Shown here: one piece after another, positions 1-64,000 of the stretch
Layout: every line of letters starts with the position of its first letter
How positions within the stretch are numbered: position 1 is the first letter of the stretch
Assembly (NCBI GenBank): GCA_050015515.1
Contig: JBEKBG010000001.1
Span: forward strand, 86,814 to 150,813
From: Minisyncoccia bacterium
Lineage (GTDB): Bacteria; Patescibacteriota; Minisyncoccia; UBA6257; 2-01-FULL-56-20
DNA: 64,000 bases
Reading direction: 5' to 3'
Position numbers and translations under genes: made by a program
The notes under the pieces: generated by a model
The model's database searches: none
The model's input: the letters and a program-made list of their open reading frames with translations, nothing else
Told to the model about the DNA's origin: nothing

Positions 1-461
1 TCTATTTGAAAGGCCGATGCGCTTAACTGATCTCATCATAAAAACATGGTAAGAGGAAACTTTATTGGTGCGGCGATCGTTGCGATCATCTACACGGTCT
101 ATCTTGTATGGAACCCCCTTCCATCGCGCCCGCAAGAAGCAATAGTGTTGGTGGTTCTTAATGCGTTGACCATCGTGTTGTTGTTTTTTGCGTTCAAATA
201 GAAAGAAGCGAAATAATAAGCATTTACCTGGTGTATGTCGTACTGCTCTTGCGGGAGCCGGGCATTATTCTCCCAGCGGTTGATCAGCGGCGAGCCCGCA
301 TCGTTCGACAGCCCGGTCAAGATGCCGGGCGAGTCATACGAGCCGCGTTGCCGCGAACATTTCATTTTGCCAGGGAGGCCGAAGGGGTCGGCGAGTGCGG
401 CAAAAATGTAAAAAAGAGCCAGAGAGCGGGGGCTCTCTGGCTTGTGAAATGGCGGCATGTA

Positions 462-806
462 TCATGCCGGCCACTCTTGTGTTTGTAAAGAAGTGCCGAT
501 GGCCGCGGAGTTGTGGCCGGATTTTCTGGCTCGGTTCGCTTCGGTGCCGGTCAGCGTTTTTACCTTACTGGAAAGTTTGTTGGCGAGTCGCGGGGTGGGC
601 GCTGGCAATTTTTGGAGCTGCTTAAGCGCAGCGACGGTCTGTGCACCGCCGACAGCTCCTTCGAAGCGCCCGCTCCATGAGTTGAGAAGCCGTGGAGCGT
701 CCGTCGAATTATTGCCGAGCGCCGCAAGATACTTTTTACGGGCGTCTTCGATGGTGGTCTGCCGTTCGGCATCAAGAACAGAAAATGGTTCGTAAAACTT
801 TCCCAT
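462..806 (-). CDS. hypothetical protein (about 114 aa), start chosen at MGKFYEPF with AGGAAG RBS
   Basis: Six-frame ORF 462..956 minus strand; internal ATG preceded by AGGAAG 6 nt upstream; no recognisable domain. Confidence 0.35.
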   Translation of the reverse strand: MGKFYEPFSVLDAERQTTIEDARKKYLAALGNNSTDAPRLLNSWSGRFEGAVGGAQTVAALKQLQKLPAPTPRLANKLSSKVKTLTGTEANRARKSGHNSAAIGTSLQTQEWPA

Positions 807-877
807 GGGAAACTTCCTCTCGGTTGGAAATGAACAACAAGCAATAAATATAAGTTCAACCTCGATAATAGTCAACT

Positions 878-2167
878 CTACAGCGTCACGAACATCGCCA
901 CGGCCGCGGCGGCCATCAAGATAAACGTCGCCCAGACGAAAACTTTTGAGAGCCATCCACTCTTATACTCGCCCATGATCTTTTTGCTCGCCGCCATGCG
1001 CGCGATGATAAAGATAAGAGGCACCGCCGCCACGCCGTTGAGGACGGCGGTAAAGACAAGCGCCTTTATCGGGTTGATGCCGATGAAGTTGATCATCAGG
1101 CCGACGAGCGTGGCGATGGTGATAACACCATAGAATCCGTGCGCGTGCTTTAATTTAAGATTCAGCCCCTCCTTCCAGTTGAACGTTTCGGAAAGTGCGT
1201 ACGATGCGGAGGCGGAGAGCACCGGCACGGCAAGCAGGCCGAGCCCGATGACGCCGATGGCGAATAACACTTTTGCGATATAGCCTGCGTTGGGAAATGT
1301 GTGCACGAGCGGCTCGAGCGCTTTCGCCGCGTCCGCCGTGGTGGCGATGTTCGTAAGTCCGTGCGCGTTCAGCACCGTCGCCGCCACAATGATGATGCAC
1401 CATGTCGCCACTTCGGATGAGAGCATGCCAAGAAAGTTATCCCACCGCAGACGGCTCATGAACGATTTCGTCGGCTTTGTTGCGCCGCTCTTTATCAAAT
1501 GATGCTCCTCTTCTTCCTCCACTTCTTCCGACGCTTCCCAGAAGAACATATACGGCGAAATGGTGGTGCCGAGCACGCCGGTGATAATAAACAAGAACGC
1601 AAAGCTGAATTGCACGTGCGGCAGGAACGTTGCGCGCAGGATCGTACCCCACGGCTCATGGACGAGGAACACGGTGAGCGGATAGGAAATGAGCACGAGA
1701 GCCAGCCACTTTAAAATCTTTGCGTAATTTTTATACGAAACAAAAATTTCAAGCAGCAAAATGAGTGCGGTGAAGAAGAGCGTGAGCACGGTAAAGTTCA
1801 CCGGGATGATGAGCGCCGCGGCCGCGCCCATCGCGCCAAGGTCGGCGCCGATGTTGATCGTGTTTGCGATGAGGATGAGCGCCAACAGACCGTACAGAAT
1901 TTTGCGGTTGTAATTTTCTTTGACGACCGCCGCGATGCCTTTGCCCGTCACCGCGCCAATGCGTGCGCACGCCTCCTGGATCGCCACCATGAAGGGGAGC
2001 AAGAAGAGCGCGGTCCACAACTGTCCGTAACCGAACTGCGCGCCGGTCTGGGTGTAGGTGGCGATGCCCGACGGATCATCATCCGCCGCGCCAGTGATCA
2101 AACCCGGGCCAACGATCTTGAGGAGATTCTTTGTCTTCTTGCCGAACTTTGCCATAGATAAGAGCAT
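878..2167 (-). CDS. mntH: Nramp family divalent metal cation (Mn2+/Fe2+) transporter
   Basis: Polytopic membrane protein with Nramp consensus stretches (GPGLITGAADDDPSGIATYTQTGAQFGY, MVAIQEACARIG); start placed at MLLSMAKF inside the longer ORF. Confidence 0.85.
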   Translation of the reverse strand: MLLSMAKFGKKTKNLLKIVGPGLITGAADDDPSGIATYTQTGAQFGYGQLWTALFLLPFMVAIQEACARIGAVTGKGIAAVVKENYNRKILYGLLALILIANTINIGADLGAMGAAAALIIPVNFTVLTLFFTALILLLEIFVSYKNYAKILKWLALVLISYPLTVFLVHEPWGTILRATFLPHVQFSFAFLFIITGVLGTTISPYMFFWEASEEVEEEEEHHLIKSGATKPTKSFMSRLRWDNFLGMLSSEVATWCIIIVAATVLNAHGLTNIATTADAAKALEPLVHTFPNAGYIAKVLFAIGVIGLGLLAVPVLSASASYALSETFNWKEGLNLKLKHAHGFYGVITIATLVGLMINFIGINPIKALVFTAVLNGVAAVPLIFIIARMAASKKIMGEYKSGWLSKVFVWATFILMAAAAVAMFVTL

Positions 2168-2378
2168 TATAGCAGCCTTGCGTCGGATTTGACAGTTTTT
2201 GTGATATATGGTAGACTGCGCATGCACCTTAAAAACTGATTTCACCGTAGCGCCCAAGGCATCTTTTAGGAGTAAAAAAAAGACGCTTTGCGCGCTGCGG
2301 TGAAACAATCATAAAGCGATGAAACGCTTTTGCAGAAATGTGAATCCGTTCAAGTCCACCCCAGCAAGGAGAAACACC

Positions 2379-3011
2379 ATGAGCACCAGCGTCATTAGTG
2401 TGGAACAGCGCTTCGCTCTGCTCGCCGCCATGGGAGCCAACATTGACTGGGATTCGCTCACGATTGAGCAGATCCAGGCCGGTATCAAGAATCCTCAACT
2501 GACCGGAAAGCAGGCAACCCTGTTCATCCGGTCCGGCTATTCTGTGCAGATCGGCGAGCATTTCCGCGAGACCGGCGACGTGAGCATTCAACTCCCGGCA
2601 CTCAAGCGGCCGACGCTCAAGGAACTCCAGGCGAGCAACGACTGGATCAAGTCCATCGAGCGGGACACATCCACCGAGGAAGCGGTAACGCTCACATTCG
2701 CAACAGTGCTCGTGCCCGATGACGGCAGTTCCATCGACGGCAAGGAATATGAGAAGCGGATTGCGCTCAAACACGATTCTCTTCTCGGCTTCCAGCACCG
2801 CCAGTGGCTTCTCGAACACCAAGCAGAGTTCCCGGAGTTCATGGCGCTTCTCGGAAAGTGCTACGTCGACTTCCCGGGAATCGTCGTGGTCAGCCGCGGC
2901 GGCGATCGCCGCATCCCGTACTGCCTTCGGGACGGCTCACGCTGGGGCGACAGCTGGAACTGGCTCAGCGGCGGCTTCGATGTGGACGGACGCATCGCTG
3001 TCGGCAAGTAG
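2379..3011 (+). CDS. DGR target protein 1 (variable protein with C-terminal VR)
   Basis: C-terminal 150 aa paralogous to the ORF at 4897..5559; last 40 codons coincide with VR1; RBS AAGGAGAAACACC precedes ATG at 2379. Confidence 0.8.
   Translation: MSTSVISVEQRFALLAAMGANIDWDSLTIEQIQAGIKNPQLTGKQATLFIRSGYSVQIGEHFRETGDVSIQLPALKRPTLKELQASNDWIKSIERDTSTEEAVTLTFATVLVPDDGSSIDGKEYEKRIALKHDSLLGFQHRQWLLEHQAEFPEFMALLGKCYVDFPGIVVVSRGGDRRIPYCLRDGSRWGDSWNWLSGGFDVDGRIAVGK
2884..3004 (+). repeat. DGR variable repeat VR1 (121 bp)
   Basis: Aligns gap-free with TR 3329..3449; 16 mismatches, every one at a TR adenine (A->G, A->C, A->T); identical 21-bp GC-rich 3' end GGACGGACGCATCGCTGTCGG. Confidence 0.85.
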
Positions 3012-3076
3012 CAATCACTTGGGTCCTCGTGCGCTTGGTCTTTTGACCTTGAGCACTTGGGCCCTTTTCTTTTCTT
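3012..3076 (+). repeat. Conserved post-VR element, copy 1 (direct repeats CACTTGGG, short GGTC-TTTT-GACC hairpin, GGGCCC followed by T-rich run)
   Basis: About 85 percent identical to 5560..5631, which follows VR2. Confidence 0.4.
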
Positions 3077-3328
3077 AAAATACTCGTATGCTGATGGTGG
3101 ATAGTAGATCGTTGCGCATGGCTACGGCTCTGCGCGGTCGAACTCTGCGATAGCATCTGCCGGAGCGGGAGCGGATACGTCTTTTCCCGGCGTGCGATGT
3201 TTATCTGCTTACTTATTATTGCTACTTGGTGCGGAGAATTAGGGAATTATTTATAGATAGAGATTCCGAATACGATTCAATCCCAAGAATGATCGAGGGA
3301 TGGTGGCGCAGGTGATTCCCCGCACATT

Positions 3329-3449
3329 TCGTGGTCAACCGCGACGGCGATCGCAACATCCCGTACTGCAATCAGAACGGCTCACGCTGGGACGACAACT
3401 GGAACTGGCTCAGCAACGACTTCAATGTGAACGGACGCATCGCTGTCGG
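3329..3449 (+). repeat. DGR template repeat (TR), 121 bp, rich in AAC codons
   Basis: Near-identical to VR1 and VR2 except at adenines; lies between target 1 and the RT; not part of a complete gene (the local ORF 3300..3620 is spurious). Confidence 0.85.
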
Positions 3450-3470
3450 AAACTGGCAATAATGGTTTTA

Positions 3471-3842
3471 TCATTGGCGATGCCCGGCGGGTTCGCTGCG
3501 GCTCATGGTTTGCCGCAGCCACCCGCCGAGCATTTTGCCGACCTCTTCCAGCGGTTCGGAAAGTGTGATGAATTTTCCGTTATCGATAGCTTTGATCTCC
3601 CAGGAAATCTGGATGAATAATTTTAGGAGATCTAATTTTGCGGAAGCCTTTTGTAAATAGGGGACTTTCTGTTCTTTCGTGAGGTGGCTTGCAAGGAATA
3701 TCAGTTCGGTTGTTTCAATAAAGAGATCATCAATCTTCTGGCCGAGCGTAAAGCGCGAAGTTTTTGCCATGTTCGGCATGAATTCATGCCAAACCTTATA
3801 AACTTCGATAAGACGGACAACAACAGGAACGTTAGTTTTCAT
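3471..3842 (-). CDS. avd: Avd-like accessory variability determinant (four-helix-bundle / 23S rRNA IVS protein family)
   Basis: About 123 aa; C-terminal EPLEEVGKMLGGWLRQ and overall helix pattern typical of TIGR02436-like four-helix-bundle proteins; encoded antisense to the RT with start codons overlapping (CAT 3840..3842 versus ATG 3841..3843). Confidence 0.55.
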   Translation of the reverse strand: MKTNVPVVVRLIEVYKVWHEFMPNMAKTSRFTLGQKIDDLFIETTELIFLASHLTKEQKVPYLQKASAKLDLLKLFIQISWEIKAIDNGKFITLSEPLEEVGKMLGGWLRQTMSRSEPAGHRQ

Positions 3843-4857
3843 GAAGCATAGGTTAACTAAAAAACGTGGCGATATTGCTTCTCTCGAAAACCTGCTTTTG
3901 GCGTGGGAGGAATTTTTAGCGGGCAAAAAATCAAAGCCGGACGTTCAGGATTTCAAAATGCGTCTCATGGAAGAAATAATATCACTCAAAAATGATATTG
4001 TCAATGGCGCGTACCGGCATGGAGGGTACGAAGCGTTCAATGTATCGGATCCCAAGCCGCGGAACATCCATAAAGCGATTGTGCGCGACCGCCTGTTGCA
4101 TCATGCGATCTATCGCGTCCTCTGTCCGTTCTTTGATAAAACCTTCATCACCGATTCGTACTCGTGTCGCATCGGGAAGGGTACTCACAAAGCCCTCGAG
4201 CGGTTCGATGTTTTTTGCCATAAGGTCGGGCGCAACAATACCCGCACCGTCTGGGTGCTAAAATGCGACCTTCGGAAATTTTTTGCCAGCATTGATCACG
4301 CGATTTTACTTGAGACACTCTCGAAATACATTGTTGACCCGGAGATAATGGATCTTCTGCGGGAGATTATCGAAAGTTTTTCTTCGACGCGCGATGGTGT
4401 TGGTTTGCCGCTTGGCAATCTTACCTCGCAGCTCTTCGTGAATATTTATATGAACGAATTCGATCAATTCGTAAAACATGTGCTTAAAGAAAAATATTAT
4501 ATTCGCTATGCGGATGATTTTGTGATTCTTTCGGAATCAAAAATTTGGCTAGAGCATCTGCTTCCCAAAATTCGAACATTTCTTGGCGAGCGACTGAAGC
4601 TCGATCTTCATCCAAAGAAAGTATCCATAGAAACGTTGGCGTCCGGCATTGATTTTTTGGGCTGGGTCATATTCCCGGACCATAAAGTGCTTCGCACCGC
4701 AACGAAGCGGCGAATGGTCAAAAGATTAGAAAATATTGTTTCGTCGGGAACGGTCAGCTCTTATAGGGGGCTTTTAAAACATGGAAACGCGCACCAACTT
4801 GCGGAGCGGTTTCTCCCTGCCGGCGGTGAGTTGACGGATTGGCTAGATATATGGTAA
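3841..4857 (+). CDS. Diversity-generating retroelement reverse transcriptase
   Basis: 338 aa RT with no maturase or endonuclease domains; motif 4 reads LGNLTSQ (DGR-specific SQ instead of SP); YADD catalytic motif; N-terminus aligns with the Bordetella phage bRT pattern. Confidence 0.9.
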   Translation: MKHRLTKKRGDIASLENLLLAWEEFLAGKKSKPDVQDFKMRLMEEIISLKNDIVNGAYRHGGYEAFNVSDPKPRNIHKAIVRDRLLHHAIYRVLCPFFDKTFITDSYSCRIGKGTHKALERFDVFCHKVGRNNTRTVWVLKCDLRKFFASIDHAILLETLSKYIVDPEIMDLLREIIESFSSTRDGVGLPLGNLTSQLFVNIYMNEFDQFVKHVLKEKYYIRYADDFVILSESKIWLEHLLPKIRTFLGERLKLDLHPKKVSIETLASGIDFLGWVIFPDHKVLRTATKRRMVKRLENIVSSGTVSSYRGLLKHGNAHQLAERFLPAGGELTDWLDIW

Positions 4858-4896
4858 TATATGTCCAGGTGTTAAATTGAAAAAGGAGAAACCGCC

Positions 4897-5559
4897 ATGC
4901 CAAAACATGGAACCATCTCAACCAAATTCCCTGGCTGGTACATTCAGCTCCAGACCGATGTTCTGCTTCAGCTGCCACGCCCCGATGAGCTTTCGGAGCG
5001 CGTGGCCGACAGATTGCATAACAACCGCGGCTTGATGAAGAAAGCCTTGCGAGCCGCCCTATGTCCGCCCGTAACAAAACCCGCCGTCGAAACGATCTTC
5101 ACGGAGCTTTTCCGCGAGACCGGCGAACTGAGCATTCAGCTTCCGGCGCTTAAGCGTCCCACGCTTGGCGAGACCCAGTCCAAGTACGATTGGATTAAGT
5201 CCATCGAGCGGGATACGTCGACCGAGGAGTCAGTGACACTCTCGCTGGTGACGGTGCTTGCCGCTGGAAGCACTGCTTCTATCGGCGGCAGGGAATACGA
5301 GTTGAGGATCGCTGAACATCTCGACTCTCTTCTCGGTTTCCAGCACCGCGAGTGGCTGCTTGAGCACCAGGCCGAATTTCCGGAGTTCATGGCTCTTCTC
5401 GGAAAGTGCTATATTGACTTTCCCGGAATCGTCGTGGTCAACCGCGTCGGCGATCGCCTCATCCCGTACTGCAATCCGAACGGCTCACGCTGGGACGACT
5501 TCTGGCACTGGCTCCGCGACGGCTTCAATGTGGACGGACGCATCGCTGTCGGCAAGTAG
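4897..5559 (+). CDS. DGR target protein 2 (paralog of target 1, C-terminal VR)
   Basis: Shares FRETG..SIQLPALKRPTL...GRIAVGK with 2379..3011; nearly identical RBS context AAGGAGAAACCGCC-ATG. Confidence 0.8.
   Translation: MPKHGTISTKFPGWYIQLQTDVLLQLPRPDELSERVADRLHNNRGLMKKALRAALCPPVTKPAVETIFTELFRETGELSIQLPALKRPTLGETQSKYDWIKSIERDTSTEESVTLSLVTVLAAGSTASIGGREYELRIAEHLDSLLGFQHREWLLEHQAEFPEFMALLGKCYIDFPGIVVVNRVGDRLIPYCNPNGSRWDDFWHWLRDGFNVDGRIAVGK
5432..5552 (+). repeat. DGR variable repeat VR2 (121 bp)
   Basis: 11 mismatches to the TR, all at TR adenines; no non-adenine differences. Confidence 0.85.
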
Positions 5560-5631
5560 CAATTAACTTGGGCTCTTGTGCGCTTGGTCTTCTTTCGACC
5601 TTGAGCACTTGGGCCCTTTTTCTTTTCTTCT
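5560..5631 (+). repeat. Conserved post-VR element, copy 2
   Basis: Paralogous to 3012..3076. Confidence 0.4.
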
Positions 5632-5683
5632 TATCCGCCGCGAGAGCGGCGAGACCCCAAGCTATTGAGCCATTACGGGGGGG

Positions 5684-5712
5684 TTGACAAATCCTAGCGA
5701 GTGGAGTACTAT
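5684..5712 (+). promoter_or_regulatory. Sigma70-like promoter for the cold-shock gene (TTGACA-N17-TACTAT)
   Basis: Canonical -35 element with 17-nt spacer and a -10-like hexamer about 70 nt upstream of the csp ATG; long 5'UTR is typical of csp genes. Confidence 0.45.
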
Positions 5713-5780
5713 TATTAGGCAAACAAAGAAACGTCGTCGAACTTCTAGAAAAGCAACAATACTAATTTAGCACTGCAATC

Positions 5781-5978
5781 ATGCAAGGAACTATCAAAAC
5801 CCTTACGGATCGTGGATTTGGTTTCATCGCGCGCGATGGCGAAGCGAAAGACCTTTTTTTCCACTCCAAGGAGTTGAATGGTGTCGCATTTGATGATCTC
5901 AAGGTTGGCGATGTCGTCACTTTCGAGGTCACCGAAGGCGAGAAAGGCCCGGCCGCGACGAACGTCAGCCGAGCATAA
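5781..5978 (+). CDS. Cold-shock protein (CspA family, single CSD)
   Basis: 65 aa; RGFGFI and FFH RNP motifs. Confidence 0.9.
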   Translation: MQGTIKTLTDRGFGFIARDGEAKDLFFHSKELNGVAFDDLKVGDVVTFEVTEGEKGPAATNVSRA

Positions 5979-5980
5979 CG

Positions 5981-6065
5981 CCAAAACAAAAACCTCCCCT
6001 CTTTTTTGACGGAAATGCCACGTAGGAACGTGACCGTCAAAAAAGAGGGGAGGTTTTTGTTTTGG
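5981..6065. terminator. Very long perfect palindrome (32-bp stem, 21-nt loop) downstream of csp; likely bidirectional terminator
   Basis: Left arm 5981..6012 is the exact reverse complement of 6034..6065; T/A runs on both sides. Confidence 0.55.
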
Positions 6066-6144
6066 CTCGATGATGAAGAGGAGGAGAAGAAAGAAGACTT
6101 GCGTTTTGATATCGTCAGTAATATTCTCCTCTTAGGAGGTAGTG

Positions 6145-6480
6145 ATGGGTAAAATCAAAAAACGGCCGACCAATATAAGAACGGTCGGCAACGAGGTAAA
6201 TGGGAAACACTCTGTGAGCGATGAATGGCCGCCAGTGTCCTACTCAGGGAAGTATTCCCTGAAATCGCGCGTTGTAACGCGCGTCGTTGAGGGGGAGGTG
6301 TACATGGAGAAGTATGCGCCCGGGCGACCGCCAACGACTACCGTCCATCGCGCGGGCAATGCATTCGTGCAGGATCCAGATATTTACGCCGTCGGGTCTG
6401 TGTACGGCGCGAAGACCGTTTCCTTTTCCAAGAGACCCATCGATCCGACATTTATCCCACAGCTGGATGAAGACATATAG
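6145..6480 (+). CDS. hypothetical protein
   Basis: ORF with AGGAGG RBS 5 nt upstream of ATG; no recognisable domain. Confidence 0.4.
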   Translation: MGKIKKRPTNIRTVGNEVNGKHSVSDEWPPVSYSGKYSLKSRVVTRVVEGEVYMEKYAPGRPPTTTVHRAGNAFVQDPDIYAVGSVYGAKTVSFSKRPIDPTFIPQLDEDI

Positions 6481-6579
6481 CGGCATCGTTCTTTTTAACC
6501 GCCGCATCCCCGCGCTCCCGATGTTCGGAAGCGCGGTTTTTATTTTTTTGTACTGTATAGAGAATGATATAATAGAGGG

Positions 6580-7593
6580 ATGGCTTCCTCTCGTTCTGAA
6601 TCGTATTTTTCCATCGGCATCCTGCTCGCGGCGGCGGTGCTTGTGGTACTGGTATTCCTTCCGGAGCTGGATGCTATCGTGCTGGGGATAAGCGTGGCCG
6701 TGCTCTTCCAGCCGTGGTACGCCGCACTCAAAAAAGCGTTGCATGACCGGAGCGGTGCGGCGGCGGCGATCATCGTTATCCTCGCGGTCGTGATCATCCT
6801 TATCCCGCTGGTATTTATTGGATTGCAGATGTTTGCCGAGGCGCAAGGATTGTATGGCCAGATCGCCTCTGGCGGTGCGGCAGCGGTGCCGGGCGTAGTT
6901 TGGTTCCGTGCGGCGATCCAGCAATGGCTGCCGTCGCTCAATATCGATCTCACTCCGTATATCCAGCAAGTGCTCGGCTTTTTGATCGGCGACATCGGTC
7001 CGATATTTTCCGGCGTACTCGTCGCAGTCGGGACGCTCTTCCTTTCGTTCTTCGCTCTCTATTATTTTTTGAAGGATGGTTCCAAATTGCGCACGGCGAT
7101 CGTCACGCATGGGCCGTTGCCGGCGGCGCATGCGGAAGAGATCCTCTCGCGGTTGTACGCGCGCGCGGGTTCCGTCATTCGCGGGTCGCTCCTGGTAGCG
7201 GCGTTGTACGGCGTGCTCACCGGCATCGGATTTTTCATCTTTGGATTGCCGAGCGCGATCCTGTGGGGCACGGTCACTGCGGTCGCGTCGTTCATCCCGG
7301 GGATCGGTGTCTTGCTCATCGTCGTGCCGGGGATCATCTCACTCTATCTTGGCGGGAACATCGTCGGCGCGGTCGGCCTTTTGGCGTGGCTGTTCGTCAT
7401 GTCAATGACGATCGAGGCGTATCTCCGCCCGCGGCTGTTGGGTGGCAAGGAAAAGATCCATCCGATGTTGATGCTTTTCGCCGTACTTGGCGGCCTCTCG
7501 TTCTTTGGCCCGATCGGATTGCTGCTCGGCCCGCTCGCACTCTGTCTTTTATTGACCCTCCTTGAAAGCTACCCGAAGCTATCATTTTCCTGA
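6580..7593 (+). CDS. AI-2E family transporter (PerM/TqsA-like permease)
   Basis: 8-TM protein with the typical C-terminal LRPRLLG....P....F region. Confidence 0.75.
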   Translation: MASSRSESYFSIGILLAAAVLVVLVFLPELDAIVLGISVAVLFQPWYAALKKALHDRSGAAAAIIVILAVVIILIPLVFIGLQMFAEAQGLYGQIASGGAAAVPGVVWFRAAIQQWLPSLNIDLTPYIQQVLGFLIGDIGPIFSGVLVAVGTLFLSFFALYYFLKDGSKLRTAIVTHGPLPAAHAEEILSRLYARAGSVIRGSLLVAALYGVLTGIGFFIFGLPSAILWGTVTAVASFIPGIGVLLIVVPGIISLYLGGNIVGAVGLLAWLFVMSMTIEAYLRPRLLGGKEKIHPMLMLFAVLGGLSFFGPIGLLLGPLALCLLLTLLESYPKLSFS

Positions 7594-8109
7594 CCGTCCG
7601 CTTGATTTTGAAAATTTGAATAAGAAGTGGGAGAGGATTCCTGCAACGACCAGGATGAGAATGATGATGTCGGGGTTTGAAATGAATGACGATAGCCCGA
7701 GTACGGTGCCCCAGAGGAAGAGATACCACACAAAGTTGCCGGCGAGCGTCAGGAGGAATGCCATATTGAGTGGCAGCCCGATCCATGCGCCGATGAAGGT
7801 ATTGACGAAAGGGAAGTTGATGATGCCGAGCAGCGCGAGCGAGAATTTTTCGCCGTGCGGCCCGAGCTCAGCCCGGCCCCTCGTTATCCATCGCTCCACC
7901 CAATTGAAAAAGCGTGTCCCATGGGATTTTTCCTGCGTGAACTTCCCGAGCATGTAGCCCACGTACATATCGAGCGAGGTGATGGAGAGCCAGATGAGGT
8001 GGATCTCCCAGATGGGAAAATTATTTTGCAGGGCGATGATAAAAACGATCGCGCTCGACGCGAACTCTTGAGGAACCAGCACGCTTGCAACCAGCAACCA
8101 CATAGGCAT
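7582..8109 (-). CDS. membrane protein, hypothetical
   Basis: 175 aa, 4-5 predicted TM helices; convergent 12-nt overlap with the AI-2E gene. Confidence 0.45.
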   Translation of the reverse strand: MPMWLLVASVLVPQEFASSAIVFIIALQNNFPIWEIHLIWLSITSLDMYVGYMLGKFTQEKSHGTRFFNWVERWITRGRAELGPHGEKFSLALLGIINFPFVNTFIGAWIGLPLNMAFLLTLAGNFVWYLFLWGTVLGLSSFISNPDIIILILVVAGILSHFLFKFSKSSGRSGK

Positions 8110-8165
8110 GCCATTATTGTAGCAGGGTTGCTGCTGTTTTGGCGCGGGCGGAGGGCGGTGATATA

Positions 8166-8897
8166 ATGATGGTCATGGCAAAGTTCAAAAACACTGCGGA
8201 CAGTCCGGCGGGCATCCAACCGGGCGAGACGATCGTCGTGGACGGTATCACCTACGAGCGGTTTCCCATCAAAGTGCCGCGACTGATCGTATTTGGAGAA
8301 GGATTGGAGGATGTTGTGAATGTTTTTGTAAAGCCGCACTACCGCGCCGGCGATTGGGTGGCGGTTTCGGAAAAGATAGTTTCTATCTCGCAAAATCTGG
8401 TGCGGCATATTTCTACGGTGAAGGTAAGCCGGTTGGCGCGGTTTATCACACTTGGCGTCAAGAAGCACAAGAACATGACCGCGTGGTCGCGTCCGGAAAA
8501 GATGCAGGTGGCGATCGAGATCGTCGGAGCGCCACGAATCCTGCTCGCTGCCGGTGTCGGTGCCGTTGGAAAGTTGGTCGGCAAGCGTGGATGGTTCTGG
8601 ATCGTCGCCGGGCATCGCGTGTCCGAGATCGATGGTTTTATCCCCGAGGACATGTATCCGTATACCGAATGGGGTGTCTTACCGCCGCCGGATCCGCAAG
8701 GTGATATGGAGCGCGTGGAGCGTGCGACGGGAATTCCGATGATCACCGCCGACGCGAATTATATTGACGTGCAGATTTTAGGCGTGAGCCGCGGTGTGGG
8801 ATTGGATAAAAAAACGGTGCGCGAAATTTTGCTTGATAACCCACTGGGGCAGGGGAATAAAATGACACCGTTCGTTCTAGTGCGCCGCGTAAATTAA
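8166..8897 (+). CDS. CofE-like F420-0:gamma-glutamyl ligase family protein
   Basis: KIVSISQ and LPPPDPQGDMERVERATG match CofE-family segments (VISKAEG, LPPLDPDGSAEKLR); start moved to ATG with GGAGGG RBS (the track ORF begins at TTG 8139). Confidence 0.55.
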   Translation: MMVMAKFKNTADSPAGIQPGETIVVDGITYERFPIKVPRLIVFGEGLEDVVNVFVKPHYRAGDWVAVSEKIVSISQNLVRHISTVKVSRLARFITLGVKKHKNMTAWSRPEKMQVAIEIVGAPRILLAAGVGAVGKLVGKRGWFWIVAGHRVSEIDGFIPEDMYPYTEWGVLPPPDPQGDMERVERATGIPMITADANYIDVQILGVSRGVGLDKKTVREILLDNPLGQGNKMTPFVLVRRVN

Positions 8898-8911
8898 ATA
8901 TTCATAAAATA

Positions 8912-9724
8912 ATGAGTCTTCGCAGTACGATAAAAAAGCGCGTGGCGTTGCCGTGGCCGTTGCTCTATATATATCGCAAGGTGTATTATGCGCCAAAGGA
9001 TATTCCGGCGGCACTTGGTTTTATTTTTCATGGGACGAAATCGCCGACGAGCTTTGGCGCGCGCCTGGCGCTGGTATTAAAATTTTATAAAATTTCGTAT
9101 TACGTTGATTGTCCGCACACCGAACACGAGATGATTTCGATCACGCGGCAGATATTGGATCTGGGCGCACCGTCGGCGCCGGTGTCACCGGGCACGGGGA
9201 TGCCGGGCGCGATTGTGGAGGCCGGTTCGTTTCACGGCGGAAGCACGACGAAGTTGAGTTTGGTGGCAAAGTTGTGTGGTCGTTCACTCGAAGTGTTTGA
9301 TTCGTTCGAAGGCATGCCGGAAAATAACGAAGCGCACGGCAAGAGCATCTATGGTCGCGAACATCATTTTCCAAAAGGCAGTCATGCGGTGCCGTTCGAG
9401 GAGGTAAAGAACAACGTCGCGCGCTACGGCAACGCAACGCGCGTGCAATATCACAAAGGATTTTTCAGCGACACGATGCCGTCGTTCCACGAGCCGGTCG
9501 CCGCGGCGTGCGTGAACGTTGACCTCGTGCAATCCACGCGCGATTGCTTCCACTATCTCTATCCATTGCTCCCGCCGGGCGGCATCATCATCTCACAAGA
9601 CGCGCACTTCCCGTGGATCATTGAGCTGTTCAACAGTCCGGCGTTTTGGGAAAAAGAGATTGGTATTGAGAAGCCGGCGATGCCGGGGCTTGGCACGCTG
9701 AAGTTCGTGACGATAAGGAAATAA
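8912..9724 (+). CDS. TylF/MycF-family class I SAM-dependent O-methyltransferase
   Basis: AIVEAGSFHGGST and FDSFEGMP segments typical of macrocin-O-methyltransferase-like proteins. Confidence 0.6.
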   Translation: MSLRSTIKKRVALPWPLLYIYRKVYYAPKDIPAALGFIFHGTKSPTSFGARLALVLKFYKISYYVDCPHTEHEMISITRQILDLGAPSAPVSPGTGMPGAIVEAGSFHGGSTTKLSLVAKLCGRSLEVFDSFEGMPENNEAHGKSIYGREHHFPKGSHAVPFEEVKNNVARYGNATRVQYHKGFFSDTMPSFHEPVAAACVNVDLVQSTRDCFHYLYPLLPPGGIIISQDAHFPWIIELFNSPAFWEKEIGIEKPAMPGLGTLKFVTIRK

Positions 9725-9825
9725 GGAGGTCGCGGTGCGAATTCATTGACAATACCTTTTATTTGCTCAATGATGAGCGGAGCACGGATCACGGTCCGGC
9801 TGATAAAAATCTAAGGAGATCGATC

Positions 9826-10902
9826 ATGCAAAGCGCCGAACAAATGGAAATGATTGCCAGACAGCGGGGGTATGTTGATATGATGGAGAATCATTTCGCT
9901 TCGGTAGCACCGATCGAAAAGGTTCCCATCCCTCCAAGCATTTATTCCGCCGAATGGTTCAACGATTTTGGTTTGAGCCGCATCGTTAAGCCGCATGGAA
10001 TCATGGGATTCAAATTCCCCGGTTTCAGCGGCAAAGTGGTGGGGATGCTCGGCATTCTTCTGGGTCTTCAAGAAAAAGGGATCCTTACACCCGACACCAC
10101 GCTCGTTGCTCCTACTTCCGGAAACTTGGGCTTTGCCGGCGGACTTCTCGCCGGACCTCGTTCCCTCGTGAGGGCATTTAACGTCAAGGAGTTTATCGCC
10201 GTCGTTGAATCATCAGTGCCGGAGGCGAAACAGGCTCATCTTCGGATGTCGGGGGCAACCGTAAAGGTGGCGCCCGAAGGGATGACCGCGATTGCGTACG
10301 CCAAACAACTCGTCGCCGAACTGTCGAACGCTTACTTTGTCGACCAATACACCGACATCAACAATGTGTTGGCGCAACGGTGGATCGCCCAATCGATTCA
10401 AAGCGTTCAGGGATCAAAAGTGTCCGCGTTCGTTTGCGTGACGGGATCGATGGCGTCGTTCGTAGGCGCACACCGCTTCCTTCCTTCGCTCGTCGGGTCG
10501 CACGTCAAGATTCTTGGCGTCGCATCCATGCGGAATGAGGATGGCACTCCAGACAAGAAGCAGAAGGTTCCGGCGAGCCGCTCGCTGGCGGAGATCGTGG
10601 AGCCGGGATTCAATTACCGCGACATTCCCGGTTATCGGGACTATCCCATCATCGAGAACGTTTCGAAGCTTGAGGCGGCGATTGCAACGGATGAATATGT
10701 CCGGGCGTCCATATCGGCAGGCTTCACGAGCGGTCTTGCTTCGGCTGGATTTTACAAGCTCCTTGAAGCCAAGGCTAAGGGCGGCCGTTTGAGCGACTTG
10801 ATGAACGCGGACGGGGAGATTGTCCCTGATTTTCTCTTCATGGACATGTATCTTCCATACGCGACAGAGCTCGCGAAAATCATTTACGGGAGCCAGAGTT
10901 AG
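9826..10902 (+). CDS. Pyridoxal-phosphate-dependent enzyme (fold type II, TrpB/threonine dehydratase-like)
   Basis: PTSGNLGFAGGLLAG and CVTGSMASFVG glycine-rich loops; start at ATG with AAGGAG RBS (the track ORF begins at TTG 9763). Confidence 0.45.
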   Translation: MQSAEQMEMIARQRGYVDMMENHFASVAPIEKVPIPPSIYSAEWFNDFGLSRIVKPHGIMGFKFPGFSGKVVGMLGILLGLQEKGILTPDTTLVAPTSGNLGFAGGLLAGPRSLVRAFNVKEFIAVVESSVPEAKQAHLRMSGATVKVAPEGMTAIAYAKQLVAELSNAYFVDQYTDINNVLAQRWIAQSIQSVQGSKVSAFVCVTGSMASFVGAHRFLPSLVGSHVKILGVASMRNEDGTPDKKQKVPASRSLAEIVEPGFNYRDIPGYRDYPIIENVSKLEAAIATDEYVRASISAGFTSGLASAGFYKLLEAKAKGGRLSDLMNADGEIVPDFLFMDMYLPYATELAKIIYGSQS

Positions 10903-10915
10903 AATTTTGTTATCT

Positions 10916-10950
10916 GCCGTCGCGCAGTTTCATGCGCGGCGGCTTTTTCT
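10916..10950 (+). terminator. Rho-independent terminator
   Basis: GCCGTCGCGC-gtttcat-GCGCGGCGGC followed by TTTTTCT. Confidence 0.5.
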
Positions 10951-11003
10951 TATCAAGGCTACTTATTAGCATTTTCGTGGAAAACAGGTAGAATAAATGG
11001 ACT

Positions 11004-11750
11004 ATGAAAAATAACACCGGCCAGGCAAACAAAGCGACGATATGGTTCATCGTCGGGTTCATCGTGGTCGTCACGGCGGGCGCGATTATCGCGGGTGCGT
11101 ATTCGAGCGGGACGGCATCGTCTTCGAATTCAAACACGGCAAGCAGCACCTTCGTTGCGACGATCGCGCCGGCCATCACGGCGACCGATTGGACGGAAGG
11201 CAACCCGAACGCGAAAGTCTCGCTCATCGAGTATGGCGACTTCGAGTGTCCGGCGTGCGGTGAATATTTCCCGATCGTGGAACAGCTGGTGCAGAATTAC
11301 AGCAGTACGGTGCAGTTCGTATTTCGCAACTTCCCGCTCTATACCATCCATCCGTTCGCGGGGATCAGCGCGCAGGCGGCGGAAGCGGCGGGGCTTGAAG
11401 GCGGCGTGGCGAAATATTGGGCGATGAACGGTCTTTTATATACGAAGCAAAGCGAGTGGTCGTTGAATAGCGCGCTTACGCCCCAGCAGGTGCTCTCCCA
11501 GTATCTTGACGGGTACGCGCAATCGCTCGGCCTCGACGTGAATACATTCAACAACGACATCAACGCGACGTCGGTGATGCAAAAAATCCAAACCGATGTG
11601 AGTGGCGGCACCACCGCACAGATCGACCACACACCGACGTTCTTCGTGAACCTCAAACAGATCCCGAACCCTACGAGCCTTCAAGATTTTGAAAATACTT
11701 TGAACGCGGCAATAGCATCATCGTCCGCATCTTCTTCCTTAGCTCACTAA
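11004..11750 (+). CDS. DsbA family thiol:disulfide oxidoreductase, membrane-anchored
   Basis: N-terminal TM helix; thioredoxin fold with CPAC active site; Ser/Thr-rich linker. Confidence 0.7.
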   Translation: MKNNTGQANKATIWFIVGFIVVVTAGAIIAGAYSSGTASSSNSNTASSTFVATIAPAITATDWTEGNPNAKVSLIEYGDFECPACGEYFPIVEQLVQNYSSTVQFVFRNFPLYTIHPFAGISAQAAEAAGLEGGVAKYWAMNGLLYTKQSEWSLNSALTPQQVLSQYLDGYAQSLGLDVNTFNNDINATSVMQKIQTDVSGGTTAQIDHTPTFFVNLKQIPNPTSLQDFENTLNAAIASSSASSSLAH

Positions 11751-11780
11751 AATAAGTGTGGTACAAGAGGATATCTGGCG

Positions 11781-11845
11781 GGCGAATAAACAGAGGTTCC
11801 GCCGACTGTTAATCTTTAAGGAGGCGGGACCTCTGTTTATTCGCC
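11781..11845. terminator. Bidirectional hairpin terminator between convergent dsbA-like and smpB
   Basis: 23-bp imperfect inverted repeat (one U-G wobble) with 19-nt loop; right arm overlaps the smpB stop. Confidence 0.45.
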
Positions 11846-12286
11846 TCCGCGCATTTCCCTCTGATGTGTCCGCTTTTTGATGGCCTCACGCTTATCGGAT
11901 TTTTTGCGCGTGTGGCCGAGGCCGAGCTCGAGTTTTATCAAACCATGTTTCAAATACGCGCGGAGCGGAATGACGTGTCGGGACTTATCGATGAGTGCGC
12001 CCTGCAATTCTTTTATTTCGTCTTTTGAAAGTAGCAGCCGGCGCGCACGGTCCTCTTCGTAATCCGGCGGCGTGTTGCCCGCCTGATACGGCGGAATGTG
12101 CGAGTTGACGAGCCACGCCTCGCCGCCGCGGATGAGCACGTGCGCGCCGGCAACCTGAAGCCGGCCGCCTTTCACGCTTTTTACTTCGTGCCCCTTGAGC
12201 TCGATCCCTGCTTCGTATTTTTGCAGGATCTCGTAGTCAAAGCGCGCCCGGCGATTTTCCGCAATGGTGTTCGTCGACGTGTCCAT
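11837..12286 (-). CDS. smpB: SsrA-binding protein SmpB
   Basis: RRARFDYEIL...ELKGHEVKS...HIPPY motifs. Confidence 0.9.
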   Translation of the reverse strand: MDTSTNTIAENRRARFDYEILQKYEAGIELKGHEVKSVKGGRLQVAGAHVLIRGGEAWLVNSHIPPYQAGNTPPDYEEDRARRLLLSKDEIKELQGALIDKSRHVIPLRAYLKHGLIKLELGLGHTRKKSDKREAIKKRTHQREMRGGE

Positions 12287-12557
12287 GACTTCATTTTACA
12301 TTAGTTGTGATAAAAGTGATCAAAAAAGAAATAGCCCCGGCGAAATTGCGCGGGGCCCCGGCGGCGTATACAATGTACTATGAAGAGCAAAAATTGGCGA
12401 GCGGCGAAGTTCGGGATGGTGGCGAACTCTTGGAACGTGGCTGTTAGCCACGAGGGTCACCACTGCCCAAGGAAGGGATCAGGAATCCCGCGGGCCGGAG
12501 GGTCCAGAATCTTCACCGCTCTTTCTGTATTATATCATATATTTATCCATTCCGTCA

Positions 12558-14273
12558 ATGGCCACAGAGATTACCGACATACTAAAAAAGATCTTCGGTG
12601 CGGATGCACCGATCGAGCTCTCCGTTCCCGACGAGGAGCTTTTTGGACACTATTCGACGAATTTTGCGTTGCGCGCGGCAAAGGGCAACGGCGTCCCGCC
12701 GCTCGACCTCGCCAAAGAGTACGCCGCACAGATCGCCGCCGCCGCGCCGGCAGGATTCTTTCAAAAAGTGGAGGCCGCTGCGCCGGGGTTCATTAATTTT
12801 TGGCTGAGTGACAAGACATTGCAGGATGAGTTCAAGCGTATCGCGGCTGATAAAAAATATGGCGAGGGAAACATCGGGAGGGGAAAGACGGTGATCGTGG
12901 AATATTCCCAGCCGAACATCGCGAAGAAGATGCACGTCGGCCACATGCGCACCACGATCATCGGCGCCGCGCTCGCGAACATTTTAGAGCAGTCCGGCTA
13001 CCGCGTGGTGCGGTGGAACTATCTGGGCGATTGGGGCACGCAGTTTGGCAAGCTCATCGCCGCGTATAAAATGTGGGGGAATAAAGCGGCCGTCGAAAAA
13101 GATCCCATCGAGGAACTGCAAAAACTGTACGTGCGGTTTCACGCGGAGATGAAGTCCGATCCGGCGCTCGAAAAACGCGGGCAGGAGGAATTCAAAAAAC
13201 TGGAAGACGGCGATCGGGAGAACCGGAATCTGTGGGAGTGGTTCAAAAAAGAATCGCTCAAGGAGTTTAAAAAGATGTACCGCACCCTGGACGTCGATTT
13301 TGATGTGTGGATCGGCGAAGCGTTCTTTGAGCGCGAGATGAAGGCGACGGTCAAGGAGCTGATGGACGCGCGCATCGCGGAGCGAAGCGACGGCGCGGTG
13401 GTGGTCAAGCTTGACGACGTTGGATTGCCGCCCGCGCTTATCCAAAAAACGGACGGTGCGAGCCTGTACCTTACGCGCGATATTGCGAATCTTCGCTATC
13501 GTTTGAAAAAATATAAGCCGGCGAAAATCTTATATGTGGTGGGCAATGAGCAGGCGCTCGCGTTCGATCAGCTTTTCGCGGTGGCAAAAAAACTCGGGTG
13601 GGACGCCGGGGGCATTGAATTGAAGCATATAAAATATGGGCTTGTTCTGGGGAATGGCGGCAAGAAACTTTCCACGCGCGAAGGCACTGCCCAACTTTTG
13701 GAAGGCGTCATTGACGAGGCGATGGCTCGCGCGCGCGGGGTTATCGACGCAAAAAATCCTGATCTTGCGCCGAAGGAAAAAGATGTGATCGCGGCGGCGG
13801 TCGCGCTCGGCGCCCTGCGCTACAACGACCTCAAGGAAAATCGTACCACGGATATTATTTTCGATTGGGGAAAGATGTTGGATTTTTCCGGCGACAGCGG
13901 GCCGTATCTACAGTACACCTACGCGCGGCTGAAGAGTATTCTGCGCAAATCCAAAGTTCCCAGCGCCAAGCTTCGGCCGGGTGCCGTCGATGTTTCAAAG
14001 CTCGAGCGCACCACCGAGCTCGCGCTCATGCGCAAGCTGTTCGAGTTCCCTGACGTCGTCGTGCGCGCAGGCGAATTGTATTCCACGAGTACACTCGCGG
14101 TCTACCTCTACAAGCTTGCGGTGGCGGCGAACAAGTTCTACGAGACGACGCCGATCTTGAAGGACGACGACACCGCGCGGCGAAACGCGCGCCTGCTCCT
14201 CGCCGCCACCGCGGCGCGGGTATTAGAAAAGGGGCTGGGATTGCTCGGCATCAAAACACTTGAAAAGATTTAA
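12558..14273 (+). CDS. argS: Arginine--tRNA ligase
   Basis: Class I aaRS; HVGHMRTT (HIGH) motif; DALR anticodon-binding C-terminus. Confidence 0.9.
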   Translation: MATEITDILKKIFGADAPIELSVPDEELFGHYSTNFALRAAKGNGVPPLDLAKEYAAQIAAAAPAGFFQKVEAAAPGFINFWLSDKTLQDEFKRIAADKKYGEGNIGRGKTVIVEYSQPNIAKKMHVGHMRTTIIGAALANILEQSGYRVVRWNYLGDWGTQFGKLIAAYKMWGNKAAVEKDPIEELQKLYVRFHAEMKSDPALEKRGQEEFKKLEDGDRENRNLWEWFKKESLKEFKKMYRTLDVDFDVWIGEAFFEREMKATVKELMDARIAERSDGAVVVKLDDVGLPPALIQKTDGASLYLTRDIANLRYRLKKYKPAKILYVVGNEQALAFDQLFAVAKKLGWDAGGIELKHIKYGLVLGNGGKKLSTREGTAQLLEGVIDEAMARARGVIDAKNPDLAPKEKDVIAAAVALGALRYNDLKENRTTDIIFDWGKMLDFSGDSGPYLQYTYARLKSILRKSKVPSAKLRPGAVDVSKLERTTELALMRKLFEFPDVVVRAGELYSTSTLAVYLYKLAVAANKFYETTPILKDDDTARRNARLLLAATAARVLEKGLGLLGIKTLEKI

Positions 14274-14318
14274 CGGATTGTATAGGATGGTGTTGGTTGG
14301 ACAAGAAAGGAACGGTTT

Positions 14319-14657
14319 ATGACCGGTGTGGGAAGAAAGGTCTTTGGCGAAAGGACGCCCGTGAGGATCATTTTTGAAGGAGCCCCGGAGGAGAAGCGCA
14401 ACGGTGGCTTTTATGTGGTGGATGACTTTCTCCTGCCGGCGAAGATGGTGAAGAAGCTTTTTGTGCCGGGAGGATTCATCCTGACGCCGGATTGTTCCGT
14501 CGCGGAGAACTCAGTCCTAAACGAAAAGAATGAAGAGTGTGTGATGATCAAGGGTGGCGACCCTCGGCATGGCGCCGCGACGGAAGCGCTGATTCCCCGT
14601 CGCCTTTTGTATAAAGTGGTGGAGCCTCCACGCGAGGCTTATCCGCAGAAGTGGTAG
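14319..14657 (+). CDS. hypothetical protein
   Basis: 112-aa ORF with AAGGAA RBS; no recognisable domain. Confidence 0.35.
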   Translation: MTGVGRKVFGERTPVRIIFEGAPEEKRNGGFYVVDDFLLPAKMVKKLFVPGGFILTPDCSVAENSVLNEKNEECVMIKGGDPRHGAATEALIPRRLLYKVVEPPREAYPQKW

Positions 14658-14759
14658 CAACTAATCCCGCGGGGCGCAATGCGTTCCATGGGATTTTTCT
14701 TTGAAAATCCGCTAAAACCTGCTATTTTAATAGGAATGGCTGATAAAACTCCACATCAT

Positions 14760-17700
14760 ATGCCGCATTTTCTGGAAGGCGAGATCAAACTTCCCGAGAT
14801 GGAGGAAAAAGTGCTCGCGTTTTGGGACGAGCATAAAACGTTTGAAAAAAGTTTAGAGCAGACCGCCGACGGCAAACCGTTCACTTTTTATGACGGGCCG
14901 CCGTTCGCGACGGGACTTCCGCATTATGGGCACTTACTCGCGTCCACCATTAAAGACGTCATCCCGCGCTATCAGACGATGAATGGCCGCTTCGTGCGCC
15001 GCCGGTGGGGATGGGATTGCCACGGGCTGCCGATCGAAGAGGTCGTCGAGCGCACGCTCGGCATCTCCGGGAAAAAACAGATCGAGGAGATCGGCGTGAA
15101 GACGTTCAACGAGACGTGCCGGAACATGGTCCTGCAGTATGTTTCCGAATGGCGACAGATGATCCGCCGCATCGCGCGCTGGGTGGATTTCGATGATTCG
15201 TACAAGACGCTCGACACCGATTTTATGGAATCGGTGTGGTGGGGCTTCAAGCAGATGTACGATAAGGACCTGATCTACGAAGGTCGCAAAGTGTTGCTCT
15301 ATTGCCCGCGCTGCGAGACGCCGCTCTCCAACTTCGAGGTGGCGATGGATAACAGCTATAAGGATGTGACGGAGGAGTCGGTGACGGTGAGGTTCCACCT
15401 GAGGGCCGGCCAAAAATTTGGCGGGAAATATGAGACGAAAAATACCGCGTACATTCTCGCGTGGACGACCACACCGTGGACGTTGCCTGGAAATGTCGCG
15501 CTGGCGGTTGGGGAGCATATTTCCTATACCTCGCTTCGCATCAAAGGCGCCGAAGGGTTATATATCGTCGCAAGTGAGCTGATAAAAAAAGTTTTTGGAG
15601 ATCAGGAGATTGAGATTGTGCATGATGATATGAAAGGAGCTGATCTTGTCGGCCTCGAATACGAGTCGTTATTTGATGTCCCTGCGATGCAATCAAAGAA
15701 GTCCTACAAAGTATATCCCGCCGATTTCGTCACCACCGAGGATGGCACCGGCATCGTCCATACTGCCGTCGTCTACGGCGAAGACGACTATGCGCTCGGC
15801 GTGAAGGTCGGCCTGCCTGTGGTGCCGATGCTCGACGATCGTGGCTTGTTCAACGATAAAGCTCCAGAATTTTTGCGCGGACAATATTTTAAAAAAGGCG
15901 ACAAACTGGTGATCGAGGATTTAGAAAATCGCAAACCGGAAAGTCTGCTTTTCAAGAAAGAAAAATATACGCACTCATATCCGCATTGCTGGCGGTGCGG
16001 CACTGCGCTCTTCTATAACGCCATCCCGGCGTGGTTCGTGAACATCCAAAAGATAAAGCCAGGGTTGCTCAAAACGAATCAGGAAGAGATGAACTGGTTC
16101 CCGGAACATCTTAAGAATGGGCGCTACGCGAAAAGCGTAGAGGCGGCGCCGGACTGGAACATTTCGCGCAATCGCTATTGGGGCAATCCGGTGCCGGTGT
16201 GGAAGTGCGCCGGATGCGATAACGTGGAGGCGGTGGGTAGCATGGAAGAACTTTCCCAAAAGGCGGGAGGTGCCAAAAATAATTATTGGGTGATGCGCCA
16301 CGGCGAGGCGGAGAGCAATATGTTCGACATCATCGATTCCGGCCAGCGGAAATATCTGCATTTGACGCCGCGCGGGAAGGAACAGGCGCTTGCTTCTGCG
16401 GAAAAATTCAAGAAGGAGCTCGCGAAAGAGCATAAAAAGATCGACCTCATTATCGTATCGGACATCACGCGCACGATGGATACGGAGCATATCGTGGCGA
16501 CGGTCTTGGGGGGGGAGAGGGAGCTCGTGGATAAGCGATTGGAGGAGATCCATCTCGGGCCGACATTCACCGGCTATCGTGATGAAAAATATCTGGAAAT
16601 GTATCCTACCTATGAGGCACGTTTCGAGAAGCGGCCGGAAGGCGGGGAGTCGTTGCGCGATGTTCGCGCGCGAATGTGGGGATTTTTAAAAGACTGCGAG
16701 GAAAAATACGAAGGAAAGAACATTCTTCTCATCTCGCACGAATATCCGATCTGGATGATGACCCATGTTGCGGAGGCGTGGAGTGAAAAACACGCGATCG
16801 AGGAAGAGGAAAAATGCGAGGGGAGATTCATCAATTTTGCGGAGGTTCGGAAATTGGATTTCAAGGCGGTGCCGCGGAACGACACTGGCGAGGCGGATCT
16901 CCACCGACCGTACATCGACGACATCACCTTCCCGTGCGCAAAGTGCGGCGGCGTGATGAAGCGCACGCCGGAGATCTTCGATTCGTGGATCGAAGCGGGC
17001 TCAATGCCGTTCGCGGAATATCACTATCCGTTCGAGAACAAGGAGGAATTCAAGAAACATTTTCCTGCGCAATTCGTGGCGGAGTATATCGCGCAGACGC
17101 GTGCGTGGTTCTATCTATCGCACGTTGTGTCGTACATTTTGTTCGGGCACGCGCCGTTCGAGAACGTGGTGACGACGGGAACGATCCTCGCGGAGGATGG
17201 TTCCAAGATGAGCAAGTCGAAGAATAATTTTCCCGATCCGAAATTGCTCATCGATAAATTCGGTGCGGATAGCCTGCGGTTCTATTTGATGAACTCCGTC
17301 GTGATGCAGGCGGACAATTTGAACTTTTCCGAGAAGGGCGTTGAAAGCGTGTATCGCAAAGTGGGATTGTTGCTGACGAACGTCTATAAATACTTTGCCA
17401 CGTATCGTGGGGAAGTTTTGGGCGAGCCGAGCACAGCTGCCGGTGATGAAAAGATTTCCGGAGACGAGAACATTCTCGACCAGTGGATCACGGCGCGGAC
17501 GGAAGAGCTCGTGGACGTCGCAACGCGCTCGCTCGATACATACGACACTGTTCACGCCACGCGTGCGATCCAGGAATATGTCGACGATCTCTCGACGTGG
17601 TACTTGCGCCGTTCGCGCAAACGCAAGGACGCAGGATTTTTCAAAACCATGCAGGCGTCGCTTTTGACCACAAGCCGCGTACTTGCGCCGTTCATGCCAT

Positions 17701-18299
17701 TCCTCGCGGAAGCGATCTATCTGGAGCTTGCCCCCGCGGATGGTGCCGGTTCGGTGCACTTGGAGGCGTGGCCGAAGACGGAATTTTCGCTATCGGAGGG
17801 AGATAGGAAAAAAATGATGGAAAGCATGAAGGAGGTGCGGGGTTTAGCGAGTCTAGGTCTCGCGCTTCGCGCGGCGACAAAAATAAAAGTTCGCCAGCCG
17901 CTTGCGTCTATGAAGATAGGAGTAAATATTGGAGAAGAATTCAAAAAGATCCTTGCCGAGGAGGTGAACGTGAAAAAGATTATTTACGAAGCGGGGAGAG
18001 AGGATGTTGTGCTCGACACAGAGATCACTGCCGCCCTGCGCGAGGAGGGTCTGCTTCGCGAGGTGGCGCGCATGTTTCAAGAGTTGCGGCAGAAAGCTGG
18101 GCTTGAGCCGAAAGATAAGATCGTGGCGATGATGGAACTGCCTGCGGGTGCAAAGAGCGCGATTGAAAATAACGAAGCTGTTTTCAAAGCTGACATCGGT
18201 GCGACGGCGGTGGAATATGCCCGCAGCGATAAATTTACCGCCGAGGAAATAACAAAGCTCGAAGGTCAGGAGGTCTGGGTGGCGATACGGAAAAATTAG
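14760..18299 (+). CDS. ileS: Isoleucine--tRNA ligase (type 2-like) carrying an inserted histidine-phosphatase (phosphoglycerate-mutase-like) domain
   Basis: PFATGLPHYGH (HIGH), KMSKS, CP1 editing domain, CxxC zinc knuckles. N-terminus MPHFLEGEIKLPEMEEKVLAFW parallels Thermus IleS; alternative in-frame starts at 14679 and 14736. A roughly 200-aa RHGEAESN-containing insert sits at about 16263..16889. Confidence 0.85.
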   Translation: MPHFLEGEIKLPEMEEKVLAFWDEHKTFEKSLEQTADGKPFTFYDGPPFATGLPHYGHLLASTIKDVIPRYQTMNGRFVRRRWGWDCHGLPIEEVVERTLGISGKKQIEEIGVKTFNETCRNMVLQYVSEWRQMIRRIARWVDFDDSYKTLDTDFMESVWWGFKQMYDKDLIYEGRKVLLYCPRCETPLSNFEVAMDNSYKDVTEESVTVRFHLRAGQKFGGKYETKNTAYILAWTTTPWTLPGNVALAVGEHISYTSLRIKGAEGLYIVASELIKKVFGDQEIEIVHDDMKGADLVGLEYESLFDVPAMQSKKSYKVYPADFVTTEDGTGIVHTAVVYGEDDYALGVKVGLPVVPMLDDRGLFNDKAPEFLRGQYFKKGDKLVIEDLENRKPESLLFKKEKYTHSYPHCWRCGTALFYNAIPAWFVNIQKIKPGLLKTNQEEMNWFPEHLKNGRYAKSVEAAPDWNISRNRYWGNPVPVWKCAGCDNVEAVGSMEELSQKAGGAKNNYWVMRHGEAESNMFDIIDSGQRKYLHLTPRGKEQALASAEKFKKELAKEHKKIDLIIVSDITRTMDTEHIVATVLGGERELVDKRLEEIHLGPTFTGYRDEKYLEMYPTYEARFEKRPEGGESLRDVRARMWGFLKDCEEKYEGKNILLISHEYPIWMMTHVAEAWSEKHAIEEEEKCEGRFINFAEVRKLDFKAVPRNDTGEADLHRPYIDDITFPCAKCGGVMKRTPEIFDSWIEAGSMPFAEYHYPFENKEEFKKHFPAQFVAEYIAQTRAWFYLSHVVSYILFGHAPFENVVTTGTILAEDGSKMSKSKNNFPDPKLLIDKFGADSLRFYLMNSVVMQADNLNFSEKGVESVYRKVGLLLTNVYKYFATYRGEVLGEPSTAAGDEKISGDENILDQWITARTEELVDVATRSLDTYDTVHATRAIQEYVDDLSTWYLRRSRKRKDAGFFKTMQASLLTTSRVLAPFMPFLAEAIYLELAPADGAGSVHLEAWPKTEFSLSEGDRKKMMESMKEVRGLASLGLALRAATKIKVRQPLASMKIGVNIGEEFKKILAEEVNVKKIIYEAGREDVVLDTEITAALREEGLLREVARMFQELRQKAGLEPKDKIVAMMELPAGAKSAIENNEAVFKADIGATAVEYARSDKFTAEEITKLEGQEVWVAIRKN

Positions 18300-18302
18300 C
18301 CG

Positions 18303-18704
18303 TTATTCTTCATCGCTCTCCGCTATAAATCCGGCACGCATCTCGAGGCGCGTCACTCGTCCGTTGAAGCGATCGATGACCTTATGAATGCCGCGCATTT
18401 CGCCATGGAACGCGTCGGCGTCTTTTTGTATCTGATGTGTTATAAATTCGATCCGGGCCGTCCTTTCTTTAACCTCCTGCATATCTATCTTGATCCCACC
18501 AACGTGGTATTCTAATGACCCCACCCGTTTTTCGAGCATATCAAATCGCGAATCGAATTTTGCCTCGAGAGAATCAAATTTTCCGTCGAACCTCGCATCA
18601 AGCGAATTGAACTTCGCATCAATCTTATTGATCCGTTCGGTAAGAACGGCCGCAATGCGGTTGATGTTATCTATGACGTCTTGGAGCGTGATTCTCTTTT
18701 CCAT
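18303..18704 (-). CDS. hypothetical coiled-coil protein with tandem (A/G/S)(K/R)FDS(L/M)(D/E) repeats
   Basis: AKFNSLDARFDGKFDSLEAKFDSRFDMLEKR repeats; start at MEKRITL with GGGAG RBS. Confidence 0.45.
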   Translation of the reverse strand: MEKRITLQDVIDNINRIAAVLTERINKIDAKFNSLDARFDGKFDSLEAKFDSRFDMLEKRVGSLEYHVGGIKIDMQEVKERTARIEFITHQIQKDADAFHGEMRGIHKVIDRFNGRVTRLEMRAGFIAESDEE

Positions 18705-18800
18705 GCTCCCAATTGTAGCGGTTGCGTAAAGCATTGCAAAAATTTTTTAATAAAAGTTTAATGATTGGATGCGAACATAGGTAGATGCGTGCGGCAAGGT

Positions 18801-19781
18801 TTAATATCCAACTCTTTTCTTTACCTCCGCCATCTTCTTTGTGGCAACCACGCCTGCTTTCTTTGAGCCTGCCGCCAGTATTTTTCTCATCGCCACCGGT
18901 TTTGCGAGTAGCGCCGCCTTCTTGGCGCGAAACTTTTCAAAGTGCCGCGCGATCAGTTCCGCGAGCCCGCGCTTAAGATCCGAATACTGCTTTCCCTCGA
19001 AATCGATCGCAACGGCGTGCGGATCTTTGCCAAGGAAGGCGCCGTAGATCTCCAGCAAATTGGAAAGCCCGGGCTTTTTCTCCGGATCGTAGAGTATCTC
19101 CGCGCCGGAGTCCGTTACCGCGCGGGCGAGCTTGCGCTTGATCTCCTCCGGCGAGTCGTCGATGAAGAGGCATCCCTCCGGATCGGACTTGGACATTTTT
19201 TTAAGCGGGTCTTTGAGCGACATCACGCGCGGCGTTTGGGTGAGCGATCCCTTCGGCTCGATGAATGTTTCGCCGAAGCGCGCGTTGAACTTCCGCGCCA
19301 CGGTACGCGCGAGTTCAAGATGCTGGAGCTGGTCCTCGCCCACGGGGATGAACTGCGCGCCATAGATCAGGATATCCGCTGCCATGAGCACGGGGTAATC
19401 AAAGAGCCCGGCGTTCACGTTCGCCGCCTGGCGCGCGGATTTGTCTTTGTATTGCGTCATGCGCTCCAGGTCGCCCATCGGCGTCACGGTGTTCAGTACC
19501 CACGCGAGCTCGCTATGCGCGGGGATCTGCGACTGCTGATAGATGAGCGATTTTTTAGGATCAAGTCCGGCGGCAAGATAGTCCGCAGTGAGGTTCAAAA
19601 TATTCGCCGCGAGCGTTTTCGGCTCCGGGCCTTCCGTCAGCGCGTGCAGGTCGGCAAGGAAAAAGTAGCATTGATATTCGCCGGAATTCTGGAGCTCCAC
19701 AAAGTTCTTGAGCGCGCCAAGGTAGTTGCCAATATGCAGGCGCCCGGTGGGTTGCATGCCGGAGACGAGGATCGGTTTCAT
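18801..19781 (-). CDS. trpS: Tryptophan--tRNA ligase
   Basis: TGRLHIGN (HIGH) and KMSKS motifs; length typical of bacterial TrpS. Confidence 0.9.
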   Translation of the reverse strand: MKPILVSGMQPTGRLHIGNYLGALKNFVELQNSGEYQCYFFLADLHALTEGPEPKTLAANILNLTADYLAAGLDPKKSLIYQQSQIPAHSELAWVLNTVTPMGDLERMTQYKDKSARQAANVNAGLFDYPVLMAADILIYGAQFIPVGEDQLQHLELARTVARKFNARFGETFIEPKGSLTQTPRVMSLKDPLKKMSKSDPEGCLFIDDSPEEIKRKLARAVTDSGAEILYDPEKKPGLSNLLEIYGAFLGKDPHAVAIDFEGKQYSDLKRGLAELIARHFEKFRAKKAALLAKPVAMRKILAAGSKKAGVVATKKMAEVKKRVGY

Positions 19782-19832
19782 ATGATGATTATATCACGGG
19801 GGCGAGGATGTTACAGAGTCTAGAATTTAATC

Positions 19833-20717
19833 TCATCGCCGCACGATATTATATATAAAGCAGCCAGGAGTGATTCTAATAACACCGTCCCGATTGCGAT
19901 ATTTTTCAATATCTGCAGATAATTCCTCAATTATTTTATCGATAGAACCTGAGGTATTGAAATGGGACTCCATGTGAAAGTTGAGATAATATTCAAGCGC
20001 TTCATCTATCGAATGGAATTCGAGGGGGTCACCCTTGTACCGTTTACAGGTAAATGTAATCACGCCCCGCGCCTTAAGACACTTAAGGATATCATCGATA
20101 AGAAGTTTTGACGGACTTTGTCTTGTGCTGTCTTTAAAGATGGGGAAAGCGTGACGTCTTTGCTTAATAGATATCATTTGCTCCTCTGACAGGGAATCAA
20201 AATGCATCAAAAAGAACGAGCCGCCGGGCTGTAGGTTGTTTGTGAGAAATTTATTAACTGCTAATCGAATTTTTTGCGACCCATTCTTAATTCCGAGCCG
20301 ACTCAGCGTTTGGTGCGTGGAATGTGAAAAACTCCACAAACTGAAGGCAAAATCGTAGCGCCCTTTTGCAGCTAATAGGAAGTCAATTGTATCGGACGCC
20401 ACATAATAGAGTGTTTTCGACTCTGAAAATTTTTGCCTGCAACGCGCGAGCATCCTTTTGCTTAAATCGACGAGCGTGATCCGCTCCATATGCTTCGCGT
20501 AATCTATGGCTATTTTTGTCGCTCTGCCAGTGCCAGGGCCAAATTCAATGAATTTTCTAGCAGAAGGAGCGTGCTCAATACGATCTCTCAGGAGTTCAAG
20601 ATCGGACTTGCTGTTAAATCGATAGCTTTTTAGTATTCGATCATAATAGGCAGGGTTGAGATATTCTTTTGTGTTAGCTCTTACCGAGAGCCAACGATAT
20701 TTTTTGTTCATTTTCAT
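19833..20717 (-). CDS. Class I SAM-dependent methyltransferase
   Basis: IEFGPGTGRAT motif I; AT-rich gene in a GC-rich neighbourhood. Confidence 0.6.
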   Translation of the reverse strand: MKMNKKYRWLSVRANTKEYLNPAYYDRILKSYRFNSKSDLELLRDRIEHAPSARKFIEFGPGTGRATKIAIDYAKHMERITLVDLSKRMLARCRQKFSESKTLYYVASDTIDFLLAAKGRYDFAFSLWSFSHSTHQTLSRLGIKNGSQKIRLAVNKFLTNNLQPGGSFFLMHFDSLSEEQMISIKQRRHAFPIFKDSTRQSPSKLLIDDILKCLKARGVITFTCKRYKGDPLEFHSIDEALEYYLNFHMESHFNTSGSIDKIIEELSADIEKYRNRDGVIRITPGCFIYNIVRR

Positions 20718-20866
20718 AGCATGAGTATGTCTATTTATATAATATTTGCTGGTTTTATCGTCATATGACTTAATAATAAGCCATAAAATAAGGATTATTT
20801 CGTCTTTACGGTGAAAAATGTGTCGAAAATATTGACATTTTTTCTAATATCAAATAATCTGTAGTT

Positions 20867-21604
20867 ATGGAAGACAATATTATAAGAGGGTTATCGGCGT
20901 TTGGGCTTGTTCAGAACGAAGCGACCATCTATGCCGCATTGTTAAAGTCTCCAAAGATGACAATATCAGAGATCGCCCGAGGCACCGGTTTAAAACGAGC
21001 TACCTGCTACCAGTATCTCGACGCTTTACTCGTAAAGGATTTCATCTTGCGTATTCCAGTTGGGAAGCGGACATTCTATGGCGCGGTCAGGCCGCAAAAA
21101 TTATTGAACGCGGCGAAGAAGCGGTTTGCAACTCTGGAAACTTTAGCGGACGAGATGGAAAAGCAATACGACGCGGCAACCCATAAGCCGAAGGTTCGAT
21201 TTCATGAAGGCAAACGTGATATCAAAAATATATACGAGGAGATGTTCAAAACCGTGGGGGACGCTTGTTCAATATTTCCTCCCGCCGCCTTTTTCGAGAA
21301 TTTCACGGAGCAAGAATATGATGATTTTGATATGACCATCGGAAAACACGCCTTCAAGAGCCGAGACCTTATCGTCGCGGATAAATATTTTCACCGGGTT
21401 AATGACATAAGAAAGAAAAATGGGGTTGAGCAAAAGATGACCAAGAAGCTTCCAGTATCATTTCAGAGCAATGTTGATGTGCTCGTCAACCATGATAAGG
21501 TAGCACTTGTAAGCTTGCGAAATTTGTCGGGACTAGTCATTGAAGATAAAGACATCGCCGACCTATTCCGAAATATCCACTCATTTATTTGGAAATCGAT
21601 ATAA
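20867..21604 (+). CDS. TrmB-family transcriptional regulator (N-terminal wHTH)
   Basis: N-terminal TrmB-type HTH (TISEIARGTGLKRATCYQYLDAL); TTGACA -35 element upstream. Confidence 0.55.
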   Translation: MEDNIIRGLSAFGLVQNEATIYAALLKSPKMTISEIARGTGLKRATCYQYLDALLVKDFILRIPVGKRTFYGAVRPQKLLNAAKKRFATLETLADEMEKQYDAATHKPKVRFHEGKRDIKNIYEEMFKTVGDACSIFPPAAFFENFTEQEYDDFDMTIGKHAFKSRDLIVADKYFHRVNDIRKKNGVEQKMTKKLPVSFQSNVDVLVNHDKVALVSLRNLSGLVIEDKDIADLFRNIHSFIWKSI

Positions 21605-21634
21605 AAAATACCCCATAGGAGGGGGTATTTTTTT
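21603..21634. terminator. Bidirectional terminator (A-run, TACCCC-ATAGGAG-GGGGTA hairpin, T-run)
   Basis: Lies between the convergent trmB-like gene and rnj. Confidence 0.45.
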
Positions 21635-21639
21635 AGTGG

Positions 21640-23670
21640 CTATATCTCTATCACCACCGGCAATATCATCGGCCGGCGCTTGGTCTTCGTATAGAGGTAT
21701 TGCCCGACCTGATCGCGCAACAGCGTCTTCACGTAATCCGGTTCCACTTCCTTGAAGTTGGGGATGCGGGTCATGAGGCCGCGGATGCGCTTGCGGATCT
21801 CGTCCAGGATTTCCTGATTGTCTTTCAGGTAGATGAAGCCGCGCGAGATGATGTCGGGATTCTTGAGTAAGCGACCCTTGTCGCGATCCACCGTGAGGAT
21901 GATAACGAGCATACCTTCGGCAGCGAGTGCGCGGCGATCGCGCAACACGACTTCTTCCACGTCGCCGACGCCGAGGCCGTCCACCATCACATAATAGGCG
22001 GGAACCGTTTCCTTTGTCACCTTGAACGAATCTTTAGTGAGCTCGGCGACCTCGCCGTTGTCCATCAGGCGCACATTATCTTTCGCCACGCCGGATTCGC
22101 GCGCGGTGATCCCGTTCGCGGCGCGCATGAAGTAGTAGCCGTGTATCGGCATCAAGAACTTTGGCTTGAGGAGTTTGATGACGAGTGCGATGTCGCCCTT
22201 CGGCGCGTGGCCGGAGGAATGGATGTCCACGAGCGCGGAGTGATAGACGATCGCGCCCTGTCGCGCGAGGTTGTCTTTGACGGTCTGCACGCTGCGCTCG
22301 TTGCCCGGGATGACGGATGACGAGAGCACGAACGTGTCGCCCGGCTTGATCTTGATGGAACGATGCTCGCCGTTGATGATCTTCATAAGCCCGGCGTTCG
22401 ATTCGCCCTGCGCGCCGGTGGTGAGGATCAACACCTTATCATCTTTATATTTGCTGATCTCTTCCACGGCGATGAGCGTGCCTTCCTTGGCTTTCACAAA
22501 GCCAAGGTTCTGCGCAATCTGGATGTTCGTCTTCATGGAGTAGCCGTTCAATGCCACCTTGCGCCCGATCTTCTCGGCGATCTTGATGATCTCCGCGATG
22601 CGCGTGATGAGCGACGAAAATGTGGCGACCGCGATGCGGCCTTCGGCGGCGCGGAAGATCTCCTCCAAATTCTTCTCAACCGTTTTCTCCGAGACCGAGT
22701 GCCCCGGGCGTTCCGCGGCGGTGGAATCCACCATAAAGGTGTGCACGCCCATCTTACCGAGCTTCTCGAATTCCTCCGTGCCGTGCACATTGCCTTCGTC
22801 GTCGTAGTCCAGGCGGAAGTCCGCAAAGTGGACGATGTTACCGATCGGCGTCTTCATCATCACGCCGGTCGTTTCCGGGATCGTGTGCGGTACGCCGAAG
22901 AACAGCGCGGTAAAGTTGTTTGAAAGCTTTATTTCGTCGCCGTCCTTTACGAGCTGCACGTTCATCTTTGGCGCGTTCGGAAAATCATCCGAGCGTTTTT
23001 CGATGATCGCCTTCGTGATGGACGTCGCGTAGATCGGCGGATTGCCGATGCGGGCCAGCACGTGCGGCAACGCGCCGATGTGGTCGTAGTGGCCGTGCGT
23101 CAAAATGATCGCGGCGATGTTCTGTTTTTTCTTCTCCAGGTATTCGACGTTCGGGATGATGTAATCGATGCCGGGCGTTTCTTCCTCCGGAAACTGGAGC
23201 CCCATGTCGATGATCACGATCTCGTTCTTGTATTCCAGGAACGAGCAGTTGCGGCCGATCTCCTCCAAGCCACCGAGTGGCACGAGGCGCACCGCATCGG
23301 GATTCGGTTTTTCGTTCGGGTCGTGCGCGACCTGCGGGCGGGGACCCATCTTGGAATTCTGCAGATGCGTGCCGGGCTTCGGCGCGCCAGGGCCGTGCTT
23401 GAATTCGCGGCGCGCCTCGCGCTCTTCGCGCGACCCGCCACCGGTATGTGCGCCGCCTCCGGTGTTGCCACCACTGCGTTGCGGGTGAGTGGGGGATTGT
23501 CCCGGGCGTCCGCTCGGATGCTGCGGCGGACGCGGGGTGCGCGCCGGCGTGGCGGGTCTCTCGTGTATTGGCATCGGCGTGCGTGGCCGGATCTCCGGCG
23601 GTTTTATGCGTGGGCGCTCTTTTGGCGCCGGCGCCGGTGCGTTGTTATTATTTTCATTCTTTTTAATCAT
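21640..23670 (-). CDS. rnj: Ribonuclease J with a roughly 125-aa Pro/Gly/Arg-rich N-terminal extension
   Basis: Metallo-beta-lactamase HGHYDH motif, beta-CASP and C-terminal domain; low-complexity N-terminus. Confidence 0.85.
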   Translation of the reverse strand: MIKKNENNNNAPAPAPKERPRIKPPEIRPRTPMPIHERPATPARTPRPPQHPSGRPGQSPTHPQRSGGNTGGGAHTGGGSREEREARREFKHGPGAPKPGTHLQNSKMGPRPQVAHDPNEKPNPDAVRLVPLGGLEEIGRNCSFLEYKNEIVIIDMGLQFPEEETPGIDYIIPNVEYLEKKKQNIAAIILTHGHYDHIGALPHVLARIGNPPIYATSITKAIIEKRSDDFPNAPKMNVQLVKDGDEIKLSNNFTALFFGVPHTIPETTGVMMKTPIGNIVHFADFRLDYDDEGNVHGTEEFEKLGKMGVHTFMVDSTAAERPGHSVSEKTVEKNLEEIFRAAEGRIAVATFSSLITRIAEIIKIAEKIGRKVALNGYSMKTNIQIAQNLGFVKAKEGTLIAVEEISKYKDDKVLILTTGAQGESNAGLMKIINGEHRSIKIKPGDTFVLSSSVIPGNERSVQTVKDNLARQGAIVYHSALVDIHSSGHAPKGDIALVIKLLKPKFLMPIHGYYFMRAANGITARESGVAKDNVRLMDNGEVAELTKDSFKVTKETVPAYYVMVDGLGVGDVEEVVLRDRRALAAEGMLVIILTVDRDKGRLLKNPDIISRGFIYLKDNQEILDEIRKRIRGLMTRIPNFKEVEPDYVKTLLRDQVGQYLYTKTKRRPMILPVVIEI

Positions 23671-23703
23671 GTTTGTGTTACTGCTTATTTTTTTACTTTA
23701 CTT

Positions 23704-24114
23704 TTATTTAATTTCTGCTTTTGTGATCTCTGCCTCGATTTTTTCCGCGATCGTTGCCAGCGTTTCATCGTCCATGTGAGTCGCCCGTTTGGGATTGAGT
23801 TCGTTTGGATTATGGAGCGGCACCAGATGCACATGCGCGTGCGGCATCCCGAACCCTTCCACGGCGATCCCGATCTTTCTGGATTGCATCGCGTTTTGCA
23901 ACGGCGTCGACAACGCCTTTGCGGTTTCAAATATGTTTTTATATTGCTCATCCGGCAGGTCAAACACGCTTTCGATGTGAACTTTCGGGATTATTAAAAG
24001 ATGGCCGGGGTTGACGGGGTTTACATCCAAAAACACCAGAAAATTTTCGTCTTCTTTTATAATATGCGCCGGGATTTCTCTTCCGACTATTTTGCAGAAA
24101 ATGCAATCAGCCAT
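23704..24114 (-). CDS. HIT family protein (histidine triad hydrolase)
   Basis: HAHVHLVP histidine triad. Confidence 0.8.
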   Translation of the reverse strand: MADCIFCKIVGREIPAHIIKEDENFLVFLDVNPVNPGHLLIIPKVHIESVFDLPDEQYKNIFETAKALSTPLQNAMQSRKIGIAVEGFGMPHAHVHLVPLHNPNELNPKRATHMDDETLATIAEKIEAEITKAEIK

Positions 24115-24128
24115 GAAATAATGTTAAG

Positions 24129-24212
24129 TGCTGGAGAGGGGAGTCGAACCCCTATGATCTTGCGATCGCTGGCACCTGAAGCCAGTGCGTCTGCCAGTTC
24201 CGCCACCCCAGC
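24129..24212 (-). tRNA. tRNA-Leu (anticodon CAG)
   Basis: 84 nt cloverleaf reconstructed by hand: acceptor GCTGGGG/CTCCAGC, anticodon loop TTCAGGT, long variable arm, T-loop GGGGTTCGACTCCCC; CCA not encoded. Confidence 0.9.
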
Positions 24213-24286
24213 ATGTCAAAGGAGGATCTGTCTTAGTGATTAAAGCATAGCATGGAAATATCGCAAAAGTCAACTTTTCCCCATGC

Positions 24287-24419
24287 GCCTGGCATGCCCA
24301 TATGCCCTATTCGTTTTTCGGGTACGCGTCGCGGCCGGCTGGCCGCGCGCTCCATCTCGGCGGCCTTCGCCGCCTGCGATAGCCCCTTAAAACGAATAGG
24401 GCATATGGGTATGCCAGGC
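24287..24419. repeat. Structured repeat family, copy 1: 75-nt conserved core with two GC hairpins inside a unique 29-31-bp closing stem
   Basis: Core CGGGTACGCGTCGCGGCC-NN-CTGGCCGCGCGCTC...GGCGGC-CTTC-GCCGCC...CGATAGCCCC shared with copies at 27850..27972 and 30626..30756; outer stems are unrelated in sequence but each is self-complementary. Confidence 0.6.
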
Positions 24420-24456
24420 CAGTGTGGCTATATTGATAATCTGTTATGATATTTTT

Positions 24457-24978
24457 ATGAAGATATATTTTGCAGCCCATGCAACGACGAAAGACAACGA
24501 AGCGAAGGTCGCTTCCGGTTGGAGCGATACGGAGCTTTCCGATTTGGGGCATGAACAAGCCAAGGAGCTGGGAAAAATATTTAGGGATATTCCGTTGGAT
24601 GTAGTGTGCTGCTCCGATTTAAGGAGGGCGGTTGATACCGTTCGGATAGCGTTTGAAAATAAATATCCCGTCGTTGCCGATAAGCGCTTGCGTGAACTTA
24701 ATTATGGGGATTTCAATGGTCAGCCGTCGGCGGTTGTTGAACCGATGAAAAAACAACGTATCAAAGAACCTTTTTCAAACGGAGAGAGTTATGAACAGGC
24801 AGTCACACGGGCTCAGGGATTTTATAATGAGCTCAAGGAAAAATATCCCAATAAGACAATCTTAGTGGTGGGCCATCGGGCGACTCAATACGGACTTGAC
24901 GTACTCACTGGAAAGACATTGGAAGAATTATTGAGCGTGCCCTTTAAATGGCGGTCTTATTGGGAATATCAGATTTAA
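24457..24978 (+). CDS. Histidine phosphatase family protein (phosphoglycerate-mutase-like), divergent
   Basis: PGM-family layout (catalytic His near N-terminus, SDLRRA, VGHRATQ) but RHG is replaced by AHA; start at ATG 24457 (the track ORF begins at GTG 24424). Confidence 0.55.
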   Translation: MKIYFAAHATTKDNEAKVASGWSDTELSDLGHEQAKELGKIFRDIPLDVVCCSDLRRAVDTVRIAFENKYPVVADKRLRELNYGDFNGQPSAVVEPMKKQRIKEPFSNGESYEQAVTRAQGFYNELKEKYPNKTILVVGHRATQYGLDVLTGKTLEELLSVPFKWRSYWEYQI

Positions 24979-24999
24979 GTTTGTGAATATCATAAAAAT

Positions 25000-25443
25000 A
25001 TGAACGATTGTGTGTTTTGCACCTCGCCGGATATTACCAATGTGCGATTGATCACTCGAAACGATCTTGTGCAGGCGTTCCCCACCAATATCCCTATCAC
25101 GCCGGGACATACGATTATTTGTCCCGTTCGGCATGTCGAAAAATTTGAAGAGCTGACTGCGGATGAAAAAGCAGCGATTTTTGAGCTCGCTCTGAAGATT
25201 AAAAAAGCGTTAAAAGAATTGTTTGGCGCGGAAGGATTTCATTACGCATGGAATGAGGGGAAGGTCGCGGGTCAGTCGGTGCCGCATTTTCATTTGCACG
25301 TTGTTCCGCGCAAACAGGGCGATGGGGGAATTACCGAATACGAGCCGAGAAATTTTTTGTATCGCCCCGGATCGCGGGAGACGACGCCGGAAAAAGAACT
25401 GGGCGCGACAGCGGAACAGATAAAAAAAGCAATCGAAAAATGA
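25000..25443 (+). CDS. HIT family protein
   Basis: HFHLHVVP histidine triad. Confidence 0.75.
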   Translation: MNDCVFCTSPDITNVRLITRNDLVQAFPTNIPITPGHTIICPVRHVEKFEELTADEKAAIFELALKIKKALKELFGAEGFHYAWNEGKVAGQSVPHFHLHVVPRKQGDGGITEYEPRNFLYRPGSRETTPEKELGATAEQIKKAIEK

Positions 25444-25518
25444 AATAGCAAAAGGCAATATGCTTTTGGAGCATTTAATCTTCCATGCTCCAAAAGCATA
25501 TTGCCTTTTGCTATTTCA
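25441..25518. terminator. 34-bp perfect palindrome with 10-nt loop; bidirectional terminator between convergent genes
   Basis: TGAAATAGCAAAAGGCAATATGCTTTTGGAGCAT-ttaatcttcc-exact reverse complement. Confidence 0.55.
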
Positions 25519-27163
25519 GCACCCTTGCAGTATTTAAATACCAGCTCTCTATCTGACGAAACCGGTCGGAGGGATCGGTGAGTAGCGTAGAGGTGGAAAT
25601 GCCCTGCACGTTTTTGTTGGTCACATACACGTAGTCCGGGGAGTAGAGGAAGATGGCGGGATAATCCGCAACGATGTCCGCTTGTGCGGCGGCGAGCTCT
25701 TGCGACGACGACGCGGCATTCGGATTTTGTCGCGCACGCTCGATGAGCATGTTCACACTGGCATTGTTATAGAGCGATAGGTTGAGTCCCGGCGCAAAAT
25801 CCTGCGAAGAATCCCAGAATGAATAGAGGTCCGAGCTCGGGCCGAGTACGTTGCCAAAGAGCAGTGATTCGTAGTTGCGCGCAGGGATGAGATTGTTCAC
25901 AATGTCGTTCGATGAATCCGGTGTGATCACGACCTGCACGCCGATGGCTTGCCACGCGGATTGGAGATAGTTGGCGGTGCTCGCGAGGAAATCGATCTGC
26001 GGTACGGTCAGGTTGACGACGAGCGGGACGACAACGCCCTTGATCGTTTTTGACCGGAACGGGCTCGAGCTGCCGACCGTCCAGCCGGCATTGTCGAGTA
26101 GGTTTTCGGCGAGCGCGACAGACGAAGTGGTTGATGACGCTGATACGCTATAATTTTTTGCGCCTTGCGGCACCGGTCCGTACTCCGGCGTGCCGTTGCC
26201 GTCGAGCGCCGCGGCGACGAGCGCGTTGCGATCGAACGCAACGGAGAGCGCCTGGCGCACAGCGGGATCCTGCAAGCCGAGGTTCACACTCTGGTTGAAG
26301 AATACCGCGTAGTACGCGGACGTGGACCACGTGAAGGTGTTGTCCGGGCGGGTGATTTTCGCGATGTCCGCGGGCGAAACGTTGCCGAATCCGTCGATTG
26401 TCCCATCATTGAAACTTTTCACGAGCGCATTCTCGTCGCTCGCGAAATCAAAATTGAAATCTTGGATGAGCGGATGCGCCTCTATAGTCCCGTTCCACGC
26501 GGCGAGTTGGTAGGAAGAAATAAATCCGTCGCTATTTTTATTGTATGAAATAAATTGATAGGGACCCGAGCCGACCGGTTTCAGATTGTAATCCGACAAA
26601 TGCCAATTTCCCGGCGGCGTGTCGGCAAAAAGATGTTTCGGCAATATATATAAATTATCGAGTGTGTCCCCGAAAAACGCGTAGGGATTTGAAAGGGTAA
26701 ATTGCACTTCGAGCTCACTCACGCGGCTCACCTTCACTCCCTGCCACGATTGGTAGAGCGGGGAGTTGGCATCCGGGTTCTGGATGGAATCCACGGTGAA
26801 CACCACGTCGTCGCTCGTCAGCTGCTCGCCGTCTTGCCACGTCAGCCCCTGTTTTAATCGAACGTCCCATGTCTTAAGATCCGCGCTTGGCGTGATGCTG
26901 TCGGAAATATCAGAGAGATTGCTGTAAACCATCTTAACGAGATCAAGATCGATCTGCGATGACGCGATGACGGGATTGACGTACTCCGGCTGGCCAAGGA
27001 TGCCCTCGGTGTATTCACCGCCGGCGGCGGGAACGGCACGCGTCGTTTGCGCGATCACCAGTCCCACGACGGCCGCGAAGCTTATGACGGCTCCAGCGAG
27101 GCAGAGAACGAACGTGATGCGTTCTTTTTTAGTGAGCGCTGCAAAGATTTTTTTGAACCACAT
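25511..27163 (-). CDS. ABC transporter substrate-binding protein (peptide/nickel family 5)
   Basis: N-terminal TM anchor; SBP_bac_5-like segments (KPVGSGPYQF, YYAVFFN). Confidence 0.7.
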   Translation of the reverse strand: MWFKKIFAALTKKERITFVLCLAGAVISFAAVVGLVIAQTTRAVPAAGGEYTEGILGQPEYVNPVIASSQIDLDLVKMVYSNLSDISDSITPSADLKTWDVRLKQGLTWQDGEQLTSDDVVFTVDSIQNPDANSPLYQSWQGVKVSRVSELEVQFTLSNPYAFFGDTLDNLYILPKHLFADTPPGNWHLSDYNLKPVGSGPYQFISYNKNSDGFISSYQLAAWNGTIEAHPLIQDFNFDFASDENALVKSFNDGTIDGFGNVSPADIAKITRPDNTFTWSTSAYYAVFFNQSVNLGLQDPAVRQALSVAFDRNALVAAALDGNGTPEYGPVPQGAKNYSVSASSTTSSVALAENLLDNAGWTVGSSSPFRSKTIKGVVVPLVVNLTVPQIDFLASTANYLQSAWQAIGVQVVITPDSSNDIVNNLIPARNYESLLFGNVLGPSSDLYSFWDSSQDFAPGLNLSLYNNASVNMLIERARQNPNAASSSQELAAAQADIVADYPAIFLYSPDYVYVTNKNVQGISTSTLLTDPSDRFRQIESWYLNTARVLK

Positions 27164-27211
27164 AGAGAAAGTTTAGCGCACTTATACCTTACGCGCCCGC
27201 GTGGCGTCTGG

Positions 27212-27433
27212 TTAGTGCACCTGGATGAAAAGCTGGTAGACCGCGAGTGCAACGAAGATCACCGCAAGGACAATTGTGGAATAGAAGATCAGTTTCTCCA
27301 TGCCGCGCCGCGCCTGGTAGTATCCCTCCCCGCTGCCGCCCAAAAGGCCCGACATGCCGGAAGACCGCTCCTGCAAAAGGATGAGCGTGATGATGACGAC
27401 GGAAAGGACAATCTGGATAATGGCGATAGTCAT
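27212..27433 (-). CDS. secG: Preprotein translocase subunit SecG
   Basis: 73 aa, two TM helices flanking LLQERSSGMSGLLGGSG...RRGME. Confidence 0.7.
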   Translation of the reverse strand: MTIAIIQIVLSVVIITLILLQERSSGMSGLLGGSGEGYYQARRGMEKLIFYSTIVLAVIFVALAVYQLFIQVH

Positions 27434-27437
27434 ACGT

Positions 27438-27824
27438 TTATAGTGCGAGGTGAATGAAGAAGTTGATGATACTGACGATCAGGGTGGTCACTATAAGAGT
27501 GCCGAGATAATAAAGGGGTGGAACGTTCTGTATGGTAATACTTCCAGACAGAAAGTCAACATGATCGGCGACGATCGGGAGAAGCCAGAGGATGATCGCA
27601 TTCACAATAATTACGCCAAGCCCGAGCGTAAGGATGATGATCGGACCGAGCACGAGCGTGAGGATCGGCTTCAGGAAGAAGTTCAGGATCGCAAGCACCA
27701 GTGCGATAAGGATGAGCGTTATCCAGTTGCCGCCAAAGATAAAACCCGGAACCCATAGGTAGGCGAGCCATAACGCGAGCGCGTTGCCGCCCACTATTAT
27801 TACGAGACGTGCGAGCCAATGCAT
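27438..27824 (-). CDS. DUF360 / phage holin family 4-like membrane protein
   Basis: 128 aa, 4 TM helices; ALALWLAYLWVPGF pattern typical of YvlD/DUF360. Confidence 0.5.
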   Translation of the reverse strand: MHWLARLVIIVGGNALALWLAYLWVPGFIFGGNWITLILIALVLAILNFFLKPILTLVLGPIIILTLGLGVIIVNAIILWLLPIVADHVDFLSGSITIQNVPPLYYLGTLIVTTLIVSIINFFIHLAL

Positions 27825-27849
27825 GGTTCTATTATAGCACTATTGCCGC

Positions 27850-27972
27850 CATAAGCATGAGCTTTTGCTTTTCTCGGGTACGCGTCGCGGCCTACTGGCC
27901 GCGCGCTCAATCTCGGCCGCCTTCGCGGCCTCCGATAGCCCCTCGAAAAGCAAAAGCTAGCTCATACTTATG
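27850..27972. repeat. Structured repeat family, copy 2
   Basis: Same 75-nt core; hairpin B reads GGCCGC-CTTC-GCGGCC (compensatory to copies 1 and 3); outer stem ATAAGCATGAGCTTTTGCTTTTC pairs with GAAAAGCAAAAGCTAGCTCATACTTAT. Confidence 0.6.
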
Positions 27973-28011
27973 ACGGCGAAACGGCAGCCATAAATAGAAT
28001 TATTTTCTTTA

Positions 28012-28036
28012 GTTCGAATCCCGTCCGGTATACTGC
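28012..28036 (+). repeat. Degenerate fourth copy of the GTTCTAAA..CGTCCAGAGTGGAGTACTG intergenic motif
   Basis: GTTCGAATCCCGTCCGG-TA-TACTGC; lacks the AGTGGAG segment. Confidence 0.3.
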
Positions 28037-28074
28037 AAAAATTTAATTTTCTAACGTTGCTCGACGTAAGTATT

Positions 28075-36879: not shown

Positions 36880-37893
36880 ATGTTTAATAATAAGTCGGTT
36901 TTGATCACCGGGGGGACGGGGTCTTTGGGCAAAATGCTCACGAAGCTTATTTTGGAGCGCTATCCCGCGGTTCGGAAGGTGATCATTTATTCGCGGGATG
37001 AATTCAAGCAGTTTGAAATGGCCCAATCGTATCCCGAAAGCAAATTTCCTCAAGTCCGTTTTTTTATCGGCGACGTACGCGACAACGCGCGGCTCAAGAG
37101 AGCGCTTGAGGATGTTGATATAGTTATTCATACCGCGGCGCTCAAGCAGGTTCCTACCGCGGAGTATAATCCGGATGAAGTTATTAAAACAAATATTGGA
37201 GGCGCGCAAAATGTTGTTGACGCGGTTTTGTCGACGAATGTCAAGATCGTGGTGGCATTGTCTACCGACAAGGCGGCGGCGCCGATCAATCTTTATGGTG
37301 CGACAAAATTGGTTTCCGACAAACTTTTTATAGCAGCCAACAACATTAAGGGAAAACGAGATTTACGCCTTTCTGTCGTGCGTTACGGCAACGTAATGTG
37401 GTCAAGAGGGTCCGTGATACCATTCTTTATTAAAAAAGCGAAAGATGGGGATGCGTTACCTATTACAAGCAGAGAAATGACCCGGTTTAATATTTCTTTA
37501 AAGGAGGCGGCCGACATGGTTCTTTGGGCGGTTGAAAACGCATTGGGAGGAGAGATATTAGTTCCTAAAATTCCTTCGTATAAGATAGAAATTCTTGCCC
37601 GCGCCATCGCTCCCGACGCGAAATTGATCGAGATCGGCATCAGGGCCGGAGAGAAGTTGCACGAAGAGATGATCACGTCCGCCGATTCCTACAATACCAT
37701 TGAATTTGATAAATATTATGCGATACTTTCCGCCGACGCAAAGAAGGAAAAATATTTACAGCATTTTAAGGCAAAAGAAGTGGCCAAGGGGTTTCAATAT
37801 AATTCAGGAACAAATGATAAATGGGAAACCATAGAGAGTATCAGAGAAAAAATCAAGGAAAATAGCGATCCTGATTTTAGTTCCCTATCATAA
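36880..37893 (+). CDS. pseB: UDP-N-acetylglucosamine 4,6-dehydratase (inverting), PseB/CapD-like
   Basis: VLITGGTGSLG Rossmann motif; YGATK catalytic motif; PseB length. Confidence 0.8.
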   Translation: MFNNKSVLITGGTGSLGKMLTKLILERYPAVRKVIIYSRDEFKQFEMAQSYPESKFPQVRFFIGDVRDNARLKRALEDVDIVIHTAALKQVPTAEYNPDEVIKTNIGGAQNVVDAVLSTNVKIVVALSTDKAAAPINLYGATKLVSDKLFIAANNIKGKRDLRLSVVRYGNVMWSRGSVIPFFIKKAKDGDALPITSREMTRFNISLKEAADMVLWAVENALGGEILVPKIPSYKIEILARAIAPDAKLIEIGIRAGEKLHEEMITSADSYNTIEFDKYYAILSADAKKEKYLQHFKAKEVAKGFQYNSGTNDKWETIESIREKIKENSDPDFSSLS

Positions 37894-39077
37894 TGAAAAA
37901 AGGCGCGCCTATCCCTTATGGAAGACAATTTGTCACGAAAAAGGATATTCAGGCGGTGGAAGCCGTTCTGAAAAGCGATTTTCTCACGCAGGGTCCGCGT
38001 GTCGCCGAATTTGAGGGAAAATTCGCAAAATATATCGGAGTAAAATATGCCGTTGCGGTGACGAGCGGTACGGCCGCTCTTCATTTGAGCGCCATAGCTT
38101 TGGGGATAAATGGAAAAAGCAAGGTGATCACGACGCCCATTACCTTTGCCGCTTCGGCGAACTGCGTCCGTTATTGCGGGGGTGAGGTCGTTTTTTCGGA
38201 TATTGACCCCTCGACCGCCACGCTTGACATGGATGTCCTCACTGCTCTTTTAAAAAAATCTGCCAAAGGAACTTATCAAGGAATTATTCCCGTTGACCTT
38301 GCGGGATATCCGGTTGATTTGGAGAAAATGAGAAAAATTGCAGACGAGTTCGGGCTGTGGATATTGGAAGACGCATGTCATGCCCCAGGAGGATATTTTA
38401 CGGACAGCAAAGGAATGAAACAATTTTGTGGCAATGGGAATTATGCCGACGTTGCTATCTTTTCATTTCACCCCGTGAAACATATTACCACGGGCGAAGG
38501 CGGGATGATTACGACCAATAATGAGGAACTCTATAAAAAACTACTATTACTGCGAACGCACGGCATAACGAAAGATCCCGCGCTTATGCACGAAAATCAC
38601 GGCGGTTGGTATTACGAGATGCAGGAGCTCGGATACAATTACCGGATTTCTGATATTCTTTGCGCTTTGGGGATCTCTCAATTAGATCGGGCCGGGGAAG
38701 GTCTTAAAAGACGGCGAGAAATAGCCGACGCGTATGATAAAGCATTTGCAGGTCTGTCGGAGATAGAAATTCTTTCGGGTTCCAATCAGAAACTGCTCAG
38801 TGTCGGAGTCGGCCACGCATACCATCTCTATATAATAAGAACAAAGCGGCGCAAGGAACTGTACGATTATTTGCACCACAATGATATTTTTGCACAAGTG
38901 CATTATATTCCGGTACATCTCGCGCCGTATTACCGATCGCTCGGTTCCAAGAAGGGCGACATGCCCATGGCTGAACAATATTACGAAGAATGTCTGAGCC
39001 TGCCGATGTATCCTTCTCTCAAGGAAAAAGAACAAGAATTCGTGATAAAAACCGTAAAACAATTCTTTGGCGCATAA
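37893..39077 (+). CDS. pseC: DegT/DnrJ/EryC1/StrS-family sugar aminotransferase (PseC/SpsC-like)
   Basis: PLP fold-I sugar aminotransferase; FSFHPVKHITTGEGG lysine motif. Confidence 0.75.
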   Translation: MKKGAPIPYGRQFVTKKDIQAVEAVLKSDFLTQGPRVAEFEGKFAKYIGVKYAVAVTSGTAALHLSAIALGINGKSKVITTPITFAASANCVRYCGGEVVFSDIDPSTATLDMDVLTALLKKSAKGTYQGIIPVDLAGYPVDLEKMRKIADEFGLWILEDACHAPGGYFTDSKGMKQFCGNGNYADVAIFSFHPVKHITTGEGGMITTNNEELYKKLLLLRTHGITKDPALMHENHGGWYYEMQELGYNYRISDILCALGISQLDRAGEGLKRRREIADAYDKAFAGLSEIEILSGSNQKLLSVGVGHAYHLYIIRTKRRKELYDYLHHNDIFAQVHYIPVHLAPYYRSLGSKKGDMPMAEQYYEECLSLPMYPSLKEKEQEFVIKTVKQFFGA

Positions 39078-39844
39078 TGAAAATAGTGGCCATCACGCAA
39101 GCGCGGGTCGGGTCAACCCGTTTGCCGGAGAAGGTATTGAAAACCATCGGCGGCAAAACGCTCCTTCAGATACATTTGGAACGGACATTAAGATCCAAAC
39201 GCATATCAAAGTTGAAAGTGGCGACGACGAAGGAGACCGGCTCCGAAGCGATCGTGGCGATCGCCGATACGTTAGGCGTTGGGTCGTTTCAAGGTCCGAC
39301 CGACGACGTACTCGCGCGTTTTTATCTGTGCGCCCTGCCCGAAAATCCCGATTATGTCGTACGCCTTACGGCTGATTGCCCGCTCATAGACCCGCACGAA
39401 ATCGATAAGGTTATAGATGCATGCGTAACGGGAGATTATGATTACGCTTCCAACACGCTTGAGCCGACCTTTCCGGACGGGGTGGACGTCGAAGTGTTTA
39501 AATTCTCCGCATTAAAAAAAGCTTATCAAGAGGCAACTTTAAAATCCGATCGCGAGCATGTCACGCCTTACATTCGGCGCAATTCATCCGCGAAAGGAAG
39601 AAATCTTTTCAGGTCGGCGAGTGTCAAAAACGATAAAGATTTTTCAAAATACCGTTTGACCGTTGACACACAAGAAGATTTTGACTTGATCGAGAACATA
39701 ATTCTCCATGTCGGGCTAGACAAGAGATGGTTGGATTATGTAAACTATTTGGATGAGAATCCGGAGATAATGAAGATCAACGCCCGCTACGAGCGGAATG
39801 AGGGTTATCAAAAATCATTGCGCGAGGATCAAGAAAATGAATAA
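39077..39844 (+). CDS. Cytidylyltransferase (SpsF / acylneuraminate cytidylyltransferase family)
   Basis: MKIVAITQARVGSTRLPEKVL N-terminus typical of SpsF-like CTP_transf_3. Confidence 0.65.
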   Translation: MKIVAITQARVGSTRLPEKVLKTIGGKTLLQIHLERTLRSKRISKLKVATTKETGSEAIVAIADTLGVGSFQGPTDDVLARFYLCALPENPDYVVRLTADCPLIDPHEIDKVIDACVTGDYDYASNTLEPTFPDGVDVEVFKFSALKKAYQEATLKSDREHVTPYIRRNSSAKGRNLFRSASVKNDKDFSKYRLTVDTQEDFDLIENIILHVGLDKRWLDYVNYLDENPEIMKINARYERNEGYQKSLREDQENE

Positions 39845-41147
39845 AAGCCAAGATCTCTATAAGAAAGCCAAAACCCTTATCCCCGGAGGTACGCAACTGT
39901 TGTCAAAACGGCCCGAGATGTTTTTGCCGGATCAGTGGCCGGCCTACTATGATAAGGCCGAAGGATGTTACGTGTGGGACCTGGATGGGAATAAGTATAT
40001 TGACATGAGCTATATGGGGATCGGAGCCTGCGTTTTGGGCTATGCGAACTCCGAAGTTGACGATGCGGTTATGAACGCCATCCGTCGCGGGAGTATGTGC
40101 ACCCTGAACGCTCCGGAGGAAGTTGAATTGGCGGAACTGATGTGCAAGCTCCACCCATGGGCGCAGATGGTCCGATACACAAGGAGCGGCGGTGAGGCTA
40201 TGGCAGTTGCTATACGGATCGCGCGGGCTAAATCAGGCAAGGATAAGGTTTTATTTTGCGGATATCACGGTTGGCACGATTGGTATTTGTCGGCAAATCT
40301 TGCCGCTGATGAGGCCCTGGACGGCCACTTGTTGCCCGGTCTTGATCCGGCCGGCGTGCCTCGGGTACTGAAGGATACTTCGATTCCTTTTAATTACAAC
40401 AACACTGACGAATTCCTGAAACTCATCGAGAGATATAAAGGAGAGATTGGTGTGGTGGTGTTGGAATCAATACGAAATTTTAAACCCGATCCAAAATTCA
40501 TCAGTACGATCAACCAAGTGACCAAAAAGCAAGGGATTGTTTTTGTCGTTGATGAAATTTCAGCCGGCTGGCGGCTGAACGCCGGCGGAGCCCATTTGGT
40601 ATTGGGGATAGAGCCCGACATCGCTGTTTTCGCGAAAGCCATCAGTAATGGGTTTCCCATGGGGGTCGTTATCGGCAAAAGGGATATCATGCAAGCTGCG
40701 CAGGGAACGTTCATAAGCAGCACTTCCTGGACGGAGAGGACTGGCCCGGTTGCGGCGATCGCCACGATAAAATACTTTATCGCCCACAAGGTGCATGAGC
40801 ACCTTGTGAACGCGGGTGAGCAGGTGCAAAAGGGCTGGAGCGACCTGGCCGAAAAAAACGGGCTAAAAATAGAAGTTGGCGGCCTTGCGCCAATCAGCCA
40901 TTTTTCGTTTGAATACGAAAAGCCTTTAGTACTCAAGACGTTGTTTACGCAGGAAATGTTGGCGTTGGGGTTCCTCGCGACAACGGCTTATTACGCTTCG
41001 TATGCCCACAAATCCGAGCACGTAAAGGCCTATTTGGATGCCTGCGACAAAACATTTGCTTTCATTGCTGATGCCTTAAAAAAAGGCGATCCGGAGAAAC
41101 TATTGAAAGGGCCAGTCTGCCATTCAGGATTTAAACGACTGGCATAA
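39837..41147 (+). CDS. Aminotransferase class III (glutamate-1-semialdehyde aminomutase-like)
   Basis: YTRSGGEAMAVAIRIARAKSGKDKVLFCGYHGWHDW region typical of the GSA-AT family. Confidence 0.7.
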   Translation: MNKSQDLYKKAKTLIPGGTQLLSKRPEMFLPDQWPAYYDKAEGCYVWDLDGNKYIDMSYMGIGACVLGYANSEVDDAVMNAIRRGSMCTLNAPEEVELAELMCKLHPWAQMVRYTRSGGEAMAVAIRIARAKSGKDKVLFCGYHGWHDWYLSANLAADEALDGHLLPGLDPAGVPRVLKDTSIPFNYNNTDEFLKLIERYKGEIGVVVLESIRNFKPDPKFISTINQVTKKQGIVFVVDEISAGWRLNAGGAHLVLGIEPDIAVFAKAISNGFPMGVVIGKRDIMQAAQGTFISSTSWTERTGPVAAIATIKYFIAHKVHEHLVNAGEQVQKGWSDLAEKNGLKIEVGGLAPISHFSFEYEKPLVLKTLFTQEMLALGFLATTAYYASYAHKSEHVKAYLDACDKTFAFIADALKKGDPEKLLKGPVCHSGFKRLA

Positions 41148-41150
41148 AAT

Positions 41151-41744
41151 ATGGATGTGAGTGAAGATAAAAAGTACGCGATTTTAGAGCGACAAAAATA
41201 CGTTTTGGGCGATTATTCCCTCGTGACCATACAACCTGATGACATTGAGGATATTCGGGAGTGGCGGAATGCGCAGTTGGACGTATTAAGACAATCTACT
41301 CCCATCAGCTCCGAACAACAAATCGAATATTTCTCAAAAATCATCTGGCCATCGATGGACCTGCCGCAGCCCAAAAATATTTTATTCACCTTTTTTAAAA
41401 ATGGACAACGGATCGGTTACGGCGGCCTGGTCCATATTTCATGGTCTGATAAAAGGGCAGAATTATCCTTTCTGTTAGACCCTAAGTATGGGCACCGAGA
41501 CGACGATTATGCGAAGCATTTTTTGGCGTACATCCACTTGATTCTCGGCGTCGCTTTTGGAGATTTGAAATTCCACAGAGTGTTCGCCGAGACCTATTCT
41601 TTCCGTAAGACCCATATTTCCATTTTAGAAAAGGCCGACTTCAAATTTGAGGGTGCGATGAGGGACCACGTACTGGTAAACGGGACCTTTTTCGATTCCC
41701 TTCTTCACGGAATTTTAAACAATGAAGGAAACTCTAAAGAATAA
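41151..41744 (+). CDS. GNAT family N-acetyltransferase
   Basis: Acetyltransferase fold motifs (RIGYGGL); sits in the sugar-modification cluster (PseH/SpsD-like role is inferred). Confidence 0.6.
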   Translation: MDVSEDKKYAILERQKYVLGDYSLVTIQPDDIEDIREWRNAQLDVLRQSTPISSEQQIEYFSKIIWPSMDLPQPKNILFTFFKNGQRIGYGGLVHISWSDKRAELSFLLDPKYGHRDDDYAKHFLAYIHLILGVAFGDLKFHRVFAETYSFRKTHISILEKADFKFEGAMRDHVLVNGTFFDSLLHGILNNEGNSKE

Positions 41745-43647
41745 AAGGATTTTTGTCAGTGGTGGCGCCGGGGTCATTGGACGCGAGATGGTCGGCAAGC
41801 TTTTGGCGCAGGGCGCCGTTGTGCTTGTTGGCGATCTTAAAGCGTGCCCGTCCGAGTGGAGGGGTAAATTGCACTATCGGCAAGGGGATTTGAATTTTCT
41901 CGAACCGACGGAAATAGAATCATTCGCGCCGGAAATATTTATCCACCTAGCTGCCACATTCGAAAGATCTATAGAAACATACGAATTCTGGAAAGAAAAT
42001 TTCTGGCACAATATTCGATTGAGTAATTATTTAATGACCTTGATCAAGGACATCCCCTCGTTAAGGAAAGTGGTTTTCGCTTCAAGTTATCTTATCTACA
42101 ACCCTACGCTCTATATGTTTACCGAATCGAAAGAAAAACCGGTAAATCTTAGCGAAGACGATCCCATTTACCCCCGCAATCTTACAGGCGTAGCCAAGTT
42201 TGCCCATGAAATAGAACTGAGATTCATCGAACAGTTTCGTTCCGACCAATATAAAATTGCGATCGCGCGAATCTATCGTGGCTACGGCAAAAATTCGATG
42301 GACATTATTTCTCGTTGGATCAGAGATCTTATTGCGGATAAAGAAATCGTGGTATACAAGAAGGAGGGGTGGTTTGACTATATTTATGCTAGAGATACGG
42401 CCGAGGGTCTTATTCGTTTGGCGATGTCTGCCGACGCAAAAGGTATCATTAACTTGGGAACTGGAAAATCGAGAAGGGTTGCAGATGTCCTCGATGTGCT
42501 CAAGAGATATTTCCCGAACATGAAAGTGCGCGAAGAGGATTCAGATATTTTGTACGAAGCCTCACAGGGAGAAATTTCCAAATTAATCGATCTGACGGGA
42601 TGGCGGCCCGAATATAGTATCGATACTGCGATACCAGAGATGATAGAATTCGAGAAAAGAAAGAAAACCGAACCAAAGACACCCTCTCTGGGAAACGTTC
42701 TTATTTGCAGCGCGTCCCGTAAAATTCCCTTGCTGGATGCGGTAAAACAGGCCGCGGCCAAACTATCCCCCGATGTCAAAGTTTTCGCAGGTGACACAGA
42801 TAACAGCGCTCTTGCATCGTTCGTCGCCGATAGTTTCTGGAATATGCCCAAAACCGACGACGAGAACACCGATAAAATACTTAATTGGTGCCTTGAGAAT
42901 AATATCAGATATGTTATTCCCACAAGAGACGGGGAATTGTCTTTCTGGTCAAGGAATAAGTCGTCGTTTCTCTCGCGCAATATTCATGTGATGATTTCTA
43001 GCGAGGAAGCGGTTGATAGATGCGTGGATAAACTCAAATTCAGTGAATACTGTTCCTCAGCGGATATTCCGGCGATTCCGTCTTACTTGAAAATAGATGA
43101 TTGTCACAGTGACCTTTATGTTGTGAAGGAAAGAAGGGGCGCGGGATCTGTCTCCATTGGTATCGGGTTGAAATATAACGAGGCGAAGAAACATGCTACA
43201 AACCTCAGCGAGCCAATTTTTCAGCCTTTTATAAAGGGAGTTGAAGTCAGCGTGGATGCTTACATAGATAAGCAAGGAGCCGTTCACGGTGTCGTGCTTC
43301 GGAGGAGGGATAAAATAGTTGATGGTGAATCTCAGGTTACGACTTTGATAAGGAATGAAAAAGCCGAGATATTGCTTCCGGGGATAATAAATAAACTGGG
43401 CCTTTACGGCCACGTCATCCTGCAAGCGATTATAGATGAGCACGACATGATACACATCATCGAATGCAATTGCAGATTCGGAGGCGCGTCGACACTTTCC
43501 GTTAAAGCCGGACTCGATTCGTTTTACTGGTTCTTCCTCGAAGTGCTTGGTCAAGATTTGCACGATTATCCTTTCACTGTGATCTATAACCAAATAAAGC
43601 AAATTCGTGTTCCGCAGGACATCTACCTCTATGGTTCTGATTTTTGA
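41722..43647 (+). CDS. Fusion protein: N-terminal NAD-dependent epimerase/dehydratase, C-terminal ATP-grasp domain
   Basis: VSGGAGVIGREMVGKLL Rossmann motif plus YRGYG; C-terminal half has the ATP-grasp pattern (ILQAIIDEHDMIHIIECNCRFGGAS). Confidence 0.6.
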   Translation: MKETLKNKRIFVSGGAGVIGREMVGKLLAQGAVVLVGDLKACPSEWRGKLHYRQGDLNFLEPTEIESFAPEIFIHLAATFERSIETYEFWKENFWHNIRLSNYLMTLIKDIPSLRKVVFASSYLIYNPTLYMFTESKEKPVNLSEDDPIYPRNLTGVAKFAHEIELRFIEQFRSDQYKIAIARIYRGYGKNSMDIISRWIRDLIADKEIVVYKKEGWFDYIYARDTAEGLIRLAMSADAKGIINLGTGKSRRVADVLDVLKRYFPNMKVREEDSDILYEASQGEISKLIDLTGWRPEYSIDTAIPEMIEFEKRKKTEPKTPSLGNVLICSASRKIPLLDAVKQAAAKLSPDVKVFAGDTDNSALASFVADSFWNMPKTDDENTDKILNWCLENNIRYVIPTRDGELSFWSRNKSSFLSRNIHVMISSEEAVDRCVDKLKFSEYCSSADIPAIPSYLKIDDCHSDLYVVKERRGAGSVSIGIGLKYNEAKKHATNLSEPIFQPFIKGVEVSVDAYIDKQGAVHGVVLRRRDKIVDGESQVTTLIRNEKAEILLPGIINKLGLYGHVILQAIIDEHDMIHIIECNCRFGGASTLSVKAGLDSFYWFFLEVLGQDLHDYPFTVIYNQIKQIRVPQDIYLYGSDF

Positions 43648-44293
43648 TTTGGATGACACGCTCTATGACGAGAATGCTTTCGTAAAAAGCGGCTTCAAGG
43701 CCGTTGCTCGCTATGTCTCGGGGGTTACCGGGATAAGCGAGAAAAAACTTTATTTAAGGGAACTACGGCTGTTGGCGCTTTATGGGAGGGGAAAAATTTT
43801 TAATACCTTGCTGGAAGAGCATTCGGTTCTTACTCACAAAAACGTGAGAAAGTGTCTTTCCATCTATAGAAAACATCGTCCCAACATCGCCTTGTACCCG
43901 GGCGTCAGGGATCTCCTTAAAGAATTATCCTGCTATAGTAGATTGTATCTTGTGACGGAGGGAAATACCCTGGTTCAGACCGCTAAAATCAGAGCCCTTG
44001 GCATAAGACATTTCTTTAATAAGATATATATTACCAATCGCTACGGTCCGAAAGCTGCAAAGCCTGCGCTGTATTGCTTTGAGAAAATAAAACGGTTGGA
44101 AAAATGCAATTGGTCAGACGTAGTATATATCGGCGACGATCCAAATAAAGACTTTGTGGCCCTTAACAGAGTGGGTGCCTGCACAGTTCGCGTGCATTCC
44201 GGGCGCTTTGCCACCACGAAAGCAAAGCAATTTCATGGCGCAAGGTATAATATAAAAGACATCGGCAAATTCACGACAAGCATTCTTTCATGA
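43631..44293 (+). CDS. HAD-IA family hydrolase
   Basis: FDLDDTLYD motif I; downstream motifs VTEGN and GDDPNKD. Confidence 0.6.
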   Translation: MVLIFDLDDTLYDENAFVKSGFKAVARYVSGVTGISEKKLYLRELRLLALYGRGKIFNTLLEEHSVLTHKNVRKCLSIYRKHRPNIALYPGVRDLLKELSCYSRLYLVTEGNTLVQTAKIRALGIRHFFNKIYITNRYGPKAAKPALYCFEKIKRLEKCNWSDVVYIGDDPNKDFVALNRVGACTVRVHSGRFATTKAKQFHGARYNIKDIGKFTTSILS

Positions 44294-45324
44294 AAAAATC
44301 AAAATTAAAAAAGGGAGCCACTTCGACCATGGGCGAGAACGGAATGTTTATCGTTGCCGAAATGTCGGGCAATCATAACCAATCGCTCAAAAGGGCGCTC
44401 GCGATCGTTGATGCTGCAGCCGAAGCCGGCGCGGATGCGATAAAATTGCAAACCTATACCGCCGACACGCTCACCATGCGAGGCGTTTATAAAATAACCG
44501 ACAAAAAATCGCTATGGCGCGGACTTGACCTGTACGATCTATATGAAAAAGCCCATACGCCATGGGAATGGCATAAAGCGATTTTCAAACGGGCAAAAGA
44601 GCGGGGAATCGTCTGTTTTTCGACGCCCTTTGACGAGACGGCGGTAGATTTTTTGGAAAAACTACGCACGCCGATTTATAAAATCGCTTCCTTTGAAGTA
44701 AATCACATTCCTCTATTGAAATACGTTGCCAAGACCGGAAAGCCAGTTATTATGTCGACCGGCGCGTCCACGCTTGCCGAGATCAGGGAAGCGGTAAAAA
44801 TCTTACGGGAGAACGGTTGTCGCGATCTGACACTGCTCAAATGCACGAGTTCTTATCCGGCGACACCAAAAGATACCAATCTTCTTACCATTCCGCATAT
44901 GGCGAAATTATTTGCTTGCAACGTCGGCTTATCGGACCATACGTTGGGCATCGGCGTGGCGGTTGCTTCGGTTGCTCTTGGGGCGAGGGTTATAGAAAAG
45001 CATTTTTGTCTTAGCCGAGCCGAGGGTGGAGTAGATAGCGCATTTTCTTTAGAGCCGAAAGAATTCAAGTCATTGGTTGAGGAGGTGAATAATGCTTATA
45101 TGGCCATGGGAAAGGTCAGCTATGATATTTTAGAAGCCGAGAAGGGGGAACGAATATTTAAGCGATCAATCTATGCATCCCATGATATTAAAAAAGGCGA
45201 AAGATTCACTAAAGAGAATATGAAAGTGATCCGGCCGGGATTTGGCATGCAGCCAAAATATTTTGAAGCGCAATTGAAAAAGATTTCTCACCGGGCTTAC
45301 AAGGCGGGCGATCCAATAAAATGA
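44290..45324 (+). CDS. pseI: NeuB family nonulosonic acid synthase (pseudaminic/N-acetylneuraminic acid synthase-like)
   Basis: FIVAEMSGNHNQSL and KLQTY NeuB motifs; C-terminal SAF domain. Confidence 0.75.
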   Translation: MKKSKLKKGATSTMGENGMFIVAEMSGNHNQSLKRALAIVDAAAEAGADAIKLQTYTADTLTMRGVYKITDKKSLWRGLDLYDLYEKAHTPWEWHKAIFKRAKERGIVCFSTPFDETAVDFLEKLRTPIYKIASFEVNHIPLLKYVAKTGKPVIMSTGASTLAEIREAVKILRENGCRDLTLLKCTSSYPATPKDTNLLTIPHMAKLFACNVGLSDHTLGIGVAVASVALGARVIEKHFCLSRAEGGVDSAFSLEPKEFKSLVEEVNNAYMAMGKVSYDILEAEKGERIFKRSIYASHDIKKGERFTKENMKVIRPGFGMQPKYFEAQLKKISHRAYKAGDPIK

Positions 45325-46229
45325 CAAATCCAAAAAGTAAATTGGTGTTGGGCACCGTCCAGTTCGGCATGGAATACGGCATCAATAACACAAAAGGAAA
45401 GCCGTCAAGGGAGCGATCGCTTGAGATGCTGGACCTTGCTTACAAGAACGGGATCGAGATATTTGATACGGCCTATAATTATGGCGATGCCGAAGAAATT
45501 TTAGGCGAATTCTCGGAGAGCCGCGGCGTGGGCGACAAGATCAAGATCATCACGAAATTAAAAGGGAATATCATATCGGAATCCAAGGGCGAGCCGTACG
45601 ATATCATTGCCGCAAATCTGGACGAATCCTTAAAACGGCTGAAACGGGATTATGTTGACGGTTATCTTTTCCATACGCCCGCCTATATCCGGGACGAAAA
45701 ACTCGTTGACTGTTTTTGTAAGCTCAAAGAGCAAGGGCTGGTAAAAAATATTGGTGTTTCCATTTATGAGGAAGATGATGCGGTCTATGCCGCAAAACTC
45801 GACGTCGTTGATTATATCCAGGTTCCGTACAGTGTTTTTGATCAGCGTTTGGATAAGACCGATTTTTTCCAACTGGCCAAAAAGAATGGAGTGACGGTTT
45901 TTGGGCGGAGTGCGTTTTTGCAGGGGCTATTCTTTATGCCAGAGGAAAAGATCCCAGCCCATTTGGAAAATGCCAAAGGATATCTCAAGGAATTTGACGC
46001 CATCATCGACAAATATCACTTATCGCGACAACAAGCGGCTTTATTGTTCTCCTTAAAGAATGATAATATTGATTACGTGGTTTTCGGAGTTGATAGTGCC
46101 AGGCAATTGCAGCAAGATATTGATGTCTCGGCGCGAGATAGAGACTGCGAAGCGTGCATTGCGGAGCTTAAGGCAAAATTCAGTTCCATCGAAAAAAATA
46201 TAGTGATGCCAAGTTTGTGGAAAAAGTAA
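45321..46229 (+). CDS. Aldo/keto reductase
   Basis: LGTVQFGMEYG and IFDTAYNYGDAEEILG AKR motifs. Confidence 0.8.
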   Translation: MTNPKSKLVLGTVQFGMEYGINNTKGKPSRERSLEMLDLAYKNGIEIFDTAYNYGDAEEILGEFSESRGVGDKIKIITKLKGNIISESKGEPYDIIAANLDESLKRLKRDYVDGYLFHTPAYIRDEKLVDCFCKLKEQGLVKNIGVSIYEEDDAVYAAKLDVVDYIQVPYSVFDQRLDKTDFFQLAKKNGVTVFGRSAFLQGLFFMPEEKIPAHLENAKGYLKEFDAIIDKYHLSRQQAALLFSLKNDNIDYVVFGVDSARQLQQDIDVSARDRDCEACIAELKAKFSSIEKNIVMPSLWKK

Positions 46230-46732
46230 GAACAATAAAATTATGGAAGATAATCAATTCTCCCTTCAAGATGATAATTCAATTGCTAAACGCAATGCTT
46301 GCCGATAGCGGGGAGCAAAAGGCAATTTATCAACTCGGTCACTATCAGAACGATATTATAACCGTACTCTACGATCAGGAACATATAGCGGCCGTGAGAG
46401 AAAATCTGAACATCATCGCGGCGTTTAAGGCATCTCACCCGCAACCAGTCGGCCAGTTTTGATACTGACCCGATGTCGGGGGCGCAATGAACCGATATTG
46501 GGAGAAGTAATGAAATTGAGTATCTTATTTATCCGAGTCCGTGCTTGTGGCTCTCGCCCCATAGGGTGGCTTTGTGAGGCAAAACGAGCGGTTGTCCTTC
46601 CCCAGTGATGGAAATGGTAAGAGGGGAGCGATTCTCCAGGCTATTACTAATCCCGAGGAAATAAGGATAAGTTTCAGCCGCCAAAAAACTATAGAAAATG
46701 GGGGGTATCGTTCTTTACTGTAAACGATAAAA

Positions 46733-47470
46733 GTGCTAAACTTAGATTCTAGCATGGTGGTGGCCGCATTTCTCGCAAAATGGGTTATGAGCATTCCGCG
46801 AAAATATACCTATCGCATCCTATTCATTCCCGAAACGATCGGTTCCTTGGTCTATCTGAGTAAGAACATGGGGGTAATGAAGAAAAATATTATCGCTGGT
46901 TTTAATCTCTCATGTCTCGGCGATAACCGGATCTATTCATACCTCCCGAGCCGCGCCGGCGATACGCTCGCTGATAGGGCCGCGCTGAATATTTTGTCGT
47001 CCGCCGGTAATTTCAAAAAATATTCTTTTCTCGACAGGGGCAGCGATGAGCGCCAGTACAATGCTCCCGGAGTCGATTTGCCGGTTTGCAGTGTGATGCG
47101 GAGTAAGTACGGAGAATATCCCGAGTATCATACTTCTCTCGATGGCCTTGATCTTATTAGCCCCGAAGGATTATCGGGTTCCTATGAAATACTTAGAGAA
47201 TGTCTGGAGCTGCTCGAGGCTAATCGATTTTATAAAATAAAATGCTTAGGGGAACCGCAATTGGGGAAGAGGGGGTTATATCCTACGCTCAGCACGAAAT
47301 CGTCAGGCGTCGAAGTGAAAACTATGATGGATTTTATCGCGTACGCAGACGGCGCGCACGACCTTATCGAAATCAGTGACATTATACACGCTCCTGTTCG
47401 GGATTTATATCCGATCATAGAAAAACTGACGAAGGCAGATTTATTATCGGTAACTGATAATACGGGATAG
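46733..47470 (+). CDS. hypothetical protein, aminopeptidase-like / DUF4910-like C-terminal region; probably the 3' remnant of a decayed gene
   Basis: 245-aa ORF beginning at GTG directly after an in-frame TAA; upstream region in the same frame is coding-like but carries stops at 46460, 46466, 46508, 46562 and 46721. Confidence 0.35.
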   Translation: MLNLDSSMVVAAFLAKWVMSIPRKYTYRILFIPETIGSLVYLSKNMGVMKKNIIAGFNLSCLGDNRIYSYLPSRAGDTLADRAALNILSSAGNFKKYSFLDRGSDERQYNAPGVDLPVCSVMRSKYGEYPEYHTSLDGLDLISPEGLSGSYEILRECLELLEANRFYKIKCLGEPQLGKRGLYPTLSTKSSGVEVKTMMDFIAYADGAHDLIEISDIIHAPVRDLYPIIEKLTKADLLSVTDNTG

Positions 47471-47679
47471 GCCAGAAACGCCACATATTATATGGTACAA
47501 GATTTTTGTTGCGATATAGTATCATACAAATCGCGTATAATTTTTTTGAATTCCTCATCACTTTGTGGTCTTTATTTTCCATTAAATCAAAGAAAATAAT
47601 GAAATTATCTTGTTCCTTTTTATGAGACGACAAGAAGTTGCTCTCGTGAAAATCTATAAAGTATGCAACAATAGTAGAA

Positions 47680-48960
47680 ATGGAACCATTCTCCCTGTTC
47701 GATTATTTGAAAAAAAATACTGAGATTGACAAGTCCAAGCTCGATCTTTTGAAGTCGGAATTGGATCGGCGGATATACTTTTACGGAGAGCATTTTAAAT
47801 ACCCTAAAGAGCGGTCGGGTTGGGGTAAATCGATGAAATCCCGGGCGAAAGACCTCTCTAAAGATATTTACGCCGGGTTCTTCCTTTCGAAAGGAGGAAA
47901 AAAAACAAATAAGAAGAATATTCTCTCTAACGCCTATTTTTCGGTGAATGATGAACTTGCTAAGCAAAATTTTAACGTTCTGAGACCGATGCACAAACCG
48001 CTCCCGGGCGAGTATTCAATTGCAGGAAATCTTGGTGTTTATAAAAATTTCTTAAAGATAAATCACTATATTAGAGAAAGTGATTTTAAGTATTTGATTT
48101 CCGAAGAGTTTTTTGCACAACTCGATTCGTTTATAGATCAACTTACTGATTATTATCGGTCTATGAATATGACCTCCTTGATTGTATATAATGACACGCT
48201 CTTTTTCGACTTGATAAACATAGAGATATTTAAACGGCTAAAAAAGCCCAGCTTCATTTTTTCGCATGGCCTACCGGGCAGGTACAACATTTATGACGAG
48301 AATAAAACGGATTATCTCGTCGTCTGGGGGAAGAAGATCAAAGAAAACTATGTACATGTCGGTTTTGATCCCGATAAAATTTTAATATCAGGGCACCCGT
48401 TCTATAAAGAATTGCCCGACGCCAAATTAAGGAATAATTTAGATAACATCCTCGTTTTATCGAAGCCCCTCGATGTTGCACAATCAAAGGATAAGGTGAG
48501 ATTGAGCGATAGGGGTAACTCCATCGTCTATCTGTATTCCATTGAAAAAATACTTAAGTCTTTGGGGGTAAGGAGCGTAAGGCTTCGGATTCATCCTCAA
48601 GACGATATCAATTGGTATTATAAATTCATCAATCGGGATTTTTTTGCGATCGACAGGGACCCTCTCCGCATATCACTCGGCAGATCAACATTGGTCATCG
48701 GTCCGACGTCCACGGTATTTCTGGAAGCAATTTATTATGGGGTCAATTATCTGGTATATGAACCCACAGTGGCCGGTTTGGACTTGTCGGGATATAGCCT
48801 CGTTCCTCCCTTTGACGGTTCAGATAATAAAGTCCCAACGGCAAACGATGAGGGATCCTTGAAGCTATTGTTGAAAGGGAAGGCGCTGGTCGACCGCACC
48901 ATTTTCAACGACTACATTGACACTCCTTTTAATATTCGCGTCATTACGGATCGGATATAA
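47680..48960 (+). CDS. hypothetical protein (possible capsule/teichoic-type glycosyl- or glycerophosphotransferase)
   Basis: 426 aa, AT-rich, no confident motif; lies inside the glycan locus. Confidence 0.35.
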   Translation: MEPFSLFDYLKKNTEIDKSKLDLLKSELDRRIYFYGEHFKYPKERSGWGKSMKSRAKDLSKDIYAGFFLSKGGKKTNKKNILSNAYFSVNDELAKQNFNVLRPMHKPLPGEYSIAGNLGVYKNFLKINHYIRESDFKYLISEEFFAQLDSFIDQLTDYYRSMNMTSLIVYNDTLFFDLINIEIFKRLKKPSFIFSHGLPGRYNIYDENKTDYLVVWGKKIKENYVHVGFDPDKILISGHPFYKELPDAKLRNNLDNILVLSKPLDVAQSKDKVRLSDRGNSIVYLYSIEKILKSLGVRSVRLRIHPQDDINWYYKFINRDFFAIDRDPLRISLGRSTLVIGPTSTVFLEAIYYGVNYLVYEPTVAGLDLSGYSLVPPFDGSDNKVPTANDEGSLKLLLKGKALVDRTIFNDYIDTPFNIRVITDRI

Positions 48961-48969
48961 TAATTCGCG

Positions 48970-49920
48970 ATGGAGACCCCTCTTATTTCCGTCATTATTC
49001 CCGCCTATAACGGCGAAAAATTCCTTCCGCGATCCATCGGGAGCGTTTTGGCGCAGACACACCGGAATATTGAATTGATCGTGGCTGACGATGGCTCGAC
49101 GGATGGCACCAAAAAAGTGGTAGAGGAATTTCGGGGGAAAGACGCCCGCGTTTTGTATTATTTTGAGGAAAATTCCGGTGGCCCGGCACGCCCAAAAAAT
49201 CTTGCGATGCAATATGCAAAAGGCGAGTACGTTGCGTATCTCGACCAGGACGATGAATGGCTGCCGGAAAAACTCGCGAAGCAGGTGGCGTTGTTTGGGG
49301 ACGGTGCTCTCGGCGCCGAAGAAATTGGTCTCGTCGGATGCGGAGCTTTTTTAGTGCGCGCGAACGGAAAAGTTTTTGGGAGATACAAGGCGCCGGTAAC
49401 TCAAGCGCCTTTTCCCGCCCTGCTGGACCGGAATTATATCCATAGCAACAGCAGCGTTCTTCTTCGGCGCGATGTGATCGAACGTGTCGGCGCGCGCGAC
49501 GAAGAGTTGAAATACGCGGAGGATTGGGATATGTGGATCCGCATCGCCGCCGCAGGATATCGCTTTGCGTTCGCGCGCGCGCCGTTGTTCAAATATTATT
49601 TTTATCCGGCGAATTCAACGAAAAAACTTGGGTTCATCGCCCGGGCGCAGGAAAGCGCGCGCCTCTATGAAAAGCATCTGCCGCTGTATGAAAAATATCA
49701 GCGTGAAGGCGCGGCGCTCCTCAATATCGGCGTGAGATTTTGCCTGGGTGGAGATATGAAGACGGGTCGTGTATATTTTTTGCGCTCCCTCGAAAAATCC
49801 CCCCACAATATGCCGGCGCTTACCGGACTGTTTCTTTCGCGGCTCGGCTCGCTCGGCAGGGGAATAATGTTGGTTGCGCTCGAAGCGTCGCGTTTTCTGC
49901 ATGGCAGGTCGGTCGCCTAA
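48970..49920 (+). CDS. Glycosyltransferase family 2
   Basis: ISVIIPAYNGEKFL...ADDGSTDGT GT-A N-terminus; DQDD motif. Confidence 0.8.
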   Translation: METPLISVIIPAYNGEKFLPRSIGSVLAQTHRNIELIVADDGSTDGTKKVVEEFRGKDARVLYYFEENSGGPARPKNLAMQYAKGEYVAYLDQDDEWLPEKLAKQVALFGDGALGAEEIGLVGCGAFLVRANGKVFGRYKAPVTQAPFPALLDRNYIHSNSSVLLRRDVIERVGARDEELKYAEDWDMWIRIAAAGYRFAFARAPLFKYYFYPANSTKKLGFIARAQESARLYEKHLPLYEKYQREGAALLNIGVRFCLGGDMKTGRVYFLRSLEKSPHNMPALTGLFLSRLGSLGRGIMLVALEASRFLHGRSVA

Positions 49921-49927
49921 GCGGGCG

Positions 49928-51400
49928 CTATGCTTCCGCTGCTTTCGTTCCTGCAATATTCTTTATCTCGCCGAGCAGCGGTTCTTTAAAGAGAAATAAC
50001 GCAGCAATGTAAATCGCCGCCGAGATCAGGATATTTTCGATCACGTTCGATCCTACCATATAAAGCAGTGCGGTCACGACCGCCATCAGCGCACCCGCGC
50101 CGATGATGCGCCCGAGCCGCGGGAGGACATTGAATGGGTTGAGCCGATGCATCGCGTACCACAAATAGGAATTTCCCAAAATCTGCGCGATGAGCGTGGC
50201 GAACGCCGAGCCGGTGATGCCCCAGTGCGGGATGAAGAGCAGATCAAAGAGCACATTGCTCACGCCGGCGATGGCGGAGGAGATGATCAGATTTTTCTGG
50301 TGGTCGTACGCAAAGATGCCGGTGGCGACCACGCTTCCGGCATAATCGAACGAGAGGTTGAGCATGAGCACCGAGAGCCCGAGCCCACCCGCGATATATC
50401 CGACGCCGAATACCAGCTGCATGATCTGCGTGCCGAGAATGATGCCGCCCAGGGAAAGCGGTATTGAAACAAGGAAGATGAGCGCCAGAGTGCGCTCGAG
50501 GACCGCCCTGAACCGTTTGTTGTCGCGCTTGGCGAGTCGCGATAAGAAGGGCATGGTGCTCGTTTGGATGACCAACGGTACAAGATACAGCACTTGGATG
50601 ATGCGGATGGCAGCGGAATAGATACCCACCTCCGAAGCGGTGCGCATCCAGCTGATGATGAGGATGTCGGTGTTGGTGAGCAATATCCCGAGCGCGCCCG
50701 TGACGGCGAACGGCCATGCGGTTTTTATGATCGCCATCATGCGCCGCGCGGATGCTCCCGCAAAAATATTTTTAAACCGCCCGCGCAGGAGCCATATTGC
50801 CGTGATCGCGCCGACCGAGGTGCCGGCAACGTAGGCATAGGTGAACGAGAGTGGGGTTGCCGATACCCAAAGGAGGATAAACCCAAAGACGGTAATGGCG
50901 AGGTTTTCTAGAAGGAACGACATGGCATCCCATTGCATTTTTTCCTCGGCGCGGAAGAGCGATGCGAGGAATTCGCGCGTGCTGTCAAATACGATGATGA
51001 GCGCGACGAGCGGAAGCAAAATTTTTGCACCGGGGAGTGTTGAAAACAGCGGCGCGATGAAGATGACGACCACCACACTGAATGCAAGGATTATCGCCTT
51101 CATAATGAGTGTCGTCGAGAAGAGTGATTGCCGTTCTTCCGGTGTCGCTTTCGCGCCGTCGCGAATGAGCACGGAGTTGATGCCGGGATCCACGAATATA
51201 CCGAAGAATCCGGCAAGGGTGATGGCATACGAAAAAACGCCATATCCCGCGGTGCCGAGCGCCCGCGCCGCATAGATGACGATCACGGCTTTTATGATCC
51301 GCGCGCCGAATTGCGATATCGACGACCAGACCGTATTCTTCGCCACCGTCTGCTTGGCGGTGGTATTTTTAAACAAGAAGTTTTTTATCTTTTGGAACAT
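49928..51400 (-). CDS. Wzx-like oligosaccharide flippase / polysaccharide biosynthesis protein
   Basis: Roughly 12-14 TM helices; start at MFQKIKNF (the track ORF extends further upstream). Confidence 0.6.
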   Translation of the reverse strand: MFQKIKNFLFKNTTAKQTVAKNTVWSSISQFGARIIKAVIVIYAARALGTAGYGVFSYAITLAGFFGIFVDPGINSVLIRDGAKATPEERQSLFSTTLIMKAIILAFSVVVVIFIAPLFSTLPGAKILLPLVALIIVFDSTREFLASLFRAEEKMQWDAMSFLLENLAITVFGFILLWVSATPLSFTYAYVAGTSVGAITAIWLLRGRFKNIFAGASARRMMAIIKTAWPFAVTGALGILLTNTDILIISWMRTASEVGIYSAAIRIIQVLYLVPLVIQTSTMPFLSRLAKRDNKRFRAVLERTLALIFLVSIPLSLGGIILGTQIMQLVFGVGYIAGGLGLSVLMLNLSFDYAGSVVATGIFAYDHQKNLIISSAIAGVSNVLFDLLFIPHWGITGSAFATLIAQILGNSYLWYAMHRLNPFNVLPRLGRIIGAGALMAVVTALLYMVGSNVIENILISAAIYIAALFLFKEPLLGEIKNIAGTKAAEA

Positions 51401-51465
51401 GGCGCGTTTGTCTGGTATATAATATATACAAAGGATAGCCGAAAAAGCGGCTTCCGTAAATTGAC

Positions 51466-51936
51466 ATGACGACAAAGAAAAAAAAGGTAGTGGTGGCGGT
51501 GAGTGGCGGCTTCGATCCGATCCACATCGGCCACGTGCGGATGTTCGAGCACGCACGGGCGCTCGGCGACGAGCTCGTGGTCATCCTGAACAACGACAAC
51601 TGGCTGCGCGCAAAGAAGGGATTCGCGTTCATGCCGGAAAAGGAGCGTAAAGAAGTGATCGAGGCGCTGCGTGCGGTGGACCACGTGGTCATCACGAGGC
51701 ACAAGCCGAACGACCCCGACATGAGCGTTTCCCGCGCCCTGCGCGCAGTGCGGCCGCGCATCTTTGCGAACGGCGGCGACCGGAAATTTGATAATATTCC
51801 CGAGGTACCGGTGTGCGAGGAGATTGGATGTGCGATGGTGTTCAACGTCGGGAAGGGCGGTAAGATACAATCCAGCTCATGGCTCTTGAAAAAACTGCCG
51901 CGTCGGAGATTAAAAAAAAGATTAAAGGAAGTTTGA
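51466..51936 (+). CDS. Cytidylyltransferase-like nucleotidyltransferase (HxGH family)
   Basis: VSGGFDPIHIGHV motif. Confidence 0.65.
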   Translation: MTTKKKKVVVAVSGGFDPIHIGHVRMFEHARALGDELVVILNNDNWLRAKKGFAFMPEKERKEVIEALRAVDHVVITRHKPNDPDMSVSRALRAVRPRIFANGGDRKFDNIPEVPVCEEIGCAMVFNVGKGGKIQSSSWLLKKLPRRRLKKRLKEV

Positions 51937-52037
51937 CATAGCGGAATAGTTAATATGATTGAACGGTCATCACCACGAAAAGCACCGCGCAAGACTTCGT
52001 CCTTACGTGGTTTTTTATATTTGGCCGCCTGTTTTTA

Positions 52038-53375
52038 CTATTTCGGACTCACAAAAATCGATTTGATCGTCTTCAAAATGATGGCCCAGTCCAGGATCGG
52101 GGAGCGGTTCTTCAAGTAGTAGATGTCGTACTGCAGTTTTTCCTTTACGTCGTCGTCGGTGAGGTCGGCGCGGTGGTTGATCTGCGCCCAGCCGGTGACG
52201 CCGGGTTTGATGAAGAGCCGCGCCCCGTAGTACGGGATCCGCGCTTCGAGCTTGGCCACGAACTCCGGCCGCTCCGGGCGCGGCCCGACGAACGAGAGGT
52301 CGCCACGGACGATGTTCCAGAGCTGAGGTAGCTCGTCCAGGTGCGACGCGCGGAGAGCGCCGCCGATCGGCGTCGTGCGCGCGTCGTTCTTTGATGCCCA
52401 TTGCGCGCCGTCCTTCTCCGCGTCCAGGCGCATGGTGCGGAACTTGTAGAGCTTGAAGTTCTTTCCTCGTTCCCCAACGCGCACCTGTTTGTAGATGACC
52501 GGTCCGCGTGAGGTGAGCGCGATGAGGAAGGCAATGATGATCTCGAATGGGATCAAAACAATGCCGAGCGCGAGCGCGAATATGAACTCTCCCGCGCGCT
52601 TCAATGGGTCATAGAAATTGACCTCCCGCGCGATGTTTTCCAGAAACCAGGTTTCCTGGATCTCCGGGAGCGGCACTTTGCGCATGATGAGCTCATAGAA
52701 ACTCGTGAGGTCGGTCACGATGATGCCGCTTGCAAAAAGCTCGTATAGCACCGTGACGAGTGTCGGTTCGTGCTTGAGCTTGCCGGAGATGACGATGAGA
52801 TTGACGCCCTCGCGCAGGGCGGCGTCCTTTATTTTTTTCGAGTCCGCGTATGCGGTCTTCTCATCCATCTCCGCCTTAATGGCGTAGCCGAGCTGGGGAT
52901 TCTCGGCAATGGCGTATTTGATCTCCTTGCCGATCGTTCCGCCGCCGATCATAAGCACTTTATTCGGCGCCTCGCCGAACGTCATCAGACGATTCAAGAA
53001 CCGCCGCCAGAAGATCTCGATGATGGCAAAGACAACGATGAAGATAAGGAGCGTTGTTTTCGGCGCGATGCCGAATGCGGGGATCAGATAGAAGAGCAAG
53101 ACCGCAAGCGCGGCGTTCACGCCGATGCACAAGAAGAGCGTTTTGATGAAATCAATGTTATTACGCAGGCGGCGGAGATCATAGAGCCCGGCGATATAGA
53201 AAATGATGATCCATAAAATGAAAATAACGGTGAACGCGGACACTTGGGCGTTCAGGAGCTGCGGGTAGAAGTTGCCGCCATAGCGGATGAGCAGCGCGAT
53301 AAAAAGCGCGGCGTAGAGCGCCACCACGTCGGCGATAAAAAAGAGAAAGACCTTCAGTTTGTTGCCCGCATCCAT
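52038..53375 (-). CDS. Polyprenyl-phosphate sugar phosphotransferase (bacterial sugar transferase, WbaP/EpsB-like)
   Basis: C-terminal domain RPLLLSKDE-like with [24 protein letters not shown]-like motifs (PERPEF). Confidence 0.75.
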   Translation of the reverse strand: [445 protein letters not shown]

Positions 53376-53385
53376 GATGTCCTTA

Positions 53386-54273
53386 TTATAAGCGGAAGCG
53401 GGAGAATGCGTAAATGAGGCCTTCGATGATGGCGAAGGCGAGGATGATGGTGCCGAGCGCGATTGCCCATTCCTTTGTTCGGTGCTCCGGCTGGTAGGTG
53501 GTCTGCTTGTTGTCGAAGCGCACCTCGGTGGAGGTCATGGTAAACGGCTTATGGAAAAGCGTGATCCAGAAATAGTTCATCGCATAACGCCAGCCCATCG
53601 TAAAGGTGCCTTCCTTGGCAAGCCGCCGGCCGGAGGAGCGAAGGGCGAACGCGAATGACCAGCGCACAAAGCCCACCTTGCTCAGACGCCGCGCGAGGTC
53701 CGCATCGTCGCCGTAGAAGGTAAGGCTCACGTCATGGCCGCCGATCTTTGCGAGCGCATCGCGGCGCACGATCTCCGTGCCGCCTTGGATCATCGACGTG
53801 TCGCGGAGGATGAAATTGTTTACGAGGTAGACGAGGTATGTCCCAACATAGAACAGCTGCACGAGCGCCTTCGCCGCGAACGGCAGATCGTAATAGATGA
53901 ACGGGCCGGAAAGGCAGACCAGGTTTTTATCCGCGGCGAACGCGCGCTCGGCGCGGTCGATCCACCCGAGCGTCAGCTCCGTATCCGCGTCCAGGAACGC
54001 GACGAGCGTACCCTTTGACACCACGAACCCCGCCTCGCGCGCGCGATTGGCGCCACGCCGCGGCTCGTGGATGAGTGCCACGCCGCGATATTCCCGCGTG
54101 ACGATCTCGCACGTCTTGTCGTTGGAATTGTTATCCACGACGATGATCTCATAGCTGTCGCGGCCAGCGATCTCGTGGATGATTGCGTCAAGGCAGTGCC
54201 GGATATAATTCTCCTCGTTGTAGGCGGGAATGACGAAGCTGATTTTAGTCGTCACGAGTGGTGTATTGTTCAT
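53386..54273 (-). CDS. Glycosyltransferase family 2 (with C-terminal TM segments)
   Basis: ISFVIPAYNEENYI...VVDNNSNDKT; paralog of 54808..55521. Confidence 0.75.
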   Translation of the reverse strand: MNNTPLVTTKISFVIPAYNEENYIRHCLDAIIHEIAGRDSYEIIVVDNNSNDKTCEIVTREYRGVALIHEPRRGANRAREAGFVVSKGTLVAFLDADTELTLGWIDRAERAFAADKNLVCLSGPFIYYDLPFAAKALVQLFYVGTYLVYLVNNFILRDTSMIQGGTEIVRRDALAKIGGHDVSLTFYGDDADLARRLSKVGFVRWSFAFALRSSGRRLAKEGTFTMGWRYAMNYFWITLFHKPFTMTSTEVRFDNKQTTYQPEHRTKEWAIALGTIILAFAIIEGLIYAFSRFRL

Positions 54274-54803
54274 GCCGTGCCGAGGGTGTCTTGATAAAGC
54301 GGGTTGATGATGATGACATACACGCTTGAGCATACAAAGATGCCGGTCCATACGATCGTTGATTGCCACGGATAGCCCATGAACATGCCCGCGAGCGCGA
54401 GCGCGGAAATGAGCGCGCCGAGCGCGTCGATCTTCACTTTACGAAACAGCGCGCGCGAATTTTTGACGGAAGGAAGATCGCCCGCGTATTTGAGTACCGC
54501 AAGGATGAAGAGCACGATCATCGCAATGGTGAACAGAAACGGGTTTCCAAAGAAAAAGATCGAGATGAAGTGGAGGATGACGAGGACGATGTCGATGAAC
54601 ACTTGGGAAGTTTTCTCCGGCGGGATGATCGTGGAAAAATGTTTTATGGAATAATAATCGTTCCACACGAGCATCGTGTAGAAAAGCATCGGCGCCCATG
54701 CGATGGCAAGGTTGTGTCGCGCGATGATCACGCCGATCACGCCGAACGCGATAAATATCAACGTTGCCCCAGTGGCTCTTTCTTTGGGAGATAATTTTGC
54801 CAT
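54270..54803 (-). CDS. membrane protein, hypothetical
   Basis: 177 aa, 5 TM helices. Confidence 0.4.
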   Translation of the reverse strand: MAKLSPKERATGATLIFIAFGVIGVIIARHNLAIAWAPMLFYTMLVWNDYYSIKHFSTIIPPEKTSQVFIDIVLVILHFISIFFFGNPFLFTIAMIVLFILAVLKYAGDLPSVKNSRALFRKVKIDALGALISALALAGMFMGYPWQSTIVWTGIFVCSSVYVIIINPLYQDTLGTA

Positions 54804-54807
54804 GATC

Positions 54808-55521
54808 TTAGCGAATATCTTTATATTTCTTTGTCAGCGGTTTATAAGAGAGCGCGGTCACGAAATAATTCATCGCATAGCGCCAGAATGTCCGTATGAC
54901 CCCTTCTTCCAGGAGCCGCCGTCCGGAACCGATGACGAAGAATCCCATGGAAAATCTTGCCTTTCCCACTTTGCTCAATCGCCGGGCAATATCGGTGTCT
55001 TCCCCATAGAAAGCAATAGTAGCATCAAACCCGCCAACTTGTACGAGCGCCTCGCGCTTAGCGACGAAGTTCGCGCCTAGCACCATGAAGCCGATCATCC
55101 AAAACGTCGGCATCGCGGTGAGCATCCACAATCCTTCCGCGAGGATCTTCTTTGATGGCGGCAGGTCGTAATAATGGAACGGACCGGAGAGGGAAACCAT
55201 TTCCGGATGTTTGGCGAATTCTTTTTTTACCGTTGCGACCCATCCGGGCGGCATGCGGGTGTCGGCGTCGAGATAGGCGATGAGGTCGCCCTTGGCTTCC
55301 ATAAGGCCTCGTTGCCGCGCGCGGGTAAGGCCCTTTTGCGGCTCATGCACCACGCGCACGCCGGGAAATTTTTTTGCCGCCGCCGCCGTGCCATCCGTCG
55401 AGGCGTTGTTGATAACGATGATCTCAAGGATATCGTCGGTTCGGTTCGCGATGATGCTTTGCAGGCAGTCGCCGATGTAGTTCTCTTCGTTGTATGCGGG
55501 AATAACAATGCTGATGTTCAT
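54808..55521 (-). CDS. Glycosyltransferase family 2
   Basis: ISIVIPAYNEENYI...VINNASTDGT; DADT motif. Confidence 0.75.
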   Translation of the reverse strand: MNISIVIPAYNEENYIGDCLQSIIANRTDDILEIIVINNASTDGTAAAAKKFPGVRVVHEPQKGLTRARQRGLMEAKGDLIAYLDADTRMPPGWVATVKKEFAKHPEMVSLSGPFHYYDLPPSKKILAEGLWMLTAMPTFWMIGFMVLGANFVAKREALVQVGGFDATIAFYGEDTDIARRLSKVGKARFSMGFFVIGSGRRLLEEGVIRTFWRYAMNYFVTALSYKPLTKKYKDIR

Positions 55522-55546
55522 GTATGTATGGTATTATCATTTTACC

Positions 55547-56260
55547 ATGACAATATCCTGTGTGATTGCCGCGTATAACGAAGAAAAGGGCATTAGTACG
55601 GTTCTTCGCGCAGTGAGCAAGCATCCGTTGCTAAAAGAGGTCATTGTTATAGATGACGGCTCCCATGACCGTACCGCCGATATTGTCGGCCAATTTCCTG
55701 ATATTACGCTTATAAAGCATCCCGTCAACAAAGGGAAGACCATATCGGTGGCGGACGGCATTGCCGCCGCGACGGGGGATCTTATCTGTTCGTTGGACGC
55801 TGACCTTATAGGGATCACCGCTGACAGCATCACGCGACTCATCGCTCCGATCGTTGATGGCCGTGCAGCAGTCAGTATCAGTTTGCGTGAGCGCTATCCA
55901 TGGTTCTGGCATCCCTTTGGCCTTGATTATATTTCCGGGGAACGAGTGTACCCAAAAGGATTGTTGAATGAACATATGGAAGAGTTGCGTCGTCTTTCAA
56001 AATTTGGACTCGAGGTATTTATGAACCGTTTGATCATTGAAAAAAAACTTCCCGTTGCCATTGTCTATCTTCCTCATGTGATCAGTCCGCTTAAATCTGC
56101 AAAACAGGGATTTTTTCACGGGCTGATCAGCGACATAAAAATGATCGGAGATATTTTCCATACCGTTCCCGCTTGGGAGTGCCTCTCCCAGATCGTTCAC
56201 TTGATGCGCTTGCGCGTAGCACTTCCTTCGGATAGTGCTCAAGCGGTTTCGTCAAAATAG
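55547..56260 (+). CDS. Glycosyltransferase family 2 (DPM1-like)
   Basis: ISCVIAAYNEEKGI...VIDDGSHDRT; DAD motif. Confidence 0.7.
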   Translation: MTISCVIAAYNEEKGISTVLRAVSKHPLLKEVIVIDDGSHDRTADIVGQFPDITLIKHPVNKGKTISVADGIAAATGDLICSLDADLIGITADSITRLIAPIVDGRAAVSISLRERYPWFWHPFGLDYISGERVYPKGLLNEHMEELRRLSKFGLEVFMNRLIIEKKLPVAIVYLPHVISPLKSAKQGFFHGLISDIKMIGDIFHTVPAWECLSQIVHLMRLRVALPSDSAQAVSSK

Positions 56261-56835
56261 CGGCGTACAGTGTTGCCAAGGAACCAATATACAACTGCGG
56301 CGATGATCACGACAATGACGATGCCAATGATCGCGTCAGTGAAATAGCGATCGATATTTTGGTATGCGGCACCAAAGTAAAATCCGATGGCAAGAAGGAA
56401 TAATGTTTTCGGAATCGTGCCGACAACGCTGACCCAAAGGAATTCCTGGAAATTTTCTTTTACTATCCCCGCGCTTACGAGAATGGGGAATCCGAATGCA
56501 TGGCCCCATTTTCCAAATAATAGCGTTTTCTTTGCATTGTTTTTGAAAAGCTTTTCGAACTTTTCCATACGCTCGGGCGTTGCGCCAAATTTCGGTCCCC
56601 AGCGCATGATGAGAGAGCTTCCTCCCCATCGGCCGACGCTGTATAAAAGTATGTCGCCAATCACATCGCCAAACATTAGGATGCCGAATGCGATCCAGAA
56701 CTCCATCGCATGGATGGATACAAGAAATCCCGCGATGACGGATATGATCGGACCCTCCACGATGGCGATAGGAAGGAGGACAGCATAACGGTAGGCGAGT
56801 ACCCATCCGAAAAGGGTATTTAGGGAGAACCACAT
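56239..56835 (-). CDS. DedA family (VTT/SNARE-associated) membrane protein
   Basis: G(x)WG...FGKWGHAFG pattern typical of DedA. Confidence 0.55.
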   Translation of the reverse strand: MWFSLNTLFGWVLAYRYAVLLPIAIVEGPIISVIAGFLVSIHAMEFWIAFGILMFGDVIGDILLYSVGRWGGSSLIMRWGPKFGATPERMEKFEKLFKNNAKKTLLFGKWGHAFGFPILVSAGIVKENFQEFLWVSVVGTIPKTLFLLAIGFYFGAAYQNIDRYFTDAIIGIVIVVIIAAVVYWFLGNTVRRYFDETA

Positions 56836-56857
56836 TGCTTTAGTATATACTATACCA

Positions 56858-57508
56858 ATGCTCGCGTTGTTAAAAGAACATAAAGGATTTTGGACGCCCG
56901 CGCGGAAGCGGTCGATGTATTTTGGGATTTTCCTACTTGTATTGAGCGTCATCATCCAGATCGTGCTGGGCCGTTTTTCTTCGCGCGTTGCGGTAGACGC
57001 GCCGGCGGTGCGGGATATTTTTCTCGACAATCTGCCGCTCGTGAACCTAAGCCCCGTCATTGTGGGCGGTGCGATCGTGTTATGGGTGTCCGCGTGGGTG
57101 CTTTTGATCGTAAAGCCGCGCTATCTCATTTTTTCCACGAAGGCGATCGCGCTCTATATCATTTCCCGCGCATTCTTCTTTAGCCTCACGCATATTGGTC
57201 CGTATCCGCTGCACTATTCTCCGAGCGCACATAACCACGGATACGGCCTGTATCACCTTGTCACGTTCTCTGGCAATTTCTTCTATTCGGGGCACACCGC
57301 GTTCCCATTCCTCTTGGCGCTGATCTTTTGGGACAATAAATATTTGCGCTATCTTTTTCTTATCCTGACCGTGTTCTTCGGCGCAAGCGTGCTTTTGGCC
57401 CATGTGCACTATTCCATTGATGTGTTTGCCGCGCCGTTCATCGTGTACGGCATGTATGTCATCACCACCAAGCTTTTCTCGCGCGATTACGCGTTATTTG
57501 CCTCTTGA
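56858..57508 (+). CDS. PAP2 superfamily membrane protein
   Basis: SGHT and HYSIDV C-terminal PAP2 motifs. Confidence 0.55.
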   Translation: MLALLKEHKGFWTPARKRSMYFGIFLLVLSVIIQIVLGRFSSRVAVDAPAVRDIFLDNLPLVNLSPVIVGGAIVLWVSAWVLLIVKPRYLIFSTKAIALYIISRAFFFSLTHIGPYPLHYSPSAHNHGYGLYHLVTFSGNFFYSGHTAFPFLLALIFWDNKYLRYLFLILTVFFGASVLLAHVHYSIDVFAAPFIVYGMYVITTKLFSRDYALFAS

Positions 57509-57564
57509 TGGACTGCCCCTCGCGCGGTATCATTTAAAAAAGATAAACAAACAATATACTAAAC

Positions 57565-58353
57565 ATGGACGAGCACAATCATCCGGAGGTGGAAGAGGTC
57601 GAGGTTTCGGTTTCATCGGGCCCGCGCAAGCGGGACATGTTCCTTCCTATCAGCATCCTCGTTGCCGCAGTGATGGTGGGCGGCGCGATCGTTTTTGCAA
57701 CGCTATATAAGGGCGGAAGCGCGGCGGTTCCGGCGGGCGGCGTGGGCGGGAATGGCAACGTGGTTGCAGCAACCTCCACGGCCACCAACCCGGCGGCGGC
57801 GATGACGCTTGGCCCGCGCGATGCGATCCTCGGCAACGCGAATGCCACGGTGACGCTCATTGAATATGGCGATTATCAGTGCCCTTATTGCGTGCAGTTT
57901 TTCAGCGAAACACAGCCGCAGATTCTCCAGAATTACGTGAACACGGGCAAGGTGCGGGTGGTATTCCGCGATTTTGCATTCCTTGGCGCCGAGTCCACCG
58001 CGGCTGCGAATGCCGCGCAATGCGCGGAGGATCAGAATAAGCTATGGGCGTATCACGACGCGCTCTACAATGCTAAACTGGCAGACGATAATAACGGTGG
58101 TAGCGAGGACGACGGATTCTATACCACCGCGGAATTTTTGAAGCTTGCCCAGCGGGTGGGGCTCAACCTCCCGACGTTTACGAGCTGCGTCAATAACAAT
58201 ACCGACGCGAACATCGTCGCACAGGAGAAGGGTGCGGCCGCCAACGCCGGCGTTAATTCCACGCCGTCGTTCATCGTGAATGGCACGATGGTCACCGGCG
58301 CGCAGCCGTACTCGGTATTCCAAGCGGCGTTGGATGCGGCATTGAAAGGATAA
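57565..58353 (+). CDS. DsbA family thiol:disulfide oxidoreductase, membrane-anchored
   Basis: CPYC active site; thioredoxin fold; paralog of 11004..11750. Confidence 0.7.
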   Translation: MDEHNHPEVEEVEVSVSSGPRKRDMFLPISILVAAVMVGGAIVFATLYKGGSAAVPAGGVGGNGNVVAATSTATNPAAAMTLGPRDAILGNANATVTLIEYGDYQCPYCVQFFSETQPQILQNYVNTGKVRVVFRDFAFLGAESTAAANAAQCAEDQNKLWAYHDALYNAKLADDNNGGSEDDGFYTTAEFLKLAQRVGLNLPTFTSCVNNNTDANIVAQEKGAAANAGVNSTPSFIVNGTMVTGAQPYSVFQAALDAALKG

Positions 58354-58362
58354 AACAAGGCC

Positions 58363-58599
58363 ATGATCGAGTATTGGACGACATTGGCCATAGGCCTTAT
58401 GATGATCATCTCGCCATGGATATTGGGGTTCTCTGATATATCTCTTGCAAAGTGGTGTAATATATCATTAGGACTGATTCTCGCGATCGCGAGTGCGTGG
58501 AAAATCTTCGGAATGGTCTCTGCGGACGCTTCGTCCGCAGTGGAAGGGGAGCTCCCGCCGCAAAAGAAAAAACGCAAAACAAAAAATAACGTCGAATAA
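58363..58599 (+). CDS. SPW repeat-containing small membrane protein
   Basis: Two TM helices, each with an SPW/SAW motif. Confidence 0.45.
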   Translation: MIEYWTTLAIGLMMIISPWILGFSDISLAKWCNISLGLILAIASAWKIFGMVSADASSAVEGELPPQKKKRKTKNNVE

Positions 58600-58625
58600 A
58601 AATAAAAAATACCATTACCACCACT

Positions 58626-58871
58626 ATGGCAAAAGTAACGATCTACAGCACGCCGACCTGTGTCTACTGCAAAATGGCAAAGGAATTTTTCGCAAAAAAT
58701 AATGTTGCGTACGAGGAGCACGATGTCGCGTCGGATCTCACGGCGCGGGAAGAGATGGTCAATAAGTCCCACCAGCTCGGCGTGCCGGTCATTGATATTG
58801 ATAATCAGATCGTCGTTGGGTTCGATCAGCGGACAATCGAGGGTTTGTTGGGATTGAAGAAGGAAGCATAA
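58626..58871 (+). CDS. Glutaredoxin-like protein (NrdH/Grx family)
   Basis: 81 aa; CVYC active site; VPVI motif. Confidence 0.7.
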   Translation: MAKVTIYSTPTCVYCKMAKEFFAKNNVAYEEHDVASDLTAREEMVNKSHQLGVPVIDIDNQIVVGFDQRTIEGLLGLKKEA

Positions 58872-58888
58872 TTTTTAATCAAAATTTA

Positions 58889-59818
58889 ATGTACGATCTT
58901 GTCATCATTGGCGGAGGGCCGGGCGGCGTTGCCGCCGGCGTCTATGCTGCGCGCAAAAAAATAAAGGCGGCACTCGTCACCGACAGCTTTGGCGGGCAGT
59001 CGCTGGTTTCGAATGGCATAGAAAATTGGATCGGCATAAAATCCATTTCCGGATTTGACCTGGCAAAATCTTTGGAGGAGCATCTCCGCGCGCAAGCGGC
59101 CATTGATATCATGGACGGCGACATCGTTGCGACCGTGGCCAAACGCGATGACGGTACGTTTGCGGTGACGACAAAGAACGGCAAATCGTTCGAGACAAAA
59201 TATATCCTGCTCACGTCCGGGAGCCGCCGCAAGCGGCTTGGCGTGCCGGGCGAGGATCAGTTTGATGGCAAAGGGGTGGTGTTCTGCACCACCTGCGATG
59301 CGCCGCTCTTCGGCGGCAAGATGGTGGCGGTCGTGGGCGGTGGCAATTCCGCGCTCGAGGGGGTGGAAGATCTTTTGCAATATGCGTCAAAGATCTATTT
59401 GGTCGTGCGCTCGGAAGTTCTGCGCGGCGATCCGGTCACGCAGGAAAAAGTAAAGAGCCATCCGAATGTGGAGATATTATGGAACACCGTTATCGAGGAG
59501 ATCCATGGCAGCGCCGAAACGCAAATGGTGAACGGCGTTAAATATAAAAACATAAAGACCGGAGAAGAAAAAGAACTTCCGCTCGACGGCGTATTTATAG
59601 AGATCGGGCTCACACCAAACACCGATTTTGTGAAAGACCTTGTGCAGTTAAATGAGGTCGGCCACGTGGTGGTTGACGCGAAGACGCAACAGACATCAGC
59701 CGCGGGTATTTGGGCGGCGGGCGACGTGAGTGACGTTTTATATGACCAGAACAACATCTCCGTCGGCGATGCTATCAAGGCGACGCTGAACATCTATGAC
59801 AAGATTAAAAAAAGTTAA
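58889..59818 (+). CDS. trxB: Thioredoxin-disulfide reductase
   Basis: GGGPGG FAD motif, CTTCD redox cysteines, GGGNSA NADPH motif. Confidence 0.85.
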   Translation: MYDLVIIGGGPGGVAAGVYAARKKIKAALVTDSFGGQSLVSNGIENWIGIKSISGFDLAKSLEEHLRAQAAIDIMDGDIVATVAKRDDGTFAVTTKNGKSFETKYILLTSGSRRKRLGVPGEDQFDGKGVVFCTTCDAPLFGGKMVAVVGGGNSALEGVEDLLQYASKIYLVVRSEVLRGDPVTQEKVKSHPNVEILWNTVIEEIHGSAETQMVNGVKYKNIKTGEEKELPLDGVFIEIGLTPNTDFVKDLVQLNEVGHVVVDAKTQQTSAAGIWAAGDVSDVLYDQNNISVGDAIKATLNIYDKIKKS

Positions 59819-59861
59819 AAAGAAATTTGCATCGCCCCGTAAAAAGCGTAAGGTGAAGCAT

Positions 59862-60080
59862 ATGAAAAAAATTGAATTGGTAAGCGCGGTATGGCGTGAG
59901 GGGAAATATTATGTTGCGCAATGCTTGAATGTGGATATTTCAAGCTTTGGCGAAACAAAAATGCTTGCCCTCGCGAATTTGAAGGAAGCGCTTGAGCTCT
60001 ATTTGGAGGATGCTCCGGTTTCGAATATCGCTAAGATCCGGCAACCTGGTCTTCAAATACAAAAATTCATGCATGCATAA
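59862..60080 (+). CDS. hicB: HicB family antitoxin
   Basis: UPF0150-like pattern (YVAQCLNVDISSFGET...ALANLKEALELYLE); 8-nt overlap with the hicA gene. Confidence 0.55.
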   Translation: MKKIELVSAVWREGKYYVAQCLNVDISSFGETKMLALANLKEALELYLEDAPVSNIAKIRQPGLQIQKFMHA

Positions 60081-60291
60081 AGTCTTCTCGTCAAAGGAGA
60101 TCGTGGCAGTCCTTCTTCGAGAGGGATTTATTTTTATCTCCCAAAAAGGAAGCCATGCAAAATTTCGGAAGAGAGGGTCGGGTGGGGCGGTAACTACCAT
60201 TGTCCCAATGGGCAAAGATGAAATCCCGCCAGGAACCTTGCGGTCGATCATCCGACAATCGAATTTGCCATGGGAAATCTTTCTCGCTTGA
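60073..60291 (+). CDS. hicA: HicA family toxin (mRNA interferase)
   Basis: KEIVAVLLREGFIFISQKGSHAKF...GTLRSIIRQSNL pattern typical of HicA. Confidence 0.6.
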   Translation: MHKVFSSKEIVAVLLREGFIFISQKGSHAKFRKRGSGGAVTTIVPMGKDEIPPGTLRSIIRQSNLPWEIFLA

Positions 60292-60372
60292 CGGCCGGAT
60301 TTTTAAGAATATAATTCCTATTGGCACTCGCTAGTCCCGAGTGCTAAACCATTTAAAATAACAAAGGACGGC

Positions 60373-62339
<1,967 letters not shown>

Positions 62340-62437
62340 CGTCAATTCCGAAGGTAGATTGACTATTCCGCGAGGCGGCGATATAAAGGAGCTAGTCGTA
62401 CCGATCATGATGATCGGTATGGAAGGGAGGCCACGAT

Positions 62438-63055
62438 ATGAAAAGCTTACCGGCATGGGAAGCTGTTTTGGGATCCGTAATGGGGATCGCCTTCATGACG
62501 GGCGTTTCTCACGCACAAGAGTCCATCCAGGTCCATCCGGCGCTCAGCTCGGAAATGATATCCGTGGTGGTAAAAGAGATTGTTTCTGTCCGCCATCACG
62601 GCGATCGCGACGTCACCATTGCGAGTGCATCCGGATTTTCTGCCGGCGATTGCGATATCGTTACGACGTTTGGCGTCGTGGCGGAATATGAGCGCCGGCA
62701 AACATGGTCGGAAGTGCGGCAGAAAATCGAGATCATTGTTGGAGGGATTCCGCATGAGGGGTTTCTTCGTCCCATAGGCGTTTCCCCGGGGAATTTCGAT
62801 CTTGCTTGCATTGATTTTGCGTCAGCTGCGGATCGGTCGGTAATACACTCACTATCCTTTGCGGCGAATCTGCCGTCGCCTATTTACGTGGAAGGGACAT
62901 TATCCAGAGTACGACCGGGTTCGCCGTTGATTAATGAGGATGGAAAGGTCGTTGCAATGTTAGCAACGGACGAAAGGGGCTTCCCGCAGCTTATCGCGGC
63001 ACCTGACATCCGACGATTTCTCAAAATGGCGGAAAGGATTCCGCATCCCAATTAG
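62438..63055 (+). CDS. Secreted hypothetical protein (possibly a degenerate trypsin-like fold)
   Basis: Signal peptide ending VSHA-QE; GSPLINEDGKVVAM faintly resembles the S1 GDSGGPL region but the catalytic triad is unclear. Confidence 0.35.
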   Translation: MKSLPAWEAVLGSVMGIAFMTGVSHAQESIQVHPALSSEMISVVVKEIVSVRHHGDRDVTIASASGFSAGDCDIVTTFGVVAEYERRQTWSEVRQKIEIIVGGIPHEGFLRPIGVSPGNFDLACIDFASAADRSVIHSLSFAANLPSPIYVEGTLSRVRPGSPLINEDGKVVAMLATDERGFPQLIAAPDIRRFLKMAERIPHPN

Positions 63056-63168
63056 CCCTCGCTCCGTAGGCTTGTGCCTCCGGAGCGGTTTTTTTGTCTT
63101 ATTCGCCTACCTCTCCCGCTCGGCACCTAATGGTTGCCCCAACTCGTATAGTTTGATATAATAGAGGT

Positions 63169-63723
63169 ATGACAATAACTTGGATAATAACAATTGTGGT
63201 CGTGCTGGTACTCTTGTGGCTCGTTTTGGCCTATAACGGGCTTGTCCAGTCGCGCAATAGGGCGCAGGAGGGGTATTCGGATATTGATGTTCAACTGAAG
63301 CGTCGCTACGACCTCATCCCGAATTTGGTAGAATCGGTTAAGGGTTATGCATCGCACGAGAAGACGGTGTTTGAGGATGTCACGAACGCGCGCTCGAACG
63401 CCATGCAGGCGACCGGCACGGATAAGGCGGGTGCGGAGAATCAGCTCTCGGGCGCTTTGAAATCACTTTTTGCGGTTGCGGAAAATTATCCGGATCTCAA
63501 GGCGAATCAAAACTTCCTTAGCTTGCAGAATGAGCTGACCGACACAGAAGATAAGATCCAGGCCGCCCGCCGGTTTTACAACGGCATGGTCCGCGACTTC
63601 AATATCAAACTCCAGGTCTTCCCGACAAATATGTTTGCGAGTATGTTTGGATTTACCAAGATGGATTTCTTCGGCACGGACCTCAGTGACGTAGAGAAAC
63701 AACCCGTCGCTGTTAAATTCTAA
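63169..63723 (+). CDS. lemA: LemA family protein
   Basis: N-terminal TM helix plus conserved LemA domain. Confidence 0.8.
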   Translation: MTITWIITIVVVLVLLWLVLAYNGLVQSRNRAQEGYSDIDVQLKRRYDLIPNLVESVKGYASHEKTVFEDVTNARSNAMQATGTDKAGAENQLSGALKSLFAVAENYPDLKANQNFLSLQNELTDTEDKIQAARRFYNGMVRDFNIKLQVFPTNMFASMFGFTKMDFFGTDLSDVEKQPVAVKF

Positions 63724-63850
63724 AAATATTGGGGTAATGTGTTTTGGGTCATGGAAGATTAAATGCCCCAAAACACATTACCCCAATATTTTTATCCATC
63801 AGCGACGGGTTGTTTTTCCGCGTTAAATAATATATAAAAGAAAAAAAAGA

Positions 63851-64000
63851 ATGGCTGCTAATTTATATACACTACAATCCTCTAATGTCCGGCGTACGTG
63901 GCTGTTGTTCATTGTATTTTTCCTCGTGGTCGGTGGGCTCGGGTATGCGATCTCGATGTATTATGGAGACCCGAGCTTTTTGATCTTCGCTATCATCTTT
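63851..64000 (+). CDS. Partial CDS (5' end only), hypothetical membrane protein; runs off the window
   Basis: ATG at 63851; hydrophobic segment follows. Confidence 0.3.
   Translation, partial: MAANLYTLQSSNVRRTWLLFIVFFLVVGGLGYAISMYYGDPSFLIFAIIF

Follow-up and report, generated by a model that had tools for sequence, protein, structure and literature searches.

The region 2379..5559 of the 64-kb window, the whole stretch of DNA analysed here, almost certainly holds a complete, chromosomally encoded and currently active diversity-generating retroelement (DGR) of the CPR type with the "B3" architecture. Its parts follow each other in a complete DGR layout, namely target gene 1 with variable repeat VR1, the template repeat (TR), a reversed avd gene, the reverse transcriptase (RT) gene and target gene 2 with VR2 (Table 1). 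The DGR is genuine, and it is a textbook case of a layout already known for CPR rather than a new type of system. According to Wu et al. 2018 (PMC5758913), architecture B3 consists of TR-(avd)-RT and is found in 90% of CPR DGRs. A preliminary description of this DNA had recognised the DGR with correct coordinates and content, and the tests that it had set against itself, concerning the repeat mismatches, the affinity of the RT and the invariance of the VRs, favoured a DGR when they were run. It had also called the element complete; the avd gene on the minus strand had been overlooked.

Table 1. Features of the DGR locus (positions are those of the window)
Feature	Position	Strand	Evidence or remark
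Promoter-like site, target gene 1	2189-2217		
Target gene 1, 210 aa	2379..3011	+	ORF and RBS; alternative ORF start 2319
VR1, variable repeat of target 1	2884..3004	+	15 TR mismatches, all on TR adenines
IMH-like 3' boundary of VR1	2987..3016	+	GC-rich invariant part, then CAAGTAGCAAT
Imperfect GC-rich hairpin after VR1, then T-rich run	3021..3064	+	fold z=-2.2 (DNA), -3.6 (RNA)
Conserved non-coding 5' leader of template RNA	3205..3328	+	alignment of 18 loci
Leader segment TATTATTGCTACTTG, candidate primer strand	3214..3228	+	pairs with TR 3' end and flank 3450..3464
TR, template repeat	3329..3461	+	template part 3329..3449, IMH*-like end to about 3461
avd, accessory variability determinant, 123 aa, pI 9.2	3471..3842	-	Pfam bAvd PF22296
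Long stem-loop directly 3' of TR, ~21 bp, 9-nt loop	3479..3534	+	overlaps avd 3' coding end (other strand)
DGR reverse transcriptase, 338 aa	3841..4857	+	Pfam RVT_1; PDB 8ub7_A E=2e-47; BPP-1 brt E=8e-47
Candidate avd promoter TTGACA-17-TATTAT with extended TG	3976..4004	-	inside 5' end of RT ORF
Promoter-like site, target gene 2	4831-4860		
Target gene 2, 220 aa	4897..5559	+	ORF; C-terminal domain as in target 1, N-terminal region different
VR2, variable repeat of target 2	5432..5552	+	11 TR mismatches, all on TR adenines; IMH-like end to 5564
Hairpin after VR2, then T-rich run	5570..5616	+	homologous to post-VR1 hairpin

The 121-bp template part of the TR aligned without gaps to both VR1 and VR2, as had been described. 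For VR1, 15 differences were found within these 121 bp instead of the 16 claimed; the sixteenth is TR A3450 > C, one base beyond the repeat as it had been delimited. The count of 11 differences for VR2 was reproduced. Every difference was located on a TR adenine (15/15 for VR1 and 11/11 for VR2) and none at the 91 non-A positions of the alignment. When the 30 TR adenines were compared with these 91 other positions, the hypergeometric probability of such a restriction was P=2.9e-11 for VR1 and 4.3e-8 for VR2. The substitutions were 12 A>G, 2 A>C and 1 A>T in VR1, and 4 A>T, 4 A>C and 3 A>G in VR2.

The TR is situated outside any target gene, with a 43-codon ORF (3331..3462) running through it. 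Each VR makes up the final ~40 codons of its target ORF. No further VR-like copy was detected in the 64-kb window. The richness of the TR in AAC codons was borne out, with 7 AAC and 2 AAT among 40 codons, and the TR adenines were distributed over codon positions 1, 2 and 3 as 12/16/3, so that 28/31 fall at position 1 or 2. The positions of VR1 observed to vary extend from 2893 to 2986. Towards the 3' end, the GC-rich segment GGACGGACGCATCGCTGTCGG was indeed identical between VR1 and VR2. The synonymous TR adenines A3435 and A3450 showed no variation among VR alleles. Because C was found at the latter position in 3/3 known VR alleles despite the change being synonymous (GGA>GGC), A3450 > C is more likely a difference between IMH and IMH* than a product of mutagenesis. 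Downstream of 3449 the TR also differed from the VRs at the non-A positions C3453 (G in the VRs) and G3455 (A), and the homology stopped at about 3461, matching the expectation for IMH versus IMH*.

Natural alleles indicated that the element is currently active, with ongoing mutagenic retrohoming. The metagenome contig L001 carried a second VR1 allele with 18 differences, all on TR adenines, which excluded invariance of the VRs. Outside VR1, this contig showed no difference from the window over the 3,284 positions compared, which include TR 3329..3417. Two VR1 alleles in genomes with identical 3,284-bp flanks therefore require very recent mutagenic homing. The same allele was also present on a second contig. 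An assembly chimera is an unlikely source of it, since 8/18 of the variant bases occurred in neither the TR nor the VR1 of the window and the combination of bases differed from VR2. In the sister lineage L022, the VR orthologous to VR2 likewise had two alleles (P0005 and P0087), and 15/15 of their residue differences were in TR-adenine codons. For the window strain itself one VR2 allele was found. This single allele would suit a fossil DGR, a relic in which repeats and genes persist but the VRs no longer change. So would the clear decay of several members of the clade (L028, L055, L068, L069 and L064), where the RT is frameshifted or TR and VR mismatch at many non-A positions. However, all ORFs of the window element are intact, there are zero non-A mismatches within the mutagenesis zone, and a frozen repeat would not account for the two VR1 alleles; we consider a fossil very improbable.

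The RT has the motifs LGNLTSQ (residues 191-197) and YADD (residues 223-226) and lacks a maturase or endonuclease domain, all as previously described. Among solved structures, its best match was PDB 8ub7_A, the Bordetella phage bRT, with 165 bits over the full length, whereas group II and retron RT chains reached at most 78 bits (1e-20 to 5e-21), ~87 bits lower. The residues K29, F66, R74 and I76 (bRT numbering), the [I/L]GxxxSQ motif and the catalytic aspartates are kept, and the phage relatives of the RT are DGR carriers. These comparisons support placing the RT with the Bordetella phage DGR RT and not with group II or retron RTs. In libraries without a DGR model, the best matches were the group II model TIGR04416 and DRT/UG models, which might suggest a group II intron, retron or DRT/UG RT lying beside paralogous repeats that diverged by drift or gene conversion. 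These NCBIfam scores were far under the curated cut-offs, with 141.6 bits against 300 for TIGR04416, 77.4 against 200 for Drt3a and 61.9 against 235 for retron_St85. The Rfam scan assigned no family to the DGR region and detected no intron or retron (msr/msd) RNA in the window. Furthermore, drift of paralogues cannot put 26/26 differences on template adenines, so the probability left for an RT of another class is negligible.

The avd product matched Pfam bAvd PF22296 with 48.8 bits, above the gathering cut-off of 40, and NCBIfam DivGenRetAVD with 65.5 bits, below the equivalog cut-off of 80. The gene is convergent with the TR, and its start codon overlaps that of the RT gene by 2 bp in divergent orientation. 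Its candidate promoter had a consensus score of 11/12, the top site of the region, and a site with 9-12 of 12 matches was found at the equivalent position in 11/17 clade loci. The position and strand of avd between TR and RT, together with the gene order and strands of the other parts, were the same in ~28 related loci from Patescibacteria MAGs, and adenine-specific divergence was found in at least 20 TR/VR pairs among the related loci. The window element resembles the CPR-type DGRs (Wu et al. 2018, PMC5758913; Roux et al. 2021 clade 2, PMC8144416) in its Minisyncoccia/Patescibacteria host, its chromosomal, cell-encoded location, the reversed avd between TR and RT, the C-terminal VR and the small targets without TM segments or recognisable conserved domains. 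For the CPR-restricted clade 2 in the RT tree of Roux et al. 2021 (PMC8144416), the likeness is with the published description, in host, cellular context and domain-less targets. We found no essential difference from these DGRs; in the window element and its three closest relatives, the RT gene is followed by a further target, a paralogue of the first.

CPR bacteria are the richest and least understood DGR hosts. To our knowledge, prokaryotes have no other known system for the targeted hypermutation of proteins than DGRs, and we know of no mechanistic DGR work to date on any layout but that of phage BPP-1. The window locus adds no new principle and is an unusually clean natural example, in which two paralogous targets use one template and natural allele pairs give direct evidence of the element firing in the environment. 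Its relatives, numbering at least 28, are enough to read the architecture of the template RNA from covariation, and the clade could serve as a model for cDNA priming and IMH recognition in the B3 layout. It could also help to identify the ligands of CPR targets that lack both known domains and signal peptides, a point explicitly left open by Roux et al. 2021 (PMC8144416).

In target 1, a helical N-terminal region precedes the conserved C-terminal domain, and VR1 encodes the final ~40 residues of that domain. As had been noticed earlier, ~150 C-terminal residues are shared by the two targets (75% identity over the last 151 aa, with unrelated N-termini), both end in GRIAVGK, and their RBS contexts are nearly identical (AAGGAGAAAC..CCATG upstream of both). 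Target 2 is identical to NCBI MGD1003049.1 from a Minisyncoccia MAG, and in its AF2 model the C-terminal domain had a pLDDT of 95-98. This domain belongs to a family of at least 586 clusters at 50% identity that is absent from Pfam. Pfam and NCBIfam gave no match for either target or for 65 diverse members of the family, and no sequence match was obtained with known target domains (FGE-sulfatase, DUF1566, Mtd-like and others). The family profile produced only noise against PDB sequences, and a Foldseek search of a target against PDB and BFVD found nothing. The similarity of the domain to the C-type-lectin-like fold was weak, and the targets differ from the C-type-lectin-fold variable proteins Mtd, TvpA and archaeal AvpA in having no significant sequence or fold match to them. 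The domain shared by the targets is divergent and possibly C-type-lectin-like. Sequence prediction detected no signal peptide, lipobox or TM segment in either target. They are small proteins, apparently either cytoplasmic or non-classically exported, and their function would be the binding of ligands.

The following mechanism is proposed. An RNA would be transcribed from the + strand, comprising the structured ~125-nt leader, the TR and a region antisense to avd. An RT-Avd complex would bind this RNA, probably via the stem-loop just 3' of the TR, and reverse-transcribe the TR with misincorporation opposite adenines. In either target gene, the cDNA would then take the place of the homologous 3'-terminal VR, the acceptor site being marked by the GC-rich IMH and a downstream hairpin. 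In this way a C-terminal surface of ~35 residues on both targets could take about 10^16 different forms.

The stem-loop after the TR had an MFE of -40.8 kcal/mol (z=-6.9). RNAalifold on the raw MAFFT alignment recovered the outer stem alone, as the inner stem was not alignable by sequence, and each locus was therefore folded separately; the stem-loop formed in 17/19 clade loci. The outer stem was 89% paired and had compensatory changes. Folding was more stable on the + strand in 8 loci and on the - strand in 10. An Avd-binding stem-loop just downstream of the TR has been published, and the element class is predicted in 207/278 Avd-containing DGRs; the stem-loop of the window is probably the corresponding element of the DGR RNA.

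Upstream of the TR, the leader contained the invariant block TTGCTACTTGGTG and two hairpins with covariation, 3243-3247:3263-3267 and 3303-3308:3321-3325. Pairing in these hairpins reached 95% and included 5 compensatory pairs; their covariation was 0.242 vs 0.137 (0/500 shuffles). The sequence ahead of the leader showed no clear promoter. The leader segment 3214..3228 complements both VR ends perfectly, and at the VR1 boundary CAAGTAGCAAT formed 11/11 Watson-Crick pairs with leader 3218..3228. The strand abuts the last potentially templated base and fits the IMH better than the IMH* in 17/22 comparisons. It also covaries with the TR flank and with the non-coding VR flank, and has a conserved C.C mismatch against IMH*. 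In these respects it carries both published primer hallmarks, from which a role in priming may be surmised. In B3/CPR-type DGRs, the primer strand for cDNA synthesis, which would afterwards also direct the RNA-linked cDNA to the IMH, could have moved to the 5' leader; we put this forward tentatively and rate it as rather doubtful. It fits because the strand covaries with both flanks, complements the IMH and is mismatched against the IMH*. If true, the primer:template duplex would close a ~230-nt loop around the TR, and a single duplex could both prime and stop cDNA synthesis.

A different reading, which could equally well prove right or wrong, is that the duplex between leader and TR end serves as a structural bracket (compare the avd:Sp 'cPRT Stop' of BPP-1) or reflects a DNA inverted repeat, and that priming occurs downstream of the TR, for instance near 3535..3541. 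The BPP-1 primer is located downstream of the TR, and according to Handa et al., many DGRs are predicted to form 'Stop' duplexes between upstream and downstream sequence. In the window, TR 3454-3459 pairs with 3535-3540 directly after the stem-loop, in the BPP-1 topology and with a conserved 4-bp core. However, this duplex was 74% paired, its conservation is confounded by avd coding (VGKMLGGW), and the two primer hallmarks are those of the leader strand. A separate search for a BPP-1-like 'cPRT Stop' duplex, between 60-70 nt upstream of the TR and 160-220 nt after the stem-loop, gave long RNAduplex pairings with non-significant z-scores and ungapped helices of >=7 bp at positions that were not conserved, and this candidate was dropped.

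Over its full length, the RT of the window has 33% identity to that of the DGR of Bordetella phage BPP-1 (mtd-avd-TR-brt). Both systems also have an Avd homologue and mutagenesis specific to adenines; in both the IMH is GC-rich, a hairpin follows the VR and a stem-loop lies just 3' of the TR, and in both an RNA strand pairs with the 3' end of the TR and fits the IMH better than the IMH*. This asymmetry of the BPP-1 primer strand (PMC5703328) was reproduced in our computed check. As it had already been described and interpreted by Naorem et al. 2017, the asymmetry of the leader was dropped as a new insight into IMH recognition. The window element differs from BPP-1 in being cellular and not phage-borne, in having two targets, which are not Mtd-like, and in its avd, which is on the opposite strand downstream of the TR, so that antisense-avd sequence replaces the BPP-1 'spacer'. 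The IMH-matching strand lies ~100 nt upstream of the TR in the 5' leader, whereas that of BPP-1 is in the downstream spacer.

Hairpins were found after VR1, after VR2 and after the VRs of most clade loci. The one following VR1 is a candidate for the DGR target hairpin, for the terminator of target gene 1, or for both.

The region at 2379..5559 contains the elements attributed to it in the preliminary description, and an avd gene on the opposite strand can be added to that account. As judged from sequence comparison, the element is a real, complete and active diversity-generating retroelement (DGR) of the published CPR/B3 type. This type was already described by Wu et al. (PMC5758913) and Roux et al. 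(PMC8144416), and the element itself will not surprise specialists; its value is that of a clean, demonstrably active example with relatives enough to dissect the B3 template RNA.

Features of the DGR and its surroundings
Feature	Position	Strand	Remarks
Target 1	2379..3011		
VR1	2884..3004	+	aligned to TR without gaps
Hairpin and T-rich run after VR1	3021..3064		conserved, imperfect
Leader	3205..3328		about 125 nt upstream of TR; non-coding, strongly conserved
Leader segment TATTATTGCTACTTG	3214..3228		pairs with TR 3' end and flank, 3450..3464
TR	3329..3449	+	gap-free three-way alignment with VR1 and VR2
avd	3471..3842	-	123 aa, basic, pI 9.2; Pfam bAvd
Stem-loop, about 56 nt	3479..3534		directly 3' of TR; -40.8 kcal/mol, z=-6.9
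RT	3841..4857	+	338 aa; Pfam RVT_1
Candidate avd promoter	4004..3976	-	TTGACA-17-TATTAT plus extended TG; 11/12 matches, best in region
Target 2	4897..5559		
VR2	5432..5552	+	aligned to TR without gaps
Hairpin and T-rich run after VR2	5570..5616		conserved, imperfect

The 30 adenines of the TR take all 26 differences from VR1 and VR2 (hypergeometric P = 2.9e-11 and 4.3e-8, respectively), and no substitution of the kind named beforehand as speaking against a DGR was found at the 91 non-adenine positions. VR2 carries the expected 11 differences in 121 bp (4 A>T, 4 A>C and 3 A>G). For VR1, 16 had been claimed, all on TR adenines; the placement was correct, while the number within the 121 bp is 15 (12 A>G, 2 A>C and 1 A>T). 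The sixteenth, A3450 > C, lies one base outside the repeat, and since the equivalent positions 3005 and 5553 are C, fixed across all three known VR alleles, it more probably represents a difference between the IMH at the VR 3' end and its TR counterpart, IMH*, than mutagenesis. Past A3450, mismatches at non-A positions begin (C3453/G, G3455/A) and the homology stops near 3461, which appears to be the expected IMH versus IMH* pattern. A3435 and A3450 are both synonymous third-position adenines (GGA, Gly), and the equivalents of A3435 (2990 and 5538) are likewise fixed, as A, in the three alleles. Because A3435 and A3450 are invariant among alleles, the 3' limit of information transfer or mutagenesis was placed at about 3431-3435, apparently within the GC-rich IMH. 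The TR is, as described, rich in AAC codons (7/40, with AAT at 2/40), and 28 of the 31 adenines in its reading frame occupy codon positions 1 or 2, allowing about 10^16.6 protein variants. No additional VR-like copies were found in the 64 kb window. Clade-wide, A>G outnumbered every other substitution class in 23 of 26 TR/VR pairs, VR1 (12/15) among them, and the window VR2 showed an even mix (3 G, 4 C, 4 T); an excess of A>G could reflect misincorporation bias of the RT or selection for Gly, Asp or Ser codons.

A second allele of target 1 (P0014/P0085) occurs on two contigs in the 90%-identity cluster of this protein. When contig L001 (JGI metagenome 3300038648) was compared at the DNA level with positions 1..3417, it was identical to the window at all 3,284 positions outside VR1, comprising 2,318 bp upstream, the remaining gene, the intergenic region and TR positions 3329..3417. 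The 18 differences all lay in 2893..2986, each at a TR adenine, so VR1 is not invariant; invariant VRs had been named in the preliminary description as a finding that would refute a DGR. At 8 of these 18 positions the L001 base was absent from both the TR and the window VR1, and the combination of bases was distinct from VR2 too, making an assembly chimera unlikely. The target 2 orthologue of the sister lineage L022 has two alleles, P0087 and P0005, with 15 residue differences, all within residues 182-213 and all in codons where the TR of that lineage has adenine. Both allele pairs indicate that mutagenic homing is recent or ongoing, and that the clade makes use of both target positions.

The closest solved relative of the RT was 8ub7_A (328 aa), matched over its full length with E=2.3e-47 and 165 bits, as compared to at most 78 bits for the top group II or retron chains. 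We take 8ub7_A to be the Bordetella phage bRT because its residue numbering matches the bRT-Avd-RNA cryo-EM preprint; the aligned residues coinciding with those named there are D138, I181, G182, Q187 and D215/D216. In tblastn, BPP-1 brt matched the window RT with an E-value equal to that of 8ub7_A. K29, F66, R74 and I76 are found at the same positions as in bRT, and LGNLTSQ and YADD are also retained, in agreement with the DGR-type RT originally proposed. Group II, retron and DRT identities were rejected, NCBIfam model scores being far under the cut-offs. The Avd product scored 48.8 bits with Pfam bAvd, over the threshold of 40, and 65.5 with NCBIfam DivGenRetAVD, under the cut-off of 80.

The avd gene converges on the TR, its stop codon lying 10 bp from the TR end, and diverges from the RT gene with a 2-bp overlap of start codons (CATG, 3840..3843). 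This overlap leaves no intergenic room for divergent promoters, which must therefore sit within the coding sequence of the opposite gene or further upstream. The candidate avd promoter lies within the RT ORF, about 130 nt upstream of avd, and its position is kept in 11 of 17 clade loci. Such a minus-strand promoter-like site inside the RT gene suggests that avd transcripts are probably antisense to the TR-RT RNA. The CATG overlap also occurs in loci L022, L024 and L069; elsewhere in the clade the two genes lie about 30-40 bp apart.

An identical copy of target 2 is recorded at NCBI as MGD1003049.1, in a Minisyncoccia MAG (CPR/Patescibacteria). Housekeeping genes flank the element (Nramp, cold-shock protein, ArgRS, an IleRS-like synthetase, RNase J and iPGM), indicating that the DGR is chromosomal and cellular. 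Among 70 related loci fetched, about 28 share the order target(+) - TR(+) - avd(-) - RT(+), with RT identity down to 52-66%, and a second target after the RT was present solely here and in the three nearest relatives. At least 20 TR/VR pairs of these loci were adenine-specific, with 10-25 mismatches at A and 0-2 elsewhere. Decay was observed in L028, L055, L064, L068, L069 and L016/L059, where 12-37 TR/VR mismatches fall on bases other than adenine and/or the RT gene is broken across reading frames; the clade thus holds live and dead elements.

The elements of the template RNA were defined by comparative inference. The structure of the stem-loop following the TR was kept in 17 of 19 loci despite differing inner-arm sequences, its outer stem being 89% paired with compensatory changes. 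It matches the Avd-binding stem-loop predicted just downstream of the TR by Handa et al. in 207 of 278 Avd-containing DGRs, CPR included, and is a candidate Avd-binding element. On the opposite strand it overlaps the last ~20 avd codons, and folding energies gave no apparent strand preference. The leader contains two covarying hairpins with 95% of cells paired and compensatory changes at five pairs (covariation score 0.242 vs 0.137, reached by 0/500 shuffles), whose G.U pairs fit a plus-strand RNA. The hairpins after the VRs may serve as DGR target hairpins, as terminators, or in both roles. In the window and other loci they consist of unusually regular 4-6-bp helices with symmetric 2-nt internal loops between them, and a CTTGG motif recurs in them as well as within the invariant leader block CTACTTGG.

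With registers fixed from independent alignments, the leader segment and the TR end had 76.5% of cells paired, compared to 27-62% with the partner slid. Both sides had changed at seven pairs (covariation score 0.222 vs 0.172, reached by 4/500 shuffles), and the leader covaries with the non-coding VR flank too. The VR ends CAAGTAGCAAT are perfectly complementary to the core of the segment, and in most loci this core forms 10-11 of 11 Watson-Crick pairs with the VR end, whereas the duplex with the TR end is interrupted by a conserved C.C mismatch and includes a G.U pair. Of 22 comparisons, 17 favoured the VR end over the TR end as partner. The same asymmetry was seen for Sp47-56, the primer strand of BPP-1, with 9 Watson-Crick pairs and 1 G.U against the IMH and 6 Watson-Crick, 1 G.U and 3 mismatches against the TR. 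This asymmetry is not new, since Naorem et al. 2017 had noted it for BPP-1 and proposed that IMH DNA pairs with the cDNA-linked RNA primer, explaining homing directionality. We infer that the CPR leader segment is a candidate primer strand, upstream of the TR rather than downstream. Priming could instead start from a downstream pairing like that of BPP-1, to which we give an even chance; a weak pairing of this kind is present between 3454-3459 and 3535-3540.

At the C-terminus, the targets (210 and 220 aa) are paralogous as proposed, with 75% identity over the last 151 residues, unrelated preceding parts, a common ribosome-binding context (AAGGAGAAAC..CCATG) and the shared end GRIAVGK. Neither matched Pfam or NCBIfam, and no TM-like or signal-like hydrophobic stretch was seen in either (maximum KD19 1.5). 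A profile of the target domain searched against 1.84 billion representatives retrieved 586 clusters at E<=1e-3 and 160 at E<=1e-30, nearly all of them 150-230 aa long and carrying the domain at their C-terminus; 0 of 65 diverse members had a meaningful Pfam match. AlphaFold2 modelled the domain (residues 70-220) with pLDDT 95-98 and with its last four beta-strands encoded by the VR. We read the domain as divergent and putatively CLec-like, the fold expected in the preliminary description.

Many loci hold a homologue of the target domain but lack both RT and avd within 7 kb (L002, L005, L007, L009, L013, L018-L021 and others), including two loci, L010 and L021, in VMFS01 (Parcubacteria Gr01-1014_30). 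Such homologues could serve as remote targets for a DGR at another site in the genome, or they may be paralogues that are not diversified. Three family members, L009, L011 and L014, come from MAGs whose labels are Acidobacteriota, Gammaproteobacteria and Nanoarchaeota, the last of which is also the label of P0068; the remaining members are Patescibacteria. These labels reflect either binning errors or a spread of the family outside CPR.

Elsewhere, the sole tandem repeat in the window (18550..18589, period 21, 1.9 copies, 84% matches) is probably insignificant. Between its catalytic and anticodon-binding parts, the IleRS-like class I aminoacyl-tRNA synthetase at 14679..18299 (+; 1,206 aa; tRNA-synt_1, Anticodon_1, DUF5915) has an inserted His_Phos_1 (PGAM-like histidine-phosphatase) domain, which spans residues 537-703.

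Follow-up and report, generated by a model that had tools for sequence, protein, structure and literature searches.

The DGR of Bordetella phage BPP-1 has the order mtd-avd-TR-brt. In the DNA analyzed here, a stretch of 64,000 nucleotides (the window) from a CPR/Patescibacteria genome, avd is instead found between the template repeat (TR) and the reverse transcriptase (RT) gene, and on the opposite strand. This locus raises the questions of whether the layout is an anomaly and of how an RNA containing the TR is organized and transcribed when an antisense gene separates it from the RT.

Elements of the DGR

The core of the locus consists of the following elements.

2379 to 3011, plus strand: target gene 1 (ORF open from 2319; likely start ATG 2379 after AAGGAGA)
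3329 to 3452, plus strand: TR; adenine-specific differences from the variable repeats (VRs) span 3338 to 3450
3471 to 3842, minus strand: avd, accessory variability determinant (123 aa, pI 9.2), antisense to TR and RT
3841 to 4857, plus strand: DGR reverse transcriptase (338 aa, motifs LGNLTSQ and YADD)
4897 to 5559, plus strand: target gene 2 (paralogous to target 1; VR2 at 5432 to 5555)

All elements were located where the original prediction had put them, with an avd-like ORF on the minus strand, TR, RT and both targets on the plus strand, and the TR on the far side (left) of avd. The ATG of avd (complement of 3840-3842) and that of the RT (3841) indeed overlap by 2 nt in the tetranucleotide CATG at 3840-3843. 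No second copy of avd, RT or TR was found in the 64 kb, and hence no plus-strand avd, which the prediction had named as evidence against itself.

The RT matches Pfam RVT_1, and its best match in the PDB is the Bordetella phage DGR RT (8ub7_A, E=2.3e-47, residues 11-318). The best other solved RT is of the retron type (5hhl_A, 5e-21), and group II intron RTs score 1e-20 or weaker. The SQ motif is a mark of DGR RTs. The start of the gene at 3841 is forced, because no start codon occurs between the upstream in-frame stop at 3799-3801 and this position.

VR1 (2884-3007) forms the C-terminal end of target 1. Within 3329-3452 all differences between TR and VRs fall on TR adenines, 15 of 15 for VR1 and 11 of 11 for VR2 (26 in total). 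Each VR has diverged from the TR at adenines, and VR2 is identical in three other metagenome samples. Non-adenine differences begin at 3453, where the TR end, GGAAACTGGCAAT, departs from the VR end, GGCAAGTAGCAAT, i.e. there is a non-identical IMH*. Both VRs finish at the stop codon of their target and are followed by hairpins of about -27 kcal/mol (z about -6).

3021 to 3076, plus strand: imperfect long hairpin (3021-3064) and T-rich run (3065-3076), -27.2 kcal/mol, z = -6.3
5570 to 5630, plus strand: hairpin and T-run after VR2, -26.7 kcal/mol, z = -6.1, of the same design as after VR1

The first of these follows directly on VR1 and the stop codon, is terminator-like and has a near-identical counterpart after VR2. 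It occupies the place where DGRs carry an inverted repeat downstream of the IMH. The locus thus combines a DGR-clade RT, an adenine-specific TR/VR pair and the VR/IMH/inverted-repeat arrangement of DGRs.

Identity of the antisense gene

The original prediction took the minus-strand ORF for an Avd-like four-helix-bundle protein. The product matches Pfam bAvd (PF22296) with 48.8 bits, above the gathering cut-off of 40. It also matches the NCBIfam model DivGenRetAVD (NF033474; E=4e-18), albeit with 65.5 bits under the model cut-off of 80, so that it lies outside the stricter BPP-1-like equivalog definition of Avd. A phmmer search against the PDB sequences gave no match, and no solved Avd was found in this way; a comparison of folds was needed. 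The AlphaFold2 model (pLDDT 91.4) is a four-helix bundle with helices at residues 6-24, 27-51, 56-82 and 88-114, and its top PDB match is the Avd of Bordetella phage (4dwl_C; TM 0.82/0.91, rmsd 1.5 A). The protein is basic, with a pI close to the family mean of 9.56.

The start at ATG 3842 is favored by homology and by helix 1, which begins at residue 6. Some gene callers pick the internal ATG 3779; the NCBI and JGI gene calls give the same 123 aa, and the annotation of a Minisyncoccia MAG includes an identical Avd.

A synonymous-site analysis showed that the third positions of avd are essentially unconstrained while the amino acids are conserved. The sole exception is the C-terminal K-Q-N codons, which are constrained because a stem-loop and T-run span the avd stop. 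A conserved antisense structured RNA running through avd was considered and is rejected on the same grounds, since synonymous sites are free except in these last few codons.

One could argue from the missed equivalog cut-off and the failed phmmer search that the ORF is not a functional Avd, but a chance ORF or a four-helix bundle from the 23S rRNA IVS family that has nothing to do with the DGR; the non-DGR four-helix bundles 2gsc and 2rld match the fold nearly as well as 4dwl_C. We consider this very improbable. The Pfam score exceeds its cut-off, the best structural match is an Avd from a DGR, and the basic charge is that of the family. Furthermore, free synonymous sites combined with conserved amino acids are expected of a coding gene, and in relatives a DGR RT and a TR always adjoin it. 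The Avd identity given in the prediction is therefore upheld.

The layout in related genomes

The prediction called the layout non-canonical. This holds against the Bordetella phage prototype only. For CPR genomes, TR-(avd)-RT with a reverse-strand avd has already been published as architecture B3 (Wu et al. 2018, Nucleic Acids Res 46:11, PMC5758913), to which 90% of the CPR set in that study belongs, and it is the documented norm for CPR DGRs. The core order of the locus, TR 3329-3452 (+), avd 3471-3842 (-), RT 3841-4857 (+), matches B3. It also shares with the B3 systems of Wu et al. the host group, a basic avd product and target genes without a Pfam match. The window comes from a CPR/Patescibacteria genome, in agreement with the CPR association of B3, and the named relatives of the RT are from Paceibacterota, Giovannonibacteria, Azambacteria and other Patescibacteria. 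Nothing essential differs; the two flanking targets and the 2-nt start overlap seen here are not general in the class.

A comparison of related genomes, which the prediction had proposed, gave the same picture. A minus-strand avd lies directly upstream of the RT in 71 of 72 related loci with enough upstream DNA. A plus-strand TR and VR are also detectable upstream in about 50 of these 71 by an automated detector that misses the window's own TR, which was entered by hand. TR - avd - RT in this order and orientation is thus the rule in the RT clade and no oddity of one genome. Apart from the contrast with the phage prototype, nothing speaks for a rearrangement local to one genome or an assembly artefact such as an inverted avd. 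The layout occurs in various species and studies, it recurs in independent assemblies of the same element (L001-L003, L084, L086), and it is the published B3 architecture. This explanation, to which we give practically no chance, is already refuted by the comparative data.

L084 and L086, which are close relatives, retain the exact 2-nt overlap of avd and RT. In the family as a whole, the spacing ranges from about -24 to +56 nt, values that are approximate as automated start picking in the relatives is noisy, and locus L088 has ATA where the RT ATG would be. Because of this variation the overlap is a lineage detail and not a feature of the family. Together, these results make it likely that the locus is an ordinary DGR of the CPR/Patescibacteria class with architecture B3: target1(VR1) - TR - (avd, reverse strand) - RT - target2(VR2).

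A conserved structured RNA 5' of the TR

The comparison of relatives also revealed that the TR forms the 3' portion of a plus-strand non-coding RNA that is conserved and structured and whose 5' domain ends right at the TR.

3094 to 3327, plus strand: conserved structured RNA domain of 234 nt, immediately 5' of the TR

The domain contains two hairpins with UACG-type tetraloops (3114-3135 and 3166-3189), followed by the invariant motif ACTTGGT at 3224-3230. A 12-bp helix (3229-3240/3314-3325) encloses two more hairpins and closes just before the TR. In the alignment of the domain, 94% of the cells are paired, as opposed to 38-49% in slid controls, and the covariation score is 0.80 compared with 0.14-0.20. 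None of 500 shuffles scored as high as observed. Compensatory (double) changes are seen in 46 of 53 pairs, and in 42 of 46 pairs with RNAalifold. The domain is far better conserved than the surrounding genes.

A covariance model of the domain has a single match in the window (163.9 bits, E=9e-36). It was found at 72 places, with one match per cassette, always abutting the TR and on the TR strand; these include loci outside its building set, e.g. L019 with 225 bits. A search of the whole window with Rfam 15, including the motifs RT-1 to RT-19 (Weinberg et al. 2017), at the gathering threshold gave only a tRNA, and at E<=5 the region 3000-3900 gave only chance matches to miRNAs and snoRNAs. The 5' domain is not in Rfam, and we found no description of it in the searchable literature.

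A predicted duplex across the TR

Two segments that flank the TR are complementary to each other.

3213 to 3224, plus strand: segment X (TTATTATTGCTA) in the 5' RNA domain, ending at the nearly invariant A3224
3454 to 3465, plus strand: segment X' (TGGCAATAATGG), at the IMH*-like TR 3' end, complementary to X

In the window the predicted duplex has 12 bp including 3 G-U pairs. Scores for X and X' from the same locus (7.24) are higher than with swapped partners (5.93 +/- 0.15), and 0 of 300 permutations reached this value. The two segments covary among loci, as in the pairs AAATGAAGA/TCTTCATTT, CATACGA/TCGTATG and AAATACA/TGTATTT. X is A-rich, and the register of the duplex is not unique, since X can in several loci also pair with the T-run after the hairpin downstream of the TR. 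Minimum-free-energy folding of the whole 437-nt RNA gave a z of only -1.9 and did not recover X:X'. Single-sequence folding is uninformative here; the argument for the RNA is therefore carried by the comparative evidence.

The BPP-1 RNA provides a basis for interpreting these elements. It forms a template:primer duplex (Sp47-56:TR117-129) and a cPRT Stop duplex (Sp59-70:avd369-379), and it carries tetraloop-capped stem-loops that bind protein (Handa et al., preprint, 10.1101/2023.10.23.563531). The RNA predicted here has similar parts. In both, the TR is looped out by a single strand that binds first the TR 3' end and, after a gap of a few nucleotides, the segment just upstream of the TR; both also have hairpins (about 8-9 bp) that contain internal mismatches and end in UNCG-type tetraloops. 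In contrast to the phage RNA, the predicted bridging strand and hairpins are upstream of the TR, which gives a permuted connectivity. The pairing of X with the TR 3' end would correspond to the phage template:primer duplex, and the adjacent 12-bp helix, which closes just upstream of the TR, to the cPRT Stop duplex. The RNA elements of the Sp region, downstream of the TR in Bordetella phage, would thus have their counterparts upstream of it here, and this placement would free the interval between TR and RT for the antisense avd.

From these alignments and complementarities we tentatively propose that the scaffold for cis-primed reverse transcription in B3 DGRs may be circularly permuted with respect to that of Bordetella phage; we regard this as a real possibility, though one held at less than even odds. 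The 5' domain would supply the protein-binding tetraloop hairpins, the strand that forms X:X' (in which A3224 would be a candidate for the priming nucleotide), and a helix to halt cDNA synthesis at the TR 5' end. A duplex of this kind, formed from the opposite side of the TR and mimicking the primer and stop duplexes of the phage, may be undescribed.

Alternatively, the 5' domain could be an ordinary leader or a regulatory or stabilizing RNA; the scaffold for reverse transcription would then be, as in Bordetella phage, downstream of the TR and consist of the hairpin and the antisense-avd RNA. Immediately after the TR, most DGRs with an Avd, CPR members among them, carry stem-loops that Handa et al. 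(10.1101/2023.10.23.563531) reported as putative Avd-binding elements, and a stem-loop follows the TR in nearly all of our loci. However, beyond this stem-loop and T-run the absence of synonymous-site constraint in avd argues against a conserved antisense structure inside the gene. The strong conservation of the 5' domain relative to the neighboring genes, its constant position next to the TR, its phage-like hairpins, and the predicted pairing of one of its strands with the TR 3' end beside the helix that closes the TR 5' end are further arguments against a purely 3' scaffold, which we consider unlikely. In view of the stem-loops of Handa et al., the permuted 5' domain may also add to a 3' scaffold and not replace it.

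Transcription of the TR RNA, avd and RT

The prediction offered two options for the TR, a transcript that originates upstream of avd and runs antisense through it, or a separate transcript. Three features bear on this choice.

3084 to 3092, plus strand: -10-like box TCGTATGCT, at the position of the extended -10 of relatives; the window copy lacks the TG
3476 to 3539, both strands: strong hairpin with its core at 3484-3527, within the 3' part of the avd gene; plus strand -45.6 kcal/mol (z = -6.7), minus strand -49 kcal/mol
3976 to 4004, minus strand: promoter-like site directed toward avd, in RT codons 46-55 (TTGACA, 17 nt, TATTAT after TG)

An extended -10 (TGnTAnnnT) occurs at a fixed position in 45 of 64 relatives, against a background of 3.5% per 38-nt window. 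Downstream of the TR, 42 of 70 relatives have a stem-loop and, directly behind it, 6 or more T within 9 nt, the whole lying across the avd stop. The window's hairpin after the TR lacks a T-run and so differs from an intrinsic (Rho-independent) terminator; it overlaps with the coding region, and L084 does not retain its outer stem.

The evidence favors the second option, a separate TR transcript with its own predicted promoter. This RNA would be its own unit that starts near 3098, downstream of the terminator-like hairpin of target 1, and it need not be made together with the RT. The alternative is one long plus-strand transcript, from target 1 or the promoter near 3090 through TR, antisense avd and RT, that doubles as template RNA and mRNA for the RT; avd would then be expressed from the other strand. 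We found no terminator-like site on the plus strand between 3450 and 3840, and across loci there was no clear mode for a conserved plus-strand sigma-70 or extended -10 promoter for the RT inside avd; both results, like the missing T-run, fit such a transcript. Against it stand the strong hairpin and T-run that end target 1, the positionally conserved extended -10 after this hairpin, the terminator-like stem-loop after the TR in the relatives, and locus L056, in which the whole target-RNA-TR-(avd) module is on the strand opposite to its only RT. Taken together, we judge a single long transcript to be rather doubtful. While a separate TR RNA is preferred, read-through into the antisense avd and the RT is quite possible at the window locus because the hairpin after the TR has no T-run. 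The lack of a consistent RT promoter inside avd is compatible with expression of the RT by read-through; the RT would be transcribed either in this way, as an extension of the TR RNA across antisense avd, or by a promoter that has escaped recognition.

For avd itself, the promoter-like site is kept in L084, L086 and L088, and matches at the same position occur in about 30 of 71 loci. At this site the rare Leu codon CTA makes up 11 of about 32 uses, compared with a background of 7%. It appears from these data that avd would be transcribed convergently toward the TR RNA from a promoter inside the RT coding sequence, in its first 30-165 nt (3976-4004 in the window), and its leader would be antisense to the RT translation start.

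Discussion

The locus shares with the BPP-1 DGR a DGR-type RT (bRT, E=2e-47), the Avd fold (TM 0.82-0.91), adenine-specific TR/VR differences, and a VR at the 3' end of the target followed by an inverted repeat. It differs in that avd is between TR and RT on the opposite strand and in that its large conserved RNA structure precedes the TR and does not lie in a TR-RT spacer; furthermore, neither the phage spacer motif RT-10 nor another Rfam family has a match here. With the retron ncRNA (msr-msd) it has in common that a structured RNA precedes the template and that a long-range duplex, predicted in our case, joins the 5' and 3' flanks of the template. In contrast to retrons, the RT is of the DGR clade and its product is presumed to home into the VRs. 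We have no evidence for a branched guanosine.

As an observation the layout is not new, and antisense avd genes in Patescibacteria genomes should not be flagged as anomalies in future scans. The comparative follow-up is more useful: it indicates that, in a large CPR class, the TR is contained in a distinct non-coding RNA that covaries strongly and has a predicted promoter of its own, and it provides coordinates for RNA elements that possibly position the template for priming. If the scaffold is indeed permuted, this would explain how avd can sit antisense between TR and RT, and the main scaffold would have escaped published searches for RNA elements, which covered 40 nt before and 100 nt after the TR. 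The domain would then represent a new RNA family, present at every retrieved RT locus with enough upstream DNA, in an RT clade with more than 8000 RT relatives. A permuted scaffold would also help in reconstituting and engineering small DGRs of the CPR type.

A complete DGR with a layout known from CPR bacteria

The region 2319-5559 is a complete diversity-generating retroelement (DGR) with the following parts.

Parts of the DGR cassette
2319-3011, plus strand: target gene 1, open from 2319, probable start ATG 2379
2884-3007: variable repeat VR1, 15 differences from TR
3012-3470: non-coding stretch containing the TR
3329-3452, plus strand: template repeat (TR)
3471-3842, minus strand: ORF of avd (accessory variability determinant), 123 aa
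3841-4857, plus strand: reverse transcriptase (RT), 338 aa
4897-5559: target gene 2, a paralogue of target gene 1
5432-5555: variable repeat VR2, 11 differences from TR

All 26 differences between the TR and the two VRs (26/26) fall on TR adenines. No second copy of avd, RT or TR was found within the 64-kb window. VR2 is identical base for base in three other metagenome assemblies with an identical RT (L001, L002 and L003); the comparison of the window with these three gave no between-sample sign of current diversification at VR2.

The setting of the DGR is chromosomal, without phage genes. Its neighbours are an Nramp-family transporter (878-2160, minus strand), a cold-shock protein (5781-5978, plus strand) and an AI-2E-family transporter (6580-7593, plus strand), and the flanking gene order is the same in two close relatives, L084 and L086. 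Directly after the cold-shock-domain gene, within 5983-6066, comes a perfect 32-nt inverted repeat (CCAAAACAAAAACCTCCCCTCTTTTTTGACGG ... CCGTCAAAAAAGAGGGGAGGTTTTTGTTTTGG), probably a bidirectional terminator.

The original prediction described a minus-strand Avd, start codons overlapping by 2 nt and a TR beyond avd, and this geometry was borne out in every particular. It also called the layout non-canonical. This holds in comparison with the Bordetella phage prototype only; an antisense avd has already been published as the CPR standard, namely as architecture B3, TR-(avd)-RT with parentheses for the reverse strand, in the classification of DGR cassettes by Wu et al. 2018 (PMC5758913).

The window itself comes from a CPR organism. 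More than 8000 relatives of the RT score E<1e-20; those with names belong to Paceibacterota, Giovannonibacteria, Azambacteria and other Patescibacteria. We annotated 80 loci from different species by profile searches and a TR/VR detector. In 71 of the 80, the gene immediately upstream of RT is a minus-strand avd homologue; eight lack upstream sequence, and in one (L056) the whole target-TR-avd module is inverted relative to RT. About 50 loci also showed a TR and a VR on the plus strand ahead of avd. The CPR contig of another locus, L011, carries a second, co-directional VR-avd-TR-RT cassette (5009-7061) with more distant Avd and RT. The 11-kb locus L022 has two tandem RNA-TR-(avd) modules (2606-3311 and 4296-4944) and a single RT.

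Identity and start codons of Avd and RT

Among solved structures, the Bordetella phage DGR RT (8ub7_A, E=2e-47) is by far the nearest relative of the RT; group II intron RTs match at 1e-20 or weaker. Profile searches identified the 123-aa product as Avd: it scores 48.8 bits against Pfam bAvd, above the gathering cut-off of 40, and E=4e-18 against the NCBIfam Avd model, yet under the strict cut-off of that model. An AlphaFold2 model with 33 homologues as input is a four-helix bundle (pLDDT 91.4), and its top PDB match is the Bordetella phage Avd (4dwl, TM 0.82/0.91). The protein is basic (pI 9.2), and an identical one is annotated in the database as 'four helix bundle protein [Minisyncoccia bacterium]'.

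No start codon for RT is available upstream of 3841, and homology and helix 1 favour ATG 3842 as the start of avd. The 2-nt overlap in CATG 3840-3843 is therefore real. It is retained exactly in L084 and L086, and elsewhere among the relatives the avd-RT spacing ranges from about -24 to +56 nt. The 80%-identical relative L088 has ATA at the position of the RT ATG (3841-3843) and a 26-nt insertion at the 5' end of avd; there the gene caller put the RT start 39 codons downstream.

A conserved structured RNA domain ahead of the TR

The stretch between the target 1 stop codon and the TR, about 320 nt in the window (235-600 nt from VR end to TR start in 49 loci), is not a mere spacer. A segment of about 230 nt ahead of the TR is more conserved than the flanking genes. 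Of the 46 pairs that RNAalifold predicted in this segment, 42 show compensatory double changes. A cleaner alignment of 32 sequences has 94% paired cells, versus 38-49% with partners slid, and both sides have changed in 46 of 53 pairs. It scores 0.80 for covariation, versus 0.14-0.20 for controls; the observed values were reached in 0/500 shuffles. Two hairpins in the domain measure 8-9 bp, end in UACG/UAAG loops and have an internal mismatch that is conserved.

From the 32-sequence alignment we built a covariance model, which matched the window once, at 3094-3327 on the plus strand (163.9 bits, E=9e-36). Across 84 sources it gave 72 matches, one per cassette, which always adjoin the TR on the TR strand, also in loci outside the training set. 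L056 was matched on the minus strand, and L022, with its two minus-strand avd genes, was matched twice. The second, co-directional avd-TR cassette of L011 gave no match and is without the domain. Every related B3-type DGR locus (L004-L088) has one copy of the 5' RNA per cassette, and no family in Rfam 15 matches it. CTTGG, CTTTG or CTTAG-type pentamers recur downstream of VRs in the window (3018-3064 and 5567-5616) and in L004-L083; an invariant ACTTGGT of the TR-associated RNA resembles them.

Candidate transcription signals for TR, avd and RT

According to Wu et al. 2018 (PMC5758913), components on different strands require two or more transcription units. For the TR the original prediction had left two options, a transcript running antisense through avd or a separate one. 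Target gene 1 ends in a hairpin followed by a T-run. An extended -10 box (TGnTAnnnT) stands at a fixed position after target 1 in 45/64 relatives, against a background of 3.5%; the window reads TCGTATGCT at this position, and the 5' RNA segment comes next. In L056 the module of target, 5' RNA, TR and avd (3131-4240) is on the strand opposite to its only RT (5001-5972), so that the TR RNA cannot be co-transcribed with RT there. Judged by sequence comparison, the promoter box, the 5' RNA and L056 favour the second option, a structured RNA that includes the TR and is transcribed separately, from a promoter of its own.

A codon alignment of 71 avd genes, examined for synonymous-site freedom, gave no sign of a structured antisense RNA within the gene: third positions are hardly constrained except in the last codons, K-Q-N. 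These are constrained because a plus-strand stem-loop right after the TR, typically CTCCC...GGGAG then TTTTGTTTT, straddles the avd stop. Its stem sequences vary widely among loci. The 9 bases that follow it include 6 or more T in 42/70 loci, which makes it terminator-like. The window and its subgroup have instead a very strong hairpin in the avd 3' end (3476-3539, -45.6 kcal/mol, z = -6.7), and no T-run follows it in the window.

The avd promoter probably lies within the 5' part of the RT coding sequence. A near-perfect promoter-like site (TTGACA, 17 nt, TG-n-TATTAT) lies on the minus strand from 4004 to 3976, in RT codons 46-55, and is retained in L084, L086 and L088. A promoter-like match falls on exactly the same RT position in about 30 of 71 loci, and the rare Leu codon CTA (a TAGAAT box on the minus strand) occurs there in 11 of about 32 cases, versus 7% overall; in another 34/71, an extended -10 on the minus strand lies at +15 to +29 of RT. 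An avd transcript from such a promoter would carry a leader that is antisense to the RT start. On the plus strand inside avd, no promoter signal of this quality was found for RT. RT expression may rely on read-through of the TR RNA, antisense to avd; the missing T-run after the hairpin makes this quite plausible in this window.

Predicted pairing around the TR and likeness to the phage RNA

Directly ahead of the invariant ACTTGGT lies a segment, X, complementary to a segment X' at or just past the TR 3' end. In the window X (3213-3224) and X' (3454-3465) would form 12 bp. The pairing covaries: its sequences differ between lineages, and the duplex score is 7.24 for partners from the same locus versus 5.93 +/- 0.15 for swapped ones (0/300 permutations as high). 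The first non-adenine TR/VR mismatch, 3453, adjoins X', as expected if cDNA synthesis starts there. A few nt after X, 3229-3240 pairs with 3314-3325 in a 12-bp helix that closes immediately ahead of the TR.

Likewise, in the Bordetella phage RNA one spacer strand pairs with the TR 3' end as template:primer duplex (Sp47-56 with TR117-129) and, 2 nt on, just upstream of the TR as cPRT Stop (Sp59-70 with avd369-379), and stem-loops capped by tetraloops grip Avd and the RT (Handa et al., preprint 10.1101/2023.10.23.563531). The region covered in that study reaches only from 40 nt before the TR to 100 nt past it, and its authors assigned the downstream stem-loop as Avd-binding (10.1101/2023.10.23.563531). 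The phage strand is 3' of the TR, whereas the CPR strand sits in the 5' domain, whose hairpins fit the description of the phage protein-binding stem-loops. Based on this pairing strand, helix and hairpins, we propose that, in the CPR class, a permuted scaffold may lie 5' of the TR. What is potentially new in this analysis is confined to the conserved 5' RNA domain and its pairing scheme, which is phage-like but permuted.
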